From contig JACRJQ010000005.1 of assembly GCA_016215405.1 (NCBI GenBank), forward strand, positions 75,560 to 139,559: 64,000 nucleotides of DNA, given 5' to 3'. Both the position numbers and the translations under genes were made by a program. How positions within the stretch are numbered: the first letter of the stretch is position 1; the number at the start of each line of letters is the position of its first letter. Positions 1 to 64,000 of the stretch are shown here, piece after piece. A model generated the notes under the pieces. The model searched no databases and was not told the DNA's origin. It worked only from the letters and a program-made list of their open reading frames with translations. Origin of the DNA: Candidatus Tayloriibacteriota bacterium. Lineage in GTDB: Bacteria > Patescibacteriota > Minisyncoccia > Phycocordibacterales > UBA6065.

Positions 1-238
1 CACTCCTGCGTGGATAGAGCGGAGCGTCGCCCCGAAATCCTCGTTCTTGTCTCCCTTAAGGAACTTCCTGAGCTTCCGGCGGAGGCAGAACACGTCTATG
101 GTAAGTACGAGTATCAGGACTGCCAAAGCGCCGATGAGGTGTTCCACTTCGAGAATCATGGCTTACATACTAGCTTAGAACGGCTTCGAAGGCAATCTAA
201 GCGTTGTAATTCGCCCTTATTTTACATAGTATGGACGC

Positions 239-1423
239 ATGAGGCTTCCTTTATTCAAAAAGAGGCGGATATACGCCGATTGGGCGGCCACGACGCCCCT
301 GCATCCGAAGGTGTCTAGGGAGATGAGGTGCGCGCAGAAGGCGTGGGCGAATCCGTCGGCGATACACGCGGAGGGCGTAGAGGCGAAGAAGGCGCTCGAG
401 GATACGCGCGCGAAATGCGCGCGCCTCCTCGGCGTCCGGCCCGAAGAAGTCTGTTTTACGAGCGGCGGCACGGAGGCGAACGCGACGATCATTCAGGGGG
501 TGTTGCGCACGAAGATCGAGAATGGCGGGAAAGACATCCACGTCGTGACGACCACGATCGAGCACTCGTCGATCCTCGAGACCTTGAGGCTCTTCGAGTC
601 TCGCGGCGTTAAAGTCTCTTACGTCGCGCCTGACAAGGATGGGATCGTCTCTGCTCAGGAGGTAGTCAAGGCGATACGGCCCGAGACGGCGCTCGTCACG
701 GCGATGTTCGCGAACAACGAGATCGGGACTATCCAGCCTATCTCGAAGATAGGCGCTGCCATCCGCAAGATGCGGGCCGAGACGATGTCGGATTATCCGG
801 TCTTCCATACCGACGCCTCTCAGGCGCCTCTGTGGCTCTCGGTCGAGATCGAAGGGCTGCGCGCCGACGCCATGACCCTCGACGCCCATAAGATGCAGGG
901 TCCGAAAGGGGTGGGCGCCCTTGTCGTACGCGCTCGCGTCGCATGGGAGCCTCTTATGGTCGGAGGAGGGCAAGAGAGGGGCAAGAGGCCCACGACGGAA
1001 TCGGTCGAGCTCGCCGCCGGATTCGCCGAGGCGCTCTCGGTCGCCCAGGAGGAGAGGGGGCCGCGCGCGAAGCGCGCGGCCGGTATCCGGGACTACTCGT
1101 TCGATAGGATCTTGAGGGGGATTCCTGATGCGGTCATAAACGGCTCTCTCGATAAGAGGCTTCCGAATAACATCAACGTCTCGATACCTGATCTGTCAGA
1201 TCCCGAGCTCGCCGTGCTTTTCCTCGACCGGGAAGGCGTCGCCTGCTCGACCAAGAGCTCGTGTCTTAAGGGCGAGGAGGATTCCTACGTCGTAAAGGCC
1301 CTCGGCGGCGAGGGTTGGAGGGCCAAGAATACGCTTCGGTTGACGCTGTCACCCGATGCATCTCGCCGTGACGTAGATGTTATTGTGGAAGCGCTTAAAA
1401 AACTTCCGAAACAGCCGAAATAG
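239..1423 (+). CDS. Cysteine desulfurase (class V aminotransferase, IscS/NifS family)
   Basis: 394 aa. N-terminal ADWAATTP, TSGGTEANA and the PLP-lysine context DAHKMQGPKG are typical of NifS/IscS. Confidence 0.85.
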   Translation: MRLPLFKKRRIYADWAATTPLHPKVSREMRCAQKAWANPSAIHAEGVEAKKALEDTRAKCARLLGVRPEEVCFTSGGTEANATIIQGVLRTKIENGGKDIHVVTTTIEHSSILETLRLFESRGVKVSYVAPDKDGIVSAQEVVKAIRPETALVTAMFANNEIGTIQPISKIGAAIRKMRAETMSDYPVFHTDASQAPLWLSVEIEGLRADAMTLDAHKMQGPKGVGALVVRARVAWEPLMVGGGQERGKRPTTESVELAAGFAEALSVAQEERGPRAKRAAGIRDYSFDRILRGIPDAVINGSLDKRLPNNINVSIPDLSDPELAVLFLDREGVACSTKSSCLKGEEDSYVVKALGGEGWRAKNTLRLTLSPDASRRDVDVIVEALKKLPKQPK

Positions 1424-1438
1424 GATACTATATAGGGC

Positions 1439-2176
1439 ATGGAGCATCTCACGAAACAACAGATCGTACTTCTATGCCTTCTCGTTTCGTTCGTCTCGTC
1501 CATCGCGACGGGCATAGTCACGGTATCGCTTCTCGACCAGGCGCCTCCGGCCGTCACCCAGACCATAAACCGCGTGGTCGAGCGCACTATCGAGCGCGCA
1601 GGCGCGTCGGCGACGACGACCAAAGAGACCATCGTCGTCAAGGACGACCAGGCGACGGTCGACGCTATCGCGAAGGCTTCCAAGGCGATCGCGAGGATCT
1701 ATAACGAGGGCCGATTCATAGGCATCGGAGTCATCGTCTCCGGGTCGGGCAGGATCATCGCCCATACCGGCGATCTTTTCGGCGGCGCCATGGAAGCCCG
1801 CCTTGAAGGCGGCAACGTCGTCTCTGCCGAGCAGGTGTCGAGGGATCCGGTCACGGGCATATCCGTGTTCCAGGCGGAGCAGAGCTCCGACCCGAGGAGC
1901 GCTCGGGTATATTCCGCGGCTTCTCTCGCCGAGGCCTCTTCGCTGAGGCTCGGACAGGCGGTCATCGCCATCGGCGGGATAGACACGCCATCGGTCGCGA
2001 CAGGCATCGTATCATCGCTTGAGGGGACAAGGATACGCACGAGCGTTCGCGACCCTAGCTTTGACTCTCAGGCGGTACTTGTTAATCTCTTAGGCGAGGT
2101 CGTCGGGATGAAAGACCAGATCGACACGTCGACCTTCTCGGCTTCGAATCAAATAAATAAATATGCCACCCCTTAA
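1439..2176 (+). CDS. Membrane-anchored HtrA-fold (S1C-like) domain protein, probably non-catalytic
   Basis: N-terminal TM helix. Segments VIAIGGIDTPSVATGIVSSLEG and NLLGEVVGM parallel HtrA VIAIGNP..TSGIVSAL and GELIGIN, but no GNSGG serine motif. Confidence 0.4.
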   Translation: MEHLTKQQIVLLCLLVSFVSSIATGIVTVSLLDQAPPAVTQTINRVVERTIERAGASATTTKETIVVKDDQATVDAIAKASKAIARIYNEGRFIGIGVIVSGSGRIIAHTGDLFGGAMEARLEGGNVVSAEQVSRDPVTGISVFQAEQSSDPRSARVYSAASLAEASSLRLGQAVIAIGGIDTPSVATGIVSSLEGTRIRTSVRDPSFDSQAVLVNLLGEVVGMKDQIDTSTFSASNQINKYATP

Positions 2177-4868
2177 CCATTTCACGACCAAAGCGAAAGA
2201 AGCGATCAGGCGCGCCCACGAGCTCGCTATCGAGCGCGGGCAAAACCACGTGAATCCGCTGCATCTCCTCTCTGCCCTTATCCTGCAGGAGGAGAGCATG
2301 GTCACGGCCATACTCGAAAAGCTCGACGTCGACCTCATACTCCTTTCGGACTCGCTCGCGGAGTCTCTCGAGGGAGGCGGTCCGGCAGCGACCCTGTCGC
2401 AGTCCTACCAGCTCTATCTCACGCCCGAGCTCGCCTCTGCTATGGAGAACTCATCCAAAGTCGCGGCGGCCCTTAAGGACGAGTTCATATCGACGGAGCA
2501 CCTCTTTGTCGCTCTCCTCGAGGTGCCCTCTCCCGTGATCGAGATCATGGGCAGGTTCCGCGTGAACAAGCAGAACGTATTGAGAGTGCTCGAAGAGCTG
2601 CGCTCGGCGAAATCCACGGAAGCGGTCGCTTCAAAGAAGCCTCGCGCTCTCCTTAAGTACACGAAGAGCCTCACGAAGATGGCGACAGAGAACAAGCTCG
2701 ACCCCGTGATCGGCCGCGACAGCGAGATAAACCGCATCATTCAGATCCTTTCTCGCAGGACGAAGAACAACCCGATCCTCATAGGAGAGGCCGGCGTAGG
2801 AAAGACCGCTATAGTAGAAGGCCTCGCAATCCGCATGGCCCAAGGCGACGTGCCCGAGTCCCTTAAAGACAAGGAGCTCGTATCGCTCGATCTCGGCCTC
2901 CTCGTCGCCGGCACCAAATACCGCGGAGAGTTCGAAGAGCGCCTCAAGAACATCATGAAGGAGATCGAGAGGAGCGAAGGGAAGGTCATCGTATTCATAG
3001 ACGAGATCCATACGATCGTCGGCGCCGGAGCCGCCGAAGGCTCTATCGACGCGTCGAATATGCTCAAGCCCGCTTTGGCGCGCGGCGAGATGCGCGCGAT
3101 CGGGGCGACGACCTTGAAGGAGTATCAGAAGCACGTGGAGAAAGACCCTGCGCTCACGAGGCGCTTCCAGCCCGTATATGTCGCCGAGCCGTCCGTCGAG
3201 GATGCCATCGCCATCCTTCGAGGGCTTAAGGAGAAGTACGAGCTCTATCACGGCGTGCGCATCACCGACGACGCCATCGTCGCGGCCGTCAACCTCTCCG
3301 CCCGCTATATCTCCGACAGGTTCTTGCCCGACAAGACGGTCGACCTCATCGACGAGGCTGCGTCTGCGCTCAAGATAGCGCTCGAGTCCAAACCGCCTCT
3401 CCTCGAGGAGACGCATCGAAAGATCATGCGCCTCGAGATAGAGAGGGAGGCCCTGAGAAAGGAGATCGAACTCGCCAAAGACGAGAAGGAGGAGGCGAAG
3501 GCGCCGAAGTCGCGCATAAAGGCGATAGAGAAAGAGATCGCCGACCTGCGCGAGGAGACTCAAGAGCTCGAGCTCAAATGGAAAGGGGAGAAGGAGCTCC
3601 TCACGTCGATAAAGTCGATAAAGAAGGATCTCGAGAAACTGCGCCTCGAAGCCGAGGCGGCAGAGCTCAAGGCGGACCTCGGAAAGGCCGCTGAAATCCG
3701 CTACGGCAAGATACCTGCCCTCGAACGAGACCTCGACGCGAAGATGAAGAAGTTCAAGAAGCTCCAGTCCTCGCGCCGCATCCTCAAGGAGGAGATCACC
3801 GAGCAGGACATCGCCGACGTCGTCTCTAAGTGGACCGGCATCCCGGTGTCGCGGATGATGGAGGAAGAGGCGCAGAAGCTCATGAGGATGGAAGAAGAGC
3901 TCGGCAAGCGCGTGGTGGGGCAGGAAGAGGCGGTCAGAAAGATCGCCGACACCATCCGTCGCGCCCGCGCCGGCATCGCCGACCCGCAAAGGCCTATCGG
4001 ATCGTTCCTTTTCCTCGGGCCTACGGGCGTAGGAAAGACCGAGCTCACCAAAGCTCTTGCGGAGTTCATGTTCAACGACGACAAGGCTCTCGTCCGCGTC
4101 GACATGTCCGAATTCATGGAGAAGCATTCGACTTCGAAGCTCATCGGCGCGCCTCCGGGCTACGTCGGATACGACGAGGGAGGCTCTCTCACGGAGATGG
4201 TGCGCCATCGCCCGTATTCGGTGATACTCTTCGACGAGATAGAGAAGGCGCATCCGGAGGTGTTCAACATCCTCTTGCAGGTCCTAGATAACGGTCGCCT
4301 CACGGATACCAAGGGCCGCGTCGTGAACTTCAAGAACACGGTGATCATCCTTACGTCGAATATCGGCGCGCAGCATATCGATAAGATGGAGAAGCTCGGA
4401 TTCGCCTCCGACAGGGCCGACAAGGCGAAATACGAAGACGTGAAGGGCAAGGTCATGGAGAGCCTCAAGGACTATTTCAGGCCGGAATTCCTCAATCGCC
4501 TCGATTCCATAATCCTCTTCGACGTCCTCTCGCAGGATTCCATAAAGAACATCGTGAAGATCCAGGTCGACCAGGTCATAAAGAGGCTCGCCGAGAAAGA
4601 GATCAGGCTCGACGTCGCGCCTGCGGTCTGCGAATACCTCGCTAAAGAAGGCTACAACCCTCAGTACGGAGCGAGGCCTCTCAAGCGCCTTATCCAGGAG
4701 AAGATACTCACTCCAGTCGCCGGATTCATGATCTCGCAGGGAGTGGGCAAGGGAGGGTCTATCATGGTGGGAGTGAAGGCTGGAGAATTCACATTCGACG
4801 TCAAGAAAGGCAAGAGGCCGATCCCTCTTAAGGGCCTTGGGGAAGAAGAGGTGGAGAAGGTGGGGTAG
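2163..4868 (+). CDS. clpB: ATP-dependent chaperone ClpB (two AAA+ modules plus coiled-coil middle domain)
   Basis: 901 aa with two Walker A sites ([20 protein letters not shown]), a long coiled-coil insert and a Clp N-domain. The motifs read directly. Confidence 0.95.
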
Positions 4869-4997
4869 AGGACTAAGGGGTAAGATTCTCCGCCTACGGC
4901 GGCAGTACAGGTTTCCTATTTTCTCAGACGAATACGTCTTCGAAAATATAGGAGAACCCTTTCGAATCCTGTCCGGACGCTCCGCTGGAGCGTTCTC

Positions 4998-5044
4998 TAC
5001 GCACAAATAGAAAACACCCATTGGGTGTTTTCTATTTGTGCGTA
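4998..5044. terminator. Perfect 22-bp stem with a 3-nt loop between convergent clpB and tRNA-Tyr; it overlaps the tRNA 3' end
   Basis: tacgcacaaatagaaaacaccc att gggtgttttctatttgtgcgta. It is a perfect palindrome and its last 6 nt belong to the tRNA acceptor 3' strand. Confidence 0.5.
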
Positions 5045-5122
5045 GGACAGGATTCGAACCTGTGAAGCCCAATGGGCGACAGATTTACAGTCTGTTGTAT
5101 TTGACCACTCTACCACCTACGC
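5039..5122 (-). tRNA. tRNA-Tyr (anticodon GTA), type II with long variable arm; no encoded CCA
   Basis: The reverse complement folds as acceptor GCGTAGG/CCTACGC, anticodon stem-loop ACAGA-CTGTAAA-TCTGT and T-arm CAGGTTCGAATCCTG. Confidence 0.9.
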
Positions 5123-5191
5123 GTTCGAGAACTCCACTACTCTAGCAGATTTTGGCCGTATCTCAAGCTCTGATATGCTACTATTCTCTTT

Positions 5192-6376
5192 ATGAAAAAT
5201 CAGCCTCTCCGCACGTGGGTCGAGATAGACTATGCCGCTATCGAGGGCAACGCGCGCGCCCTCCGGAAGATCCTGGGGGAAGAGGCTTCTATGATGGCCG
5301 TCGTAAAATCGAACGCGTACGGACACGGCATGGCGGATGCCGCGCGCGCGGCCATCAGAGGCGGCGCCGAGAGGCTCGCTGTGGACGAATTGTCCGAGGC
5401 GCTCGCGCTGCGCGCCACGGGCATAAAGGCGCCCATCCTCGTCCTCGGCTACACGCTCCCGGAGCTCTACAAGGCCGCGGCTCAGAAGAACATATCGATC
5501 ACCATCTCCTCCCTCGAATCGCTTCAGGGCCTCGCCAAGATGAAGCTTCCGAAGAGGCTCAACATCCATCTGAAGTTCGACACCGGCCTCTATCGGCAGG
5601 GGATACAGGAGACATATATAGAGCAATCTCTGCGCATACTGTCGGCGAAGGGGTTCCCTGCGGCGGTCGAGGGGGCGTACACGCACTTCGCGGTCATGGA
5701 AGACCCTTTGCGAGAGGAGTATTCGAAGATGCAGGCGAGGGCGTTCCGGAACGCGGTCGCGAAGCTCAAGGCGAAAGGCTTCTCGCCTCTGACCCACGCG
5801 TCGGCATCGTCAGGGATACTCTACTCGAAAGACTACCACTTCGATATGTCGCGCGCGGGGATCGCGCTCTATGGCCTCTGGCCTTCGCCAGAGATCAGGA
5901 AATGGACCGGCCACGCTGACCTCGTTCCGGCTCTTTCGTGGAAATCGATCGTCACCGAAGTGAAGCTCGCGCCCAAGGGCTCGAAGGTGGGCTACGACCT
6001 TACTCATGAGACCCTTCGGAATTCGCGCCTCGCCATAGTCCCTGTCGGGTACTGGCACGGCCTCCCGAGGAGCCTCTCGAACAAGGGTCAGGTCCTCGTC
6101 TGCGGCAAGCGCGCCAACATCGTCGGAAGGATATCGATGGATATGGCCATCATCGACGTCACCGATATACCGAGCGTTCGAGAGGGGGACGAGGTCGTCA
6201 TCATCGGCAGGCAAGGGAAGGAGACCATGCCGGCCGAAGAGGTCGCTGCGAGCGCGGGCACGATAAACTACGAGATCGTGACGCGCATAAATCCGCTTAT
6301 CCCTCGCATCCCCGTCGGGAGCAAGATCTATTCCCAGAAATCGAAGAGGCCTGCTGTGAGGCAGTATCATATATGA
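5192..6376 (+). CDS. alr: Alanine racemase
   Basis: PLP-lysine motif VVKSNAYGHG near the N-terminus. The 394 aa length fits alr. Confidence 0.9.
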   Translation: MKNQPLRTWVEIDYAAIEGNARALRKILGEEASMMAVVKSNAYGHGMADAARAAIRGGAERLAVDELSEALALRATGIKAPILVLGYTLPELYKAAAQKNISITISSLESLQGLAKMKLPKRLNIHLKFDTGLYRQGIQETYIEQSLRILSAKGFPAAVEGAYTHFAVMEDPLREEYSKMQARAFRNAVAKLKAKGFSPLTHASASSGILYSKDYHFDMSRAGIALYGLWPSPEIRKWTGHADLVPALSWKSIVTEVKLAPKGSKVGYDLTHETLRNSRLAIVPVGYWHGLPRSLSNKGQVLVCGKRANIVGRISMDMAIIDVTDIPSVREGDEVVIIGRQGKETMPAEEVAASAGTINYEIVTRINPLIPRIPVGSKIYSQKSKRPAVRQYHI

Positions 6377-6663
6377 TACCGATGAGGATAACCAAGAGAT
6401 ATGCGATGGGGCTTATGGCGGTAGCCGCTTTTTTCGATCTCCTATCCCTTATCCCCGGCTTTAACGTCGTGACGGCGATCGTGGGCCAGCTTCTCCTCGC
6501 TGGCCTTTTCAGGCTCAAGGGCGTGAATGTCTTCCGGTACAAGCAAGCCGTCACGTACGCCATAGCCACTCTGGTAGAGATCTATCCCGGGTCTAGCTTT
6601 TTGCCGTTCTTTCTCGTAGAGACGCTCGCTCTCATATCCCTCTCCTGGGCAAGGAGGGCCTAG
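6373..6663 (+). CDS. Small hypothetical membrane protein
   Basis: 96 aa with 2-3 predicted TM helices. It overlaps the alr stop by 4 nt. Confidence 0.4.
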   Translation: MIPMRITKRYAMGLMAVAAFFDLLSLIPGFNVVTAIVGQLLLAGLFRLKGVNVFRYKQAVTYAIATLVEIYPGSSFLPFFLVETLALISLSWARRA

Positions 6664-6721
6664 ATTTGCCCTTTTAGAGGGGCTGTGCTACTATCCCCCT
6701 ACATCATTTTGATTCATTCCC

Positions 6722-6877
6722 ATGTCGCAGGACCAACTTATAATCCTTAGGAACAAAGAGACCGGCGAGGTCTATCACACTCGCAAGAACAAGCGAAAGG
6801 TGGAGCGCAAGATCGAGCTTATGAAGTATTCGAAAGCGCTTCGAAAGCGCGTGAAGTTCAAGGAGTCGAAGAAATAA
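6722..6877 (+). CDS. rpmG: 50S ribosomal protein L33 (cysteine-free form); not in the supplied ORF track because it is under 60 aa
   Basis: Translated by hand as MSQDQLIILRNKETGEVYHTRKNKRKVERKIELMKYSKALRKRVKFKESKK (51 aa). The segment KIELMKYSKALRKRVKFKE matches the L33 C-terminal signature RLELKKYDP.LRKHVLHKE. A strong terminator follows. Confidence 0.8.
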   Translation: MSQDQLIILRNKETGEVYHTRKNKRKVERKIELMKYSKALRKRVKFKESKK

Positions 6878-6882
6878 AAATG

Positions 6883-6912
6883 AAAGCCGCCTATAGGGCG
6901 GCTTTCTTTTTT
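6883..6912. terminator. Rho-independent bidirectional terminator after rpmG
   Basis: aaagccgcc tatag ggcggcttt followed by cttttttt. Confidence 0.8.
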
Positions 6913-7124
6913 CGAGCGTTACTTTTTACGGGAGCGCTTCGCGGTCTTTTTCTTGGAGGCCTTCTTGGCCTTTTTGACCGTCTTGCCTCTTTTTACCTTT
7001 CGAACCATGTAGTTGGAGTTAGGCGGATAATGCGCACCTCGACTTACGTACGAGTGATCAAGGCACCTACTAATTGTAGTGCCTCTGCGCGCGAGCACAA
7101 TAGGGTTATGCACTTTTTCGCTCG

Positions 7125-7742
7125 TCAGTGATTGAATTGCTCTTGTTTGAATATGTGGGCGTCCTTTGGATCGCGGCCAGGAGAGAGGAGAACGATCTCG
7201 GAATTTCCGAAATGGAAGTTCTTGAGCGCGTCCTTCCAATCGATGCCATAGAACGCGGCGTAGATCATCTTGCCGATGTCGCCGTGACAGACGAGCAGGA
7301 CGTTGCCTCCTGCGCGCTCCTTCTGTACGTCCGAGATGAGCTTCTTCGCGCGCTCGATGAGATCGGGAAACGTCTCGGACCCCGGACATTCGGTCACGTA
7401 GGTGACCGTATTCGTCTTTATGATGTGAGGGGAATAGAGCTTTTCGATATCGGATATCTTCCTTCCAGTCATATCCCCGAAATTCCTCTCGATGAGACCG
7501 TCTCGCTTCTCAGGCTTATCGAGGCCTAGATGGTCGGCGATTATCTCTGCCGTCCTGTATGCCCTCGAGAGCGGGGAAGAATATATCTTGTCGAATCTGA
7601 TCCCGGTCTTCTCGAGGTGGAGGGCGAGGTTCTTCGCCTGTTCGATGCCGATCTTTGTCAAAGGGAGGTCGCGGTGCCCGTTGAGGATGCCGTTTACGTT
7701 GTCTTCGTTCTGGCCGTGGCGGACGAGGTAGATGGAAAGCAT
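7125..7742 (-). CDS. Histidine phosphatase family protein (phosphoglycerate-mutase-like)
   Basis: The N-terminus LVRHGQNEDN carries the RHG catalytic motif. Length is 205 aa. Confidence 0.8.
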   Translation of the reverse strand: MLSIYLVRHGQNEDNVNGILNGHRDLPLTKIGIEQAKNLALHLEKTGIRFDKIYSSPLSRAYRTAEIIADHLGLDKPEKRDGLIERNFGDMTGRKISDIEKLYSPHIIKTNTVTYVTECPGSETFPDLIERAKKLISDVQKERAGGNVLLVCHGDIGKMIYAAFYGIDWKDALKNFHFGNSEIVLLSPGRDPKDAHIFKQEQFNH

Positions 7743-7768
7743 GGGGAGTGATTAGGAGATGAGGGAAT

Positions 7769-7788
7769 CGGTCCTTACAGGACCAGTA
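7769..7788. repeat. 20-nt hairpin-forming motif cggtccttacaggaccagta (copy 1 of 2)
   Basis: Exact 20/20 match to 14340..14359. Internal hairpin ggtcc-ttaca-ggacc. It lies between a minus-strand tRNA and the start of the next minus-strand gene. Confidence 0.7.
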
Positions 7789-7835
7789 CCCATGTTTGGA
7801 TATATTTTCGCCTATGGCTCAAATCTGTCTCAAAC

Positions 7836-7855
7836 AGGCTTCGATTCCCTCATCG
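7836..7855 (+). repeat. Sense-orientation partial copy (19/20 nt) of the tRNA-Trp 3' half, inverted relative to the real tRNA
   Basis: gcttcgattccctcatcgcc versus the tRNA 3' half GGTTCGATTCCCTCATCGCC. Together with 7911..7930 it forms a long palindrome with nested hairpins in between. Confidence 0.75.
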
Positions 7856-7910
7856 CCAAAGCAATGATGTTTCGCTCGGACGGCTACCCAGCCGTCCTTG
7901 CGAATCATTG

Positions 7911-7981
7911 CGGGCGATGAGGGAATCGAACCCCCACCAAGGCGTTTGGAGTGCCTCGTTCTACCATTAAACTAATCGCCC
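7911..7981 (-). tRNA. tRNA-Trp (anticodon CCA); no encoded CCA
   Basis: Reverse complement GGGCGAT..D-arm..AGGCA-CTCCAAA-CGCCT..GGGGGTTCGATTCCCTCATCGCCCG. The anticodon loop CUCCAAA is classic Trp; there is one A-C mismatch in the anticodon stem. Confidence 0.85.
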
Positions 7982-8068
7982 GTATTCTGTTTTCAAGCCC
8001 TGATTTTATAGCACAAATCCGAGCTAATTGGAATTTCAATCCTTTCTGGGAGTACTATACTTACACCT

Positions 8069-9238
8069 ATGGAAACAGAGCCGCTCGCCCACAAGATAAG
8101 GCCAAAGACCCTCGACGAATTCGTGGGGCAGCGAGAATTGGTGGGGGAAGGGAAGCCCTTGCGCAAAGCGATCGAGGAGCGCCGCCTCTTTTCGTTCATC
8201 CTGTGGGGACCGCCCGGAGTGGGCAAGACGACCTTGGCGAAGGTCTACGCCGGCGCGCTCGACGCGCGCCTCTACGAGCTCTCTGCCGTGTCCGCAGGTA
8301 AGGACGACATAAAGAGGATCATGGACGAATCGTCGCTTCTCGACGCCCGGCCGAAGGTCCTTTTCCTCGACGAGATACATCGCTTCAACAAGGCGCAGCA
8401 GGACTTCCTCCTACCCTTCGTCGAGTCGGGGCGCCTCACTCTTATCGGCGCGACCACCGAGAATCCGTCGTTCGAGGTCAACTCGGCGCTCCTCTCCCGT
8501 TGTCGCGTATTCGTGCTCAAGAGCCTCTCCGAGGACGAGATACGCCTCATCCTTAAAAGGACGAAGATCAAGATCCCAAAAGACGCGCTCGACTGGCTCG
8601 CGTCCCTCTCGAACGGCGACGCTCGGATCGCCCTCTCCGCCCTTGAGAACGCTCGCGCGCTCTACGGCAAGGTCACTTTGGATAACCTCAAGCAGGCGTT
8701 CGAACAGGTATTCATACGCTTCGACAAGAAAGGTGACGAGCATTACGATACGATATCCGCGTTCATTAAATCGATGCGGTCTGGGGATGCCGATGCGGCG
8801 CTCTACTATCTCGCGCGCATGATCGAAGGCGGGGAAGACCCTAAGTTCGTCGCGAGGAGGATGGTCATCTTCGCTTCCGAGGATGTAGGTCTCGCACAGC
8901 CCACCGCGCTCGTCGTTGCGAACGAGGTCTTCTCGGCCGTCGAGAACATCGGCTTGCCCGAGGCTGCCATAAACCTCGCGCACGGCGCCGCGTACCTCGC
9001 GCTCGCCGCAAAGGATCGCTCTTCGTATGACGCCTACTTCGAGGCGCTCGCCGACGTGAAGCGATTCGGCAACCTGCCTATACCTATGAAGATAAGGAAT
9101 GCGCCGACGAAGCTTATGAAAGAGCTCGGCTACCATAAGGGGTACGAAAAGTACGACGCTGGCTCGTATCTGCCCGAAAAGCTGAAAGGAAAGGCCTATC
9201 TAAAGCGGAAAAATAGAGAGAAAGAGGATAGATCCTAG
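8069..9238 (+). CDS. rarA: Replication-associated recombination protein A (AAA+ ATPase RarA/MgsA)
   Basis: Walker A LWGPPGVGKTTLA, the RarA-type N-terminus IRPKTLDEFVGQ, and a C-terminal MgsA helical domain. Confidence 0.9.
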   Translation: METEPLAHKIRPKTLDEFVGQRELVGEGKPLRKAIEERRLFSFILWGPPGVGKTTLAKVYAGALDARLYELSAVSAGKDDIKRIMDESSLLDARPKVLFLDEIHRFNKAQQDFLLPFVESGRLTLIGATTENPSFEVNSALLSRCRVFVLKSLSEDEIRLILKRTKIKIPKDALDWLASLSNGDARIALSALENARALYGKVTLDNLKQAFEQVFIRFDKKGDEHYDTISAFIKSMRSGDADAALYYLARMIEGGEDPKFVARRMVIFASEDVGLAQPTALVVANEVFSAVENIGLPEAAINLAHGAAYLALAAKDRSSYDAYFEALADVKRFGNLPIPMKIRNAPTKLMKELGYHKGYEKYDAGSYLPEKLKGKAYLKRKNREKEDRS

Positions 9239-9363
9239 CCCGTTCGCCAGACAGGCGTCTGCGCGAGGGCGGCGCCTTTACGCTGTACACATATCGTCCG
9301 TATCATTTCCTATCTTATAGCGGTACAATAAATAGCAAGCCAGTTAAAAGCACAAAATTTAAG

Positions 9364-10659
9364 ATGAAAATACGCACGTTCGCGTTTCTTTTGGTCGTCA
9401 CGGCGCTTTTGTCGGTCGCATTCGTCGCGAATGCCCAGACCGAAGCCGTCGCTGCCGAAGGATTCTGCCCAAGCCACGATGAATCGTCGGTCTCGGTAAC
9501 GCTCCAGCCTTTTCCTTCGAAGGTCGCGACGGGAGCATTCCTCCCTGTCGTCGCGCGCGTCACGAACCTGGAACCCTACCCGCTCTCGGGAGGATCCCTT
9601 CTCATGAGGCTCGTGAGCCTCGAGCCTGCGGACAGCGACTTCTCAGGCCTTTCGGGCGCCGTGCTCGCCCGATCGGTCGCTCTCGACGATATCTTCGTAG
9701 CTGCCGGCGAATCGAAAGAACTCTCGTTCATCTTCTCTCTCCCTTCGACCTTGCCGAAAGGCAAGTATCTCGTAGAAGCTGTCTATAGCGTGTCTGGCCT
9801 GAGCCCGGATGGCGTAGACGCGCTTCCGAGCGTCAACAAGCCGAATTCAGGTTTCGCGGCAATATCAATCGAGGGTATGGCTTCGGGCGGATTCGCGTTC
9901 GTCGATCCTCGGACTATCTCTGTCGCGGAGAGCGACGAGGGCGAGGTATCGGTCTCCGTAGACGTGGTCAACATGGCGAAAGCCGAAGCGTCGGTGCCTC
10001 TCCTCTGGAAGGCGTATCGAGGAAACGCTACGATCGAGGATTCGGCCGTGACAGGATCAGTAGAGACGATACGAGTCCCTGCCTCCGGCAGGACGAAGGC
10101 TTCCTATAGGCTCGATGACGGTTCATATTCATCGTATTCGATACTCGCCGCCGCAGCCTTCGGCGGGGTGTCATCCTATGCCGCGGCGAGAGCCGAGGAT
10201 GTGCGGGGAGGCGCCTTGGTGCGGCAGCTCGGCATAGCCACCTCGACCGAAGGATGGAAGGCGTTCGGCTGCGTGACGAACGCATTCGTCGACGACGAGG
10301 TCCAGAGGCTCGTGTCCCTCTCTGTCACAGACGGTTCGGGTATGGGGCTCGGCAGGAAAGAGTTCTCCGTGGCGGGAGAGCTTAACGACCTCGAGTTCTC
10401 GCTGCCGTTTACGATCGCAGGCACCGGGGACGTCATCGTCGCCGCGGAGATCATATCTGGCGGAGGGAGCAAGGAGTCTTTTCAAAAGGTGTTCAGATGC
10501 TCCGACCTCGGCACCTGCGCCGCGGTAGGCACAGGCAGGGCATCTGCCGCAGGAGAGCTCCTCTTCGCCGCCACCATGCTCATAGCCGGCCTCGGGGGCA
10601 TCATCGCCGTCTTGCTCAGGCCGAAAAAGCTCAAGCAGGCTCAAATATACACCTCTTAA
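9364..10659 (+). CDS. Secreted or surface hypothetical protein with signal peptide and C-terminal TM anchor
   Basis: The N-terminus MKIRTFAFLLVVTALLSVAFVANAQ is a signal peptide. The C-terminus has a hydrophobic helix followed by the basic tail RPKKLKQAQ. Confidence 0.6.
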   Translation: MKIRTFAFLLVVTALLSVAFVANAQTEAVAAEGFCPSHDESSVSVTLQPFPSKVATGAFLPVVARVTNLEPYPLSGGSLLMRLVSLEPADSDFSGLSGAVLARSVALDDIFVAAGESKELSFIFSLPSTLPKGKYLVEAVYSVSGLSPDGVDALPSVNKPNSGFAAISIEGMASGGFAFVDPRTISVAESDEGEVSVSVDVVNMAKAEASVPLLWKAYRGNATIEDSAVTGSVETIRVPASGRTKASYRLDDGSYSSYSILAAAAFGGVSSYAAARAEDVRGGALVRQLGIATSTEGWKAFGCVTNAFVDDEVQRLVSLSVTDGSGMGLGRKEFSVAGELNDLEFSLPFTIAGTGDVIVAAEIISGGGSKESFQKVFRCSDLGTCAAVGTGRASAAGELLFAATMLIAGLGGIIAVLLRPKKLKQAQIYTS

Positions 10660-10668
10660 TAAACGACC

Positions 10669-13341
10669 ATGAACAAGAAACTAATCATCGGGACATTCGC
10701 CGCGGCGCTCCTTCTGGCCGGAGCGTTCTATCAACACGTATCCGCTCAGTATTACGACGAGTACGAAGATTACAACGTCCCTTATACGCCCGTCGATCCG
10801 TGTCCAGGCAAGATCTGCGGATGGGTCGATGTTTCTAATGTGAGGGCTTTCGGCGTCGTTCACCCTACGCGAAACGGCATAAATTTCTATGGCACTCAGA
10901 CGACGAAGGAGCATCTCTGCCAGCTCGCGGGCTATGACCGCAGCAAGGGGGGCCAGGAGCAGAATAGGAAATGGAGCAAGTGTAACGACGAATACTACGT
11001 CACGTGGACCGGCAGCAACTGGAATATCTATAAATGCGACGCCAGGACGTATACGGTGAGCATATATTGCGAGAAGGACAAGCCGAATAACGCGCCGACG
11101 ATTTCATGGTCTCAAGCCCCGACCGCGGCGGCGTGCGACGCCTCGTACAAGGTAGAGGCGGCAGGCGCCGACGTAGACGGAAATCTTACGGCGGTGAGCG
11201 TCGATAAGAATGATTCCGCGTTCGCCTATGCCGGCGGCGGAAATGGATGGGAGGGCACGTCGGGCAATCCGACATCGGATAGCGGACCTAAGACCGTGAC
11301 CTTTACCGCCTGGTCGCAAGACTCGACAGGCGCACAGTCTGCAAAGATATCGCACACAGTATCGATAGGATCGTGCGTCGCTCCTAACAGGGAACCGACA
11401 GGCAGCCTTTCGGCGAGCTGCGCCGCGCTCTCTGGGAGCGCCTCTGACCCGGACGCTCCGGGCCAGTCGATAGGGGTCCATTTCTATGTTGACGGACCTG
11501 CTGGCAGCGGATCGTTCGCGGGGGCGACGAATACGAATGGAGGCTCGTATAGCATGGCTTTGCCTGAATCGCTCAAGACGGGGACCAACAGGACGGTATA
11601 CGCATACGCCATCGACACCGCCGGCGGCAATAATCCTCAGATCGGCCAGGCGACGGTGAATTGCTCTCCTGCTTCTGCTCCTGCTCCTACGGGATTCATC
11701 GCGGTCAGCCCATCGACCCTTCCTTCATCAGGAGGCAGCGTCACCGTGAGCTGGTCGGTCTCTGGCGCTTCGTCGTGCACGGCTTCTGGCGACTGGTCTG
11801 GCACCAAAGGATCGAGCGGGTCTGAGACGAAGCAGGTGAGCCGGTCGTCGCAATTCGATATAAGCTGCACGGGAGCCGGAGGCACATGGAGCGATAGCGG
11901 CCGAGTGACGGTCGCGGGGAGCCTCAACATCACCGATTTCTTCATCTCCCCGAATTCGGTCAAAGAGGGCGATGGCTTCACCATATACGGCGTCGCGCAA
12001 TGGAACGGGGTCGACTATATAAAGAGGCACAGAGCGTATTTCCAGGGCTCTCAGGGCGGCCAATGGACGTATGCGGCGGGGCCATATGCCGTGACCGTCG
12101 TCGCGAACGGATACTATACGGCCGAGAGGAATCCTTATTCCATGTATATGGGACCGGGATCATATAGCGTCGTGTATGAAGTGGAGGATAATGCCGGCAA
12201 TACGGATTCCGAGACGCGGTCGTTCACGTATCAAGGGGGCCAGCAGTGCGATACCAAGAGCCATACCTGCAGCGCTTCTTATACGGGATACGAATATCCT
12301 CAGTCGCAATCGACTCAGACGCTGACCGTGTATCAGTCGTGCGATATTTCCGAGCAGCAGCACGGCGCGCTCAATATCCCTAACGGGACGGCAACCCTTC
12401 AGAATAGGGCCTACAGCGACCAGTGCCCTCAGTGCTGGTATGACACGCACGCGTATCAGGGCACCACATGGCATTGTTCGAGGACGCTCTCAGGCTATGA
12501 CCATCCTCACTACAGGTCTACGTTCCCTGTGACCTATTACACTTCATGCAGCATAAGCGATGCTGAAAAGGCGGCTCTCGAAGCGCAGGGATATGTGTAT
12601 GGATACCGGCAGCGCACTCAGGAGACCAGTCCGGGCCAGTGGACCGACGTGCACTACATGAGCAACTGCGATTCGAACACCGCGAGATGCACCGATTCTA
12701 ACGCGACAAACTACAACCAGACAGGGTCGTGCCGTTACAACAATCAGACGAGATGCACCGATTCTAACGCTACGAACTACAATCAGATAGGCTCGTGCGA
12801 CTATTCGAACAACAACAATACTGACACGAACACGAACGGCGGGACGGGGAACAATCCTGGAGGAAACGGCAATAATGGCAATAACGGGAATCGTCCGATT
12901 CCGGGCTTTACCATAACGGCAGATAGCTCGAGGACGCCTGTTCAATTCGTCGGGGGGATCGGCGGCGGATCTGAGGCGAGGAGGATAGAGGTTAACCCGG
13001 TGAATGGCTTCAATGAGGATGTCACGGTGACCGTGGCGAGCATCCGCTCGAGGAGCGGGGGCCAGGCTTTGCCGGAAGGGGTCGTAGCGCTCTACTCGCT
13101 CGATAACAAGCCGTTCGCAGGCTCTATGTCTACGACGCAGAGATACAATCCGTCGGTCGGCGGGGGGAAGTATATCGGATCTGAAGGCCTCATCGGGTCG
13201 AGCTTCAAGCTCACGCTCTCGAAAGCCGTCTCGGAGCCGTATGAAGTCGTATTCAATGCGGTTTCGACATCGGGCAAGGCGGCGACGTATGTCCTCCTTA
13301 TCGAGCCGGATGTAAAGAATCCTTCTTTCAAAGAGCTTTAA
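10669..13341 (+). CDS. Large secreted low-complexity protein (Thr/Ser/Gly/Asn-rich) with an internal tandem repeat
   Basis: 890 aa with a signal peptide, many Cys pairs, N/T/G-rich tracts and a 66-nt tandem repeat at 12685..12816. Confidence 0.65.
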   Translation: MNKKLIIGTFAAALLLAGAFYQHVSAQYYDEYEDYNVPYTPVDPCPGKICGWVDVSNVRAFGVVHPTRNGINFYGTQTTKEHLCQLAGYDRSKGGQEQNRKWSKCNDEYYVTWTGSNWNIYKCDARTYTVSIYCEKDKPNNAPTISWSQAPTAAACDASYKVEAAGADVDGNLTAVSVDKNDSAFAYAGGGNGWEGTSGNPTSDSGPKTVTFTAWSQDSTGAQSAKISHTVSIGSCVAPNREPTGSLSASCAALSGSASDPDAPGQSIGVHFYVDGPAGSGSFAGATNTNGGSYSMALPESLKTGTNRTVYAYAIDTAGGNNPQIGQATVNCSPASAPAPTGFIAVSPSTLPSSGGSVTVSWSVSGASSCTASGDWSGTKGSSGSETKQVSRSSQFDISCTGAGGTWSDSGRVTVAGSLNITDFFISPNSVKEGDGFTIYGVAQWNGVDYIKRHRAYFQGSQGGQWTYAAGPYAVTVVANGYYTAERNPYSMYMGPGSYSVVYEVEDNAGNTDSETRSFTYQGGQQCDTKSHTCSASYTGYEYPQSQSTQTLTVYQSCDISEQQHGALNIPNGTATLQNRAYSDQCPQCWYDTHAYQGTTWHCSRTLSGYDHPHYRSTFPVTYYTSCSISDAEKAALEAQGYVYGYRQRTQETSPGQWTDVHYMSNCDSNTARCTDSNATNYNQTGSCRYNNQTRCTDSNATNYNQIGSCDYSNNNNTDTNTNGGTGNNPGGNGNNGNNGNRPIPGFTITADSSRTPVQFVGGIGGGSEARRIEVNPVNGFNEDVTVTVASIRSRSGGQALPEGVVALYSLDNKPFAGSMSTTQRYNPSVGGGKYIGSEGLIGSSFKLTLSKAVSEPYEVVFNAVSTSGKAATYVLLIEPDVKNPSFKEL
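12685..12816 (+). repeat. 66-nt tandem duplication (x2) inside the 890-aa gene, encoding RCTDSNATNYNQ[T/I]GSC
   Basis: agatgcaccgattctaacgc... recurs with period 66 nt. Confidence 0.8.
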
Positions 13342-13363
13342 TCGGTTAGAGGTCGAGGTAAAG

Positions 13364-13393
13364 AAAAGCCGGCGCCAAAAGGCGCCGGCTTTT
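13364..13393. terminator. Bidirectional rho-independent terminator between the convergent 890-aa gene and miaA
   Basis: aaaagccggcgcc aaaa ggcgccggctttt. Confidence 0.8.
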
Positions 13394-13402
13394 CTTGTCT
13401 AA

Positions 13403-14293
13403 TTAAGAGAGGAATCTCTTCGCGAGAGAGAGGGCTTTTCCGCTCTGATCCGGACGAAGCCAGTGTATATCCTTGTTCCTCTGGAACCACGTCATTTGGC
13501 GCTTGGAAAAATCGACGATGCGGTTCTCAAGCTCGAGGAGCATGCTCTCCTTTGAGATCTTCCCCTGGAGATAGAGCGCGAGAAAGCGATATTCGAGCCC
13601 GAGTTCGTGGAATCGTTTCCAGGAGAGGCCCCTTTTCCGCAATGACTTCGCTTCTTCGACCATACCCTGCTTCATGCGCCTCTGGAGGCGGGCGCGTATC
13701 TTTTCTCTGAGGGCCTTTCGATCTGTCGTAAGCCCGATCCAGAGAGTCTCGTACGCCTTTGTGCGCTTCATCTTTGGAACTTTACCGAGCACACGTGCGA
13801 TCTCTATGGCACGGATGATGCGTACCTTGTTGAGGGGATCGAGCTCTTTCGCCCGGCGAGGGTCGAGCTTCTCGATCTCCTTCATGAGCGTTTTCGTGCT
13901 TTTTTTAGCGAGCCGTGCGCGCAGCTTCGCGTCTGGAGGCACGGCAGGGAAGGATTCATCGTAGGCGAGAGCGTCGATATAGAATCCAGTGCCGCCGCAT
14001 ATGATCGGTACATCGCCGCGCGAGAGTATGTCCTCGATAGCTTTGCGTCCGTCATTCTTGAATCTCTCGACGTTATAGGTCTTTTTCGGGTCGCAGACAT
14101 CGATAAGATGGTGGGGCACGCCATTCATCTCGCGACGGGTTATCTTGCCCGACCCGACGTCGAGACCTCTGTATACCTGCCTCGAATCCGCCGAAACGAC
14201 CTCGCCCTTGAACCGTCGAGCCAAAAGCACGGCGAGGTCGCTCTTTCCTGTGGCGGTTGGGCCGCATACGATGATAACTTTCGGATGCCTCAT
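13403..14293 (-). CDS. miaA: tRNA dimethylallyltransferase
   Basis: P-loop CGPTATGKS in MRHPKVIIVCGPTATGKSDLA. The start was trimmed to the internal Met at 14293 because the longer ORF (to 14503) overlaps tRNA-Leu. Confidence 0.9.
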   Translation of the reverse strand: MRHPKVIIVCGPTATGKSDLAVLLARRFKGEVVSADSRQVYRGLDVGSGKITRREMNGVPHHLIDVCDPKKTYNVERFKNDGRKAIEDILSRGDVPIICGGTGFYIDALAYDESFPAVPPDAKLRARLAKKSTKTLMKEIEKLDPRRAKELDPLNKVRIIRAIEIARVLGKVPKMKRTKAYETLWIGLTTDRKALREKIRARLQRRMKQGMVEEAKSLRKRGLSWKRFHELGLEYRFLALYLQGKISKESMLLELENRIVDFSKRQMTWFQRNKDIHWLRPDQSGKALSLAKRFLS

Positions 14294-14339
14294 AGTGTAG
14301 ACTCTACCAGAAATAATCGGAAAGGGAATTTGGGAGGCT

Positions 14340-14359
14340 CGGTCCTTACAGGACCAGTA
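14340..14359. repeat. 20-nt hairpin-forming motif cggtccttacaggaccagta (copy 2 of 2)
   Basis: Identical to 7769..7788 and in the same context, between minus-strand tRNA-Leu and the miaA start. Confidence 0.7.
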
Positions 14360-14425
14360 TCCTGATTGGATGTGTAAGAACGCATGTTCAATCAGGCCTC
14401 GAGTCCCACGCACAAAGCTCCGCTT

Positions 14426-14509
14426 TGGTGCCGGAGGTGGGACTCGAACCCACACACCTTTCGATACGCGATTTTGAGTCGCGCGCGTCTGCCATTCCGC
14501 CACTCCGGC
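14426..14509 (-). tRNA. tRNA-Leu (anticodon CAA), type II, CCA encoded
   Basis: Reverse complement GCCGGAG..GTGGCGGAATGGCAGACGC..CGCGA-CTCAAAA-TCGCG..variable arm..GTGGGTTCGAGTCCCACCTCCGGCACCA. Confidence 0.9.
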
Positions 14510-14599
14510 TTCACATCAACAAGTTACAACAAAAACCGCCCTTTCTCAACGTACGGCCCGCGGTCGGATGTGATAAAATACCTCAGTAAATATAAACCC

Positions 14600-15607
14600 A
14601 TGTCATCCCAATTCTTCGGAGATTCCATATTTTGGATAGAGACAGACAAGATAAGGCCGAATCCTTATCAGCCGAGGCGCGAATTCGACGAAGCGGCCCT
14701 TCGAGACCTCGCCGAATCGATCAGGATGTACGGCCTTCTGCAGCCTTTGGTGGTCACGAGGACCGAGATCCAGAAAGAGGACGGCGGCCTTGCCGTCGAG
14801 TACGAGCTCATCTCCGGAGAGAGACGATTGCGCGCATCGAAGCTCCTCGGCCTTTTGCAGGTCCCAGCGATCATCCGCGCCAATTCCGATGACGCGCGGG
14901 TAAAGCTCGAGCTCGCTATCATCGAGAACCTCCAGCGAGAGGATCTTAACCCTGTCGAACGCGCGCGATCCTTCAATCAGCTCGTGTCCGAATTCGGCCT
15001 CAAGCATATCCAGGTCGCTCAGAAGATAGGCAAGTCGCGCGAATACGTCTCGAACTCGATCCGCCTCCTCATGCTCCCGTCGGATATACTCGACGCCCTC
15101 TCCCAAGGCAAGATCTCCGAAGGGCATGCCCGACCTCTCATGATGCTCGCCGATAGGCCGGAAGAGCAGTCGACCCTGTTCAAAGAGATCACTTTCAAGA
15201 GGCTTACCGTGCGCGAGACCGAGATGATCGCGAGGAAGATCGCCGTCGAGAGGGCGCGCAAGAAGGAGCGCGCCTTCGACCCGGAGATGCTCGAGATAGA
15301 GCAGAGGCTCTCCGAGACTTTCGGAACCCGGGTCTCTATCGAGCAAAAGCAGAAAGGGGGCAAGATAACGATCGATTTCTTCTCTCCAGAGGACCTCAAG
15401 GCGATCATGGACGTCGTCGGAAAGAGGGAAAGGAAAGAGCCTGCCGCCCCTGTCGCTTTATCCGACCAGCCTGCGATACCCGCGCCTTCCCAAGAAGCCG
15501 AGACGGTTTCCGAGCCTCAAGCGCCCATAGACGATAGGTCGAAAGAGGAAAAGAAAGAGAGCGACAACAGCGAAGACCTCTATTCCATAAAGAATTTCTC
15601 CCTTTAG
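14600..15607 (+). CDS. parB: Chromosome partitioning protein ParB/Spo0J
   Basis: ParB box GLLQPLVV and the HTH region ELISGERRLRASKLLGL. The start was moved to the internal Met at 14600 because the track ORF begins at 14384, inside tRNA-Leu. Confidence 0.85.
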   Translation: MSSQFFGDSIFWIETDKIRPNPYQPRREFDEAALRDLAESIRMYGLLQPLVVTRTEIQKEDGGLAVEYELISGERRLRASKLLGLLQVPAIIRANSDDARVKLELAIIENLQREDLNPVERARSFNQLVSEFGLKHIQVAQKIGKSREYVSNSIRLLMLPSDILDALSQGKISEGHARPLMMLADRPEEQSTLFKEITFKRLTVRETEMIARKIAVERARKKERAFDPEMLEIEQRLSETFGTRVSIEQKQKGGKITIDFFSPEDLKAIMDVVGKRERKEPAAPVALSDQPAIPAPSQEAETVSEPQAPIDDRSKEEKKESDNSEDLYSIKNFSL

Positions 15608-15611
15608 AAGA

Positions 15612-15637
15612 AGATCCGCCTCCGGGCGGGTCTTTTT
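15612..15637 (+). terminator. Hairpin plus T-run after parB
   Basis: gatccgcc tcc gggcgggtc ttttt. Confidence 0.5.
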
Positions 15638-15743
15638 GACTTAGGGGGACGCTCGGTATATACCTAGTATCGGTAGGCGTATATGGCTTGGCATATCCCA
15701 AGAGCCGCTTCTGGCGGATAACCCGTTCGTTCAAACAAAGGTC

Positions 15744-15992
15744 ATGGCCTTTTCACGTTTCGTTTCTTGGCTGTTTCGCCGCGGGCTCACGCTCGCGTTG
15801 GCTATCGTGGTCGGGGCGTTAGGCGGATACGTCCTCGTGTCGCTCTTCGGCTTCGTCGAGCGTCCCGGCTCTGGGGCCTTCGTGCTATTCTGCGTCGCGA
15901 TGTCGGTCCTCCTGTGGCTCATCGCAGGAGACCGGAAATACGACCGCAAGAAGGACTTCGTCTGGCAGCCTGGCCCTGACGGAAGATACTGA
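15744..15992 (+). CDS. Small hypothetical membrane protein
   Basis: 82 aa with two hydrophobic helices. There is no other support. Confidence 0.3.
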   Translation: MAFSRFVSWLFRRGLTLALAIVVGALGGYVLVSLFGFVERPGSGAFVLFCVAMSVLLWLIAGDRKYDRKKDFVWQPGPDGRY

Positions 15993-16047
15993 CCGCGGCC
16001 TTCCGCAAATCCAAAGGCGCCTGAACCCCAGGCGCCTTTCGTATGGC

Positions 16048-18303
16048 CTATTCTTTTTTCTTTCGGGCGAAGCCTCTCTTTTTCTTCTCTTGCTTCAATA
16101 TCTCGAGGGCGCGCGGAAGCTCTATGTTATAGACGTCGTCTGGCGCTTTTACGGATCTGAAATCTCCGTCGTGGACTATGTAAGGGCCGAATCGTCCGAT
16201 GTTCGCGGTTATGACTTTGCCTGTGTCTGGATGCGAACCGAGCTGGCGGGGAAGGGATAGATAATGGACCGCCTGAGCCAAGGTGACCTCTTCAGGCTTC
16301 ACCTCCTTAGGCACGCTCGCGCGGCGAAGCTTCGGTTTCGCGGGCTTCTTCGCTTTCTTTTTCTTCGGCTTTCGCGCCTGATCCTCAGTAGGAGGCGTCT
16401 CGGCCTTCTCCTCGGGCATGACCATCTCCACGTAAGGTCCGTACTTTCCCGTCTTGAGAGTTATATCGCTTCCGGTATCTGGATGGACGCCGATGACCTT
16501 GTCCTTCGGCATCTCGGTCCCGTCGATGAGGAGGGCGCCGTCGCAGTCGGGATAGCGGGAGCATGAAAGGAATTTTCCGGAGCGGCCGAGCTTTATCACC
16601 ATGGACGATCCGCACTTCGGGCATACGTGTCTCGCGTCCGCCTCGCCTAAGGTCGTCGCTTTATCGAGCTTGTCCTTTGCCTTCACTTCTTTCGAGAACG
16701 GCTTGTAGAAGTCGGAGAGGGTCTTCTCGTATTCCACCTTTCCTTCGGCTATGAGGTCGAGCTTGTCTTCCATCTCGGCCGTAAAGGTGTCGCTTATGTA
16801 TTGGTTGAAATTCTCTTCGAGGAACGTCGAAACGACTTCGCCGGTGTCGGTGGGCTTAAGCGAACGGCCCTCTTTCGTCACGTATTCGCGGTCTTCGAGG
16901 GTCTTTATGATGGAAGCATAGGTCGACGGTCGGCCGATGCCGCGGGCCTCGAGCTCTTTGACGAGGCCGGCTTCGGAGTATCTCGACGGCGGTTCGGTGA
17001 ATTTTTGGAGAGACGCTATGTCGATGAGCTTGAGGGCTTCGCCTTCTTTCACCTTCGGTAGCTCCACGTCCTCTCCGCGCGCTTCCGGGTCGGCATCGAA
17101 CCAGCCTCTGTATATAGTGCGGGAGCCGTTCGCTTGGAAATCGGGGATGGTCCTCGACGTCACGTTCGCGAGGATCTTCGTCCTCATGACGCGGGCGTCC
17201 TTCATCTGGCTCGCTACAGCGCGGCCCCAGATGAGGGAATAGAGCCCTTCTTCTTCCGGGGTCGATCCAGCCTTCTCTTTTAGGGCGTCGGTCGGTCGAA
17301 CGGCTTCGTGCGCCTCTTGGGCGTTCTTGGATTTGGTCGCATATGTGCGGAGCTCGATCTCGTCCTTTCCGTATATCTTCTCTATGGCGAGGGCGATCTG
17401 GGCGACCGCCTGCTTCGAGAGCGCCGTCGAGTCGGTTCGCATATAGGTGATGTGTCCCGCCTCATAGAGCTTCTGCGCGATGCGCATGGTGCGAGAAGGG
17501 GAGAATCCGAGGCGCGTGGAGGCCGCCTGCTGGAGCGTCGAGGTCGTGAAAGGCGCTTTAGGAGACCTCTTTGCCTCTGACTCCTCGACGCTTACGACTT
17601 GCCAGTCTTCCTTTTTCGCGATCGAGAGTATCCTTTCCGATTCCTTCTCTTCTTTCGGTTCGATCGAGCAGGCGAGAGGAAGCCTCTCTTTCTTTACGGT
17701 CTCGGTCGTTGCCGTTATGGAGAAATATCCTTCTGGCTTGAACGCCTTTATCTCCCGCTCTCTTTCGACGAGGATCCTTAGGGCAGGGGATTGCACGCGC
17801 CCGGCAGAGAGGCCGTAGCGGACCTTTTTCCATATGACGCCGGAGAGGTCGTAGCCGACGAGCCTGTCGAGAACGCGCCGCGCCTCCTGGGCGCGGCGCA
17901 GGTTCTCGTCTATATCGCGAGGGCTCTTTAAAGCCTCGATGATGGCGTCTTTCGTTATCTCATTGAAGACGACGCGCCTCACCTTCTTCTTTCCGAAATC
18001 CACCGCCTCGGCGATATGCCACGCGATGGCTTCGCCCTCTCGGTCCGGGTCGGTCGCGAGAAGCACCTCGTCGGACGACTTCGCCAAGCGCTCTATCTCG
18101 GAGAGGACCTTCTCCTTTCCCGCAGAGACTTCGTAGTGGGGGACGAATCCGTCGAGGTCTATCGCTTTCTTGTTCGATTTAGGGAGGTCTCTAACGTGGC
18201 CGATCGAAGCGACCACCGTGTATCCGCTACCGAGATATTTTCCGATAGTCTTCGCCTTTGCGGGAGACTCTACGATGAGAAGCTTTGGCATATATTGAGG
18301 CAA
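16048..18303 (-). CDS. topA: DNA topoisomerase I
   Basis: Toprim N-terminus PKLLIVESPAKAKTIGKYLG, a type IA core, and C-terminal Cys4 zinc-ribbon repeats (CPKCGS...C..C). Confidence 0.95.
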   Translation of the reverse strand: MPQYMPKLLIVESPAKAKTIGKYLGSGYTVVASIGHVRDLPKSNKKAIDLDGFVPHYEVSAGKEKVLSEIERLAKSSDEVLLATDPDREGEAIAWHIAEAVDFGKKKVRRVVFNEITKDAIIEALKSPRDIDENLRRAQEARRVLDRLVGYDLSGVIWKKVRYGLSAGRVQSPALRILVEREREIKAFKPEGYFSITATTETVKKERLPLACSIEPKEEKESERILSIAKKEDWQVVSVEESEAKRSPKAPFTTSTLQQAASTRLGFSPSRTMRIAQKLYEAGHITYMRTDSTALSKQAVAQIALAIEKIYGKDEIELRTYATKSKNAQEAHEAVRPTDALKEKAGSTPEEEGLYSLIWGRAVASQMKDARVMRTKILANVTSRTIPDFQANGSRTIYRGWFDADPEARGEDVELPKVKEGEALKLIDIASLQKFTEPPSRYSEAGLVKELEARGIGRPSTYASIIKTLEDREYVTKEGRSLKPTDTGEVVSTFLEENFNQYISDTFTAEMEDKLDLIAEGKVEYEKTLSDFYKPFSKEVKAKDKLDKATTLGEADARHVCPKCGSSMVIKLGRSGKFLSCSRYPDCDGALLIDGTEMPKDKVIGVHPDTGSDITLKTGKYGPYVEMVMPEEKAETPPTEDQARKPKKKKAKKPAKPKLRRASVPKEVKPEEVTLAQAVHYLSLPRQLGSHPDTGKVITANIGRFGPYIVHDGDFRSVKAPDDVYNIELPRALEILKQEKKKRGFARKKKE

Positions 18304-18391
18304 GTATTACACGAAGGCAAAAACTTTGGCAAATCAGGGCAAAAAGAAACCCCGCTCGTTGAAGCGGGGTTCGAAGGGGGTAGGGTCGCGA

Positions 18392-18916
18392 TCAAGCCGT
18401 GGCTTTCTCGGCCGCGCCCTCGGAGACGGTCGAGGCCATCTTAAGGCCGATCTTCGAGAACTCGATGTCGCCGCGCTCGCAGACCGGGAAGATCCGGACA
18501 GACCTTTTGAAAGGGGCTTTAGGGTCTGGCTCGACGTCCATGGCCCAAAGCTTGCCTTGGTCTTCGCAGATGATCCGAGAGCTTGCGCCGATCTCGGCCA
18601 AATGCTCGGATTCGATGCGTTTGAAGTCGGCGAGGTTGATGACCTCGTATCCGTGCATGGCCACATACGACCGCATGAGGGCATAGTCCTGGCCTTGATC
18701 GAACGTGAGCCAGTAGATCTGGATTTGCTCTTTGTAGCGGACGCCGGATCTGAGCCGATAGGGCGTATTGGGGCCGAAGGGGTTAAGGGCCAGGTCCCAG
18801 AAGATATATCCGACTATTGCGAGCCCGACGAGGAGCGAGACAGGGTATACGATGTTGGAAATCATGAGTTGAGGGGGGTCCGGGGGTAATTCTACGGCGA
18901 TTCCTTTCCGAGTCAA
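18392..18916 (-). CDS. Hypothetical membrane-anchored protein
   Basis: 174 aa with one N-terminal TM helix. A terminator hairpin (aaaccccgct...gcggggttc) lies at about 18347..18375. Confidence 0.45.
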   Translation of the reverse strand: MTRKGIAVELPPDPPQLMISNIVYPVSLLVGLAIVGYIFWDLALNPFGPNTPYRLRSGVRYKEQIQIYWLTFDQGQDYALMRSYVAMHGYEVINLADFKRIESEHLAEIGASSRIICEDQGKLWAMDVEPDPKAPFKRSVRIFPVCERGDIEFSKIGLKMASTVSEGAAEKATA

Positions 18917-18935
18917 CCATGGGCAGGTCCTAGGC

Positions 18936-19793
18936 TCAGATCCTCCGGAATTCTCCTAGCCTCTCCTCTATGAGGCCTTTTATCTCGAGGAGAGATATGA
19001 GAGAGCTTATCTTCGACGTCTCCATGTCGAGCCTGTCGAGGAGGTCGTCGCGAGAGAGAGGCGACGACAGGACTTCGATCACCTTTATCTCGTCGGCCGA
19101 GAGGTCCGAATAGTCCGTCTCGCTCCTCTCCGCGCCCGGCTTGAACCCGAGGGCTTCGGCGAGGTCGGCCGCGCACGTAAGGGGGGTCGCCCCGAGGCGT
19201 ATGAGCATGTGAGGCCCCGCGCTCTGGGAGGAGAATATGGAGCCAGGGACGGTAAAGACGTTCCTGTTGAATTCGGTCGCGTATTTCGACGTGATAAGGG
19301 TCCCCGACTTTATATCCGCTTCGACCACGAGCGTCGCGTGGGATATCCCCGCCATGATCCGGTTGCGCGCGGGAAAGGTCCAGGGCGCCGCCTTGACGCC
19401 CTCCTCGAACGGGGAAACGAGGCATCCTCCCGCCCTCACGATCTCTTTCGCGAGCTCGCGGTTGGCGGCCGGATATATAGACTCCTCGGACAGGCCCGAT
19501 CCCGGCACCGCGACCGTCTTGAGGCCGTATCTGAGGGCGGTGCGGTGGGCGATGGAATCGATCCCGAAAGCGAGCCCCGATACGATGACGACGGGTAGGC
19601 CTGAAAGCCCAGAAAGGAGCGATTCTACGGCTTCTTTGCCGTAGTCGCTGTGCCGCCTCGATCCCACCACCGTAAGGAGCATGTTCTCGGCCGAGGGGAA
19701 GCTTCCTATCATATAGAGCTTTTTCGGCGGGCTCGGCATCTCTCGCAGAAGCGGCGGGAAATCCTCTGGGGCGAGCGTCCTTATGGAATTCAT
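18936..19793 (-). CDS. dprA: DNA processing protein DprA (Smf)
   Basis: The Rossmann-like DprA core reads GSRRHSDYG, GLAFGIDSIAHRTAL and TLVVEADIKSGTLITSKYATEFNRNVFTVPG. Confidence 0.9.
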   Translation of the reverse strand: MNSIRTLAPEDFPPLLREMPSPPKKLYMIGSFPSAENMLLTVVGSRRHSDYGKEAVESLLSGLSGLPVVIVSGLAFGIDSIAHRTALRYGLKTVAVPGSGLSEESIYPAANRELAKEIVRAGGCLVSPFEEGVKAAPWTFPARNRIMAGISHATLVVEADIKSGTLITSKYATEFNRNVFTVPGSIFSSQSAGPHMLIRLGATPLTCAADLAEALGFKPGAERSETDYSDLSADEIKVIEVLSSPLSRDDLLDRLDMETSKISSLISLLEIKGLIEERLGEFRRI

Positions 19794-19834
19794 AGGAAAT
19801 TAGTGTACTATTGAGAGGTTAAAGGAAATCTAAA

Positions 19835-21097
19835 ATGCTGGATATAAAGTTCATCAGGGAGAATAAGGATATCGTAAAAGCGGGCGCCAAGAAGAAGCAT
19901 GTCGATGTCGATATCGACGCTCTCGTCGCGCTCGATCTCGAGCGCCTCGCCCTTCAGGCCGAGGTCGAGAACGCTCGCGCGCGACAGAATGCCGTCTCCA
20001 AAGAGATGCCTTCTGCCGACGCCGACAAGAAGTCGAAGCTCCTCGAAGAGATGAAGACCCTCAAGGCCGTCCTCCAGGCGAACGAGGAGAAGCTCAAGGA
20101 GGCGATGAAGAAATGGCAGGATCTCATGCTTCGCGTCCCGAATATCCCTGACATATCGGTGCCCGATGGGGCGAGCGACTCGGAGAATAAGGAAGTGAAG
20201 GTCTGGGGCGAGAAGCCTGCGTTCGCGTTCGAGCCGAAAGACCACGTAGAGATCATGACCTCCTTGGGAATGGTCGATTTCGAGCGCGGGGCGAAGGTCC
20301 ACGGATTCCGCGGCTATTTCCTCACAGGAGCGGGAGCGAGGCTCTCCTTCGCTATCTGGAACTACGCGATGGAATTCTTCTCTAAGCGCGGATTTACGCC
20401 GGTGATCCCGCCTACGATCGTAAGGAAAGAGAATCTCTACGGCACGGCGCATCTTCCGGGAGACGTCGAAGACTATTATATGACTCAGGACGGCGACGCT
20501 CTGGCCGGCACGGCAGAGGTCCCCGTCATGTCGTTCCATTCCGGAGAGGTCCTCGACGAGAAATCGTTCCCGATAAAATATCTCGGCTTCTCGCCGTGCT
20601 ATAGGCGCGAGGCGGGCAGCCACTCGAAAGACGTCAAAGGCCTCATACGCGTACATGAGTTCTACAAGCTCGAGCAGGTCATACTCTGCGAGGCTTCTCA
20701 CGAGACGTCCGTCCGTCTCCACGACGAGCTCAATCGCAATACCGAGGAGTTCATCGAGTCTCTGGGCATCCCGTACCACACGGTCATAAACTGCGGCGCC
20801 GACCTCGGGTTGGGACAGGTAAAGAAGTACGACATCGAGCTTTGGGTCCCGAAGGAAGGCAAATACCGCGAGATATCCTCCGCTTCGTACTTCCACGACT
20901 TCCAGACGAGGCGCTTTAACATCCGCTATAAGGATGCCGAGGGGAAGCTCCGCTACGCGCACTCGCTCAACTGCACCGCGATCCCTACGCCTCGCATCCT
21001 CGTGTCTTTGGTGGAGAACATGCAACAGCCTGACGGCTCCGTGAGGATACCTGCCGCCCTTAGGCCTTATTTCGGCTCTGACGTAATAAAGAAATAG
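19835..21097 (+). CDS. serS: Seryl-tRNA synthetase
   Basis: N-terminal coiled-coil arm and class II motifs (FHSGE, GFSPCYRREAGS, GTAIPTPRIL). Confidence 0.95.
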   Translation: MLDIKFIRENKDIVKAGAKKKHVDVDIDALVALDLERLALQAEVENARARQNAVSKEMPSADADKKSKLLEEMKTLKAVLQANEEKLKEAMKKWQDLMLRVPNIPDISVPDGASDSENKEVKVWGEKPAFAFEPKDHVEIMTSLGMVDFERGAKVHGFRGYFLTGAGARLSFAIWNYAMEFFSKRGFTPVIPPTIVRKENLYGTAHLPGDVEDYYMTQDGDALAGTAEVPVMSFHSGEVLDEKSFPIKYLGFSPCYRREAGSHSKDVKGLIRVHEFYKLEQVILCEASHETSVRLHDELNRNTEEFIESLGIPYHTVINCGADLGLGQVKKYDIELWVPKEGKYREISSASYFHDFQTRRFNIRYKDAEGKLRYAHSLNCTAIPTPRILVSLVENMQQPDGSVRIPAALRPYFGSDVIKK

Positions 21098-21101
21098 ACC
21101 C

Positions 21102-21944
21102 ATGCGAGGGGAAGTACGGGTCTATCAAAGGAAGATCGTCGCTAAGAAGAGGCGACAGGCCTTCTACTATCCATTCTATTCCCTTTGCGCCGCGACGATC
21201 TTCGTCTGCGCCCTCTCTTTCGTAAGCCATATCGAATCCCTCTCGATACAGAGGGTCGAGATCGCGGGCAACGAGCGCATGCTCTCGTCCGACATCGAAT
21301 CGATAGTATGGAAGTCGCTTTCAGGGAACTATCAAGGCCTCTTCTCCAGGCGAAACGCTCTGCTCTATCCGCGCGACGAGATAGCCGTGTCTATCGCCCT
21401 CGCGCCTCTCGTGAAGTCGGTCGAGGTTTCTCGAGAGGGGCTCGGTACGGTATCCGTGCGGATCGTAGAGAGAGAAGAAGCCGCCCTTTGGTGCGAGGAT
21501 GATAGCGAAGAGGCTCTCTGCTATTCGGTCGACGAAGAAGGTTTCGTATTCGCGTCGGTTTTCGACCGCGCCTCTTCGACGGAGAGCTTCGTCTATCGCG
21601 GGCTCATCGAAGAAGAGCCTATCGGCAAGAAGCTCCTTTCAGGACCGGAGTTCAAGAAGATGCAGTTCTTCATCCGCGAGCTCTCCGGTCTCTCGGTCGA
21701 GCCGCGCGAGGCGCGCCTCGGCGGATCCGGATCGCTCTCTGTGCTCCTAGGGGCCGGCGGAAGGATAGTAGTAAACCAGAGGGACGACCTTTCCGCGGTC
21801 CTCGGCAACATCGCCGCGGTCATATCGGACAGGAAGGTCGCCCCTGACCTGCGCGCGTTCCTCGATACGCTCGACTATATAAAGTTCGACGCCGGCAACA
21901 AGGTCGTCTATAAGGTGAAGGGCTCGACCGCCCCCCTGGAGTAG
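21102..21944 (+). CDS. Cell division protein FtsQ/DivIB-like (TM plus POTRA)
   Basis: N-terminal TM helix then the POTRA-like segment IQRVEIAGNERMLSSDIESIV. Length is typical of a short FtsQ. Confidence 0.55.
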   Translation: MRGEVRVYQRKIVAKKRRQAFYYPFYSLCAATIFVCALSFVSHIESLSIQRVEIAGNERMLSSDIESIVWKSLSGNYQGLFSRRNALLYPRDEIAVSIALAPLVKSVEVSREGLGTVSVRIVEREEAALWCEDDSEEALCYSVDEEGFVFASVFDRASSTESFVYRGLIEEEPIGKKLLSGPEFKKMQFFIRELSGLSVEPREARLGGSGSLSVLLGAGGRIVVNQRDDLSAVLGNIAAVISDRKVAPDLRAFLDTLDYIKFDAGNKVVYKVKGSTAPLE

Positions 21945-21951
21945 GTTAGAG

Positions 21952-22941
21952 TTGTCCTCTATGGAATACGGATTCTGGAAAAAGCTCCGAAAGCCCTTCT
22001 TCGTCCTCGCGCCTATGGCGGACGTGACGGACTGCGCCTTTCGCCGGATCATCGAGGAGCATGGCCGCCCAGACGTCTTTTGGACCGAATTCGTCTCTGC
22101 CGACGGCCTCGCGTCCCCTGGAAAGAAGGTCCTCATGCGCGATCTCGAATTCACTAAGAAGGAGAAGCCGATCGTCGCCCAGCTTTTCTCTTCGCGGCCG
22201 GATAAGATGCGGGAAGCGGCGGCTCTCTGCCAGAGCCTGGGATTCGACGGCATAGACATAAATATGGGCTGTCCCGACCGCTCGATCGAAAAGCAGGGTT
22301 GCGGCGCCGCTATGATAAAGAACCCGAAGCTCGCGCGCGAGGTGATCCGTGCGGCAAAAGAAGGCGCGCCGAAGCTCCCAGTGTCGGTAAAGACCCGCAT
22401 CGGGTACAACAAGAACGAGATATCGACGTGGATACCTGAGATCCTCTCGGAGGGGGTCGCCGCCCTCACCGTCCACTGTCGCACCCGCAAGGAGCTCTCG
22501 CTCGTGCCTGCGCGCTGGGAGCATGTCCGCGAGGTCGTCTCGCTTCGCGATAGGCTCGCGCCCGATACCTTGATCCTCGGCAACGGCGACGTCAAAGACC
22601 TTGACGACGCGCGCGCGAAGGCGAGCGAGTTCGGCGTCGACGGCGTCATGCTCGGTCGCGCTATATTCGGGAATCCATGGCTCTTCTCGTCCCTTCACGG
22701 AACTCAATCCGTGCCCACCATATCCGAGAAGCTCGAGGTGATGGTCGAGCACACGAAGCTCTTCGAAAAGCTTCTCGGAGATATAAAGAGCTTCGCTATC
22801 ATGAAGAAGCACTATAAGGCGTATGTGAACGGCTTTGACGGGGCCAAGGAGTTTAGGACGGAGCTCATGGAAGCGAAGGACGCGAAGGAGGTGGAAGAGA
22901 GGGTGAAGGCGTTTCTTGCGGCCCGCGCAGACTTGAAATAA
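21952..22941 (+). CDS. tRNA-dihydrouridine synthase
   Basis: FVLAPMADVTDCAFRRII (Dus LAPMAGVTD motif), the FMN-binding TIM barrel and the catalytic Cys context GCP. Confidence 0.9.
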   Translation: MSSMEYGFWKKLRKPFFVLAPMADVTDCAFRRIIEEHGRPDVFWTEFVSADGLASPGKKVLMRDLEFTKKEKPIVAQLFSSRPDKMREAAALCQSLGFDGIDINMGCPDRSIEKQGCGAAMIKNPKLAREVIRAAKEGAPKLPVSVKTRIGYNKNEISTWIPEILSEGVAALTVHCRTRKELSLVPARWEHVREVVSLRDRLAPDTLILGNGDVKDLDDARAKASEFGVDGVMLGRAIFGNPWLFSSLHGTQSVPTISEKLEVMVEHTKLFEKLLGDIKSFAIMKKHYKAYVNGFDGAKEFRTELMEAKDAKEVEERVKAFLAARADLK

Positions 22942-23002
22942 GGGACTTTGAGGAGTAGGGTGGGTCCGACGAATCCTCGTTCCTTTCAAACCCACGACCA
23001 CC

Positions 23003-23443
23003 ATGACCGACAAACGAAAACAGCCGCGGACGAAGGTCCGCTGGTTCCTCTGCGCTCTTACGAACGCTGCGCACCACAACCTCGGGCAGTCTCTCGGCTC
23101 TTCAGGGGTCTCTGACGAGACCCGCCTCAACGAAAAGATGAAGACCGCTGACGGAGAATACGATCTCTGGGACTGCGAAGGCATGACGTCTTCGGACGTC
23201 AAACGCCTCGCGATCGATTTCCTCAAGTCTGACCAGCCTGTGCGCATCTACCGCAAGCACGGAGACAATTTGCCCAAGCGGTGGGCGGATAGCGACGTGA
23301 CGGAGGCCGAACGAGGCTCTCTCGATCGCCAAAAGGAGAAAGGGCGGCCGAAAGAGCCCTCTCCTGAAAGTCCCGCCGCCCTCGCGAAAGCGCGCCTCGA
23401 CGAGCTCCTCGCCAAGCGAGGAGGGTCGAAAAAGGCTTCGTGA
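23003..23443 (+). CDS. Hypothetical protein (K/D/E-rich, non-repetitive)
   Basis: The composition is unlike the Arg/Ala/Gly-rich spurious ORFs typical of this GC content. No SD sequence or homology was recognised. Confidence 0.3.
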   Translation: MTDKRKQPRTKVRWFLCALTNAAHHNLGQSLGSSGVSDETRLNEKMKTADGEYDLWDCEGMTSSDVKRLAIDFLKSDQPVRIYRKHGDNLPKRWADSDVTEAERGSLDRQKEKGRPKEPSPESPAALAKARLDELLAKRGGSKKAS

Positions 23444-23680
23444 TGGATCCGTCCCGACCATCGCGACCTCGAGCTCTGCCGCATCTGCAGCGGAGCTTTT
23501 TTATGGTACAAGGCGGCGCTTGCAAACTTCGGCCGGAAGAGTAGAGTTCATGGTACCGGCCCTGGTCCACAAGAACTAGAGGGCCACAGAGGGCGGTCCG
23601 AACTGTTCGGTTCTGACCGCCCTCTCCCGATCTTTTGAATTCGCCCGTAAGGCTTCACGGGCGCTTAGCCATACTGCGGG

Positions 23681-23715
23681 CGGGAGCTTCAAGTTCCTGC
23701 CCGCTTTTCATATCG
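23681..23715 (+). terminator. GC hairpin plus T-run (paralog 1 of 2)
   Basis: gcgggcggga gcttcaagt tcctgcccgc tttt. It has the same stem as 23884..23917. Confidence 0.5.
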
Positions 23716-23883
23716 AGACCTCTTCTTGCAACGCGGAGTTCGCGGGTGTAGATTTAGGGAGACCTCGGGGCGGCGGCAGTAGGACCTCTCGGGCAAGAAG
23801 CCTTTCGGCATCTAGGGCCTGCTTGGAACCGAGCCTGCCGCTCCAAGTTCTTCGTTTTTTTGGGCGGTATTCATGTATGTGGG

Positions 23884-23917
23884 CGCGGGCGGGACCTCCT
23901 TGGTCCTGCCCGCCTTT
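23884..23917 (+). promoter_or_regulatory. GC hairpin plus T-run (paralog 2 of 2), 16 nt upstream of the pilin A1 start codon
   Basis: gcgggcgggacc tccttg gtcctgcccgc c tttt. The stem is identical to 23681..23708 with a different loop. Confidence 0.45.
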
Positions 23918-23932
23918 TGTTATACTGGGCGC

Positions 23933-24826
23933 ATGAAGCCTTTCCGCGGACGCTTCGGCGCGCAAAGCGGGTTCACCCTCATAGAGCTCCTCGTCGTGAT
24001 ATCGATAATATCGCTCCTTTCGTCTGTCGTCCTCTCGCAGCTTAACGCGGCGAGGGAGAAGGGGAGGCTCGGCAGCGCGAAGCAGTTCGCGGCCCAAGTC
24101 GACCGCGTGGCGGGAGATAGGGCTGTCGGTATCTGGGAGCTCGACGAGTGCTCCGGCGCGGCCGCGGCGGATAGGTCTGGAAACGGGAACAACGCTTCGC
24201 TTTCAGGCAGCCCTTCATGGCTTTCAGATACTCCCGACTCGACAGGCTGCTCTCTGAGCCTTAACGGCTCGACCCAAGGCGCTCTCGTGCCTCATGCGCC
24301 ATCCCTAGATCTCACAGGCGACATGACCTTTTCCATATGGTTCTATGCCAACGCGTCGAGCTGGCCCGCGAGCTGGCAGTCCCTCATGTCGAAAGGAAAC
24401 GCGACTCCGCGCAACTATTTTATGAACGTGATGAGCGGGGAGAGCGTCGTCGCGAACGATTGCTCCGACCAGACCGGGGGCTTTCAGTTCGGCTACCACG
24501 ACGGGACGACTTTCCGGCTCGTCGATATAAACGCGAGCTCTGTGCCGACCCAGCGGTGGGTGAACGCTGTCGGGGTGATATCCGCGAATGGGGCTAATCG
24601 CGACGTGAAGCTCTATATAGACGGACAGTTGAGGGCTTCGGCTTTGTGCTCTAACGCCCCTACGTCGAATACGGTGCCTCTCTCGATCGGCTCTATCCAG
24701 AATTCGATCGAGTTCTTCAACGGGAGAATAGATAAGGTCCGCCTATTCGAAAAATCGCTTACAGCGTCCGAAGTAGGCAGGATGTATGCCGCAGAGGCTC
24801 CGAAATATGAATTCGCATATGAATAG
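23933..24826 (+). CDS. Type IV pilin-like protein A1 (prepilin leader/methylation motif plus LamG-type Laminin_G_3-like domain)
   Basis: The class III leader ends ...G|FTLIELLVVISIISLLSSVVLSQLNAAREKGR. The mature part carries the WELDECSG....DRSGNGNNASL signature. Start moved to the internal Met; the track ORF begins at 23873. Confidence 0.8.
   Translation: MKPFRGRFGAQSGFTLIELLVVISIISLLSSVVLSQLNAAREKGRLGSAKQFAAQVDRVAGDRAVGIWELDECSGAAAADRSGNGNNASLSGSPSWLSDTPDSTGCSLSLNGSTQGALVPHAPSLDLTGDMTFSIWFYANASSWPASWQSLMSKGNATPRNYFMNVMSGESVVANDCSDQTGGFQFGYHDGTTFRLVDINASSVPTQRWVNAVGVISANGANRDVKLYIDGQLRASALCSNAPTSNTVPLSIGSIQNSIEFFNGRIDKVRLFEKSLTASEVGRMYAAEAPKYEFAYE
23971..24062 (+). repeat. 92-nt perfect direct repeat shared by pilin A1 and A2; the second copy is at 24834..24925
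   Basis: ttcaccctcatagagctcctcgtcgtgatatcgataatatcgctcctttcgtctgtcgtcctctcgcagcttaacgcggcgagggagaaggg is identical in both genes. Confidence 0.9.
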
Positions 24827-25637
24827 AAGAGCCTTCACCCTCATAGAGCTCCTCGTCGTGATATCGATAATATCGCTCCTTTCGTCTGTCGTCCTCTCGC
24901 AGCTTAACGCGGCGAGGGAGAAGGGAAGATTGGGCGCCGCCCGCCATTTTGCGGCCCAGGTCGAGCATACCGCGGGAGACCTCGTCGTGGGCATGTGGAG
25001 CTTCGACGAGTGCGCGGGGCTTTCCACCGCCGATAGGTCCGGGTTCGGGAACAACGGAGTCCTTCAGAATATGGCGGGCACGTCCGAGTGGTCGTCCGAT
25101 ACGCCGTCAGGTACGGGATGCTCGCTCCTCCTTGACGGCACGAACGACTACGTCTCCGTCCCGGATTCTGCGAGCCTCGATCTCAGCGGCGTGGCGACCT
25201 TGTCTATCTGGGTAAAATCGAGCGGCACGAACGCATATTCCGGATTCATGAATAAGACGAGCGCCCTTACCGGATATCAATTCGGCATCGGCGCTTCGAA
25301 TAGCATCCGCGGGGATCTCTATAACGGCACGACCTATATAAGCCCGATGCACACGACGAACGTCCTCGATGGAAAATGGCATCATATCGCGGTGGCGTAT
25401 GACGGCGTCGCCGCAAAGGTCTATGTCGACGGGATCGCGGGCGGCGCGGTCGCGGGATCAGGCTTCGTCACGGCTAACAACGCCTCTTTCGTCATAGGCA
25501 ACGACGTGTGCTGCGGAGGGAGATTCTTTAACGGCAGGATAGACGAGGCGAGGGTATTCGCCAAGGCTCTGACGGCGAAAGAGGTAGAAAGGATCTACGC
25601 GTCTGAGAAAAAGGGGTCCCAGGTCGCCGGCATCTGA
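24807..25637 (+). CDS. Type IV pilin-like protein A2 (prepilin N-terminus plus LamG-type domain)
   Basis: AFTLIELLVVISIISLLSSVVLSQLNAAREKGR and WSFDECAGLSTADRSGFGNNGVL. It overlaps the A1 stop. Confidence 0.8.
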   Translation: MNSHMNRRAFTLIELLVVISIISLLSSVVLSQLNAAREKGRLGAARHFAAQVEHTAGDLVVGMWSFDECAGLSTADRSGFGNNGVLQNMAGTSEWSSDTPSGTGCSLLLDGTNDYVSVPDSASLDLSGVATLSIWVKSSGTNAYSGFMNKTSALTGYQFGIGASNSIRGDLYNGTTYISPMHTTNVLDGKWHHIAVAYDGVAAKVYVDGIAGGAVAGSGFVTANNASFVIGNDVCCGGRFFNGRIDEARVFAKALTAKEVERIYASEKKGSQVAGI

Positions 25638-25649
25638 TATACTTTCCAT

Positions 25650-26684
25650 ATGTCACACGAAGTCCTCTATAGGAAATACAGGCCCCAGAACTTCAAGGAG
25701 GTGATCGGCCAGGATTCGGTCGTAAAGGCCCTCAAGGGCGCGATAGAGTCGGGAGCGGTCGCTCACGCCTATCTTTTCGCGGGCTCTCGCGGCATCGGCA
25801 AGACTTCGATCGCGCGAATATTCGCGAACGAGATAGGGACGAGCCCGAACGACGTCTATGAGATAGACGCGGCGTCGAACCGCGGCATCGACGATATCCG
25901 AGCGCTCCGCGACGCGGTCGCAACGCTTCCGTTCGAGTCCAAATTTAAAGTCTATATCATCGACGAAGTCCACATGCTCACGAAGGAGGCCTTTAACGCG
26001 CTCCTCAAGACCCTCGAAGAGCCGCCGAAGCATGTCGTATTCATCCTCGCTACGACCGAGGTCCATAAGCTCCCTGAGACCATCGTCTCGCGCTGCCAGG
26101 TGTTCGAGTTCAAGCGCCCGACCCTCGAGATACTCAAGGACGTCGTCACGACCATCGCCAAAAAGGAAGGCTTCTCGATCGAGCCTTCGGCGGCAGAGCT
26201 CGTAGCCCTCGTGGGCGATGGGTCGTTCCGCGATACTCACGGGACCCTCGAGCGCGTCATCGCCGGCATAAGCGGCAAGAAGATATCGAAAGAGGATGTC
26301 GAGGAAGCGACAGGCGCTCCGAAATCAGAGCTCGTCCGCGGATTCGTCCTCGCCCTCGCGAACAAGGATTCGAAGGCCGCGTTCGATTCTTTGGCCAAGC
26401 TGCGCGCGAAGTCGTTCGACCCGAAGCTCTTCCTCGAGCTATCCGTATCCCTCGTCCGTCTCGCCCTCTTCGTGAAGATGGGCGTATCGAGCGACCTTGT
26501 CGATCAGGCATCGGACGAAGACAAGGCGTTTTTCAAAGACGTCTCGGCGAAAGTCGATTCGAAGCTCCTGCGCTCTCTCCTCGGCGCATTCGACTATATC
26601 GGCGTCTCTCCGATCCGCGAACTGCCTCTCGAGCTCGCCGTGCTCGACATAGCAGGGGAGAAGGAGCAGAGGCTTTTCGCCTAG
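25650..26684 (+). CDS. dnaX: DNA polymerase III subunit gamma/tau (short form, no tau extension)
   Basis: YRPQNFKEVIGQ, Walker A GSRGIGKTSIA, DEVHMLTKEAFNALLKTLEEPP and the sensor TIVSRCQVFEF. Confidence 0.9.
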   Translation: MSHEVLYRKYRPQNFKEVIGQDSVVKALKGAIESGAVAHAYLFAGSRGIGKTSIARIFANEIGTSPNDVYEIDAASNRGIDDIRALRDAVATLPFESKFKVYIIDEVHMLTKEAFNALLKTLEEPPKHVVFILATTEVHKLPETIVSRCQVFEFKRPTLEILKDVVTTIAKKEGFSIEPSAAELVALVGDGSFRDTHGTLERVIAGISGKKISKEDVEEATGAPKSELVRGFVLALANKDSKAAFDSLAKLRAKSFDPKLFLELSVSLVRLALFVKMGVSSDLVDQASDEDKAFFKDVSAKVDSKLLRSLLGAFDYIGVSPIRELPLELAVLDIAGEKEQRLFA

Positions 26685-26702
26685 ATCGAATCGAGAAATA
26701 AA

Positions 26703-26726
26703 CGCCTCAACCGGTTGAGGTGTTTG
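26703..26726. terminator. Palindromic terminator between dnaX and the convergent phosphatase gene
   Basis: acgcctcaaccggttgaggtgttt. Confidence 0.6.
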
Positions 26727-26738
26727 GAATGGCCAGGG

Positions 26739-27338
26739 TTAGCTATTTTTGGGCGTGAATTCAAAGACGAGCCCTTCGGATCTTAGATAAGAGAAATTGC
26801 TATCACAGACTTCGAATCCGACGAACGAGCAGTCGCCGATCTCTTTGAGCTCGCCCCATTTGAGATAGTCGCGAAAGAGGACCCTAAGAGGCCCTCCATG
26901 GGTCACGACCGCTACGCTCTCGTATCCCGATCCTAGGATGCGGCCGAACCCCGCGATGACGCGATCGCTGAAATCCTCGTAGGATTCAGCTCCTTCGATC
27001 GTGTTGAGCCTGTCTTTGAGCGCCTCGACGAGCGTCTGGTGCGATCTTTTCGCATCCTCCTTTTTCATCCCTGTAAGGATGCCGTATTGGTTGCGCTCGC
27101 GGATGTCGCTTCGCGGTTCGGTTGGCGCGCCCGTCTGCGCCGCTATCGCCGCGCCGGTCTCTCTCGCTCTCGAAAGGGAGCTCGTGAATATCTTCTCTAT
27201 GCCCTCGCTCTTGAGCTTGAGCGCGACCTGCTCAGACTGCTCGCGTCCCTTCTCGGAAAGGCTGTCGTCATAATCGCCTCCGTAGCGGTTCTCGATATCT
27301 CCTGTCGTCTCTCCGTGTCTTAGAAAAATATCTTCATA
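26739..27338 (-). pseudogene. Histidine phosphatase family gene with an apparent -1 frameshift in an A5/T5 homopolymer (pseudogene or sequencing error)
   Basis: The minus strand reads ATG AAG ATA TTT TTC TAA (MKIFF*). The +2 frame continues as FLRHGETTGD...SSLSRARETG and runs into the track ORF 26739..27068 (MKKEDAKRS...VVTHGGPLRV). One extra T would give an intact MKIFFLRHGET N-terminus. Confidence 0.55.
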
Positions 27339-27437
27339 GCCGATGATTTATAGTGGTGAGATGGGGTGTAGCGCGCAGAAGGCGCATCATCAGTATACGG
27401 ATTATAGGAATGTGTTGCGAGCAGCACGACCTTGAGT

Positions 27438-27746
27438 CTATTTCTTGGTTCTTTTGTCGAGTATCGCTCGTACAGAGGGGCTTAGCGGCTTGTCGGTGCG
27501 GTGTGTGCAGCCGATCCAGCAGCAGGGCCTCCGCTTGCCTTCCTTGAGCTTTTTTACGAGTCTTTCTATATGTTCCTTTCTCGTCTCCTCCTTTTTTACG
27601 GAGACGGTCCAGCATATCCACTCGTTGCGGGAGAGCGGCGTGAGGAGCTCCCATGCCCTGAGTGCCGTCTTATTCGAAACAAGCGCCTTTCGCATGTCCG
27701 TTGGCACGGTATGCGCTGTGCCGCCTGAGATATTCTTATCGGCCAT
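27438..27746 (-). CDS. YdeI/OmdA-family-like small protein
   Basis: VPTDMRKALVSNKTALRAWELLTPLSRNEWICW...KEETRKEHIERLVKKLKEGKRRP follows the YdeI pattern VPeeL.eAL..np.a...f..Lsps.rreyl.Wi..AK..eTR. Start set to the internal Met. Confidence 0.5.
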   Translation of the reverse strand: MADKNISGGTAHTVPTDMRKALVSNKTALRAWELLTPLSRNEWICWTVSVKKEETRKEHIERLVKKLKEGKRRPCCWIGCTHRTDKPLSPSVRAILDKRTKK

Positions 27747-27903
27747 ATATCTTATTGTACGCTTTTTGAGCAGGTTGGGGTGCGGGTAAGTCTGGACTTG
27801 GACCGCGAATACGCTTATCGCCCTCGACTCGAATCTCGCCGTCGCTCGATTCGGTCTGGGCACCGCCTCGCTCCCGCCGGAAGCCGTCGGGTCCTGCTCC
27901 GGC

Positions 27904-27949
27904 GTTCGATTCCAAACGCGATGCATTTCCATGCATCGCTGTCCGGCAA
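27904..27949 (+). repeat. Sense-orientation partial copy of the tRNA-Gln 3' half, split by a 25-nt hairpin
   Basis: gttcgattccaa (12 nt), then the hairpin gcgatgcat-ttcc-atgcatcgc, then gtccggcaa. It matches the tRNA 3' half GGTTCGATTCCAAGTCCGGCAA. The arm gtccggcaact/agttgccggac pairs with the real tRNA acceptor end. Confidence 0.65.
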
Positions 27950-27970
27950 CTACTCGCCGCAGCTTCTAGT

Positions 27971-28039
27971 TGCCGGACTTGGAATCGAACCAAGATTCTA
28001 GGCTCCAAAGGCCCATGTCCTACCATTAGACGATCCGGC
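27971..28039 (-). tRNA. tRNA-Gln (anticodon TTG); no encoded CCA
   Basis: Reverse complement GCCGGAT..TCTAATGGTAGGA..TGGGC-CTTTGGA-GCCTA..CTTGGTTCGATTCCAAGTCCGGCA. The 7-nt loop geometry puts TTG at positions 34-36. Pro (TGG) would need a shifted loop and is less likely. Confidence 0.75.
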
Positions 28040-28076
28040 AATATGTGGCCTTAAAAGTACACCAAAAGAGCTTTAA

Positions 28077-29006
28077 TTGAAAGTTTTGGATGCTATAGTA
28101 AATGGTATGAATAAGATAATCGCATACATAGTCGTCCTTCTCGTCCTTATCGGAGGTTTCTATGCCCTTAATAATTACATATATGAGAAAAAGCAGGCCG
28201 TAGCCGCGCCTTATCCGCGCGACGCGGAATACGTGATTGACGGCAAGCGCGTAAAGCTCTCCGACGGCACGTTCGAGGAGGAGGGTGTCGTCACGACCTA
28301 CTTTGGAAACGAGCTGGCAGAGGATCTCAACGGAGACGGCGCGATCGATACGGCGCTTCTCCTCACGCAAACCAAAGAGGGGAGTCCAGAGATCTTGTTC
28401 TATGCGGTCGCGGCTATCTATACCGAGAGAGGCTATGTCGGATCCGATGGTTTCCTCCTCGGCGACAGAATCGCGCCGCAGACGATCGTGGTCAGCCAGA
28501 ATCCGAGGCACAAGAATGTGATCGCGGTCAATTATGCCGAAAGGAAGCCTGGGGAGTCGTTCGACGTGCGCGCGAGCATGGGAAAGAGCGCGTATCTCAA
28601 GCTCGACCCTGATTCTATGCGATGGGCGATCGTCGAGCCGGATTTCGAAGGCGAGGCCGATCCATCTCGCATGACCCTCGGCATGAAGGACTGGGTGTGG
28701 ATGAAGGCTCTCTATAACGACGGTCGCGAGATCGCACCAAAGGTTCCCGGCAAGTTCGGCATATCGTTTGCAAAGGACGGCCGATACTCTCTAGCGACGG
28801 ATTGCAATTCGATGGGCGGGTCTTATGTCGCAGAGGGTAGAAAGATAGCTTTTAGCCAGGGCATGTCGACCCTTATGTACTGCGAAGGGTCTCAGGAATC
28901 CGAATTCTCTGCGCTCATCCGCGATGTGGAGGGGTACAGCTTCACGTCCAAAGGCGAGCTCGTCCTCGACCTAAAGTTCGACAGCGGGTCGGTGATATTC
29001 AGATAG
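28077..29006 (+). CDS. Membrane-anchored protein with C-terminal META/HslJ-like domain
   Basis: N-terminal TM helix, then C-terminal DCNSMGGSYVAEGRKIAFSQGMSTLMYCEG...GELVLDLKF resembling the META (DUF306/HslJ) domain. Confidence 0.55.
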   Translation: MKVLDAIVNGMNKIIAYIVVLLVLIGGFYALNNYIYEKKQAVAAPYPRDAEYVIDGKRVKLSDGTFEEEGVVTTYFGNELAEDLNGDGAIDTALLLTQTKEGSPEILFYAVAAIYTERGYVGSDGFLLGDRIAPQTIVVSQNPRHKNVIAVNYAERKPGESFDVRASMGKSAYLKLDPDSMRWAIVEPDFEGEADPSRMTLGMKDWVWMKALYNDGREIAPKVPGKFGISFAKDGRYSLATDCNSMGGSYVAEGRKIAFSQGMSTLMYCEGSQESEFSALIRDVEGYSFTSKGELVLDLKFDSGSVIFR

Positions 29007-29009
29007 GTT

Positions 29010-29558
29010 ATGGCTAAAGATATTCTTTTTAAAGCGCTCTTGGATTCGTTTGTAGACCACTGGCAGGCGTGGCTTGTCATCTTTTTATTTGTCATTATTC
29101 TTGTCCTCGCCACTTTTTTTCTTCCAAAGGGAAAGGTCTCTATTGGATATTCGTATCGCAGGCGAGACTGTATCATGACCCCATCTGAGCATGTTTTCTT
29201 CAAGGTTATGCTCGATTTGTTCGCCGACCGATACCATGTATTTCCACAAGTCCATCTTGATGCGATTCTTGACGGCAGGGTTTCTGGCCAGAATCCATTC
29301 GGAGCTTTTCGTCACATCAACGAAAAATCCGTCGATTTTCTCATATGTGACAAGTTGAGCGATAGGCCCATGCTCGCGATAGAGCTCGATGATCATTCTC
29401 ACGACAGAGCGGATAGGATCGAAAGAGATCGAGAAGTTGAAAGGATATTCGCCACCGCATCTCTTCCGATTCTTCGTATTAAGATAGAGCAATCGAAAGA
29501 TGTTGAGTCGGTAAGAAATTTAGTAAGGGAAAAAATAGACGGAGTAGCTAACAAATAG
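29010..29558 (+). CDS. DUF2726-like (PD-(D/E)XK nuclease-like) protein; low-GC gene
   Basis: VDFLICDKLSDRPMLAIELDDHSHD fits the DUF2726/NERD-like core. The gene is about 43% GC against a background near 60%. Confidence 0.55.
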   Translation: MAKDILFKALLDSFVDHWQAWLVIFLFVIILVLATFFLPKGKVSIGYSYRRRDCIMTPSEHVFFKVMLDLFADRYHVFPQVHLDAILDGRVSGQNPFGAFRHINEKSVDFLICDKLSDRPMLAIELDDHSHDRADRIERDREVERIFATASLPILRIKIEQSKDVESVRNLVREKIDGVANK

Positions 29559-29559
29559 A

Positions 29560-29997
29560 ATGGCGAACAAGAAGATAACCATAGAGGCGACGATACACGC
29601 TCCGATAGGGAGGGTGTGGGAGCTTTGGACGAAGCCGGAACATATCATGAAGTGGAACAATGCGTCGGAGGATTGGCATACGCCTGCTGCGACGAACGAC
29701 GTCCGCGAAGGCGGGAAGTTCGATTTCAGGATGGAGGCGAAGGACGGTACGGCAGGATTCGATTTCGAAGGCGTCTATGACGAGGTCGCGACGGAGGATT
29801 GGCTCGCGTATACCATAAGCGACGGCAGAAAGGTCGAAGTGTCGTTCGAGGACGAGGGCGACGGGGATACCCACATCACCGAGACGTTCGAGATCGAGAA
29901 CGAGAATTCCGAGGAGATGCAGAGGCAGGGATGGCAGGCGATCCTCGATAGTTTCAAGGGATATGCCGAGGGCGCTTTTAACGGAAGTAAGTCTTAA
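29560..29997 (+). CDS. SRPBCC (AHSA1/polyketide-cyclase-like) family protein
   Basis: ITIEATIHAPIGRVWELWTKPEHIMKW is the typical Activator-of-Hsp90-ATPase-homologue/SRPBCC N-terminus. Confidence 0.7.
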   Translation: MANKKITIEATIHAPIGRVWELWTKPEHIMKWNNASEDWHTPAATNDVREGGKFDFRMEAKDGTAGFDFEGVYDEVATEDWLAYTISDGRKVEVSFEDEGDGDTHITETFEIENENSEEMQRQGWQAILDSFKGYAEGAFNGSKS

Positions 29998-30008
29998 ATC
30001 ATAGTTTT

Positions 30009-30479
30009 ATGAACAGAACAATAGTAGCGATCGGAGGTTTGATAGTAGTCGTCGTCGTCATTTTTGTCGCTATGGGCAAAAACGATGCCTCGAACGAAGT
30101 CTCGACCACTGCTGGGTTTCGCGTCGGAGCCAATGCTATAAACGTCAACACTCAAGCCGCAGGCGGCAAGATAAACGTCTCCTTCGCCGTCCTTGAAAAA
30201 GGCGGATTTGTGGCGATCCATGAAGCGGTCGCGGGCGAGCCTGGGAGAATCGTCGCGGCGAGCGCTCTCTTGAAGGCGGGCGAATCGAGCGATATCTCGA
30301 TCCAACTCGCCGAGCGATCCGAGGTCGGAGAAAGGTATATCGCGATGCTTCATACCGATGACGGGAACGGCACGTTCGATGAGACTGCGGATACGCCTGT
30401 AATCGAGAACGGCGGTCCGATCATGATCGAGTTCGCGATAGGAGAGACGAGCGAAGATGGGGATCCGGTGACCATTTAA
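30009..30479 (+). CDS. Hypothetical secreted or membrane-anchored protein
   Basis: Signal anchor followed by a small beta-rich domain. No homology was recognised. Confidence 0.45.
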   Translation: MNRTIVAIGGLIVVVVVIFVAMGKNDASNEVSTTAGFRVGANAINVNTQAAGGKINVSFAVLEKGGFVAIHEAVAGEPGRIVAASALLKAGESSDISIQLAERSEVGERYIAMLHTDDGNGTFDETADTPVIENGGPIMIEFAIGETSEDGDPVTI

Positions 30480-30497
30480 CTAGAACTACCGCCAGAC

Positions 30498-31424
30498 ATG
30501 CAAAAGATCATTCCTCACCTTTGGTTCGATAAGAATGCCGAAGAAGCGGTCAGATTCTACGCATCGGTGTTCGGAGACGTCGAGGTCGGTGCGACGACCC
30601 GCTACACAGAGGCAGGGTTCGAAACCCACAATATGCCGGCAGGCACGGTGCTCACGATCGAATTCTCGATAGGAGGCTACGATTTCATCGCCCTTAACGG
30701 AGGTCCGGTTTTCAAGCTCAACCCTTCGATATCGTTCTTCCTCAACTTCGACCCGTCGAAAGACAAAGACGCTGCGAAGAAGCTCGATGCGCTCTGGCAG
30801 AAGCTTTCCGAGGGAGGCAAGGCCCTCATGCCTCTCGACAAGTACTTCTTCAGCGAGCGATACGGCTGGATACAGGATAGGTTCGGCGTCTCGTGGCAGC
30901 TTACGCTCACGAACCCTGCAGGCGACGAGAGGCCCTTCATCGTCCCGTCGCTCCTTTTCACCGGTGAAGCCTCTGGCAAGGCCGAAGAGGCGATGAAGCA
31001 TTACGTCTCCGTGTTCGAGGGTTCGAAGGTAGGACAGGTCGCCCTCTATCCAGAAGACACGGGCGTGCAGAAGAAGGGAGACCTCATGTTCGGAGATTTC
31101 ATGATCGAAGGTCAATGGTTCGCCGCGATGGACGGCGGCGACGTCCATGGTTTCGGATTCAACGAGGCGGTATCCCTGCTCGTCGCGTGCGAGGATCAAA
31201 ATGAGATCGATCGCTTTTGGGAGAAGCTCAACGGGGATCCTTCGGAGGGGCAGTGCGGATGGCTCCACGACAGATTCGGCGTCTCGTGGCAGATCGCGGC
31301 CCAGGGCATGGCGCAGATGCTCAACAGCGCGGACCGAGCAGCGGCCGACCGCGTGATGAATGCGATGCTTCAGATGAAGAAGATCGATATGGCGGCGCTA
31401 AAGAGCGCATACCAAGGGAGATAG
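30498..31424 (+). CDS. VOC-superfamily protein, tandem PhnB/3-demethylubiquinone-9-methyltransferase-like domains
   Basis: IPHLWFDKNAEEAVRFYASVFG is the PF06983-type N-terminus, and a second half repeats the fold (PSLLFTGEA...HYVSVFEG). Confidence 0.7.
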   Translation: MQKIIPHLWFDKNAEEAVRFYASVFGDVEVGATTRYTEAGFETHNMPAGTVLTIEFSIGGYDFIALNGGPVFKLNPSISFFLNFDPSKDKDAAKKLDALWQKLSEGGKALMPLDKYFFSERYGWIQDRFGVSWQLTLTNPAGDERPFIVPSLLFTGEASGKAEEAMKHYVSVFEGSKVGQVALYPEDTGVQKKGDLMFGDFMIEGQWFAAMDGGDVHGFGFNEAVSLLVACEDQNEIDRFWEKLNGDPSEGQCGWLHDRFGVSWQIAAQGMAQMLNSADRAAADRVMNAMLQMKKIDMAALKSAYQGR

Positions 31425-31482
31425 GGCAGGAGCGGCTTTATTTGCCTTTTCTTCCAAAAGGTGACATAGTTACCCCCTCATT

Positions 31483-32025
31483 ATGAACAACTTCAAAAAG
31501 CAGGGCGGTTTCGGAGGCGGCAGACGGGACTTCGGACGGCCATCGTTCGGAGGAGACAGGGGAGGATTTAAGGGCGGAGGCAAGAGCTTTGGACGCCCTC
31601 TCGAGATGTTCCAGGCGACCTGCGCGTCGTGCGGAAAGTCTTGCGAGGTCCCTTTCAAGCCTAACGGCAAGAAGCCTGTCTACTGCAAGGAATGCTTCGC
31701 CGCGAACGGAGGCCCAGCGGTAGCGCCTCGAGAGTCGAACGATCGTTTCTCTGACAGGAGGCCTTTCGCTTCGAACGTCCCAGCGGCTCCGGCATTCAAG
31801 GCCGAGCCGTCTAAGGAGATCGGAGAGATGAAAAGGCAGATCGAGACCCTCGGATACAAGCTCGACAAGGTTCTCGCTCTCCTCGGCGAGAAGGCGCAGG
31901 GAGATAAGCCTACAAAGGTAGAAAGGGTAGAGAAGACCGCGGTCCCGGTAGCATCGAACATGCCGCCGGAGCCTGCTGACAAGAAGCCTGTCGCGAGGAA
32001 GGCTCCAGCAAAGAAGAAGAAATAA
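31483..32025 (+). CDS. Gly/Arg-rich protein with CxxC...CxxC zinc ribbon and Lys-rich tail
   Basis: The N-terminus is RGG/FGG-rich; then CASCGKSCEV...YCKECF; then a C-terminal K/A-rich tail. Confidence 0.5.
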   Translation: MNNFKKQGGFGGGRRDFGRPSFGGDRGGFKGGGKSFGRPLEMFQATCASCGKSCEVPFKPNGKKPVYCKECFAANGGPAVAPRESNDRFSDRRPFASNVPAAPAFKAEPSKEIGEMKRQIETLGYKLDKVLALLGEKAQGDKPTKVERVEKTAVPVASNMPPEPADKKPVARKAPAKKKK

Positions 32026-32026
32026 G

Positions 32027-32062
32027 CGAATACGAAAGCCCCGCGAGAGCGGGGCTTTCGTA
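32027..32062. terminator. Rho-independent terminator
   Basis: acgaaagccccgc gaga gcggggctttcgt followed by attattc. Confidence 0.7.
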
Positions 32063-32297
32063 TTATTCGGCGAGGTAGCTCCGAGCCTTTCTCTCGTTCA
32101 TAAGGTATGATGGATGTATGGCAAAAAGAGCGAATACTAAAAAGAGGCAGACGCGATCGCGCAAGACCGCGAAGCGGCTCGCGATAAAGCACGCGAGGCC
32201 TCTCAAGAAGCGCCGATAGAAGACGCTTCGCCCTTCTGTGGGATTTAAGCCTCGTTTCGCTACGAACTAGGTTTTTTGCGTTGAGCTGCAGCCTTAG

Positions 32298-33062
32298 CTA
32301 GGGGACGTACTGCTCTTGGAGCGACACTATCGTCGATCCATTGAGGAGGTATCTGAAGGTGTATGCTTTCATGAATGAATCAGGGTCCGCGAATCCGTCC
32401 GCGAACGCCTCAGAGGTCGCCGGAACGAGTACGGGCGATCCCGGGTTCTCGAATATCGCTATGTCGGCGTCAGGAAGGAGGTTGTATGTCTCGGTGGATG
32501 TCGATATGTTCCGTATATAGAAATCGTTATTGAGGCTCGGCACGCATTCCGCCGCGTCTTTCTCGCCGCAATCGGTATCCTCTGCGGCCTTTCGGTACGC
32601 TTCGTCTCCCGACAGGAATTCGACAGGGTCGATGGTCACAAGGAAGTTTACCCCATTCTTTTCTACGGAGCGGATGAAGCCGAATCTCCTGTCGGCCTCG
32701 ATATCGAGTGCGAGATTCCTTACGAGGATATCCGATTCTCGACGTATGCCCTCTACGAAGACCCTCTTTCCGCCATAGGCGCCCATGATCGTCTGGTTTA
32801 TCGCGACGCACGGCTCTTCCTGCCCTCCGGCGCGGCATATGCTCGATCCATCGAAGGAGATCTTCGCGTCGAGCGCCGGCTCTCCTGGCGCTTCGTAGAC
32901 GAGGTAGAGGGCTCCGTTCACGATCGACGGGTCTCTGTCCGTGATATAGCCGATCTCGATAAAGTCGATGTCTGCGTCCTGCTTTTCGACGGGATCTAAA
33001 GCGATAGCGACGACGAAGGCGATGACGGCCAGTCCCGCGATAAAGACGATTATCTTTTTCAT
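32298..33062 (-). CDS. Hypothetical secreted protein
   Basis: Signal-anchor start MKKIIVFIAGLAVIAFVVAIAL; start set to the internal Met. No homology recognised. Confidence 0.5.
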   Translation of the reverse strand: MKKIIVFIAGLAVIAFVVAIALDPVEKQDADIDFIEIGYITDRDPSIVNGALYLVYEAPGEPALDAKISFDGSSICRAGGQEEPCVAINQTIMGAYGGKRVFVEGIRRESDILVRNLALDIEADRRFGFIRSVEKNGVNFLVTIDPVEFLSGDEAYRKAAEDTDCGEKDAAECVPSLNNDFYIRNISTSTETYNLLPDADIAIFENPGSPVLVPATSEAFADGFADPDSFMKAYTFRYLLNGSTIVSLQEQYVP

Positions 33063-33206
33063 ATAGATAAATATAGTCCTAGACGCGCCGTCTGCATAGG
33101 GCGCTCCTTTTATATGAAACAAAGGTTCGAACCCTTCGTACTAGGAGCGCGGGCAGATTTCGGAAAGATGCGTTCGATGCGGATCGACTGATACTAATTT
33201 AGACCA

Positions 33207-34016
33207 ATGCATATGCCAAAGAGAATATTGATCGCGCTCCTTATGTTCGTCCTCGGGCCCGGCGCCGCATCGGCGCTCACTCTTTATTCCTATGTCCCCG
33301 GAGTAGGGTACGAGAGCCAGGGCGAATACCAAGCGACGAAGATAGAGAAAGTCGCCGAGAGGGCCTTTAGATCCGTTGTCATAATAGAGGGGTACAGAGA
33401 GTCGCCGGTATACTCCATGGAGCTCGGCGAGGATCCGGAGACAGGGGCCTTTTCGGTGTCCGTGAAAGAGATAGGCGTAGAAGAGAGGAAGGTCACTTCT
33501 GGAAGCGGGTTCTTCGCGACCGGAGACGGGTATATCGTCACTAACAGGCACGTCGTGGACGGCTTTGGCGCCTCGTTTTGGGTGGATACCGGCGCCTCGC
33601 GCGTCCCGGCTTTTGTCGCGTTCCTCGATCCCGTATACGATCTCGCTCTCATAAAGATAGAGGGCGAGGGCTATCCCGCGATACCTTTCGGCGATTCGTC
33701 GAAGATAGAGATGGGCGATGAGATCGTGAGCGTCGGGAACGCTCTTGGGAGGTTCGTGGACTCGGTCTCTTCTGGTCGCGTGATATCGCTCGACCAGACG
33801 GTCGTCGCGCGGGAAAAGGGTACTGTCGAGGTGCTAAGCGGCCTCATCGCTACGGACGCCAGGCTCTATCCCGGAGATTCCGGCGGGCCGCTCCTTAATG
33901 CGCGGGGCGAGGCGATCGGGGTCAATGTCGCGATAGAGGCAGGTACGAACGTGAGCTTTTCCATACCCTCGAACGTCGCGAGGGTCGTCATGGAGAGGGC
34001 CGGCATCGAAGTCTAG
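33207..34016 (+). CDS. Trypsin-like serine protease (S1C, HtrA/DegP-like, no PDZ)
   Basis: Signal peptide and the catalytic triad contexts TNRHVV (His), DLALIKI (Asp) and GDSGGPLL (Ser). Confidence 0.85.
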   Translation: MHMPKRILIALLMFVLGPGAASALTLYSYVPGVGYESQGEYQATKIEKVAERAFRSVVIIEGYRESPVYSMELGEDPETGAFSVSVKEIGVEERKVTSGSGFFATGDGYIVTNRHVVDGFGASFWVDTGASRVPAFVAFLDPVYDLALIKIEGEGYPAIPFGDSSKIEMGDEIVSVGNALGRFVDSVSSGRVISLDQTVVAREKGTVEVLSGLIATDARLYPGDSGGPLLNARGEAIGVNVAIEAGTNVSFSIPSNVARVVMERAGIEV

Positions 34017-34060
34017 TCTTTCGGTTTGAGGGATTTCTCTTCGAATGCTACTCTCAATGT

Positions 34061-35563
34061 ATGACTAATATGGAAAAGCTCAGAAGTCGGCTCCAGGAGA
34101 TCGCGCGGATCGGCTCTCTCCTCAATATCGCGCTCTGGGACCAGGAGGTGAATATGCCGCCTAAGGCCGCTGATTCGAGGGCTCTGGCCCTTGCGGAAGC
34201 GTCGGGCCTCCTTCACCAGAAGTTCGTATCGATCGATTCGGACGGACTCCTTTCCGGCCTCAAGGCGGAGCTCGATGCGGGAGCTCTCTCGGGAGGCGAT
34301 GCCGTCGTCGTGAGAGAGACGTGGAGGTCTTTCGAGCGCGAGAAAAAGCTCCCGGAGAGGCTCGTCAAAGAGATAGCCCTCACCGCCTCTCAGGCGTACG
34401 AGGTATGGGCAGAGGCTCGCAAAAAAGACGACTTCGATATGTTCTTGCCCTGGCTTCGCAAGATGGTGAAGCTCAAGAGAGAGGAGGCCGAATATGTGGG
34501 CTATGCGGATTCGCCTTACGACGCTCTTCTCGACGCCTATGAGCCCGGCATGACGTCGAAGGAGGTCACGAAGGTGCTTTCAGACCTCAAGGGATTTCTC
34601 GTCCCTTTCATACGGAAGATAAAAGCGTCGAAGTCGAAAGTCGACGACAGGCGCCTTAAAGGGAAATTTCCGATCGAGGCGCAGGAGTCCTTTAACAGGC
34701 TCGTGGCGAAGGAGATAGGCTTCGATTTCGCCGCTGGAAGGCTCGACAAGGCGACCCATCCGTTCGCGACGGGCATCAACCCTTCCGATGTGAGGCTCAC
34801 GACGCGTTATCTGGTCGAAGACGTATTCTATTCCATAGGGTCGACGGTCCACGAGGCGGGACACGGCCTCTACGAGCAGGGCCTTCCTGGAGAGCACTTC
34901 GGGACGCCCTTAGCGGAATCCGTCTCGCTCGGAATCCATGAGTCACAGTCGCGCATGTGGGAGAACATGATAGGCAAGAGCGAGCCGTTCTGGAGGCACT
35001 TCTATCCGAAGCTCCGCAAAGCCTTTCCGAAGCCGTTTAGGGAGATCCCGCTTAAGGATTTCTGCAGGATGATAAGCAAGGCGAGGCCGTCTCTCATCCG
35101 CACCGAGTCCGACGAGGTCACGTATAATCTGCACATCATTCTAAGGTATGAGATAGAGAAGGGGATGATCGAAGGGACGATCGATCCAGCCGATACGCCG
35201 AGGATATGGAAGGAAAAGATGAAGGAGTATCTCGGCGTAGACGTGCCGAACGACAGGGAGGGCGTGCTGCAGGACGTGCATTGGGCGCATGGAGGCATCG
35301 GATACTTCCCGACATATAGCCTCGGGAACCTCTACGCGGCGCAGTTCTATCGGGCCATGAAGAAGGATGTTAAAGGTATCGAGAGGAAGATGTCTCAGGG
35401 CGATTTCATGCCTGTCCTTACATGGCTGCGAAAGAATATCCATTCTCTCGGGAAAACGTATCGCGCGGGCGAGCTCGTAGAGAGGGTGACGGGGAAGCCT
35501 CTCGACAGCAGATATTTTATCGAATATCTTGAAGAGAAATACGGGAGGATATACGGCCTATAA
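34061..35563 (+). CDS. Carboxypeptidase Taq (M32 metallocarboxypeptidase)
   Basis: HEXXH as HEAGHGLYE, plus the M32 signatures HESQSRMWEN, DEVTYNLHIILRYEIE and the GYFPTYSLGN context. Confidence 0.9.
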   Translation: MTNMEKLRSRLQEIARIGSLLNIALWDQEVNMPPKAADSRALALAEASGLLHQKFVSIDSDGLLSGLKAELDAGALSGGDAVVVRETWRSFEREKKLPERLVKEIALTASQAYEVWAEARKKDDFDMFLPWLRKMVKLKREEAEYVGYADSPYDALLDAYEPGMTSKEVTKVLSDLKGFLVPFIRKIKASKSKVDDRRLKGKFPIEAQESFNRLVAKEIGFDFAAGRLDKATHPFATGINPSDVRLTTRYLVEDVFYSIGSTVHEAGHGLYEQGLPGEHFGTPLAESVSLGIHESQSRMWENMIGKSEPFWRHFYPKLRKAFPKPFREIPLKDFCRMISKARPSLIRTESDEVTYNLHIILRYEIEKGMIEGTIDPADTPRIWKEKMKEYLGVDVPNDREGVLQDVHWAHGGIGYFPTYSLGNLYAAQFYRAMKKDVKGIERKMSQGDFMPVLTWLRKNIHSLGKTYRAGELVERVTGKPLDSRYFIEYLEEKYGRIYGL

Positions 35564-35604
35564 GCGTCGTCATAGCCTGATTAAAAAATAGTTCATATAT
35601 TCAA

Positions 35605-35979
35605 ATGAAAAGATCGATTTCATACATAGTTATCGCCATCATCCTAGTTTTGGGCGCGTTCGCGCTCATCCGCAAGGAGCCCGAAGGGGAGAGCGCTAGC
35701 GGAACAGGGATCTCGGGCGTCGTCGCAGCGATAGACCTCGAGCAGGCCATGGTGGACGGTCCTTATGTCGTCACCGTTCAAGACGACAACGGCTCGGAGC
35801 GCGACGTGAAGGTCCCTTCGATGGGGATAATGCTCTGCGCCGCGCGGGAGAGCATCATGAGCCCGTCAGAGCTTAAGGTAGGCGACAGGGTCGAAGCGAG
35901 AGGCGCGCTTACCGCAGAGGGTGACCTCGTCCCGTGCGAGTCCCCGGACCATTATCTGCGCCTCGCGTCTGAGAGATAG
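35605..35979 (+). CDS. Hypothetical secreted protein
   Basis: Signal anchor. No homology recognised. Confidence 0.4.
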   Translation: MKRSISYIVIAIILVLGAFALIRKEPEGESASGTGISGVVAAIDLEQAMVDGPYVVTVQDDNGSERDVKVPSMGIMLCAARESIMSPSELKVGDRVEARGALTAEGDLVPCESPDHYLRLASER

Positions 35980-36010
35980 GGTTTACTACGTATAACTTTC
36001 TATCAGAGAT

Positions 36011-36808
36011 ATGAATACAAGGCTCGCCATAATGGTCATTGCGGCCATTGCCGTAATCGCAGGCGCTGTCTGGCTCGGCTCTGGAAAAGAAGCGCCGACG
36101 CTCACGAACGGAGAGGCTCTAGCGCCTGTTTCAGGCGTCGAGGTAGAGGCTGGGGACGTATCCTATTTTCCCGGGGCGACGGGATATTTCGCCAGACCTA
36201 AGGGCGAAGGCGATTATCCTGGAGTGGTCATGATCCACGAGAATCGGGGGATAAACGACGGCGTCCGCGCCTATGCCCGCGAGCTCGCCAAAGAGGGATA
36301 CAGGGTCCTCGCTGTGGACCTTTTCGGACGATCGGTCGAGACTCAGGAAGAGGCCCGCGCCCTTACAGCCGCATTCGACCAGAATAAGGGCGTAGAGAAC
36401 ATGCGGGCCGCTGCGGCGTATCTCCGATCGCAAGGGGCTCAAAAGATCGCCTCGCTCGGCTGGTGCTTCGGCGGCAGGCAGTCGGTAGAGCTTGCCGTAT
36501 CGGGAGAGCCTCTCGACGCCACGGTCGTCTATTACGGAGGAGGCATGGCCACGACGACGCAAAGGCTCGCTCCTATCAAGTGGCCGGTCCTCGGCATCTT
36601 CGGAGATAAGGACCAGGTCATCCCGATCGAGACGGTCCGCGCCTTCGAGGCGTCGCTCGACTCCCTCGGCATAGAGAACGATATCTATATCTATCCCGGA
36701 GTCGGACACGCCTTCGCGAATCCTTCTGGGATGAATTACGCGCCGCAAGAGACGGCAGACGCTTGGCAAAAGACGATAGTCTTCCTCAAGGAGAATCTCC
36801 GGCCCTGA
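36011..36808 (+). CDS. Dienelactone hydrolase family protein
   Basis: Nucleophile elbow GWCFGG, the DLH-type His context GVGHAF, and a signal anchor. Confidence 0.8.
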   Translation: MNTRLAIMVIAAIAVIAGAVWLGSGKEAPTLTNGEALAPVSGVEVEAGDVSYFPGATGYFARPKGEGDYPGVVMIHENRGINDGVRAYARELAKEGYRVLAVDLFGRSVETQEEARALTAAFDQNKGVENMRAAAAYLRSQGAQKIASLGWCFGGRQSVELAVSGEPLDATVVYYGGGMATTTQRLAPIKWPVLGIFGDKDQVIPIETVRAFEASLDSLGIENDIYIYPGVGHAFANPSGMNYAPQETADAWQKTIVFLKENLRP

Positions 36809-37020
36809 ACCTTTCTCCCGCGAGCCTCGTAGTATGTCTGCGGATCCTCATTCGCTATCACATAAAAATATGAGACGCATGACACAAAAGACATACAAGC
36901 GCGCGGTAAAGAGCCCCTACTACGGGGCTTTTTCCGTATCGCATCCGCTGGCAACTTTCCCGGCGGCCGTTTCGTCCTAGATATGAAGGTCATAGAGATA
37001 GCTATAAAGAATCCGTAACC

Positions 37021-37731
37021 ATGTTTCTTGCGAAAGAAAGCTCGCGTCCTTATCTTTTAGCAGCCGCGGCTGCCGCCGTCTTGGCCGCGCTCGGTTTTTT
37101 TGCCTATTTCGTCTACGCGGAGAGAGCGGCTCTAGTTCAGGCTCCCGTCTCGACCGATAGGGCAGCGACTTCGACTATGGTTATCCCTTTTGCCGCGATC
37201 CCGACGACAAGGGCAGCAGATCGAGCGAATGAAGAGGTCGTTTCGCCGAAATCCATCGCCGCTTCCGCGCCCGACCTTTCACCTCAAGCCGGCACGCAAG
37301 GGGCAGGGGCTCATGATCCCCTCGGCCGCTTTTGTACGGCGAACGACCTCACAGGGAGGGCGTCGTGGGAGAAAGAAGGGCCTTATCTCTCCGGGTCGGT
37401 CAGGATAAGGAATTCCTCTGGCAGCGATTGCGTCGTGTCGGAGTCGTCGTCTATCGCCATAACGTCCGGCTCACGGGTCGTCGCTTATCTCCAGGCCTCG
37501 CGTCCCGAGACAGGGTTCGTCTTGCCGCAGGGCGAGGAGAGAAGGGTCGGTATTGACTGGTCTAATTGGTGCGGGGGGGCCCTGAGCGAGCCCGCGTTCG
37601 TATTCTTTGCGCTTCCTGGGGAGGCCGGATACCTGAGGGTCCCTCTCATAAGCTCCCTCGGCTCTCCTCAATACGACGCTCCTCCGTGCGGCTCACCGGC
37701 TTCGCCGTCGATCCTTGATCTGCGGTGGTAG
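37021..37731 (+). CDS. Hypothetical secreted protein
   Basis: Signal anchor. No homology recognised. Confidence 0.4.
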   Translation: MFLAKESSRPYLLAAAAAAVLAALGFFAYFVYAERAALVQAPVSTDRAATSTMVIPFAAIPTTRAADRANEEVVSPKSIAASAPDLSPQAGTQGAGAHDPLGRFCTANDLTGRASWEKEGPYLSGSVRIRNSSGSDCVVSESSSIAITSGSRVVAYLQASRPETGFVLPQGEERRVGIDWSNWCGGALSEPAFVFFALPGEAGYLRVPLISSLGSPQYDAPPCGSPASPSILDLRW

Positions 37732-37778
37732 GGCATCTCCCAGCAGCTAAACGGCCTGTAAAGATTCAGCTTTCCGCA

Positions 37779-39680
37779 TCAGAGGCTCTCGGCGAACTCG
37801 AGGGCGGAGTCTCTCTCCGCGAGCGCCCGCTCTGCGGCTTTGGAGAGCGGCTCGGTGAGCTCGCGCGCATAGGATCCATCGGTAAACGCTTGTGACGAGG
37901 CCGCCGCGGCGCGCGCTTTTCGCACATGGAGGCGAATCTTCCGGCATATCTCGTCTATGGATTCTTCCCAAAATACCTTTTCCAGGAGCTTTGAGGCGCT
38001 ATCGGCCGCTATCGGATTTTCTCTCCCTTTTAAGACCGATCTGAGGGCGTCCGCGCTCGCCGAATTGATCCTTCCCGAGGCGAGGTCGCTCTGCCAGTCG
38101 TGTGCGTCGTCGTTAAGCTGGCGCGCGGCGATGTAGCTTTTGAAAAAAGCTTCGACCTCCCTGAACTTCCTGCTTCTCGGGGCATGGCCGAGCGTCATCA
38201 TGACGACGAGAGGGCCGAGCGCGTGGCCGAACGATTTGTCCGAGAGGATGCTTTCGTCGTAGGGTGGTATGCGGATAGGCGCTATATGCCCTTTCGCCGA
38301 TCGAGGAAGGAATGAGGACGCCGCTTCTCTCGCGTTTGCTTCGTCTATGGCCCTAAACGTCCTCCGCACATACGCCTTTCCCTCCTCGTTCGGAGAGAGC
38401 GACTCGATGATCGACAAAGACTCGCGTATGAGCACGTTAGAGAGGGGTAGGAGGCGCTCTCCTTTGGATTCGTCGATGATGTCGTCTTGGATCGAGTATC
38501 CGATCCAACCGAGCATGTTCGCGTGCCCGAGCTTCGCGAGCGTCCTGTCCTCGATCCTCTCTCCGTCCTTAAGGGCGCGAGAGAAGCGGAAAGGCAAGAG
38601 AGAGATGAGCTTCTCCATATCGCCTTTCGCGACCCTCGCTCGGCATTCTCTCGCTTGGCTTTCGAAGGGCTCTCCGAGGCCCTTGAAGAACCGGTCGCCT
38701 TCCGCTCTCGCCATGTCGAGCGCGGCTTTTTCCCGGCTGTCGTCCTCTCGCGTCGCCGTCTCTTTCTCTTCGGATAGGAGAGACAGGGCCTCGATGCAAA
38801 AAGCGGTCGTGATAGCTTCCGATCCCGCGTAGCTTCGTCGTCCGCCCTTTACCTCTTCGATATAGAGAGGGAAGGCTTTCCAAGGCGAAGAGAGGATATC
38901 TTTGGCCGCCTCATCTACTGCGCCATTTCGCCGGCCGAGTCTCGTAAGCGAGCTTATGCATATGGCTTCCTCCAGGGGGTTCACGGCTTTTCGGAGCGCC
39001 TCCGAGGCGGTATCCGCAAGCTTCTCTCTCTGCGCGCTCTCGCCTCGAAGCTCATAGAAGCGCGATATGAAATATATAAACGGATAGACGGTCTCATAGT
39101 AGAGAGAGTCGAATTTCGACCTCGCGACCGCAGAGTCGATATAAGAGGAGAGGGAGTCGAGGAACACGCCGTTAAGGCCCAGGGCGAAAGCGATGTTCGC
39201 GTTTACCGCTGTGTCGACGTCGTCCCAGCCCTTTTTCGCTTTGGCTAGCCACGTCCTGTAGGGCCCTCCTTCGTTCGATTCCGCCGAGATCAGGGCACGG
39301 ACGAAGCCTGCGAGAGGCCCGCCGCCGAGCTTTTCGCCGTAAAGCGCGAGCGACGCGATAGCGCAAGACGTGTCGTCGAGGTCGTCAGGGTAAGGGCGCG
39401 AGGCGGCTAACCTCGAGCCTCGTATCGTGTAATTCCACGTCCATTGGGGGCTTCTCTGCGACAGGATAAAGGAAGCAGCTTTCGCCTTTATCGCCGCGAC
39501 GCCTCTTATGCCTTTGGGGACGCGAGAGAGGCAAGAGAGTATGAGCGCGGCGGGGAAGACGGCCTGTCTCGACTCCGGTTGAGAGAATAAGGCGTCTTTC
39601 GAGCAGAGGCTCTCCCAGCTCCCGTTTCGCGCCTGGAGGGCGCGGAGGCGGGGTATTCCGTTTCGAATAGCCTCGTCCAT
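37779..39680 (-). CDS. Two-domain terpenoid-enzyme-like protein: N-terminal class II terpene-cyclase-like alpha/alpha-toroid domain (DxDD) fused to a C-terminal trans-isoprenyl diphosphate synthase-like domain (two Asp-rich motifs)
   Basis: A QW repeat QARNGSW at aa 17-23; DLDDT at aa 101-105 (compare SHC DVDDTA, CPS DIDDTA); a FARM-like SIQDDIIDE at aa 398-406 and a SARM-like RQLNDDAHD at aa 521-529, about 125 aa apart as in FPPS/GGPPS. Its ATG shares one nucleotide with the HK stop (TGATG). Confidence 0.55.
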   Translation of the reverse strand: MDEAIRNGIPRLRALQARNGSWESLCSKDALFSQPESRQAVFPAALILSCLSRVPKGIRGVAAIKAKAASFILSQRSPQWTWNYTIRGSRLAASRPYPDDLDDTSCAIASLALYGEKLGGGPLAGFVRALISAESNEGGPYRTWLAKAKKGWDDVDTAVNANIAFALGLNGVFLDSLSSYIDSAVARSKFDSLYYETVYPFIYFISRFYELRGESAQREKLADTASEALRKAVNPLEEAICISSLTRLGRRNGAVDEAAKDILSSPWKAFPLYIEEVKGGRRSYAGSEAITTAFCIEALSLLSEEKETATREDDSREKAALDMARAEGDRFFKGLGEPFESQARECRARVAKGDMEKLISLLPFRFSRALKDGERIEDRTLAKLGHANMLGWIGYSIQDDIIDESKGERLLPLSNVLIRESLSIIESLSPNEEGKAYVRRTFRAIDEANAREAASSFLPRSAKGHIAPIRIPPYDESILSDKSFGHALGPLVVMMTLGHAPRSRKFREVEAFFKSYIAARQLNDDAHDWQSDLASGRINSASADALRSVLKGRENPIAADSASKLLEKVFWEESIDEICRKIRLHVRKARAAAASSQAFTDGSYARELTEPLSKAAERALAERDSALEFAESL

Positions 39681-41209
39681 CAAACTTTTACGCTTAGAGG
39701 CCTCGCTCTTCTGCGCCTGTCAGCAGCTTTCTTGTCGAGAGGAATGGTGACGATGAATCTAGACCCTTCCTGAGGCGCGCTTATCACTTCTATCTTTCCG
39801 CCGAAATCCTTTTCGACGATATCCTTGGTCGTTGAGAGGCCGAGGCCGATCCCCGAATGCTCCGTTTTCGTGGTGAAGAAGGGGTCGAATATCCTGCAGC
39901 TCACCTCAGACTCGATGCCGCAGCCCTTGTCGGAGACCTCGAAGCGTATGCCGTCCGCAGACTCGAGGATGGATACGTCAACCGTTCTTTCGCCTTCCTT
40001 CGGCGAGCATATATATGAATCGATCGCATTCGATATGAGATTGACCGCGACTTGGAAGAACCGCACCGAGCTGCCATGGACGAGGATCGCCTCCTTTGAA
40101 TCTATGCGCACCGTTACGCCGGATTTCCTCGATTTGTGCAAAAGAAGGTCGGCCGCGTCCCGCGCCTCGTTCTCGAGAGAGAATATACCTACCTTGCTCT
40201 CGGAATTGAGCTGCTTGCGCACCGTCTGGACGAACGATTCGATCCTCTTCGAGGCCCTCACCGCCCTGTCTAAGGTCTCCTTGTATTCCGCGCCTTTATC
40301 GCCTGACTCGGCCGAGAGCTTTTCGACGGTGAGAGAGACGGTCGTGAGCGGATTGAGGAGGTCGTGGAAGATCCCTGACGAGAGCTTGCCGAATTCGACG
40401 AACCTATAGAGCTGGGAGACTTTCTCGAGCTGAGCCGCTTTGAGCTCGCGGGTCCTCTCTTCGACCTTCTCTTCGAGGGTGTCTCGCTCGGCCTTGAGGG
40501 CTCTTTCGGATTCGCGCGCTCGGCGCAGAGACCTTTCGAGATCCTTGTTGGAAAGCCAGGATACGGCCACTATCGCGAAGAATATGATGGAGTCTTCGAT
40601 AGCGTCTTTGGCCACCATAGGCTCCGACCTCCAAGATACGTCCGCTTGGATGATCCCCGCGGCTTGCAGATGCCCGAGGGTGATGAGGGTCGCCGCGATG
40701 AGGCCTGTTATGGCGAAACTCTGCTTCGTCCCCAAGAGTATGCTCGACATCACGATTATGGCAGCGTAGGAGAGGAGAGGAAGGGGGACTTCGATGCCCC
40801 ACGCGTATATGCCGTAGGTCGTGCCCATGAAATAGAGGCCTATGAAGAGGTAAGACGCGAGCCTCGTATGGCCGCGGCGAGAGAGGGCGAGGAGCGCCGC
40901 GAAGAGGATGATGAAAAAAGAGAATATCGTAGGGCGGAAGCCGTAGGTATCGAGGTCTGCGATCTGGGAGTATATGATCGAGGCCTCGAGCAGGATGACG
41001 GCTCCGAGCACGGTCGTGGCTATGACGTTGAATATGTGCTCGCGCCGATAGCTGTCTTCGTCGGATGACCGTGGGCGGATGCAGAGCGCGTAGATATAGC
41101 GAACACCCTGTCCGGCCGCCTGTCTCGCGCGTCTGTACGCTTTTAGGCTGGTCTCCAGGGTGTTCATGGCGCCTTTAATTATATAGCTAATTCCAAGGCG
41201 CGAATTCAC
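39680..41209 (-). CDS. Sensor histidine kinase (polytopic membrane N-terminus, HisKA plus HATPase_c)
   Basis: H-box GIFHDLLNPLT, N-box NLISNAID, and G-boxes DKGCGI and GIGLGLS. About 6 TM helices. Confidence 0.9.
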   Translation of the reverse strand: MNSRLGISYIIKGAMNTLETSLKAYRRARQAAGQGVRYIYALCIRPRSSDEDSYRREHIFNVIATTVLGAVILLEASIIYSQIADLDTYGFRPTIFSFFIILFAALLALSRRGHTRLASYLFIGLYFMGTTYGIYAWGIEVPLPLLSYAAIIVMSSILLGTKQSFAITGLIAATLITLGHLQAAGIIQADVSWRSEPMVAKDAIEDSIIFFAIVAVSWLSNKDLERSLRRARESERALKAERDTLEEKVEERTRELKAAQLEKVSQLYRFVEFGKLSSGIFHDLLNPLTTVSLTVEKLSAESGDKGAEYKETLDRAVRASKRIESFVQTVRKQLNSESKVGIFSLENEARDAADLLLHKSRKSGVTVRIDSKEAILVHGSSVRFFQVAVNLISNAIDSYICSPKEGERTVDVSILESADGIRFEVSDKGCGIESEVSCRIFDPFFTTKTEHSGIGLGLSTTKDIVEKDFGGKIEVISAPQEGSRFIVTIPLDKKAADRRRRARPLSVKV

Positions 41210-41382
41210 CGCTAACGTCCACGAGCTCGTTTCTCGCGTTCTTTCGAGCCCTTTTGTCCGAGAGGATCCTTTTTATGATAGCGCTCATGCGTTTCGATTG
41301 GCTTGTAAACCGAGAGAGGTGTCCATCGACCGGGAGCCCTTCATATGGTCTCATGTCGAGATAAAGAAAAAATAAAGAAAAG

Positions 41383-42075
41383 TTAAAGATTGTAGGTCGG
41401 ATGGCCGTTCGGGTCTATCTTGTATCCTCGTCCAGGCACCGTGTGGATGAGCTTGTTCCTCGCCTTCTTGTCGATCTTCTTTCGCAGGTTGAGTATGTGG
41501 GCTTCGACCGTGTTCGAGAAGGGATCGATCTCCTCGTCCCAGACATGCTCGAGCAGGGCGCCGCGCGAGATGACCGTGCCTGAATTGCGCAGGAGGTATT
41601 CGAGGAGCGCGAATTCCTTTCGCGTCAGATATATCTCTTTGCCCGCCCGGCGGACCCTTTGTTTGGAGGCGTCAAGGACAAGGTCGGCCACCGAGAGCGT
41701 CGGCAGGACAAGGGAGGGCGGACGCCTCATGATCGCCCTTATGCGCGAGCGCAGCTCCTCGTAGGAGAAGGGTTTTACGAGGTAGTCGTCCGCTCCGGCG
41801 TTGAGCAGGTCGACCTTATCGTCAGTTTCGCATTGGACGGACAGGATGATTATGGGGGTCGATTTCCCGGCGGCGCGGATATCGCGGCAGACCGTGTAGC
41901 CTGTCTTTTTTGGGAGTATGTAATCGAGGAGGATGAGGTCGTAATCGCACGTCCTTCCCATATAAGAGCCTTCCTCTCCGTCGCCCGCGGTATCGACCCC
42001 AAAGCAATCGGCCTCGAGGTTCGCCTTTAGGAAACTTCGTATCTCTCTGTCGTCGTCTATGACCAGGATGCGCAT
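41383..42075 (-). CDS. OmpR-family response regulator
   Basis: MRILVIDDD, the phospho-acceptor Asp context LILLDYILP, and a winged-helix C-terminus RNSGTVISRGALLEHVW. Confidence 0.9.
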   Translation of the reverse strand: MRILVIDDDREIRSFLKANLEADCFGVDTAGDGEEGSYMGRTCDYDLILLDYILPKKTGYTVCRDIRAAGKSTPIIILSVQCETDDKVDLLNAGADDYLVKPFSYEELRSRIRAIMRRPPSLVLPTLSVADLVLDASKQRVRRAGKEIYLTRKEFALLEYLLRNSGTVISRGALLEHVWDEEIDPFSNTVEAHILNLRKKIDKKARNKLIHTVPGRGYKIDPNGHPTYNL

Positions 42076-42240
42076 GTTCGTGGAGGTGCTCTTTCTAGTC
42101 TCCTTATGGTACTACATTACGCAATAGAATTTTTGAATGTGAGTTATGCACATTTTTATTATTTCTTTATCTTTTATTTATCACCTTTGTGCGCAATGGA
42201 TGCGTAAAGGTTATAATGTTCCGATATAAACCATACATAT

Positions 42241-42669
42241 ATGTTTTTCGAGAATATAAGCTACATAACGGTCGCGATAGCCGCGATCGTGTCGGTCGGC
42301 TTCGGCTTTATCTGGTACTCTCCCTGGCTTTTCGGCAAGCGCTACATGAAAGAGATGGGGATCTCCGCTTCCGAGGTAGCGGAAGCGAAGGCTAAGGGAG
42401 GCAAGGAGATGTCGAGGATGTACGCGATGTCGTTCGCCCTCTCTCTCGCGACCGCGTTCGTCGTATCGTCCCTCCTCGGGTCCCTTATCGTGGTGAGCCT
42501 CTGGGGCCTCGTCCTTGTCGGCTTTATGATGTGGCTCGGCTTCTCTTTGCCGGTCGCCGCGAACGGAGCCATATATGGCAAGGACTCTCTGGTCCTTTTT
42601 GCCATAAACAGCGGGTACCAGCTCCTCTCGCTCGTGCTCGTCTCGGTCGTCGTGGGCATATTCGGCTAG
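42241..42669 (+). CDS. Hypothetical membrane protein (DUF1761-like)
   Basis: Four TM helices. The N-terminus ITVAIAAIVSVGFGFIWYSPWLFGKRY resembles DUF1761 proteins. Confidence 0.45.
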   Translation: MFFENISYITVAIAAIVSVGFGFIWYSPWLFGKRYMKEMGISASEVAEAKAKGGKEMSRMYAMSFALSLATAFVVSSLLGSLIVVSLWGLVLVGFMMWLGFSLPVAANGAIYGKDSLVLFAINSGYQLLSLVLVSVVVGIFG

Positions 42670-42670
42670 C

Positions 42671-43075
42671 ATGCATACTCTCAAACTGTTCGCGTCGGCG
42701 ATGGCGATCGGGATGGCGCTCGATTACGTCTGGTTCTCTCTTTTAGCGTCAGGCCTCTACAAAAGGGAGATATCGCAGCTTTTGCGCATGAGCGACGGCG
42801 CGATCGCGCCGAACCTCTGGGCGGCCCTTCTCGTCTACGTCCTCATAGCGGCTCTCGTCGTGCTCTTCGTCGTGCCAAAGGCGTCGTCTTTGGGCGCGGC
42901 GGCCCTTTGGGGCGCTCTCGCGGGCCTCATCCTCTACGGCGTCTACGACCTCACGAATATGTCGTTCCTCAAAGATTGGACATGGGCGGCGGCGCTTCCG
43001 GACATCGCGTGGGGCACTTTCATGGTCGGCGTCCTTTCCGCCGCCCTTTGGCAGCTCGACAAAGCCCTCTCGTAG
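42671..43075 (+). CDS. Hypothetical membrane protein (DUF2177-like)
   Basis: Four TM helices. It overlaps the stop of the previous gene. Confidence 0.45.
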   Translation: MHTLKLFASAMAIGMALDYVWFSLLASGLYKREISQLLRMSDGAIAPNLWAALLVYVLIAALVVLFVVPKASSLGAAALWGALAGLILYGVYDLTNMSFLKDWTWAAALPDIAWGTFMVGVLSAALWQLDKALS

Positions 43076-43115
43076 GGTTTTCTTTGAGACCGCTTTCATA
43101 TAGAATGGCCTCGCC

Positions 43116-44045
43116 ATGAAGCACGAGATACTTCTGTACTATAAATACGCATCGGTGAGGAATCCCGAGAAGCTCGCCTCCGAGCATCGGGAGTTTTGCG
43201 CGCGACACGGCCTTAAGGGGCGCATAATAATCGCCAAAGAGGGGATAAACGGCACCCTTGAGGGGCTTTCGAAGGATACGAAGGCTTACCGCGATTTCCT
43301 CAGTTCGAAGCCCGGCTTTAAGTCGATCCACTGGAAGATAAGCGAAGGTAACGGATTCGCGTTCCCGAGGCTCTCGGTAAAGGTCCGCGAGGAGATCGTG
43401 TCTTTGTCGCTTAAGAGGTCGAAAGAGACCGACGTTGATCCGAGGAAAGTGACCGGCAAGCATCTCGCTCCTGAAGAGCTCAGGTCGTGGTTCGAGAAGG
43501 GCGAGAAGTTCACCATAATAGACATGCGCAATGACTACGAGCACAAGGTGGGCGCGTTCGAGGGCTCCGTGCTGCCGCCGCTTAGGAATTTCCGCGATTT
43601 GCCGAAGGCGCTTCCGAAGCTCAAAAAGCATGCCAAGGATAAGGTGCTCACTGTGTGCACGGGAGGCGTGCGCTGCGAGAAGGCGTCGGGGTATCTTATA
43701 AAGAAGGGCTTCAAAGACGTATACCAGCTCGACGGCGGGATCGTCTCGTATATGGAGAGATATCCCGGCGAGCATTTCAAAGGCTCGCTCTATGTGTTCG
43801 ACGGGCGCGTGACGATGGCTTTCGACGAGAAGGGCGGGATCAAAAGGGAAGTGATAGGCAGATGTGAGAAGTGCGGCGCGAAGACGGAGGAGTATGCCGA
43901 CTGCACGAATCAAGACTGCAGGAACCAGATGCTCTGCTGCAGGGCGTGCGTGAATGCCGACAGGGCATATTGCTCCGAGAAGTGCAGGAAGATACTGCAG
44001 AGGAATCCGAACGCCAGGTCGAGATCCGTGGCGAAGGGGATATAG
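43116..44045 (+). CDS. trhO: Rhodanese-domain protein TrhO/YceA (tRNA uridine-34 hydroxylase family, UPF0176)
   Basis: N-terminus ILLYYKY...GRIIIAKEGINGTLEG, the rhodanese active-site Cys in CTGGVRCEKASGYL, and a C-terminal Cys-rich tail. Confidence 0.8.
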   Translation: MKHEILLYYKYASVRNPEKLASEHREFCARHGLKGRIIIAKEGINGTLEGLSKDTKAYRDFLSSKPGFKSIHWKISEGNGFAFPRLSVKVREEIVSLSLKRSKETDVDPRKVTGKHLAPEELRSWFEKGEKFTIIDMRNDYEHKVGAFEGSVLPPLRNFRDLPKALPKLKKHAKDKVLTVCTGGVRCEKASGYLIKKGFKDVYQLDGGIVSYMERYPGEHFKGSLYVFDGRVTMAFDEKGGIKREVIGRCEKCGAKTEEYADCTNQDCRNQMLCCRACVNADRAYCSEKCRKILQRNPNARSRSVAKGI

Positions 44046-44146
44046 CAGCCTTCCGCGTTCGACGGAGGAGAGGGCTAAAATACTGGGCGGTATAGAAACG
44101 ATGCTATTTTTCGGAGGCGTGCGACGTAGTATCTGTTATATACTTA

Positions 44147-45196
44147 TTGCATATGGATAATAAAAAGCTTCAACTTTATTTCTTTATCGGACTCCTTTTC
44201 GCGGTATTCGTTCTCGCTCTCGCGCTCTTTAAACCCTTTATCGCGCCCATCGCCCTCGCCTTCATGGCTGCGATAGTGGTAAAGCCCCTCGACCAGAAGA
44301 TGCTCCTCGCGGTCCGCGGCAGAAGGACTCTCGCGGCGATACTTACCGTCGTCATCGTCCTCGTCATTATCCTCGTGCCGCTCTCGATCCTCGTCCGCGA
44401 GATAACGGTCGAATCTTTGAATTTCTACGCCGATGTCAGAGATTCGGGCATAGGAAGCTTCAGCGCGGTGTCCGGGTATTTCGTGGAGCCTTTGCAGCGC
44501 GTCTTTCCTGAATTCAATCCGGACGTAGAAGGGTATGTACGCAAGATCGCGGTCGGCCTCGTCGACAACGCCCAGGGGATATTCTCGTCGACCGCGTCGC
44601 TCGCGCTCGGCGTCTTCGTCGCTACGGTCGCCCTGTATTACCTGCTTAGAGACGGCCACTCGTTCAGAAAGAGCATCATACGGCTCTCGCCCCTCGCCGA
44701 CGCCTACGACACGCAGATAATGGATAAGGTCGAGAGGGCAGTGAACTCCGTCGTCAGAGGATCCCTCTTTACCTCCCTCATCAAAGGCGTGCTCGCAGCC
44801 TTGGGCTTTGCGATATTCGGCGTCCCTCACGCGATACTTTGGGGAGCCCTTACGGCGATCGTATCGCTTCTGCCGGGCATCGGCGCGGGCCTCACGATAA
44901 TACCGGCGGCTCTCTATCTCGTGGCCACCGACGCCGTGGGCCAGTCCATAGGCCTACTCGTGTGGGGCTTCGTCGTCGTGGGCCTCGTCGATAACGTCAT
45001 CATGCCTATCGTGGTGGGCAAGGGAGCCACCATGCACCCGCTCTTCGTGCTCCTCTCGGTCATCGGAGGGCTTTCGTTCTTCGGCCCTATCGGTCTTTTC
45101 CTCGGGCCCTTGGTCATAGCCCTGCTCTCGGCCCTCCTTGAGATCTACAAGCTCATCATTCTCGACGATAAGGACAAGAAGACGATAAGCATTTAG
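44147..45196 (+). CDS. AI-2E family transporter (UPF0118/PerM-like)
   Basis: About 8 TM helices and the family-typical length and N-terminal topology. Confidence 0.8.
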   Translation: MHMDNKKLQLYFFIGLLFAVFVLALALFKPFIAPIALAFMAAIVVKPLDQKMLLAVRGRRTLAAILTVVIVLVIILVPLSILVREITVESLNFYADVRDSGIGSFSAVSGYFVEPLQRVFPEFNPDVEGYVRKIAVGLVDNAQGIFSSTASLALGVFVATVALYYLLRDGHSFRKSIIRLSPLADAYDTQIMDKVERAVNSVVRGSLFTSLIKGVLAALGFAIFGVPHAILWGALTAIVSLLPGIGAGLTIIPAALYLVATDAVGQSIGLLVWGFVVVGLVDNVIMPIVVGKGATMHPLFVLLSVIGGLSFFGPIGLFLGPLVIALLSALLEIYKLIILDDKDKKTISI

Positions 45197-45240
45197 GGCT
45201 GTGGTACAATTATCCGTAATTAAGAGTTAACGGTCTTAAC

Positions 45241-45621
45241 ATGAAATCTAACACCGATATAGCGCTTCTCCTGGTCCGGGTCGGCCTCGCCCTCGTGTTC
45301 ATAGCTCACGGCTGGGACAAGCTCTCCAACATGGAGGGCACCGTCGGATTCTTCTCGTCGATAGGCCTCTCGGCGGTCTGGGCCTACGTCATCGCCTATG
45401 TAGAGCTCATCGGAGGCATCTCGATGCTCGCGGGAGTCTTTACAGGCTGGGCAGGAGTCGTCCTCGCGGCCACTATGGTGGGCGCCATCGGCATCGTGAA
45501 GATATCGAAGGGATTCATCGGCGGATATGAATTCGACCTCATGCTCTTCCTCTCGGCGATAGCGATATCTCTCGCTGGTCCGGGCATCTACACCGCGAAG
45601 AGGCTTTGGAAGAAGGCATAA
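45241..45621 (+). CDS. DoxX family membrane protein
   Basis: LLLVRVGLALVFIAHGWDKL is the DoxX N-terminal signature. Four TM helices. Confidence 0.75.
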   Translation: MKSNTDIALLLVRVGLALVFIAHGWDKLSNMEGTVGFFSSIGLSAVWAYVIAYVELIGGISMLAGVFTGWAGVVLAATMVGAIGIVKISKGFIGGYEFDLMLFLSAIAISLAGPGIYTAKRLWKKA

Positions 45622-45778
45622 GCGGCTAATCGATGAGCAATGACACACGCGCACGCTCATAGGAGAAGGCATTGGTACGAGGACAGGCCGGTGAAGATCG
45701 CCCTCGTCTCCGGTTTCTTTAGCACTCTCATGACCATGATCAACATCATGTTCGGAGGGAAGTAAGTCGATGTATAGC

Positions 45779-45811
45779 AAAAGCCGCAGGCCCAAGGGCC
45801 TGCGGCTTTTG
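45779..45811 (+). terminator. Strong hairpin plus T-run ending 14 nt before the helicase ATG
   Basis: aaagccgcaggccc aag ggcctgcggctttt. Confidence 0.6.
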
Positions 45812-45824
45812 CTATACTTCTCGC

Positions 45825-48743
45825 ATGTCCCAATCCTTCGAAGAGCGCTATGCGAAGCTTAACAAAGCCCAACGAGAGGCCGTCGACTCTATCGAGGGCC
45901 CGGTCATGGTCATCGCCGGTCCCGGCACCGGAAAGACCACTATCCTAACGCTCCGCATCGCCAACATCCTCAAGCGCACCGATACGCCGCCTTCGGGGAT
46001 CCTCGCGATCACTTTTACCGAAGCGGGAGTGAAGGCGATGAGGATGAAGCTCCGCGAAGTCATAGGGCCGAAGGCGGACGAGGTGAGGATACATACCTTC
46101 CATGGATTCGCCGCCTCTCTCATCCACGAGTTCTCAGATCATTTTCCGCATGTCTCGGGCGCTCGACAGCTCTCCGATATCGAGGCTGAGGCCCTGGTGA
46201 GGGATATCCTGGCCGAAAAGAAGTACGCCAAGCTCCGTCCGTTCGGGAATCCCGACCTCTACGTGGGAGCGATACTGCGCGCGATCGGAGATTCGAAGAA
46301 GGAGGCGTGGACGCCCGCGATGATCCGCTCGTTCTCCAAAGAGGAGGCCGAAAAGGTAAGGTCCGACGAGTCGTCGCTCTCGACGCGCGGGGCGAGCAAG
46401 GGCAAGCTCAAGGCGGAGGCGGAGAAGCGGATAGAGAAGTGCGAGAGGACAGCGCTTTTCGCGGATGTATATGAGGCCTATGAAGAGGGGAAGAAGGCCG
46501 TGAAGGCGATCGATTTCGACGACCTCATCATCGAGGCGATCCTCGCGTTCGGCCGCGACGAGCTCTTGCTCCGGCTCGTCCAGGAGAGATTCCTCTACAT
46601 CCTCGTCGACGAGCATCAGGATACGAACGATTCTCAGAACCTCCTCGTCCGCCTTATCGCGAGCTTCTTCGAGAGCCCTAACCTTTTCGTGGTGGGTGAT
46701 GAGAAACAGGCCATCTATCGTTTTCAGGGAGCTTCCGTAGAGAACTTTCTCGCGCTTAAGGGGATTTGGAGAGATGTCCGCCTCATATCGCTTAAGGACA
46801 ATTACCGGTCCCATCAAGGCATCCTCGACGCGAGCTTCTCCCTCATCGAGAGGAACTATGGCGAGGGCGAGCATGCGGACCTACGGATAGAGCTCTCTTC
46901 GGGATCTAAGGAGGGGAGAAAGCCGGTCGAGGTCGTCATGGCGGGGAACACCGAGGCGCTCGAAGACAGGCTCGCCGAGGAGCTCTCTCGCATCTCCCAG
47001 AGAGACCCTCTCGCGTCCTCTGCCGTCATAGTAAGGACGAACAGAGACGTGGAGAGAGCGCTCTCTGCGCTCGATGCTCGCGGCATAAAGGCCTCCGCCG
47101 AACGCGGAGCGGACATATTCTCCCATCCTTTAGGGTCGATCTATTTCGACCTGGTCGAATATCTTGCGGACCCGTCGAAGCACGAGCTTCTCTCGAGGAC
47201 TCTCTCTGTCGGCCTTTGGAGGCTCGGCTTCGCGAAGTCCGCCGAGCTCATACGAGGGCTCAGGTCAGGCGATGTCGCTTCCGTGGAGAGGTCAATCCCT
47301 GGCCTCGCGCGGCTCCAAAAGGCGATATCCAAGGCGGGACCGATAGAGTACCTCGTCGATGCCGCCCGCGAGTCGGGATTCGCAGAGCTCTCGGCGCGCG
47401 ACCCGCTCTCTGCCGAGATATGGAGAGGGATCGTCGCCCTTGCTCAGGATATCGCGAGGAAAGGGTCGATCTCCGACCCGCGGGCGGTAATCGAAGCGCT
47501 CCTCTCATATCGCGCGACCGCGGAGAGCAAGAGCGTGAAAGTCTCTGCCGGCAGGTCCGATTCGAAGGTCTCCATCATGACCGCTCACGGATCGAAAGGG
47601 CTCGAATACGATAACGTCTTCATGCCATATGCGACGGAAGAGTCATGGATGCCTCGGGGAAGGTCGTCCTATTTCATATTGCCGCGTGAGAAAGGGGAGG
47701 GCGACGAGATTCGCGACGCGCGAAGGCTCTTTTATGTCGCCATGACGAGGGCGCGCTCCCGCCTCCTCATACTGGCGGATCTCTCCGATGGAGTCGGCAG
47801 GGACCTCACCCCGTCACGATTCATCGGGGAGATCGACCCTTCTGCGGTCTCCGTCTCCGAGGTCCCGCCCAAAAAGGGGGCGCCGAAAGCGGCGAAGAGG
47901 GACGCGGGCGCCGAGGCGTCCGAGCTCGTCGAATACGCGAAGCGGTCGATACTCGAAAAGGGCATCTCCGTGACCGCTTTGAACCATTTCGCTGCGTGCC
48001 CCAACAGATTTTTCTATCGGAGCGTGCTGAGGGTGCCGGAAGCGCCGTCTCCGAGCTCCGAAAAGGGAAACGCGATGCACGAGGCGATGTCGAGGGTCTG
48101 GGCGCTCGCAGAGAAGGGCGAGAAGGCCATAGCCTCTGCCATCGAGGATTCGGTGCGCGAGTATTTTTCGAGGTCTCTCTTGCCTTCGTACGAGAAGGAC
48201 GCATTGGTCGACGAGCTCGTAGCCTCTGCTCCGAAGGTCGCGAAGGCGCTTTTTTCCCACGTATCGCAGCCAGGTACGCATCTGGCAGAGACCTGGATGG
48301 AGATCGCGTTTAGGGCCGAGGTCGAAGGTGACGCGGTCGAATGTCGTCTGCACGGCAAGCTCGACCTCGTCCTCGAGACCGACGATAAGGTATTCGTATT
48401 CGACTACAAGACGCGCGAGGCGATGTCGGAGGCGGCGATACGAGGAGAGACGAAATCGGACGACGGAGGATATTTCCGACAGCTCGCCTATTACAAGATG
48501 CTCGTAGAGGGGAATCCGAAGTACCGGGGCAAGGCGGTAGAGCCATCGCTCGTATTCATAAAGCCGGACGCGAAGGGAAGGTGTCCGATCGCGACCGTGC
48601 CGGTCTCGGCCGAAGACGTCGAGGGGGTGCGGGGCGAGGTTCTGGAGCTCCTTAAGGCCGTCTGGTCGGGCAAGGTCCCGGGAGGCAGGTGCGACGACCC
48701 AGACTGCGACGGTTGCCGCCTCTTTGAGGCTTCGAGGGCCTGA
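45825..48743 (+). CDS. UvrD/PcrA-family helicase fused to a C-terminal Cas4/AddB-like PD-(D/E)XK nuclease with a 4-Cys (Fe-S) motif
   Basis: Walker A VIAGPGTGKTT, helicase motifs (DEHQDTN, VVGDEKQAIYRFQGAS, TAHGSKGLEYDNVF). The C-terminal nuclease core reads KLDLVLETDDKVFVFDYKT, with cysteines at CPNRF...GRCDDPDCDGC. Confidence 0.85.
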   Translation: MSQSFEERYAKLNKAQREAVDSIEGPVMVIAGPGTGKTTILTLRIANILKRTDTPPSGILAITFTEAGVKAMRMKLREVIGPKADEVRIHTFHGFAASLIHEFSDHFPHVSGARQLSDIEAEALVRDILAEKKYAKLRPFGNPDLYVGAILRAIGDSKKEAWTPAMIRSFSKEEAEKVRSDESSLSTRGASKGKLKAEAEKRIEKCERTALFADVYEAYEEGKKAVKAIDFDDLIIEAILAFGRDELLLRLVQERFLYILVDEHQDTNDSQNLLVRLIASFFESPNLFVVGDEKQAIYRFQGASVENFLALKGIWRDVRLISLKDNYRSHQGILDASFSLIERNYGEGEHADLRIELSSGSKEGRKPVEVVMAGNTEALEDRLAEELSRISQRDPLASSAVIVRTNRDVERALSALDARGIKASAERGADIFSHPLGSIYFDLVEYLADPSKHELLSRTLSVGLWRLGFAKSAELIRGLRSGDVASVERSIPGLARLQKAISKAGPIEYLVDAARESGFAELSARDPLSAEIWRGIVALAQDIARKGSISDPRAVIEALLSYRATAESKSVKVSAGRSDSKVSIMTAHGSKGLEYDNVFMPYATEESWMPRGRSSYFILPREKGEGDEIRDARRLFYVAMTRARSRLLILADLSDGVGRDLTPSRFIGEIDPSAVSVSEVPPKKGAPKAAKRDAGAEASELVEYAKRSILEKGISVTALNHFAACPNRFFYRSVLRVPEAPSPSSEKGNAMHEAMSRVWALAEKGEKAIASAIEDSVREYFSRSLLPSYEKDALVDELVASAPKVAKALFSHVSQPGTHLAETWMEIAFRAEVEGDAVECRLHGKLDLVLETDDKVFVFDYKTREAMSEAAIRGETKSDDGGYFRQLAYYKMLVEGNPKYRGKAVEPSLVFIKPDAKGRCPIATVPVSAEDVEGVRGEVLELLKAVWSGKVPGGRCDDPDCDGCRLFEASRA

Positions 48744-48764
48744 GTAGCTCTCTTTGCGTCGTAA

Positions 48765-48796
48765 AAGAAAAAGCCCGCGCGAAGCGCGGGCTTTTT
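48765..48796. terminator. Bidirectional terminator between the helicase and the convergent DsbA-like gene
   Basis: aaaaagcccgcgc gaa gcgcgggcttttt. Confidence 0.85.
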
Positions 48797-48797
48797 C

Positions 48798-49490
48798 TTA
48801 GAGGTTCTTGAGTATCGTATCGATGATATTCTTCATGTCCTCGTAAGGGAGGGCGCCTTGGGTGATCGGTATCCTCTGGCTGTTCACGAAGAGTACGCTG
48901 TAGGGAGTGCCCTGGGCCCCTGCCGCCGTGACGTCGTCTTTATCCTTGAGTATCCTTGCCTTGTGCTTGCCGCTCGCGAGGCATTCGTTGAACCGAGCTT
49001 CGTCGATCCCAACTTCTTTTGCGAGCACCGGCAGCGTGGAGAGGTCGAGCCCGTCGTTCGAAGGCGTGGCGGCGAATATCTTGTCGAGGTACCTCCAGAA
49101 GGCGTCGTTCCCTCCGAGCTCGGCGGCGCACTCGGTCGCCTCGCCCTCCTTTACGGAGTTATTGTGGACCGGATAGTGCCTGAACGCCCATGCGAGCTGC
49201 GCCTTGCTTCCGTATTCCTTCATGAGGGCGCTTAGGGTCGAATGGAACTGCTTGCAGTAAGGGCATTCGATGTCGGAATACTCGACGAGGACTATGGCGG
49301 CGTTGGGGTTCCCGAGGACGTGGTCGTCTGGCCCTATCGGGTCGATCGAGGAGAGCGACGGCGCTTGGGCGGCAGGAGAGGGCTTTTGGATGGCTGTCCC
49401 TCGCCCTGACCAATAGAGCCCGAACGCTATGAGTACGCCCGCGATTATTATCGCGACGGGTATGGAGAGCGATTGTCGTTGTGGATTCAT
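48798..49490 (-). CDS. DsbA-family thiol:disulfide oxidoreductase (membrane-anchored)
   Basis: Thioredoxin CxxC motif CPYCKQFH and an N-terminal TM anchor. Confidence 0.8.
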   Translation of the reverse strand: MNPQRQSLSIPVAIIIAGVLIAFGLYWSGRGTAIQKPSPAAQAPSLSSIDPIGPDDHVLGNPNAAIVLVEYSDIECPYCKQFHSTLSALMKEYGSKAQLAWAFRHYPVHNNSVKEGEATECAAELGGNDAFWRYLDKIFAATPSNDGLDLSTLPVLAKEVGIDEARFNECLASGKHKARILKDKDDVTAAGAQGTPYSVLFVNSQRIPITQGALPYEDMKNIIDTILKNL

Positions 49491-49521
49491 TTTCTTTTGG
49501 CTATATGCGAATTATACACCC

Positions 49522-50097
49522 TTAGAAACCGAGGGTGAACGTCATGGCGTTCGCCTCTTTCTTTTCCCATTCCCTCGTGTCGAGCTTTATATCTTTGCTC
49601 GCTTGGCCGTCCTTGAACTTGAGCGTGCCCGTCTTCATGGCGTAGTCGTATATCTCTTTGGTGACCTTCACGTCGTCTTTGCAGTACTGGATTATCTTGT
49701 CCACCTCGCCGTTCTTCCACCAGGTGATGGCCTCGAGCCCATGGCCGGATTTGCCGTAGCCTAAGGTCGCTTGCGCTATGGAGTCGAGCTTTACCCGGAA
49801 TCCGAGCGATTTCTTCACCTCTTTGAGGAGGTCTAAGGATTTTATCTTCGTCAGGTCGCCCGGATAGTATTTGTCGAGGAGAGGTATGTCGAAATGGTCG
49901 CCGTTGAAGGTTATGAGCATGTCCGCGTTCTCGAGCATGGGCCAGAGCTTGCCGAGGTCCTCCTGCAGGAAGCTCTTGTATTCTCCTGTCGCGTATTCGT
50001 ATGTGCAGACGACGGCTATGTCGAGGTCTCGCGGATCGTTCGATCCCACGTCTTGGAAGAGGTTCCTTGTTTCGATGTCGAAGACGATTTTTTTCAT
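49522..50097 (-). CDS. DEDDy 3'-5' exonuclease, RNase H-like fold (COG3359-like, PolB-exo-related)
   Basis: Exo I FDIET, Exo II FNGDHFDIPLL and Exo III YCKDDV. Confidence 0.75.
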   Translation of the reverse strand: MKKIVFDIETRNLFQDVGSNDPRDLDIAVVCTYEYATGEYKSFLQEDLGKLWPMLENADMLITFNGDHFDIPLLDKYYPGDLTKIKSLDLLKEVKKSLGFRVKLDSIAQATLGYGKSGHGLEAITWWKNGEVDKIIQYCKDDVKVTKEIYDYAMKTGTLKFKDGQASKDIKLDTREWEKKEANAMTFTLGF

Positions 50098-50131
50098 GCG
50101 GCTTGGGAAATAAGCCTAGGCATTGTAGCAT

Positions 50132-50923
50132 ATGGGCATGTCTACAAGCCTTGACGGGATAAGGAGCGAAGTGATCAATCTATATAAAAGGCGGAGCGAG
50201 ACCCCTTTGCAGACCATAGAGAGGCACGTAAAATCGCATCCCGAGTATAAAGGGGTAAAGATGACGTATGCCGGAAGGCTCGACCCGATGGCCGAGGGCG
50301 TCCTTGTCGTGCTCTCGGGGGAGAAGAACAAGGAGAGGGAGGCTTATACCGGCCTTGATAAGGACTACGAGTTCGAATTCGCTTTCGGGGTGGAGACGGA
50401 CACGTTCGACGTCCTCGGCAAGATCGTCGCTACGAGCGACGCGGAGAGGATCGCCAAGGAGCGCGTAGACGCAGGCTTAAGGGCCTACCTGGGCGAATTC
50501 GAGCAGAAGTATCCTCCGTATTCTTCGAAAGTGGTAAACGGGACGCCGCTCTACGAGCTCTCGCGCAAAGGGCTTTTGCACGAGGAGGACATACCTTCTC
50601 ATAAGGTCTCCGTAAGGAAGATAGAGCTCCTCTCTTCGCGGACGATATCCAAAGACGACCTCGTCGAATTCATATATCGTACGGTAAGCGCGGTCTCGGG
50701 AGATTTCAGGCAGTCAGAGATCTTGAAGGCATGGAACATGTATTTCTCCGAAAGGGCGCCGGAGGAGACCGTCATATATAAGGCGCGGGTATCTTGCGGC
50801 AGCGGATTCTATGTCAGGCAGCTCGTAAGCGATCTAGGAAAGGCTCTGGGACCGGGAGCGGTTACCATCTCTATAGTGAGGACTCGGGTGGGGGAATACC
50901 GCATCGAGGATTCGATACGATAG
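50132..50923 (+). CDS. truB: tRNA pseudouridine synthase, TruB family (short)
   Basis: The catalytic motif region YAGRLDPMAEGVLVV (TruB GTLDPxAxGxL) and a downstream YEF...VETDTFDVLG segment. Confidence 0.7.
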   Translation: MGMSTSLDGIRSEVINLYKRRSETPLQTIERHVKSHPEYKGVKMTYAGRLDPMAEGVLVVLSGEKNKEREAYTGLDKDYEFEFAFGVETDTFDVLGKIVATSDAERIAKERVDAGLRAYLGEFEQKYPPYSSKVVNGTPLYELSRKGLLHEEDIPSHKVSVRKIELLSSRTISKDDLVEFIYRTVSAVSGDFRQSEILKAWNMYFSERAPEETVIYKARVSCGSGFYVRQLVSDLGKALGPGAVTISIVRTRVGEYRIEDSIR

Positions 50924-50930
50924 GACGTCG

Positions 50931-50969
50931 ATAAAGCCCCGTGCCGCGATGCGGCACGGGGCTTTATCC
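50931..50969. terminator. Long palindromic hairpin between truB and the convergent membrane-protein gene
   Basis: aaagccccgtgccgc gat gcggcacggggcttt. Confidence 0.7.
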
Positions 50970-50980
50970 GTCCGGGTGGC

Positions 50981-51439
50981 TTATATCCTACCTGTGAGGT
51001 TCGAGTCTTCGATGAAGCCCCTCATCACGTCTTGTCGGGCGGCGACCCGTGCCGATTCGTCGGACAGGATGATAAGGAAGAGGCTCCCTGCGATGATGAC
51101 GGCCGTCATGAGCCACTTGATATAGATCGCCCACTGCGGCGTGTGCCAGATCCTGTGGAGGACGAATATCGAATAGAAGGATATGAAGAACGGCAGGACG
51201 AGGGAGATGACGAAGGCCATGCCGGTGAAGAGATAGGAGATCCCCGTGAGGGCGGTGCCACCGAGGAGCGTATGGAACAAGAACTTTATGGCGAGGAGGA
51301 GATTGTCTACGTAGTAGAGCGTGAAATATCCGAATATGACAAGGTAAAAGATGGTGCCTACCGAGCGGAGCTCGGGCGCGAAATAGAAATGAAGGACATG
51401 CCTCATATAAGACTCCTTTTCCTTGGGTTTTTCCGGCAT
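50981..51439 (-). CDS. Hypothetical polytopic membrane protein
   Basis: Four TM helices. No homology recognised. Confidence 0.4.
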   Translation of the reverse strand: MPEKPKEKESYMRHVLHFYFAPELRSVGTIFYLVIFGYFTLYYVDNLLLAIKFLFHTLLGGTALTGISYLFTGMAFVISLVLPFFISFYSIFVLHRIWHTPQWAIYIKWLMTAVIIAGSLFLIILSDESARVAARQDVMRGFIEDSNLTGRI

Positions 51440-51602
51440 GGGTTACATATTCCCACTTTTTAGACATTTGTCAACATATCGATTGACTCGCATGGAAGTC
51501 TGTGTATAATTAACTCCGTCGTTAGTTTCTCGGTGGTGGAAGCGTAAAGTCTAAGCCATAGGGAAGGTCGGACGATAGTTAAAAGAAATAGCAAGTCGCA
51601 CA

Positions 51603-51902
51603 ATGGCAAAGAAACTTTACGTGGGAAACCTCCCTTACAGCACGACTTCTGAGAGCCTCCGAGCAGGCTTTGAGAAGGCTGGCGCTGTCCTCAAGGCAGA
51701 CGTTCTCATGGACAAGATGACCGGCCGCTCGCGAGGCTTCGGCTTCGTAGAGATGGAAGACGCGGACGCTGACAAGGCGATCGCGATGTTCGACGGCAAG
51801 GAATTCGAAGGACGCTCCGTTAAGGTTAACGAAGCTCGCCCACTCGAAGACAGGCCTCGCCGCTCGTTCGGTGATCGAAACGACAACCGCCGAAGCTTCT
51901 AA
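51603..51902 (+). CDS. RRM-type RNA-binding protein
   Basis: RNP-2 KLYVGNL and RNP-1 RGFGFVEM. 99 aa. Confidence 0.85.
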   Translation: MAKKLYVGNLPYSTTSESLRAGFEKAGAVLKADVLMDKMTGRSRGFGFVEMEDADADKAIAMFDGKEFEGRSVKVNEARPLEDRPRRSFGDRNDNRRSF

Positions 51903-51921
51903 AGCTTCTCGATAGTCGGAC

Positions 51922-51947
51922 AAAAGCCGCCCTTACGGGCGGCTTTT
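51922..51947 (+). terminator. Rho-independent terminator after the RRM gene
   Basis: aaaagccgccc ttac gggcggctttt. Confidence 0.8.
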
Positions 51948-51978
51948 GCTTCGAATGCCTGCTGCTATAATGAGGAGC

Positions 51979-52803
51979 ATGCGTATAAGGAAGTCTCTCG
52001 ACAAAGACGGATTTACCCTCATAGAGCTCCTGGTCGTCATATCGATAATCGCGCTCCTCTCAAGCGTCGTGCTTTCTAGCCTCAATTCCTCCCGCGCGAA
52101 AGCCCGTCTTGCCGCCGGAAAGCAGTTCGCTTCCCAGGCTGACAGGGTAGCAGGGGAGCTCGCCATAGTACTCTTCGATTTCGACTCTAGTCCGGCCGAT
52201 AAATCGAGCGTGAGCGGGACTTTAACATACAGCGGCAACACCGCCTATTCCGCGGACACTCCTTGGGCTTCCGGCAGCTCGCTTTTCTTCGACGGGTCGG
52301 GCGATTACGCCTTAAGCGCGAGCAACCTGCCCTTATCCGGAGACGCCGAATTCTCTATGTGCGCGTGGATCAAATGGAACGGGGCATGGTCTTCCGACTA
52401 TCCGTCCTTTATGGGAAATAACAGCACAGGCGCGGCGAATCAAGGGCTCTCGTTCACCGTCCGTGACGGGCGGCCTGCGGTCGACTTTTGGGTGAACAGG
52501 TTCAGGGCGACGTCTGCTATAACCGCCGACGAGTGGCACCATGTCTGCGGCACCAAATCGCCCGGCCTCATCGGCTCCGCTACGAAGCTATACGTGGACG
52601 GCGTCCAAGTCGCAGGCGCGGTCGAAGGGTCGAACGTCTCGCCTTCGATCGTTCTCGCTCCCGCTGTGATCGGACGCCTCGACGGCAGCCGCTACTTCAA
52701 CGGATGGGTAGACAGCGCCCATTTCTTCGCAAAGACGCTCGTGGCGTCAGAGGTCCGCGACCTTTATGCCGCAGAGGCCTCCGCGTTCATAGCAGGGATA
52801 TAG
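51979..52803 (+). CDS. Type IV pilin-like protein B1 (prepilin N-terminus plus LamG-like domain)
   Basis: Leader MRIRKSLDKDG|FTLIELLVVISIIALLSSVVLSSL. Start set to the Met giving a short class III leader. Confidence 0.75.
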   Translation: MRIRKSLDKDGFTLIELLVVISIIALLSSVVLSSLNSSRAKARLAAGKQFASQADRVAGELAIVLFDFDSSPADKSSVSGTLTYSGNTAYSADTPWASGSSLFFDGSGDYALSASNLPLSGDAEFSMCAWIKWNGAWSSDYPSFMGNNSTGAANQGLSFTVRDGRPAVDFWVNRFRATSAITADEWHHVCGTKSPGLIGSATKLYVDGVQVAGAVEGSNVSPSIVLAPAVIGRLDGSRYFNGWVDSAHFFAKTLVASEVRDLYAAEASAFIAGI

Positions 52804-52807
52804 ATAT

Positions 52808-53647
52808 ATGGATAACGCACGGAGCATACGGCACAAAGGATTCACGCTCATCGAGCTCCTCGTCGTGATATCGATCATATCGCTCCTCTCGAGCGTCGTA
52901 TTATCGAGCCTTAATGCGGCGAGAGAGAAGGGCAGGAGAGGCGCGATACGGCAGTTCTCGTCCACTCTCGATCACGCGCTCGGCGCGTCATATGCGGGCG
53001 TCTGGGATTTCGACGAGTGCTCGGGCCCTACGACCTCGGACAGGTCGGGTTCTGGCACTAGCGGGACCCTTATAGGAGGCCTCGCCTGGTCGGTAGACAC
53101 CGTCTCTGGAACGGGCTGCTCGCTCCTTTTCGACGGCGTAGACGACTGGCTCAACAACGTGGCTCAGCCGGTGTTTCCGACGACTCCTAACGTATTCACC
53201 GTCGCGTTCGCGATAAAGCCGGACAATCAATACGGGCATGTCATAACGCCTCAGTCTAACGGCGTAGATCAGTGGATAGAATACGATCAGAGCAGCCAAA
53301 GGATCGGCATGAGGGTGGCGCAGAGCGCGGATACGAACGAGAGGCTCAGGCCCTCTTCGACGGGATCCGTTCCGTACGGGAGATGGTCTCATGTCGCGAT
53401 CTCCGTTAACGATAAAGCCATAAAGATATATATAAACGGCAAGCTCGATGCCGAATACACGGAGACTATCGATATCGGAGCCTGGGCGGGCCTGTGGGCG
53501 GTAGGCCAAAGAGGCATCAGTACCAACTGGTTCAAGGGCAATCTCGACCAGCTTCGGATATACGCGACAGTCCTCGGCGCGTCAGAGATAGGTAAGCTCT
53601 ATGCGGCAGCAGTCGGTCGGTCAGAGAGGCTATCCGCCATAGAATGA
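52808..53647 (+). CDS. Type IV pilin-like protein B2 (prepilin N-terminus plus LamG-type domain)
   Basis: KGFTLIELLVVISIISLLSSVVLSSLNAAREKGR and WDFDECSGPTTSDRSGSGTSGTL. Confidence 0.8.
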   Translation: MDNARSIRHKGFTLIELLVVISIISLLSSVVLSSLNAAREKGRRGAIRQFSSTLDHALGASYAGVWDFDECSGPTTSDRSGSGTSGTLIGGLAWSVDTVSGTGCSLLFDGVDDWLNNVAQPVFPTTPNVFTVAFAIKPDNQYGHVITPQSNGVDQWIEYDQSSQRIGMRVAQSADTNERLRPSSTGSVPYGRWSHVAISVNDKAIKIYINGKLDAEYTETIDIGAWAGLWAVGQRGISTNWFKGNLDQLRIYATVLGASEIGKLYAAAVGRSERLSAIE

Positions 53648-54375
53648 GACATATGAGGCACAAAGGATTCACGCTCATCGAGCTTCTCGTCGTGATATCG
53701 ATCATATCGCTCCTCTCGAGCGTCGTGCTATCGAGCCTTAATGCGGCGAGAGAAAACGCGCGTCTGACGGCCGCTCGACAGTTCGCCGGGATGGTCGAAC
53801 GCTCCGTGGGCGATCAAGCCGCCGCGATATTCGGTTTCGGAGAGGGGTCGGGAGCGACAACGAGAGACAAATCGGGCTCGAATATCATGACCTTGAGCTC
53901 CTCGGGATTATGGGGCGCTTCTGGATTGAGCGGTCAGGCGTACGCGCTATCGTTCAACGGCACGAGCGATTACGCGAGCTCTCAAGCGACGACTATGAAC
54001 GGCGCGAGCGAGACCGTGGGTATCTGGATAAGGACGACCGGCACGACGGGCGCGATGGCGGCGGGACAGGACTGGTGGAGGAGGCTTTTTACCGACAGAT
54101 GGAACATCATCGATTCTGCGAATAATTACGCTCAGATCTACTTTCCGGCGCCGATAAACGACGGTAAATGGCATTACACCGCGTACAGTCTCTCGGGAAA
54201 CTCCGTGAGGGTATATCTCGACGGCAAACAGGTCGGGTCGGCGACCTTGCCGGCGGCGATGGCTCCATATACGGGCAACTGGCAGATCGGCGGCCAGATG
54301 TGCGCGGGCACGTGTTCGAATTTCCTCCAGGCCTCTTATGGAGGGCTCCATGTCTATAACGCGAGCCTCTTTTAG
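53644..54375 (+). CDS. Type IV pilin-like protein B3 (prepilin N-terminus plus LamG-like domain)
   Basis: MRHMRHKGFTLIELLVVISIISLLSSVVLSSLNAAREN. The start overlaps the B2 stop (ATGA). Confidence 0.8.
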   Translation: MRHMRHKGFTLIELLVVISIISLLSSVVLSSLNAARENARLTAARQFAGMVERSVGDQAAAIFGFGEGSGATTRDKSGSNIMTLSSSGLWGASGLSGQAYALSFNGTSDYASSQATTMNGASETVGIWIRTTGTTGAMAAGQDWWRRLFTDRWNIIDSANNYAQIYFPAPINDGKWHYTAYSLSGNSVRVYLDGKQVGSATLPAAMAPYTGNWQIGGQMCAGTCSNFLQASYGGLHVYNASLF

Positions 54376-54386
54376 GCGGATGCATC

Positions 54387-54411
54387 GAAAAGCCGCCCTC
54401 GGGCGGCTTTT
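54387..54411. terminator. Bidirectional terminator between pilin B3 and convergent typA
   Basis: aaaagccgccc tcg ggcggctttt. Confidence 0.85.
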
Positions 54412-54415
54412 CGCA

Positions 54416-56224
54416 TTATGATTTCTTTTTCGCTTTTTCTCGCTCGGTCTTCTTGAGGAATTGCTTTCGGAGGCGCACCGATTGTGGCGTTATCTCGAGG
54501 AAGTCTGATTCGTGCATGATCTCGAGGCCTCGCTCGATGGTGAGCGTGAAAGGAGGGATGAGATCGATCGCCTCGTCCTTTCCGGCAGAACGATAGTTCG
54601 ACATGACCTTGCCTTTGCATGGGTTAACGTCGAGGTCGTCGCCTTTCGACGTGTTGCCGATGAGCATGCCTTCGTAGACGGGCACGCCTGCGCCGATATA
54701 GAGGGTTCCGCGCTCCTGGAGGTTCCAGAGGGCGAATCCGACGGCGTCACCGGTCTCCATGGAGATCATCGATCCGAATTCGTGCTTCTCGATGGCGCCC
54801 ACATGAGGCCTAAATCCGACGAAGCGCGACGACAGGATGCCTTCGCCTCTGGTATCGACGACGAACTCGCCTCGGTAGCCGAGGAGCCCCCTGGTAGGTA
54901 TCTCGAAAGTGAGGCGGGTGATGCCCTCGCGCTCGACCATGTTTGTCATGATGCCCTTCCTCTGGGAGAGCTTGCGGATGACTTCGCCTGAGACTTCGTT
55001 CCTGACGTCCGCCGTGACCTCTTCGAACGGCTCGGACTTTACTCCGTCGATCTCCTTGATGATGACCTGAGGCTGGGAGACCTGGAGCTCGAAGCCCTCT
55101 CGGCGCATAGTCTCGAGGAGTATGGAGACGTGGAGCTCGCCGCGGCCGTAGACCTTGAAGGTATCGACGCCTGGGATGCTCTCGCCTGCGGCAGGAGAGA
55201 AGTCTATCCTGAGGCCCACGTTCACCTCGAGCTCCTTTTCGAGGCGCTCGCGGATCTGGCGGGTCGTGACGAACTTGCCCTCGCGACCTGCGAACGGCGA
55301 GTTATTGACGAGGAAGTTGAGCGCGATGGTGGGCTCGTCGACATTTATGGCGTGGAGAGGGACCTGATCAGGGGTCTCACAGATGGTCTCGCCGATAAAG
55401 ATATCGGAGAGGCCGGCTAGCATGACGATATCGCCTGCGCCCGCTTCAGTCGATTCGATTCGGTCGAGGCCTTCGAAGGTATAGAGCTTCGTCACCTTGC
55501 CTTGGCGCGTCTCGCCGGTCGGTTTCTTGATAAAGACGTTTTGTCCCACCTTGACCTTGCCCTCGTATATGCGGCCTACCGCGAGGCGGCCGGTATACGA
55601 GTCGTACGCGAGATTGAACGGCTGCATGCGCAGAGGGATCGCGGTGTTCGATGGAGCCGCAGGCACGAGCTCGAGCACGGCGTCGAGGAGGGGAGACAAG
55701 TCTGAGGACTCGTCGGTAAGGTTCCTTTTCGCGATGCCCTGGCGGCCGATCGCGTAGATGGTATGGAAATCGAGCTGCTCGTCCGTCGCTCCGAGCTCGA
55801 TGAAGAGCTCGAGGATCTCGTCGAGAGCCTCTTTCGGCCTGGCTGCCGGCTTGTCGATCTTGTTTATGACGACGATGGGCTTCATCCCGAGTTCAAGGGA
55901 CTTCTTCAAGACGAAACGGGTCTGTGGCATAGGACCCTCCTGCGCGTCGACGAGGAGGAGGACTGTGTCGATAGAGCGCAAGACGCGCTCGACCTCAGAG
56001 CCGAAATCGGCGTGCCCGGGAGTATCCACGATGTTTATCTTCGTCCCTTTGTAGTGGATAGAGGCGTTTTTCGCATAGATGGTGATGCCGCGCTCCTGTT
56101 CGAGGGCGTTCGTATCCATGGAAAAGCCCTCTTTGGCGACTCCTGCCTGCTTCATGATGCCGTCCATGAGGGTGGTCTTGCCGTGGTCGACGTGTGCGAT
56201 AATCGCTATATTGCGGATCTCCAT
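54416..56224 (-). CDS. typA: Translational GTPase TypA/BipA
   Basis: G1 AIIAHVDHGKTTL, DTPGHADF and NKIDK, with EF-G-like domains. Start trimmed to MEIRNIAIIAH; the track ORF has a spurious 56-aa N-terminal extension. Confidence 0.9.
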   Translation of the reverse strand: MEIRNIAIIAHVDHGKTTLMDGIMKQAGVAKEGFSMDTNALEQERGITIYAKNASIHYKGTKINIVDTPGHADFGSEVERVLRSIDTVLLLVDAQEGPMPQTRFVLKKSLELGMKPIVVINKIDKPAARPKEALDEILELFIELGATDEQLDFHTIYAIGRQGIAKRNLTDESSDLSPLLDAVLELVPAAPSNTAIPLRMQPFNLAYDSYTGRLAVGRIYEGKVKVGQNVFIKKPTGETRQGKVTKLYTFEGLDRIESTEAGAGDIVMLAGLSDIFIGETICETPDQVPLHAINVDEPTIALNFLVNNSPFAGREGKFVTTRQIRERLEKELEVNVGLRIDFSPAAGESIPGVDTFKVYGRGELHVSILLETMRREGFELQVSQPQVIIKEIDGVKSEPFEEVTADVRNEVSGEVIRKLSQRKGIMTNMVEREGITRLTFEIPTRGLLGYRGEFVVDTRGEGILSSRFVGFRPHVGAIEKHEFGSMISMETGDAVGFALWNLQERGTLYIGAGVPVYEGMLIGNTSKGDDLDVNPCKGKVMSNYRSAGKDEAIDLIPPFTLTIERGLEIMHESDFLEITPQSVRLRKQFLKKTEREKAKKKS

Positions 56225-56280
56225 AAGGCTGCTTAAAAAATAAAACAGAGCCGACGGCTCAGATAGGGGTATATTTAAGC

Positions 56281-56310
56281 AAAAAAAAGCGCGCCTGGCA
56301 AGGGCGCGCT
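56281..56310 (-). terminator. Terminator for the adk-like gene (minus-strand sense: hairpin then U8)
   Basis: Plus strand aaaaaaaa gcgcgcc tggcaa gggcgcgc. Confidence 0.7.
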
Positions 56311-56333
56311 TCGCAAGCGGGTTTTCGCTCCGT

Positions 56334-57086
56334 TTAGGCCACCGCGGCCTGTTCAGGCGCGTAGCGCTCGGTATCGAAGGACGCGTCGACATCGGGCTCC
56401 AGGCAGGCCTGGATCTTGGGGAAGATGCCTTCGGCGATGCTCTCGTCGCCGTCGACCTCGATCACGTCGCACGCCGTCTCCTTGAACATCTCCCGCAGCT
56501 GGGGAGCCGTGTTCTGGTGGAGGCGGAAGCGCTTGTGGAAGGTCGGCAGCTCTGCGTCGATGCGATTCTTGCCGTTAGGCTTGTTCTCGCAGCGATGCAT
56601 GAACCGGGCGAGGCAGGTGCTCTCGGAGGCCTCGATCATAAAGACCTTGTCCCCCTCGGCGAGATACCCTTCTCGGGCGGCGAACGCGATCTGGTTCGGC
56701 GAGCGGCAAAAGCCGTCGACGAGGACCATGTTAGGCATGCCGTTCTTGGCCATCTCGTCGATCTTCCGTTCGAAGAGGATGATCGCTTCGGGGTCGGGGA
56801 TCAGATCCCCGGCCCTGACCATCGGCCCGTAGGCGCGATTGAACTCAGGGTCGCTCTCGAGGAGGTCTTTGACGATGTCGCCAAAGGACACGATCCCGAC
56901 GCGGACGAGCCCGCGATTGATCATGACGCGCAGCCACGAGAGGAGGAGCTTCATGAGATAGCCTTTGCCCACGCACGTGGGCCCGATGAAATACACGAAA
57001 CGGGTCTCGCGGTATTTCTCGCGCGAGAACAGTTTGGACGCTAGGGGAGCCAGAGCGGCACAGAGGACGGAAACCAACTTGGTCAT
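56334..57086 (-). CDS. Adenylate-kinase-family (NMP kinase-like) P-loop protein with N-terminal extension
   Basis: P-loop IGPTCVGKG, and segments VLVDGFCRSPNQ (Adk LLDGFPRT) and RIDAELPTFHKRFRLHQNTAPQLREMF that parallel the Adk core and LID regions. Confidence 0.55.
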   Translation of the reverse strand: MTKLVSVLCAALAPLASKLFSREKYRETRFVYFIGPTCVGKGYLMKLLLSWLRVMINRGLVRVGIVSFGDIVKDLLESDPEFNRAYGPMVRAGDLIPDPEAIILFERKIDEMAKNGMPNMVLVDGFCRSPNQIAFAAREGYLAEGDKVFMIEASESTCLARFMHRCENKPNGKNRIDAELPTFHKRFRLHQNTAPQLREMFKETACDVIEVDGDESIAEGIFPKIQACLEPDVDASFDTERYAPEQAAVA

Positions 57087-57196
57087 TCGGCAATGAGGGT
57101 CGAGGGTTGATGTATAGGTTTACATCCTATTCATTCTCAGAATAAGAAGGAGCAGGACTGGTGAGGAATTCTACATGAAAACCCGAGCGGGTCAAT

Positions 57197-57946
57197 TTAC
57201 CCGTGCTTTGAGAGGAGAAGGAGGAACTCTTTATTGCCCTTCTCGCCCTCGATAGGGGAGACCGCCTCGGCCTCTATCGAGAAGCCCGAGCTCTTTGCGA
57301 CGTCGCGCACTCTTTGCAGCGCGTCGTGGCGGACCTTCTCGTCCGAGATGATCCCCTTGAACCTGTCTGCGATCTCTTTGCCGACTTCGAACTGCGGCTT
57401 GACGAGGGCGACGACCCTGCCGCCGTTCTTAACGAGCTCGTATGCCTTGGGAAGGATGTGTGAGAGAGATATGAATGAGACGTCTATGACCGCTGCGTCG
57501 ACGGGTGAGGGGAGGCAAAATTTCCGTATGTCGGTGCTCTCGTGGAGTTCGATCCGTGGGTCGTCGCGAAGGGAGCTATCGAGCTGATCCGTGCCCACGT
57601 CGACGGCGATCACCTTCGCCGCTCCTTTCTTGAGGAGACAGTCGACGAACCCTCCCGTGGATGATCCTATGTCAATGACGGTCGCTCCAGCGAAGTCGAG
57701 CTTGAAGGCCTCGATGGCGAAAGAGAGCTTCTCTCCGGCTCTTGATACGAAGGTGTCGCCGCCCTCGATCGATATGTCGTCCTCAAGTCTCACTTCGAGG
57801 CTTGCTTTGAGAGCGACTTTTCCATTCACTCTCATTTTTCCTCGCTTGATGAGGTCCGCCGAAAGCGATCTGGAACGGGTAAGCCCCCTCCGATAGGCCT
57901 CGACATCGAGTCTGTTTCCGTGTTCTAGAGATGAAGGATTTTCCAT
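57197..57946 (-). CDS. tlyA: TlyA-family rRNA 2'-O-methyltransferase (S4 plus FtsJ-like)
   Basis: An S4-like N-terminus and the SAM motif VIDIGSSTGGFVDCLL. Confidence 0.85.
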   Translation of the reverse strand: MENPSSLEHGNRLDVEAYRRGLTRSRSLSADLIKRGKMRVNGKVALKASLEVRLEDDISIEGGDTFVSRAGEKLSFAIEAFKLDFAGATVIDIGSSTGGFVDCLLKKGAAKVIAVDVGTDQLDSSLRDDPRIELHESTDIRKFCLPSPVDAAVIDVSFISLSHILPKAYELVKNGGRVVALVKPQFEVGKEIADRFKGIISDEKVRHDALQRVRDVAKSSGFSIEAEAVSPIEGEKGNKEFLLLLSKHG

Positions 57947-58302
57947 GGGTAAACCATACCCGAAGAGTCGGTATAAAGATAGTTTTAACGTATCGAGTCA
58001 CCGGTGGCAGTGGGGGATTTGAAGAACTATCCATGGAGCTCGCGCCCCATCAAAATATGGTATTCATTTTTAAACATTTATAAACATTGATAGATAATTT
58101 ACGTAAGTTAGCCACCTAGAAAAATGGGTGTTTTCTAGGTCCAGGACCACATACCAGTAACCGCTGAAGACACAATCCTCTCTGGCCCCAGAGGTCGGGT
58201 CAACAGAGAGGGGGTATCTGGTTCAAACTTCAAATAACGAAAACTCGCGATCGCTCTTTTCCACAGGGCCTATTCCTGGGCTAGAAACTATAATTAGACG
58301 TA

Positions 58303-61300
58303 ATGAGCAGCGATCTCTATTTAGAAGGAAAAAAGTATATCTCGTCTAGACGAGCTGCGGCTGAGTATGGCTATACTCAGGACTATGTCGGCCAACTCAT
58401 ACGCGGCAAAAAAGTAGATGCAAAGATGATAGGCAGGTCGTGGTATGTCTGCGAGGAGTCTCTTGCCTCATATCAGACATCCGCGAACCTCTTTTTGAAG
58501 GAAAAAGCCGAGGCTCTCAAGGCTCAGGCCGCTACGCAAAGGGTCATCTCGGCTCAAGAGAAGCCCTCGCTCGCGTACGCTCCAGACGAGAGCCCCCTCA
58601 TGCCGCCTCTCAAGAAGGTTGGCATCGAGAAGCTTATAGACGAGCCAGTCATGTCGAGGGTCGCTTTCGGATCATGGAAGGCGGCTGATCTCTCGAAGAA
58701 GGCTGTCGCTGCGACGCTTTCGCTCTCGCTTGTCCTCGGCGCTGGCTGGTTCACCTATCCCGGTAACGCGAAGGCGGCCCTTGGAGCGATCGCGAGCGGC
58801 CTTCAGAGAGTCGATGATGCGGCAGCGATCGCTATGATCGATTTCGTCGGGCATGTCCGAAACGCTCTCGGAATCAACCTTGCGGCGGTCGAGAGTTCGA
58901 TCGAGGGTGTCGAGCGGTCTATCGATCTCGCGACAGAGGCTTCGGAGTCGATCGTCTCTTTCCATGAGTCGAGCGTCTCGAAGGTCGGCGACGCGATCGC
59001 AAGCGCCTTCGGGTCAGTAACGAAGATCTCGGATGGATTCGCTTCTCTCGCGGCTGTCGGAGCGTCACAAGATTCTTTCCTCGAAAGGATAGCTCGCGGC
59101 GTCTACGAGAGTATTCACGCGCTCTTTGGCGGAAAAAAGCAGATCGCCCGAGAATCGGCACCTGCGCCTCTCGCAGAGACAAAGACGATCGTCGCGCAGA
59201 GCGATCGCTTCGAACCCGTATTCCCTGAGGGCGTCGTACCGGCGACTTCCACCGAGCCTGACGTTTACGCACCGCAGGCAGTGACGGTCCCTGCGACAGC
59301 TGCGGCGTCGCCTGTCGTGAATAACTATTACTCGACCGAAGGCATGAGTGCGGCGGAGGTAAAGGCTCTCATCTCGGCTTCGGAGAGCGAGTTGCGCTCC
59401 GAGATAGCGGCAGCCGCGAGTTCGGCGGCGCGGGCTACCGGAAATGCGCGCAACGCGCGAGAGGATAACAGCGTGGGCGACCAGTACAGGCCGGTCATCC
59501 GCGAGGCGACCATAAAGGACGCGAAAAGCCTCTCCGTCGCAGGCGATACGACGCTCTCTGGCGGCCTTTCGGGCACATCGGCATATTTTAGCGACGGGAT
59601 AGGCATAGGCGGCAGCTTGAACGCATCCGGCGGCCTCGTCGTGTCAGGAGCGGCGACATCCTATGCGACGAATACCGCGCCATCCTTTGCGGCGACCTCC
59701 ACCGCGGCGACGTCGACCTTCGCCGGAGGCATAGCTATCGGAGACACCGGTTTCGTGTTCCAGCAGGCGACGAAGAATATCGGGATCGGTACGACCTCGC
59801 CCGATGCCACCATATCCCTCCTGCAGAGCTCGAACGGCACGACCATGATATCGGCGTACCGCGCGACCGACATCGCTCCGTCGGGGGATTTCATAAACTA
59901 TAAGTCGAACGCAGGCACGACCCTCTTCCGCGTCGACAATTCCGGCAACCTCCTCGCTGGCGGCATCATCAACACAGGGAGCCAGACCGTGACCTCCGTG
60001 TCCGGCCCTCAATTCCGCATCCAATACGACGCTTCGAACGAATTCACGACCACGGTGAGCTCGTCCGGTACGACCACTTTGGCGCTCAACGGCACGACGC
60101 CTTCCTTGGCGTTCACTCCGCAATCGAACCAGCGGAACACCTTCGATTTCACGAATGCAGCCGGAACCTCTATCCTCTCTATAGATACCCAGAACAGGCG
60201 CGTCGGCATCGGCACCACGTCTCCGTCTCGGGCGCTCGACGTCGTAGGGGTCGGAGGATTCCACGATCCGTCCGGGTCCGGCAGCTATTTCAGGATCGGC
60301 GCTGATTCGACCGGTTCATATTTCGAGGGTGATCCTACCGGCAGGCCGGTATCGTTCTGGGTAGGCGGAGCGGAGAAGGTCCGGTTCTCTACGACGAGCG
60401 TAGGCATCGGCACTACGTCTCCGTCGGCAAAGCTCTCTATAGAGCAGAATGCCGGGGAGACCGGATTCGTCGTCGGATCATCGACGCAGACGTCGTTTAT
60501 CGTAGACGCGAAGGGAAACGTCGGTGTAAACATGACCAATCCAAATCCTGGCGATTTCGGAGGAGGCGCTCTCGGAGTGAGAGGCAGGAATAATTCGACG
60601 ACAGGAAGCCTCGTCCTCGTCGGTAACAACGTCACTGGCACGAATCCGGTAGGCAGGGTTGCGTTCACCCAAGAGGTCGCAGGCGTGAATACGAACATCG
60701 CGTTCATTCAGGCGCTCCGTGCGGGGGCCGACGATGCAGGAGACCTTAATTTCATGACAAAGGCGGCAGGAGGCTCTCTCTTGGAGAGGATGCGCATAAC
60801 GTCCGTCGGAAACATTGGCATCGGTACGACCACTCCGGGAGCGAAGCTGTCGGTAAACGCCGCTCTGGGCGACACTAACACCACGCTCTTCTCGATCTCG
60901 TCATCGACATCCTCCGGAGCATCGACCACTTTCGCCGTGCTCAATAGTAATCGAGTCGGTATCGGTACGCTGACCCCGTCCCGCCCGCTGCAGATATGGA
61001 CGACCGAATCCGATTCTATACAAGTGAATCGCCAAGGTTCATTTAACATAGGCGACACCGTGGGCCTCATAGCGTTCCAGACCGGCAGCGGCAGCGGTAC
61101 AGACGCCAATGCCCAGGTACGTTCGTTCGTAAAGCAGGCTGGGTCTGAATACGTCTCCGATCTTCGTCTGAGGGCGAGGTCACTTGGGGGCGGGATGAGA
61201 GATATCCTCACTGCGGATTATACGGGCAATGTCGGAGTCGGCACGACGTCTCCTTTTGCCCAGCTCTCGGTCAATCCGGACGGGATTTCAGGACCTTCTT

Positions 61301-64000
61301 TCGCGATAGGATCTTCGACCAGGACGAACCTCATCGTGACGAATGGGGGCAACGTGGGCATCGGGACTTCGAGCCCGCTTACGCGACTCGATGTCGTAGA
61401 TAACGGTCAAGTCGTGGCTGCGTTTCGCGGTTCGAATGATCACAACACCGTTGCGATCGATAACCTCGGCGGGACGAGTTTCAAGAATCAGCTTTCGTTT
61501 AGGACTCAGAACACAGAGAAGTGGGCGATAGGAAACGATATCAATGCGAATGGCAGCGATAACTTCTATATATGGAATGCCACCGGCGGAAGGACTCCTT
61601 TCTCGATCGATGGAACAGCAAACACGATTGTGCTATCGCAGAGCGGTAGTTACAAAGTTGGCGTGTCCTCGACCACGCCATGGGCCCAGCTCTCTTTAAA
61701 TCCGAATGGAATTACTGGGCCGTCATTCGTGGTTGGAAGCTCGACCAAGACCGATTTCATCGTGACGAACGCCGGAAGGGTCGGTATCGGCACGACGACT
61801 CCGCAGAGGTCGCTTCATGTAGTGGGTAACGGCGCGATCATAGAGAGATTTGGTGCAACGCCTCTCCTTGTCCTCCGTGGCGGACCTACCAGCGCGACCG
61901 GTAAGGATTGGAAGGTTAATGTCGACCAGGCGACGAGCAATTTGAATTTTGTCTACGACAACGTAGGTGAGTCAAACAATCAGTTCGCAATGGGTATCGA
62001 TACTAACGGCAACCTTGGTATCGGTACGACTACGCCCGGAGCAAGGCTTGCCGTAACGGGAAATGCTTTAGTGAATGGAAACCTCACGGTCCAGCCTGCG
62101 GGTAACGGACCCCAGCTCAACGTCCTCGCGAACGGGTCGGGGAACGATACCGAGATAGTCATAGGAGACGGCCTCGGATCGTTCTGGAACCTCTCGCGCG
62201 AGAATAGCGTAGGGAACGTGAACCGCGGCGACCTCACGTTCGAGTCGTCTGCGGCGGGCACCGTGCTCTCCCTCGAGAATTCTGGGACGGTGGGGATCGG
62301 AACGACGACATCTGCGTCAGGGCTCACCATCGCTTCGACGACAGCGGCGAGCACGTATTTCCAAGGGCTTACGATCACGACCAATAACGCTACGAGCTGG
62401 GGAAACTACATGATCTTTGCCCGAGGCGGCACATCGAACCGCGGCCTTGTCCTCGGAGAGCAGTACGGGGGAAACCTTGACGCGCCGACCATACGGTCGG
62501 CCGGAAGCGTATCGCAGGACCTCGAGATCAGATCCGGCCGCAACCTATCCGGAAACAGCGGCGTGATCTACTTTAATACCGGCGGCGATTCGACCGCGCA
62601 GATATATCAGGGTACGACCACGATCACGACCGACCTCTCTGTTTCCGGCGAAATCGGAGTCGGCACGACTTCTCCATGGGCAAAGCTTTCGGTAAACCAA
62701 GGAGCTGGTGATGTTGCATTCGCCATCGGCTCTTCGACTCGAACGAGCTTCATCGTCGCTGCGAACGGGCATGTAGGCATCGGCACCACCACTCCGCCGA
62801 GGCCGTTCTATCTCCAGGGTACGAGCGACGGCACCATCGGAGTCCAGACCACAGCGACGAACAATTACACCGGTATCAATTTGTTCGACGTCGATAGCAA
62901 TCTAGTGGGCTCGCTCGGATACGGCAATTCCGCAGCCGGAGTCTTTGCGGACACCGTCTTTGTCGGGTCGCGTAACGCGACTGCTCCTCTCGCGTTCGTC
63001 ACAGGCGGCTCGTCCGAGAGGATGAGGATCACGCCGACAGGAAATGTGGGTATCGGTACGACATCTCCGTCGGCTCTCTTTGCTGTCGAGCAGGATACTG
63101 AGGCGAATTCATTCATGATTGGGAATACGGGTAGTACGACATGGAATGGACTAGCGTCCCCATCGCTCGTCGTTAAAGGAGTGAATGGAAACGGTAGGGT
63201 CGGAGTAGGTGTCGCGGACCCTGCGGCGAGAATGGAGATCCTCAACACCTCTCCAACGAGTGGTATAAACGAAGTGCTTCGGCTGTCGAATGGATTCACC
63301 ACAGGTGCTCTCAATGAGCCGGCGATAAGATTTGACAATAGTCTCGGTACGAATTGGTGGAGCATAAGCGCTGTGGTCGCCGGAGGCGCTCAGCATTTTC
63401 GTATAGGAAAGAGTTTGGCGGGCGATCCAAATACGTTGGAAGAATATATAAGAATAGTCGGTAGTGACGGAAATTTAGGCGTTGGGACGACGTCTCCTTG
63501 GGCGAAGCTCTCTGCCTCGAGCACCTCTTCGTATCCTGCGCTCGCGATCGAGCAGAGAGGTGCTGGCGCCGCTGCGGTATTTTTGGGAGGTAATGTCGGC
63601 ATCGGCACCACATCGCCAACGGCAAAGCTCCACGTCTACGGGTCTGGCGGAATCGAACCTATAATCCAGAGCTCGAACAGCTATTCGGGGATCACCCTCG
63701 TCGGCGGCCAGGCACAGGACGGAGCGAATGGATACGGCATCTATTCCGGCTACCCGACGGCTGGTAATTTCTCTATCGGCGAAAACGGCGTAGGCACCCG
63801 ACTCACCATCCAAAAGACGACCGGCAACGTCGGCATCGGTACGACGACACCCTCGGCGATGCTGCATGTTGCAGGTAGTGGGTCGACCTCGCTCGGGAAT
63901 GGAGATTTGAGCCTCAAGCTTACAGGTACTGCGGATAACACATATTCCGGTTTCAATATCTATAGTCCGAGCAATTCGAATCAGTTCTTTGCCTGGGCGA
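58303..64000 (+). CDS. Giant repeat protein, partial (runs off the window end; at least 1899 aa): short N-terminal HTH-like segment, one TM helix, then more than 18 degenerate repeats carrying G-N-[VI]-G-[IV]-G-T-T-[ST]-P-x-A-[KR]-L-x-V
   Basis: Hand translation from ATG 58303 shows an uninterrupted frame to 64000; it is absent from the track because there is no stop in the window. The repeat anchor VGIGTTSP.AKLSV recurs every 90-130 aa. Confidence 0.85.
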   Translation, partial: MSSDLYLEGKKYISSRRAAAEYGYTQDYVGQLIRGKKVDAKMIGRSWYVCEESLASYQTSANLFLKEKAEALKAQAATQRVISAQEKPSLAYAPDESPLMPPLKKVGIEKLIDEPVMSRVAFGSWKAADLSKKAVAATLSLSLVLGAGWFTYPGNAKAALGAIASGLQRVDDAAAIAMIDFVGHVRNALGINLAAVESSIEGVERSIDLATEASESIVSFHESSVSKVGDAIASAFGSVTKISDGFASLAAVGASQDSFLERIARGVYESIHALFGGKKQIARESAPAPLAETKTIVAQSDRFEPVFPEGVVPATSTEPDVYAPQAVTVPATAAASPVVNNYYSTEGMSAAEVKALISASESELRSEIAAAASSAARATGNARNAREDNSVGDQYRPVIREATIKDAKSLSVAGDTTLSGGLSGTSAYFSDGIGIGGSLNASGGLVVSGAATSYATNTAPSFAATSTAATSTFAGGIAIGDTGFVFQQATKNIGIGTTSPDATISLLQSSNGTTMISAYRATDIAPSGDFINYKSNAGTTLFRVDNSGNLLAGGIINTGSQTVTSVSGPQFRIQYDASNEFTTTVSSSGTTTLALNGTTPSLAFTPQSNQRNTFDFTNAAGTSILSIDTQNRRVGIGTTSPSRALDVVGVGGFHDPSGSGSYFRIGADSTGSYFEGDPTGRPVSFWVGGAEKVRFSTTSVGIGTTSPSAKLSIEQNAGETGFVVGSSTQTSFIVDAKGNVGVNMTNPNPGDFGGGALGVRGRNNSTTGSLVLVGNNVTGTNPVGRVAFTQEVAGVNTNIAFIQALRAGADDAGDLNFMTKAAGGSLLERMRITSVGNIGIGTTTPGAKLSVNAALGDTNTTLFSISSSTSSGASTTFAVLNSNRVGIGTLTPSRPLQIWTTESDSIQVNRQGSFNIGDTVGLIAFQTGSGSGTDANAQVRSFVKQAGSEYVSDLRLRARSLGGGMRDILTADYTGNVGVGTTSPFAQLSVNPDGISGPSFAIGSSTRTNLIVTNGGNVGIGTSSPLTRLDVVDNGQVVAAFRGSNDHNTVAIDNLGGTSFKNQLSFRTQNTEKWAIGNDINANGSDNFYIWNATGGRTPFSIDGTANTIVLSQSGSYKVGVSSTTPWAQLSLNPNGITGPSFVVGSSTKTDFIVTNAGRVGIGTTTPQRSLHVVGNGAIIERFGATPLLVLRGGPTSATGKDWKVNVDQATSNLNFVYDNVGESNNQFAMGIDTNGNLGIGTTTPGARLAVTGNALVNGNLTVQPAGNGPQLNVLANGSGNDTEIVIGDGLGSFWNLSRENSVGNVNRGDLTFESSAAGTVLSLENSGTVGIGTTTSASGLTIASTTAASTYFQGLTITTNNATSWGNYMIFARGGTSNRGLVLGEQYGGNLDAPTIRSAGSVSQDLEIRSGRNLSGNSGVIYFNTGGDSTAQIYQGTTTITTDLSVSGEIGVGTTSPWAKLSVNQGAGDVAFAIGSSTRTSFIVAANGHVGIGTTTPPRPFYLQGTSDGTIGVQTTATNNYTGINLFDVDSNLVGSLGYGNSAAGVFADTVFVGSRNATAPLAFVTGGSSERMRITPTGNVGIGTTSPSALFAVEQDTEANSFMIGNTGSTTWNGLASPSLVVKGVNGNGRVGVGVADPAARMEILNTSPTSGINEVLRLSNGFTTGALNEPAIRFDNSLGTNWWSISAVVAGGAQHFRIGKSLAGDPNTLEEYIRIVGSDGNLGVGTTSPWAKLSASSTSSYPALAIEQRGAGAAAVFLGGNVGIGTTSPTAKLHVYGSGGIEPIIQSSNSYSGITLVGGQAQDGANGYGIYSGYPTAGNFSIGENGVGTRLTIQKTTGNVGIGTTTPSAMLHVAGSGSTSLGNGDLSLKLTGTADNTYSGFNIYSPSNSNQFFAWA

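Follow-up and report, generated by a model that had tools for sequence, protein, structure and literature searches.

A cyclase-prenyltransferase fusion linked to a short Trp-peptide gene, a sensor kinase and a response regulator in Patescibacteria suggests a candidate peptide-signalling module

A gene that joins two terpenoid-enzyme signatures in one chain and lies beside a two-component system (TCS) raises the question of which substrate the fused enzyme acts on and what the kinase might sense. In the stretch of 64,000 nucleotides analysed here (the window), the first-pass annotation had described an operon of a response regulator, a histidine kinase and the fusion enzyme, and had considered a membrane-lipid, hopanoid-like or signalling role for it. 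These three genes were recovered by our analysis (Table 1), but a fourth gene, a 33-aa peptide ORF between regulator and kinase, had been overlooked. By analogy with known systems, the four genes (regulator, precursor, kinase and maturase) may constitute a peptide-signalling module, ComQXPA-like in function, whose Trp-containing peptide would be prenylated, cyclised and sensed by the kinase; we give this reading slightly better than even chances.

Table 1. Features of the operon, with positions in the window
Feature	Position	Strand	Support
OmpR-type response regulator, 230 aa	41383..42075	(-)	Response_reg E=2.4e-25, Trans_reg_C E=8.7e-27
Three CTTTA direct repeats, 11-bp period	41362..41388 (41384-88, 41373-77, 41362-66)	(-)	read from sequence
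GGTCGA hexamer, 5' leader of peptide gene	41326..41331	(-)	
Precursor peptide gene MSAIIKRILSDKRARKNARNELVDVSGEFAPWN, 33 aa plus stop	41187..41288	(-)	sequence and peptide HMM
Polytopic sensor histidine kinase, 495 aa from ATG 41167	39680..41167	(-)	HisKA and HATPase_c
Class II terpene-cyclase beta domain of enzyme, N-terminal, aa 1-311	38751..39683	(-)	
QW motif, beta domain	39615-39635	(-)	
DLDDT, beta domain	39369-39383	(-)	
YY195-196, beta domain	39096-39101	(-)	
trans-IPPS-fold prenyltransferase-like domain, aa 312-634 plus stop	37779..38750	(-)	
FARM DDIID	38472-38486	(-)	
K-S-F-G-H	38223-38237	(-)	
Q-x-x-DDxxD (SARM)	38097-38120	(-)	

The enzyme ORF (37779..39683, minus strand) is real, although the length of 634 aa given earlier counts from a TTG, the ATG at 39680 yielding 633 aa. 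All four motifs previously read in the protein (QARNGSW, DLDDT, DDIID and QLNDDAHD) translate where expected and lie beyond chance, the catalytic Asp residues being kept across 116 homologues of about 35% identity. In these homologues D101, D103, D400, Q522, D525, H528, D529 and D533, together with Y196, are invariant, and D100, D104, T105, D404 and D526 are kept in at least 90%. Both folds were modelled with high confidence, and the claim of a two-domain terpenoid enzyme holds; the cyclase precedes the prenyltransferase and the single beta domain packs against the alpha domain (pTM 0.89). The N-terminal (alpha/alpha)6 barrel of the model is nearest to class II cyclases and not to other toroid folds, in which DLDDT might have matched fortuitously. 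The QW motif occurs as a single N-terminal copy of the form L-x3-Q-x3-G-x-(W/F), its Q17 and G21 being kept in at least 90% of homologues. Residues D101, D103 and Y196 align with D331, D333 and Y427 of AsDMS. The family does not conserve the three arginines with which AsDMS binds diphosphate (Arg378, Arg380 and Arg425), in keeping with a cyclase that acts, like MstE, on a substrate lacking a free diphosphate. In model and sequence, the domain shows the features of monodomain TC-beta type class II cyclases such as AsDMS and MstE (barrel, DxDD(T), Tyr and QW). However, the drimenol synthases AsDMS and AstC carry DxDTT in a TC-beta domain fused to a HAD phosphatase, whereas the enzyme described here has DxDDT and an IPPS-fold partner.

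The C-terminal domain was modelled as an IPPS alpha-helical fold with FARM and the DDxxD of SARM facing one cavity, and it keeps the allylic-site elements, namely FARM, Q-x-x-DDxxD and a K/R-S equivalent of the KT motif. The basic motifs of the IPP site and diphosphate clamp (GGKxxR, RRG after FARM and GK after SARM) are absent from the conserved columns of the enzyme family, whereas they are invariant in the 12 operon-linked true IPPS, and PF00348 matched neither the window enzyme nor any of the 49 family members scanned. A role of the domain as a chain-elongating prenyl-diphosphate synthase is therefore unlikely. The Gln one turn before SARM (Q522) and the first SARM Asp (D525), both among the invariant residues, have been suggested to mediate recognition of Trp in trans-IDS-like Trp prenyltransferases; since canonical trans-IPPS also carry this Gln, the pair is compatible with Trp prenylation and does not discriminate. 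No similarity of the alpha domain to ComQ, Ord1 or any IPPS was detected by HMMER, and a profile search of PDB sequences with E up to 10 returned neither Ord1 (9v4g), which is in the structure library, nor any IPPS chain. The match obtained with hhalign was weak (E=0.0099), with the GK loop deleted in the alignment. In view of these searches, placing the domain in the Trp-prenyltransferase branch, with which it is compatible, rests on fold, context and motif logic.

With the peptide HMM, 70 of 81 loci gave a single ORF each, which in every case shares the operon strand and lies just upstream of the kinase; in nine of the 11 loci without a hit the contig offers little or no sequence on the upstream side of the kinase, the others being L012 and L054. 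The peptide gene of the window, at which the longest ORF reaches 41354, was also predicted by the gene caller on the Logan contig. No clear Shine-Dalgarno sequence was found at its ATG, and one is present in 41 of the 70 loci. Across loci the ORFs encode 33-40 aa, and the 69 unique peptide sequences share the leader pattern M..K.LT.K..R and a single Trp that never varies; it is located 1-6 residues from the C-terminus, is the only invariant residue of the core and is preceded by Pro in 57 of the 69.

The kinase, for which HisKA and HATPase_c domains were found as expected, has 5-6 membrane segments with short loops ahead of these domains (five segments above threshold in the family-averaged hydropathy), and its start at M15 agrees with homologue alignments and with the 495-aa gene call. 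The TGATG overlap of its stop with the enzyme ATG is borne out by the sequence. In all 73 informative loci an orthologous kinase, typically matching at E ~1e-90, is encoded upstream of the enzyme and in the same direction; it adjoins the enzyme gene in 71 and lies about 770 nt upstream in the other two. Conservation is lower in the sensor region of the kinase (0.34-0.50) than in the DHp region (0.70). The OmpR-type regulator upstream on the same strand was likewise confirmed, with an orthologue in this arrangement in 55 of 67 loci and elsewhere in the locus in five more (60 of 67 in total). The enzyme belongs to a large family without annotation (about 1,500 clusters at 50% identity), and the fusion recurs in relatives, as had been asked of it, being present in 304 species genomes whose record titles mostly name Patescibacteria/CPR lineages. 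A bona fide trans-IPPS is encoded inside the operon in 14 of 80 loci and, by its sequence, would be the supplier of the prenyl donor; no prenyl synthase was found within the 64-kb window.

Among described systems, ComQXPA, as well as StheQ/StheX and PalQ/PalX, resembles the module in combining an IPPS-fold enzyme with a short precursor bearing a Trp near its C-terminus, and ComQXPA also in uniting enzyme and peptide with a polytopic sensor kinase and a response regulator in one operon. Unlike ComQ, the enzyme here carries an additional class II cyclase domain, its SARM is an intact DDxxD where ComQ and StheQ have a pseudo-SARM NDxxD, and no sequence-level similarity to the ComQ family was detected. 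The gene order regulator-peptide-kinase-enzyme also differs from comQ-comX-comP-comA, and the regulator is of OmpR type (Trans_reg_C), whereas ComA is of NarL type. The first-pass annotation knew of no class II domain fused to a prenyltransferase, but precedents exist in the fungal PvCPS and in the peptide maturases NctPC and ChrPC. PvCPS, a GGPP synthase/class II copalyl diphosphate synthase, likewise holds a cyclase and an IPPS fold in one polypeptide; it joins a beta-gamma cyclase to a true elongating prenyltransferase by a flexible linker and releases a free diterpene diphosphate, in contrast to the single beta domain packed on the alpha domain and the non-conserved IPP site seen here. In ChrPC and NctPC, prenyltransferase and cyclase are fused into one maturase that acts on ribosomal peptides (Hubrich et al., Chem 2024, as reviewed in PMC13290415); according to that review, the trans-IDS-like P domain of ChrPC prenylates an internal Trp with C10-C20 donors, whereupon the C domain cyclises the chain. 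By this description they share with the present enzyme a prenyltransferase and an MstE-type monodomain class II cyclase in one chain, and the Trp peptide encoded beside our enzyme parallels the Trp of the ribosomal peptide that serves as ChrPC substrate. The substrates of Hubrich and co-workers were reportedly proteusin, Nif11 and lasso precursors, unlike which the precursor here is a peptide of 33-40 aa with its own leader. Set against ChrPC, the present module is consistently accompanied by a dedicated kinase and a regulator, and it occurs mostly under CPR record titles.

In the peptide-signalling reading, the conserved N-terminal leader of the 33-aa precursor would serve as a handle for enzyme binding. 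The C-terminal domain would hold a prenyl diphosphate by FARM, SARM and Mg2+, and its ionisation would lead to alkylation of the indole of the invariant Trp, a step modelled on ComQ, PalQ, Ord1 and the P domain of ChrPC. Asp103 of DLDDT, helped by Tyr196, would then protonate the distal double bond in the N-terminal domain and thereby turn the attached chain into a (poly)cyclic terpenoid, a reaction that the C domain is reported to carry out in ChrPC and NctPC. The lipopeptide might subsequently be trimmed and released, detected by the membrane-embedded sensor of the co-inherited kinase and translated by the OmpR-type regulator into feedback on the peptide-kinase-maturase transcript via the CTTTA repeats. 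We infer each of these chemical steps, the order of prenylation before cyclisation, the prenyl chain length, export and kinase sensing. Several observations speak against this reading: similarity of the alpha domain to ComQ or Ord1 was not detected, SARM is a full DDxxD, neither an exporter nor a leader protease recurs at the loci, the window has no clear Shine-Dalgarno sequence at the peptide ATG and no prenyl synthase, and gene order and regulator class depart from those of ComQXPA.

The same enzymology could instead yield an effector, that is an antimicrobial or host-directed lipopeptide, with the TCS in charge of autoinduction or immunity control in the manner of NisRK, which controls nisin. 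A hydrophobic, signal-peptide-like middle segment in about half of the peptides would suit such a product, as would the ABC exporter genes downstream, present as pairs at about 1.2 kb in L025, L046 and L086 and as a single gene at 0.5 kb in L064, and review PMC13290415 treats the characterised polycyclic-isoprenoid peptides as natural products and not as pheromones. We nevertheless regard an effector as unlikely: the conserved set is minimal, made up of peptide, kinase, regulator and maturase, the recurrent neighbours being these and prenyl synthase genes only, with no recurrence of exporter, leader protease or immunity genes among the neighbours of the loci; each maturase comes with its own dedicated kinase orthologue, the two being inherited one-to-one, as in ComQXPA; and the module is found in many lineages with very small genomes.

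Two further explanations dispense with a modified peptide. Synthesis of a free cyclic terpenoid from a prenyl diphosphate by the fusion, whether as membrane lipid or as small-molecule signal, with the TCS in a purely regulatory role, would agree with the intact state of both catalytic motif sets, with the prenyl synthase genes linked in 14 of 80 loci, with the logic of bifunctional diterpene synthases, in which a single chain performs class II and then ionisation-dependent chemistry, and with a kinase whose membrane-embedded sensor might detect a lipid. The small ORF would then be untranslated or a kinase modulator, small membrane proteins such as MgrB and SafA being established in that function. 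This account appears improbable to us, and the membrane-lipid or hopanoid role switched by the TCS that was suggested earlier leaves the conserved Trp-peptide gene and the one-to-one kinase coupling unexplained. An assembly line like PvCPS, in which the C-terminal domain is an active synthase of GGPP (or a longer chain) and the N-terminal domain cyclises its product, is very improbable, given that GGKxxR, RRG and GK are not conserved here though invariant in true IPPS of the same operons, that PF00348 matched in 0 of 49 members, and that a separate IPPS would be redundant in 14 operons.

CPR bacteria represent a large share of bacterial diversity and are host-attached, with minimal genomes. 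To our knowledge, cell-cell communication has not been described in them, and a literature search aimed at CPR terpene enzymes gave nothing relevant; a cyclic terpenoid moiety is not known to us from any other quorum-sensing-type signal, nor do we know of such a signal native to CPR symbionts. The four-gene module is kept in 304 species-level genomes despite minimal gene sets, and we tentatively suggest, at somewhat less than even probability, that CPR/Patescibacteria carry a widespread self-encoded pheromone, a short peptide with a cyclised terpenoid on Trp, made by the fusion and read by the kinase. A pheromone circuit of this kind would offer a testable route to density or host-association sensing in CPR through one peptide, one enzyme and one kinase. 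It would also extend cyclic-terpenoid peptide modification to signalling, beyond a few cyanobacterial and other natural-product clusters, and provide a compact catalyst that lipidates and cyclises Trp peptides within one chain. The metabolic reading is corrected in turn, the gene being no sign of hopanoid-like lipid synthesis in a reduced genome.

Two sequence elements accompany the peptide gene. The CTTTA repeats upstream of it are candidate regulator boxes, and CTTTA-N6-CTTTA occurs in seven of 70 peptide-upstream regions vs 0.2% of background 200-nt windows. The GGTCGA-bearing leader had no match in Rfam. The hexamer lies no more than 160 nt upstream of the peptide start in 27 of 70 loci, vs 3.2% of background windows, and is placed in a hairpin loop in 13 of these 27 minimum-energy folds.

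The fused enzyme is encoded by a real open reading frame in the window, and the motifs QARNGSW, DLDDT, DDIID and QLNDDAHD reported in the first-pass annotation all translate at the expected coordinates (residues are numbered on the 634-aa frame from the TTG at 39683; the protein from the ATG counts one less). The protein shares 100% identity with a hypothetical protein from a Candidatus Taylorbacteria MAG. Sequence inspection also confirmed the TGATG in which the kinase stop overlaps the enzyme ATG, along with the HisKA/HATPase_c kinase and the OmpR-type regulator upstream on the same strand. In three relatives (~35% identity) the enzyme gene directly follows a kinase gene, with a regulator beside it. 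Our survey of 80 loci from species genomes revealed that the linkage to a two-component system, like the fusion itself, recurs: an orthologue of the window's kinase (full length, E typically 1e-90 to 1e-115) was found upstream on the same strand in all 73 loci with enough upstream DNA, directly adjacent in 71 and ~770 nt upstream of the enzyme in the other two. The OmpR-type regulator was upstream on the same strand in 55 of 67 loci; 5 further loci carry it at another position.

Features of the module and its neighbourhood in the window
Feature	Position	Strand	Remark
Unassigned ORF	37021-37731	+	236 aa; convergent with enzyme gene
Enzyme (putative maturase)	37779..39683	-	cyclase and trans-IPPS-fold domains
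Kinase	39680..41167	-	HisKA/HATPase_c
Precursor peptide	41187..41288	-	MSAIIKRILSDKRARKNARNELVDVSGEFAPWN (window copy, translated)
GGTCGA hexamer	41326-41331	-	upstream of peptide start
CTTTA direct repeats	41362-41388	-	three copies, 11-bp period; upstream of peptide gene
Regulator	41383..42075	-	OmpR-type
UPF0176 gene	43116-44045	+	rhodanese domain
AI-2E transporter family gene	44147-45196	+	PF01594

The gap between the regulator and kinase genes (median 214 nt) contains a conserved small ORF that had been overlooked in the first-pass annotation. Screening the 28,832 stop-to-stop frames of 81 loci with a peptide HMM retrieved one ORF per locus in 70 of them, each time on the strand of the operon and immediately 5' of the kinase gene. 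Of the 11 loci without a match, nine lie on contigs that stop at or shortly upstream of the kinase gene; in L012 and L054 the HMM found no peptide ORF and contig ends do not explain this. The 69 unique peptides (median length 37 aa) share the leader M..(L/I)(I/V)KK(I/V)LT(D/N)K.AR and a single invariant Trp that has 1-6 residues after it and, in 57 of the 69, Pro before it. Some of these ORFs are picked up by gene callers, without family or name, and Pfam and NCBIfam scans of ten peptides returned no family. The middle of the peptide varies: about half of the sequences are hydrophobic and signal-peptide-like there, and those in the group of the window copy are polar or acidic. In hydrophobic precursors (e.g., L009, L011, L026) a basic N-region precedes a hydrophobic stretch of 12-15 residues, the last of them small and directly ahead of Pro-Trp, much as in a Sec signal peptide and its cleavage site; the window, L016, L061, L064 and L072 have a polar, acidic middle instead. 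Given these two kinds of middle, export routes may differ between lineages.

The interpretation of the enzyme as joined cyclase-like and prenyl-synthase-like halves is supported by folds and conserved motifs. The family profile matched the TC-beta class II cyclase domain of AsDMS, a bacterial drimenol synthase (E=1.9e-16), and also matched fungal AstC (E=0.003); the AF2 model of the enzyme is confident (pLDDT 94.4, pTM 0.89). The AsDMS residues D331, D333 and Y427, catalytic according to mutagenesis (PMC12365925), align to D101, D103 and Y196 of the enzyme, all three invariant, and the pocket aromatics F281, F318 and F328 to F43, Y85 and Y98. The profile match, the confident model and the aligned invariant catalytic residues together argue against DLDDT having arisen by chance in some other toroid. 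LanC-type and glycosidase toroids were rejected for the N-terminal domain, the predicted fold being closest to class II cyclases. The diphosphate-binding arginines of AsDMS (R378, R380, R425) are not conserved in the enzyme family; in MstE, a monodomain cyclase, the head group recognised is not a diphosphate (PMC12365925).

For the C-terminal half, neither sequence nor profile search of solved structures gave a match, and HMMER found no IPPS similarity. In domain comparisons it scored 19.6 against the prenyltransferase domain of PvCPS, a fungal prenyltransferase-cyclase fusion, and 16 against MoeN5; class I cyclases (<=15), the large-terpene synthase BalTS (13.8) and squalene synthase (12.6) scored clearly lower. 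An hhalign comparison with the true IPPS encoded in some of the operons was weak (E=0.0099), sequence similarity being almost gone; it placed RQLNDDAHD on FQ..DD..D, with the GK loop deleted. Of the motifs invariant in the operon-linked IPPS (GGK..R, DD..D....RR, KT, FQ..DD and GK), the enzyme family retains FARM, Q-x-x-SARM and a K/R-S counterpart of KT, while GGK..R, RRG and GK are not conserved. From these motifs we conclude that the domain has an intact allylic diphosphate site and lacks the IPP site, a combination typical of IPPS-fold transferases and not of synthases that elongate.

IPPS-fold enzymes that prenylate Trp without elongation are known: ComQ (acting on ComX), StheQ (StheX), PalQ (PalX) and Ord1. 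The kinase ComP and regulator ComA are encoded alongside ComQ and ComX. The enzyme resembles ComQ and Ord1 at the fold level only, and its family has an intact SARM whereas ComQ has a pseudo-SARM. The first-pass annotation knew of no fusion of a class II-like domain to a prenyltransferase, which is contradicted by the fused prenyltransferase-cyclase maturases NctPC and ChrPC (Hubrich et al., Chem 2024, summarised in a 2026 review, PMC13290415). As that review describes it, ChrPC uses its trans-IDS-like P domain to prenylate an internal Trp from C10-C20 donors, after which its MstE-like C domain cyclises the prenyl chain (PMC13290415). The window operon contains every element of both ComQXPA and ChrPC/NctPC, the latter compared by review description, and is therefore read as a peptide-signal module with a prenylating and cyclising maturase. 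By this analogy we lean, by a modest margin over even chances, towards a module in which the maturase would transfer a prenyl group onto the Pro-Trp tryptophan of the precursor and cyclise the chain, and the co-inherited polytopic kinase would detect the modified peptide. Prenylation before cyclisation is the favoured order because of the ChrPC analogy and the absence of the AsDMS diphosphate-binding arginines from the cyclase domain. The membrane-lipid or merely signal-controlled role proposed earlier found no support, given the conserved Trp-peptide gene and the dedicated, co-inherited kinase. The best description of the system is a ComQXPA-like circuit built around a fused prenyltransferase-cyclase peptide maturase; a CPR-wide distribution, a dedicated kinase and a precursor family of its own set it apart from known kinds. 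It is of high interest because it offers a candidate, open to direct testing, for signalling that CPR bacteria encode themselves.

With 5-6 membrane segments separated by short loops, and a sensor region that varies more than the DHp region, the kinase would fit a lipophilic, lineage-specific ligand. CTTTA repeats also precede the peptide gene by ~80-110 nt in L009, L010, L014, L026, L043, L064 and L067, followed in several loci by a -10-like element; the motif is ~50-fold enriched in peptide-upstream regions, and the window's first repeat overlaps the regulator stop codon. Such repeats fit a candidate OmpR-type autoinduction or binding site. The hexamer GGTCGA was present within 160 nt upstream of the peptide start in 27 of 70 loci (including L009, L011, L014, L016, L061, L069, L070, L073 and L086) versus 3.2% of background windows, mostly 25-60 nt from the start codon. 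It often lies between complementary arms of differing sequence, which may point to a hairpin loop, though only 13 of the 27 minimum-energy folds place it in one; the leader had no Rfam match.

A true trans-IPPS was encoded inside the operon in 14 of 80 loci, either overlapping the enzyme stop or between regulator and kinase; the 64-kb window itself holds no prenyl synthase. Synthases between regulator and peptide carry Trp at -5 before FARM (SEDWLLIHDD) and RQGKYFR, and those overlapping the enzyme stop a small residue at -5 (H-A/S-x-LLIHDD). Comparison of the two classes (L015, L043, L056, L085 versus L008, L021, L033, L036, L040, L051, L076) hints that prenyl-donor chain lengths differ between lineages.

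All-against-all clustering of neighbouring ORFs revealed no other recurrent gene, exporter, protease or immunity genes included, and ABC exporters were close downstream in a few loci only. The AI-2E transporter gene, of a common family, lies ~2 kb from the module, and no link between the two was seen in other loci. Convergent to the enzyme gene lies an ORF whose product starts with a membrane or signal segment and has a weak DUF4232 match only (E=0.006); this ORF did not recur next to the module elsewhere. The UPF0176 gene, also found near the module in a Colwellbacteria relative (L001, 12815-13699), probably reflects local synteny within Paceibacteria, outside the module.

No Pfam or NCBIfam family was recognised in the enzyme, and members scanned singly gave weak squalene-cyclase or TED matches only. 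Family members are full-length (620-670 aa), with 323 matches in an indexed search, presence in 304 species-representative genomes, and 1,508 clusters at 50% identity (E <= 1e-30) in a profile search of 1.84 billion representatives; among the matches listed, the best 150 of that search were all full-length members. Across 116 sequences (~35% identity), invariant or nearly invariant positions are YPDDLDDT, GGPY, W145, D157, N161, Y196 and R208 in the first half, and GW..Y...DD..D, R420, N450/E453, GH486-487, RQLNDDAHDW..D, G537 and W572 in the second; the Asp residues of the annotated motifs, D101 and D103 included, are thus conserved in homologues. Record titles are mostly Patescibacteria/CPR (Levyi-, Morani-, Paceibacterota, Davies-, Roizman-, Shapiro-, Colwell-, Doudnabacteria, Saccharibacteria, CPR2). 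The module also occurs in many public MAG records titled 'uncultured Gammaproteobacteria' (L013, L020, L022, L023, L027, L030 and others) and, for L028, L040 and L045, Sulfotelmatobacter, Methylomirabilota or Vitreimonas; as the loci resemble CPR ones, mislabelling or binning errors probably account for these titles.
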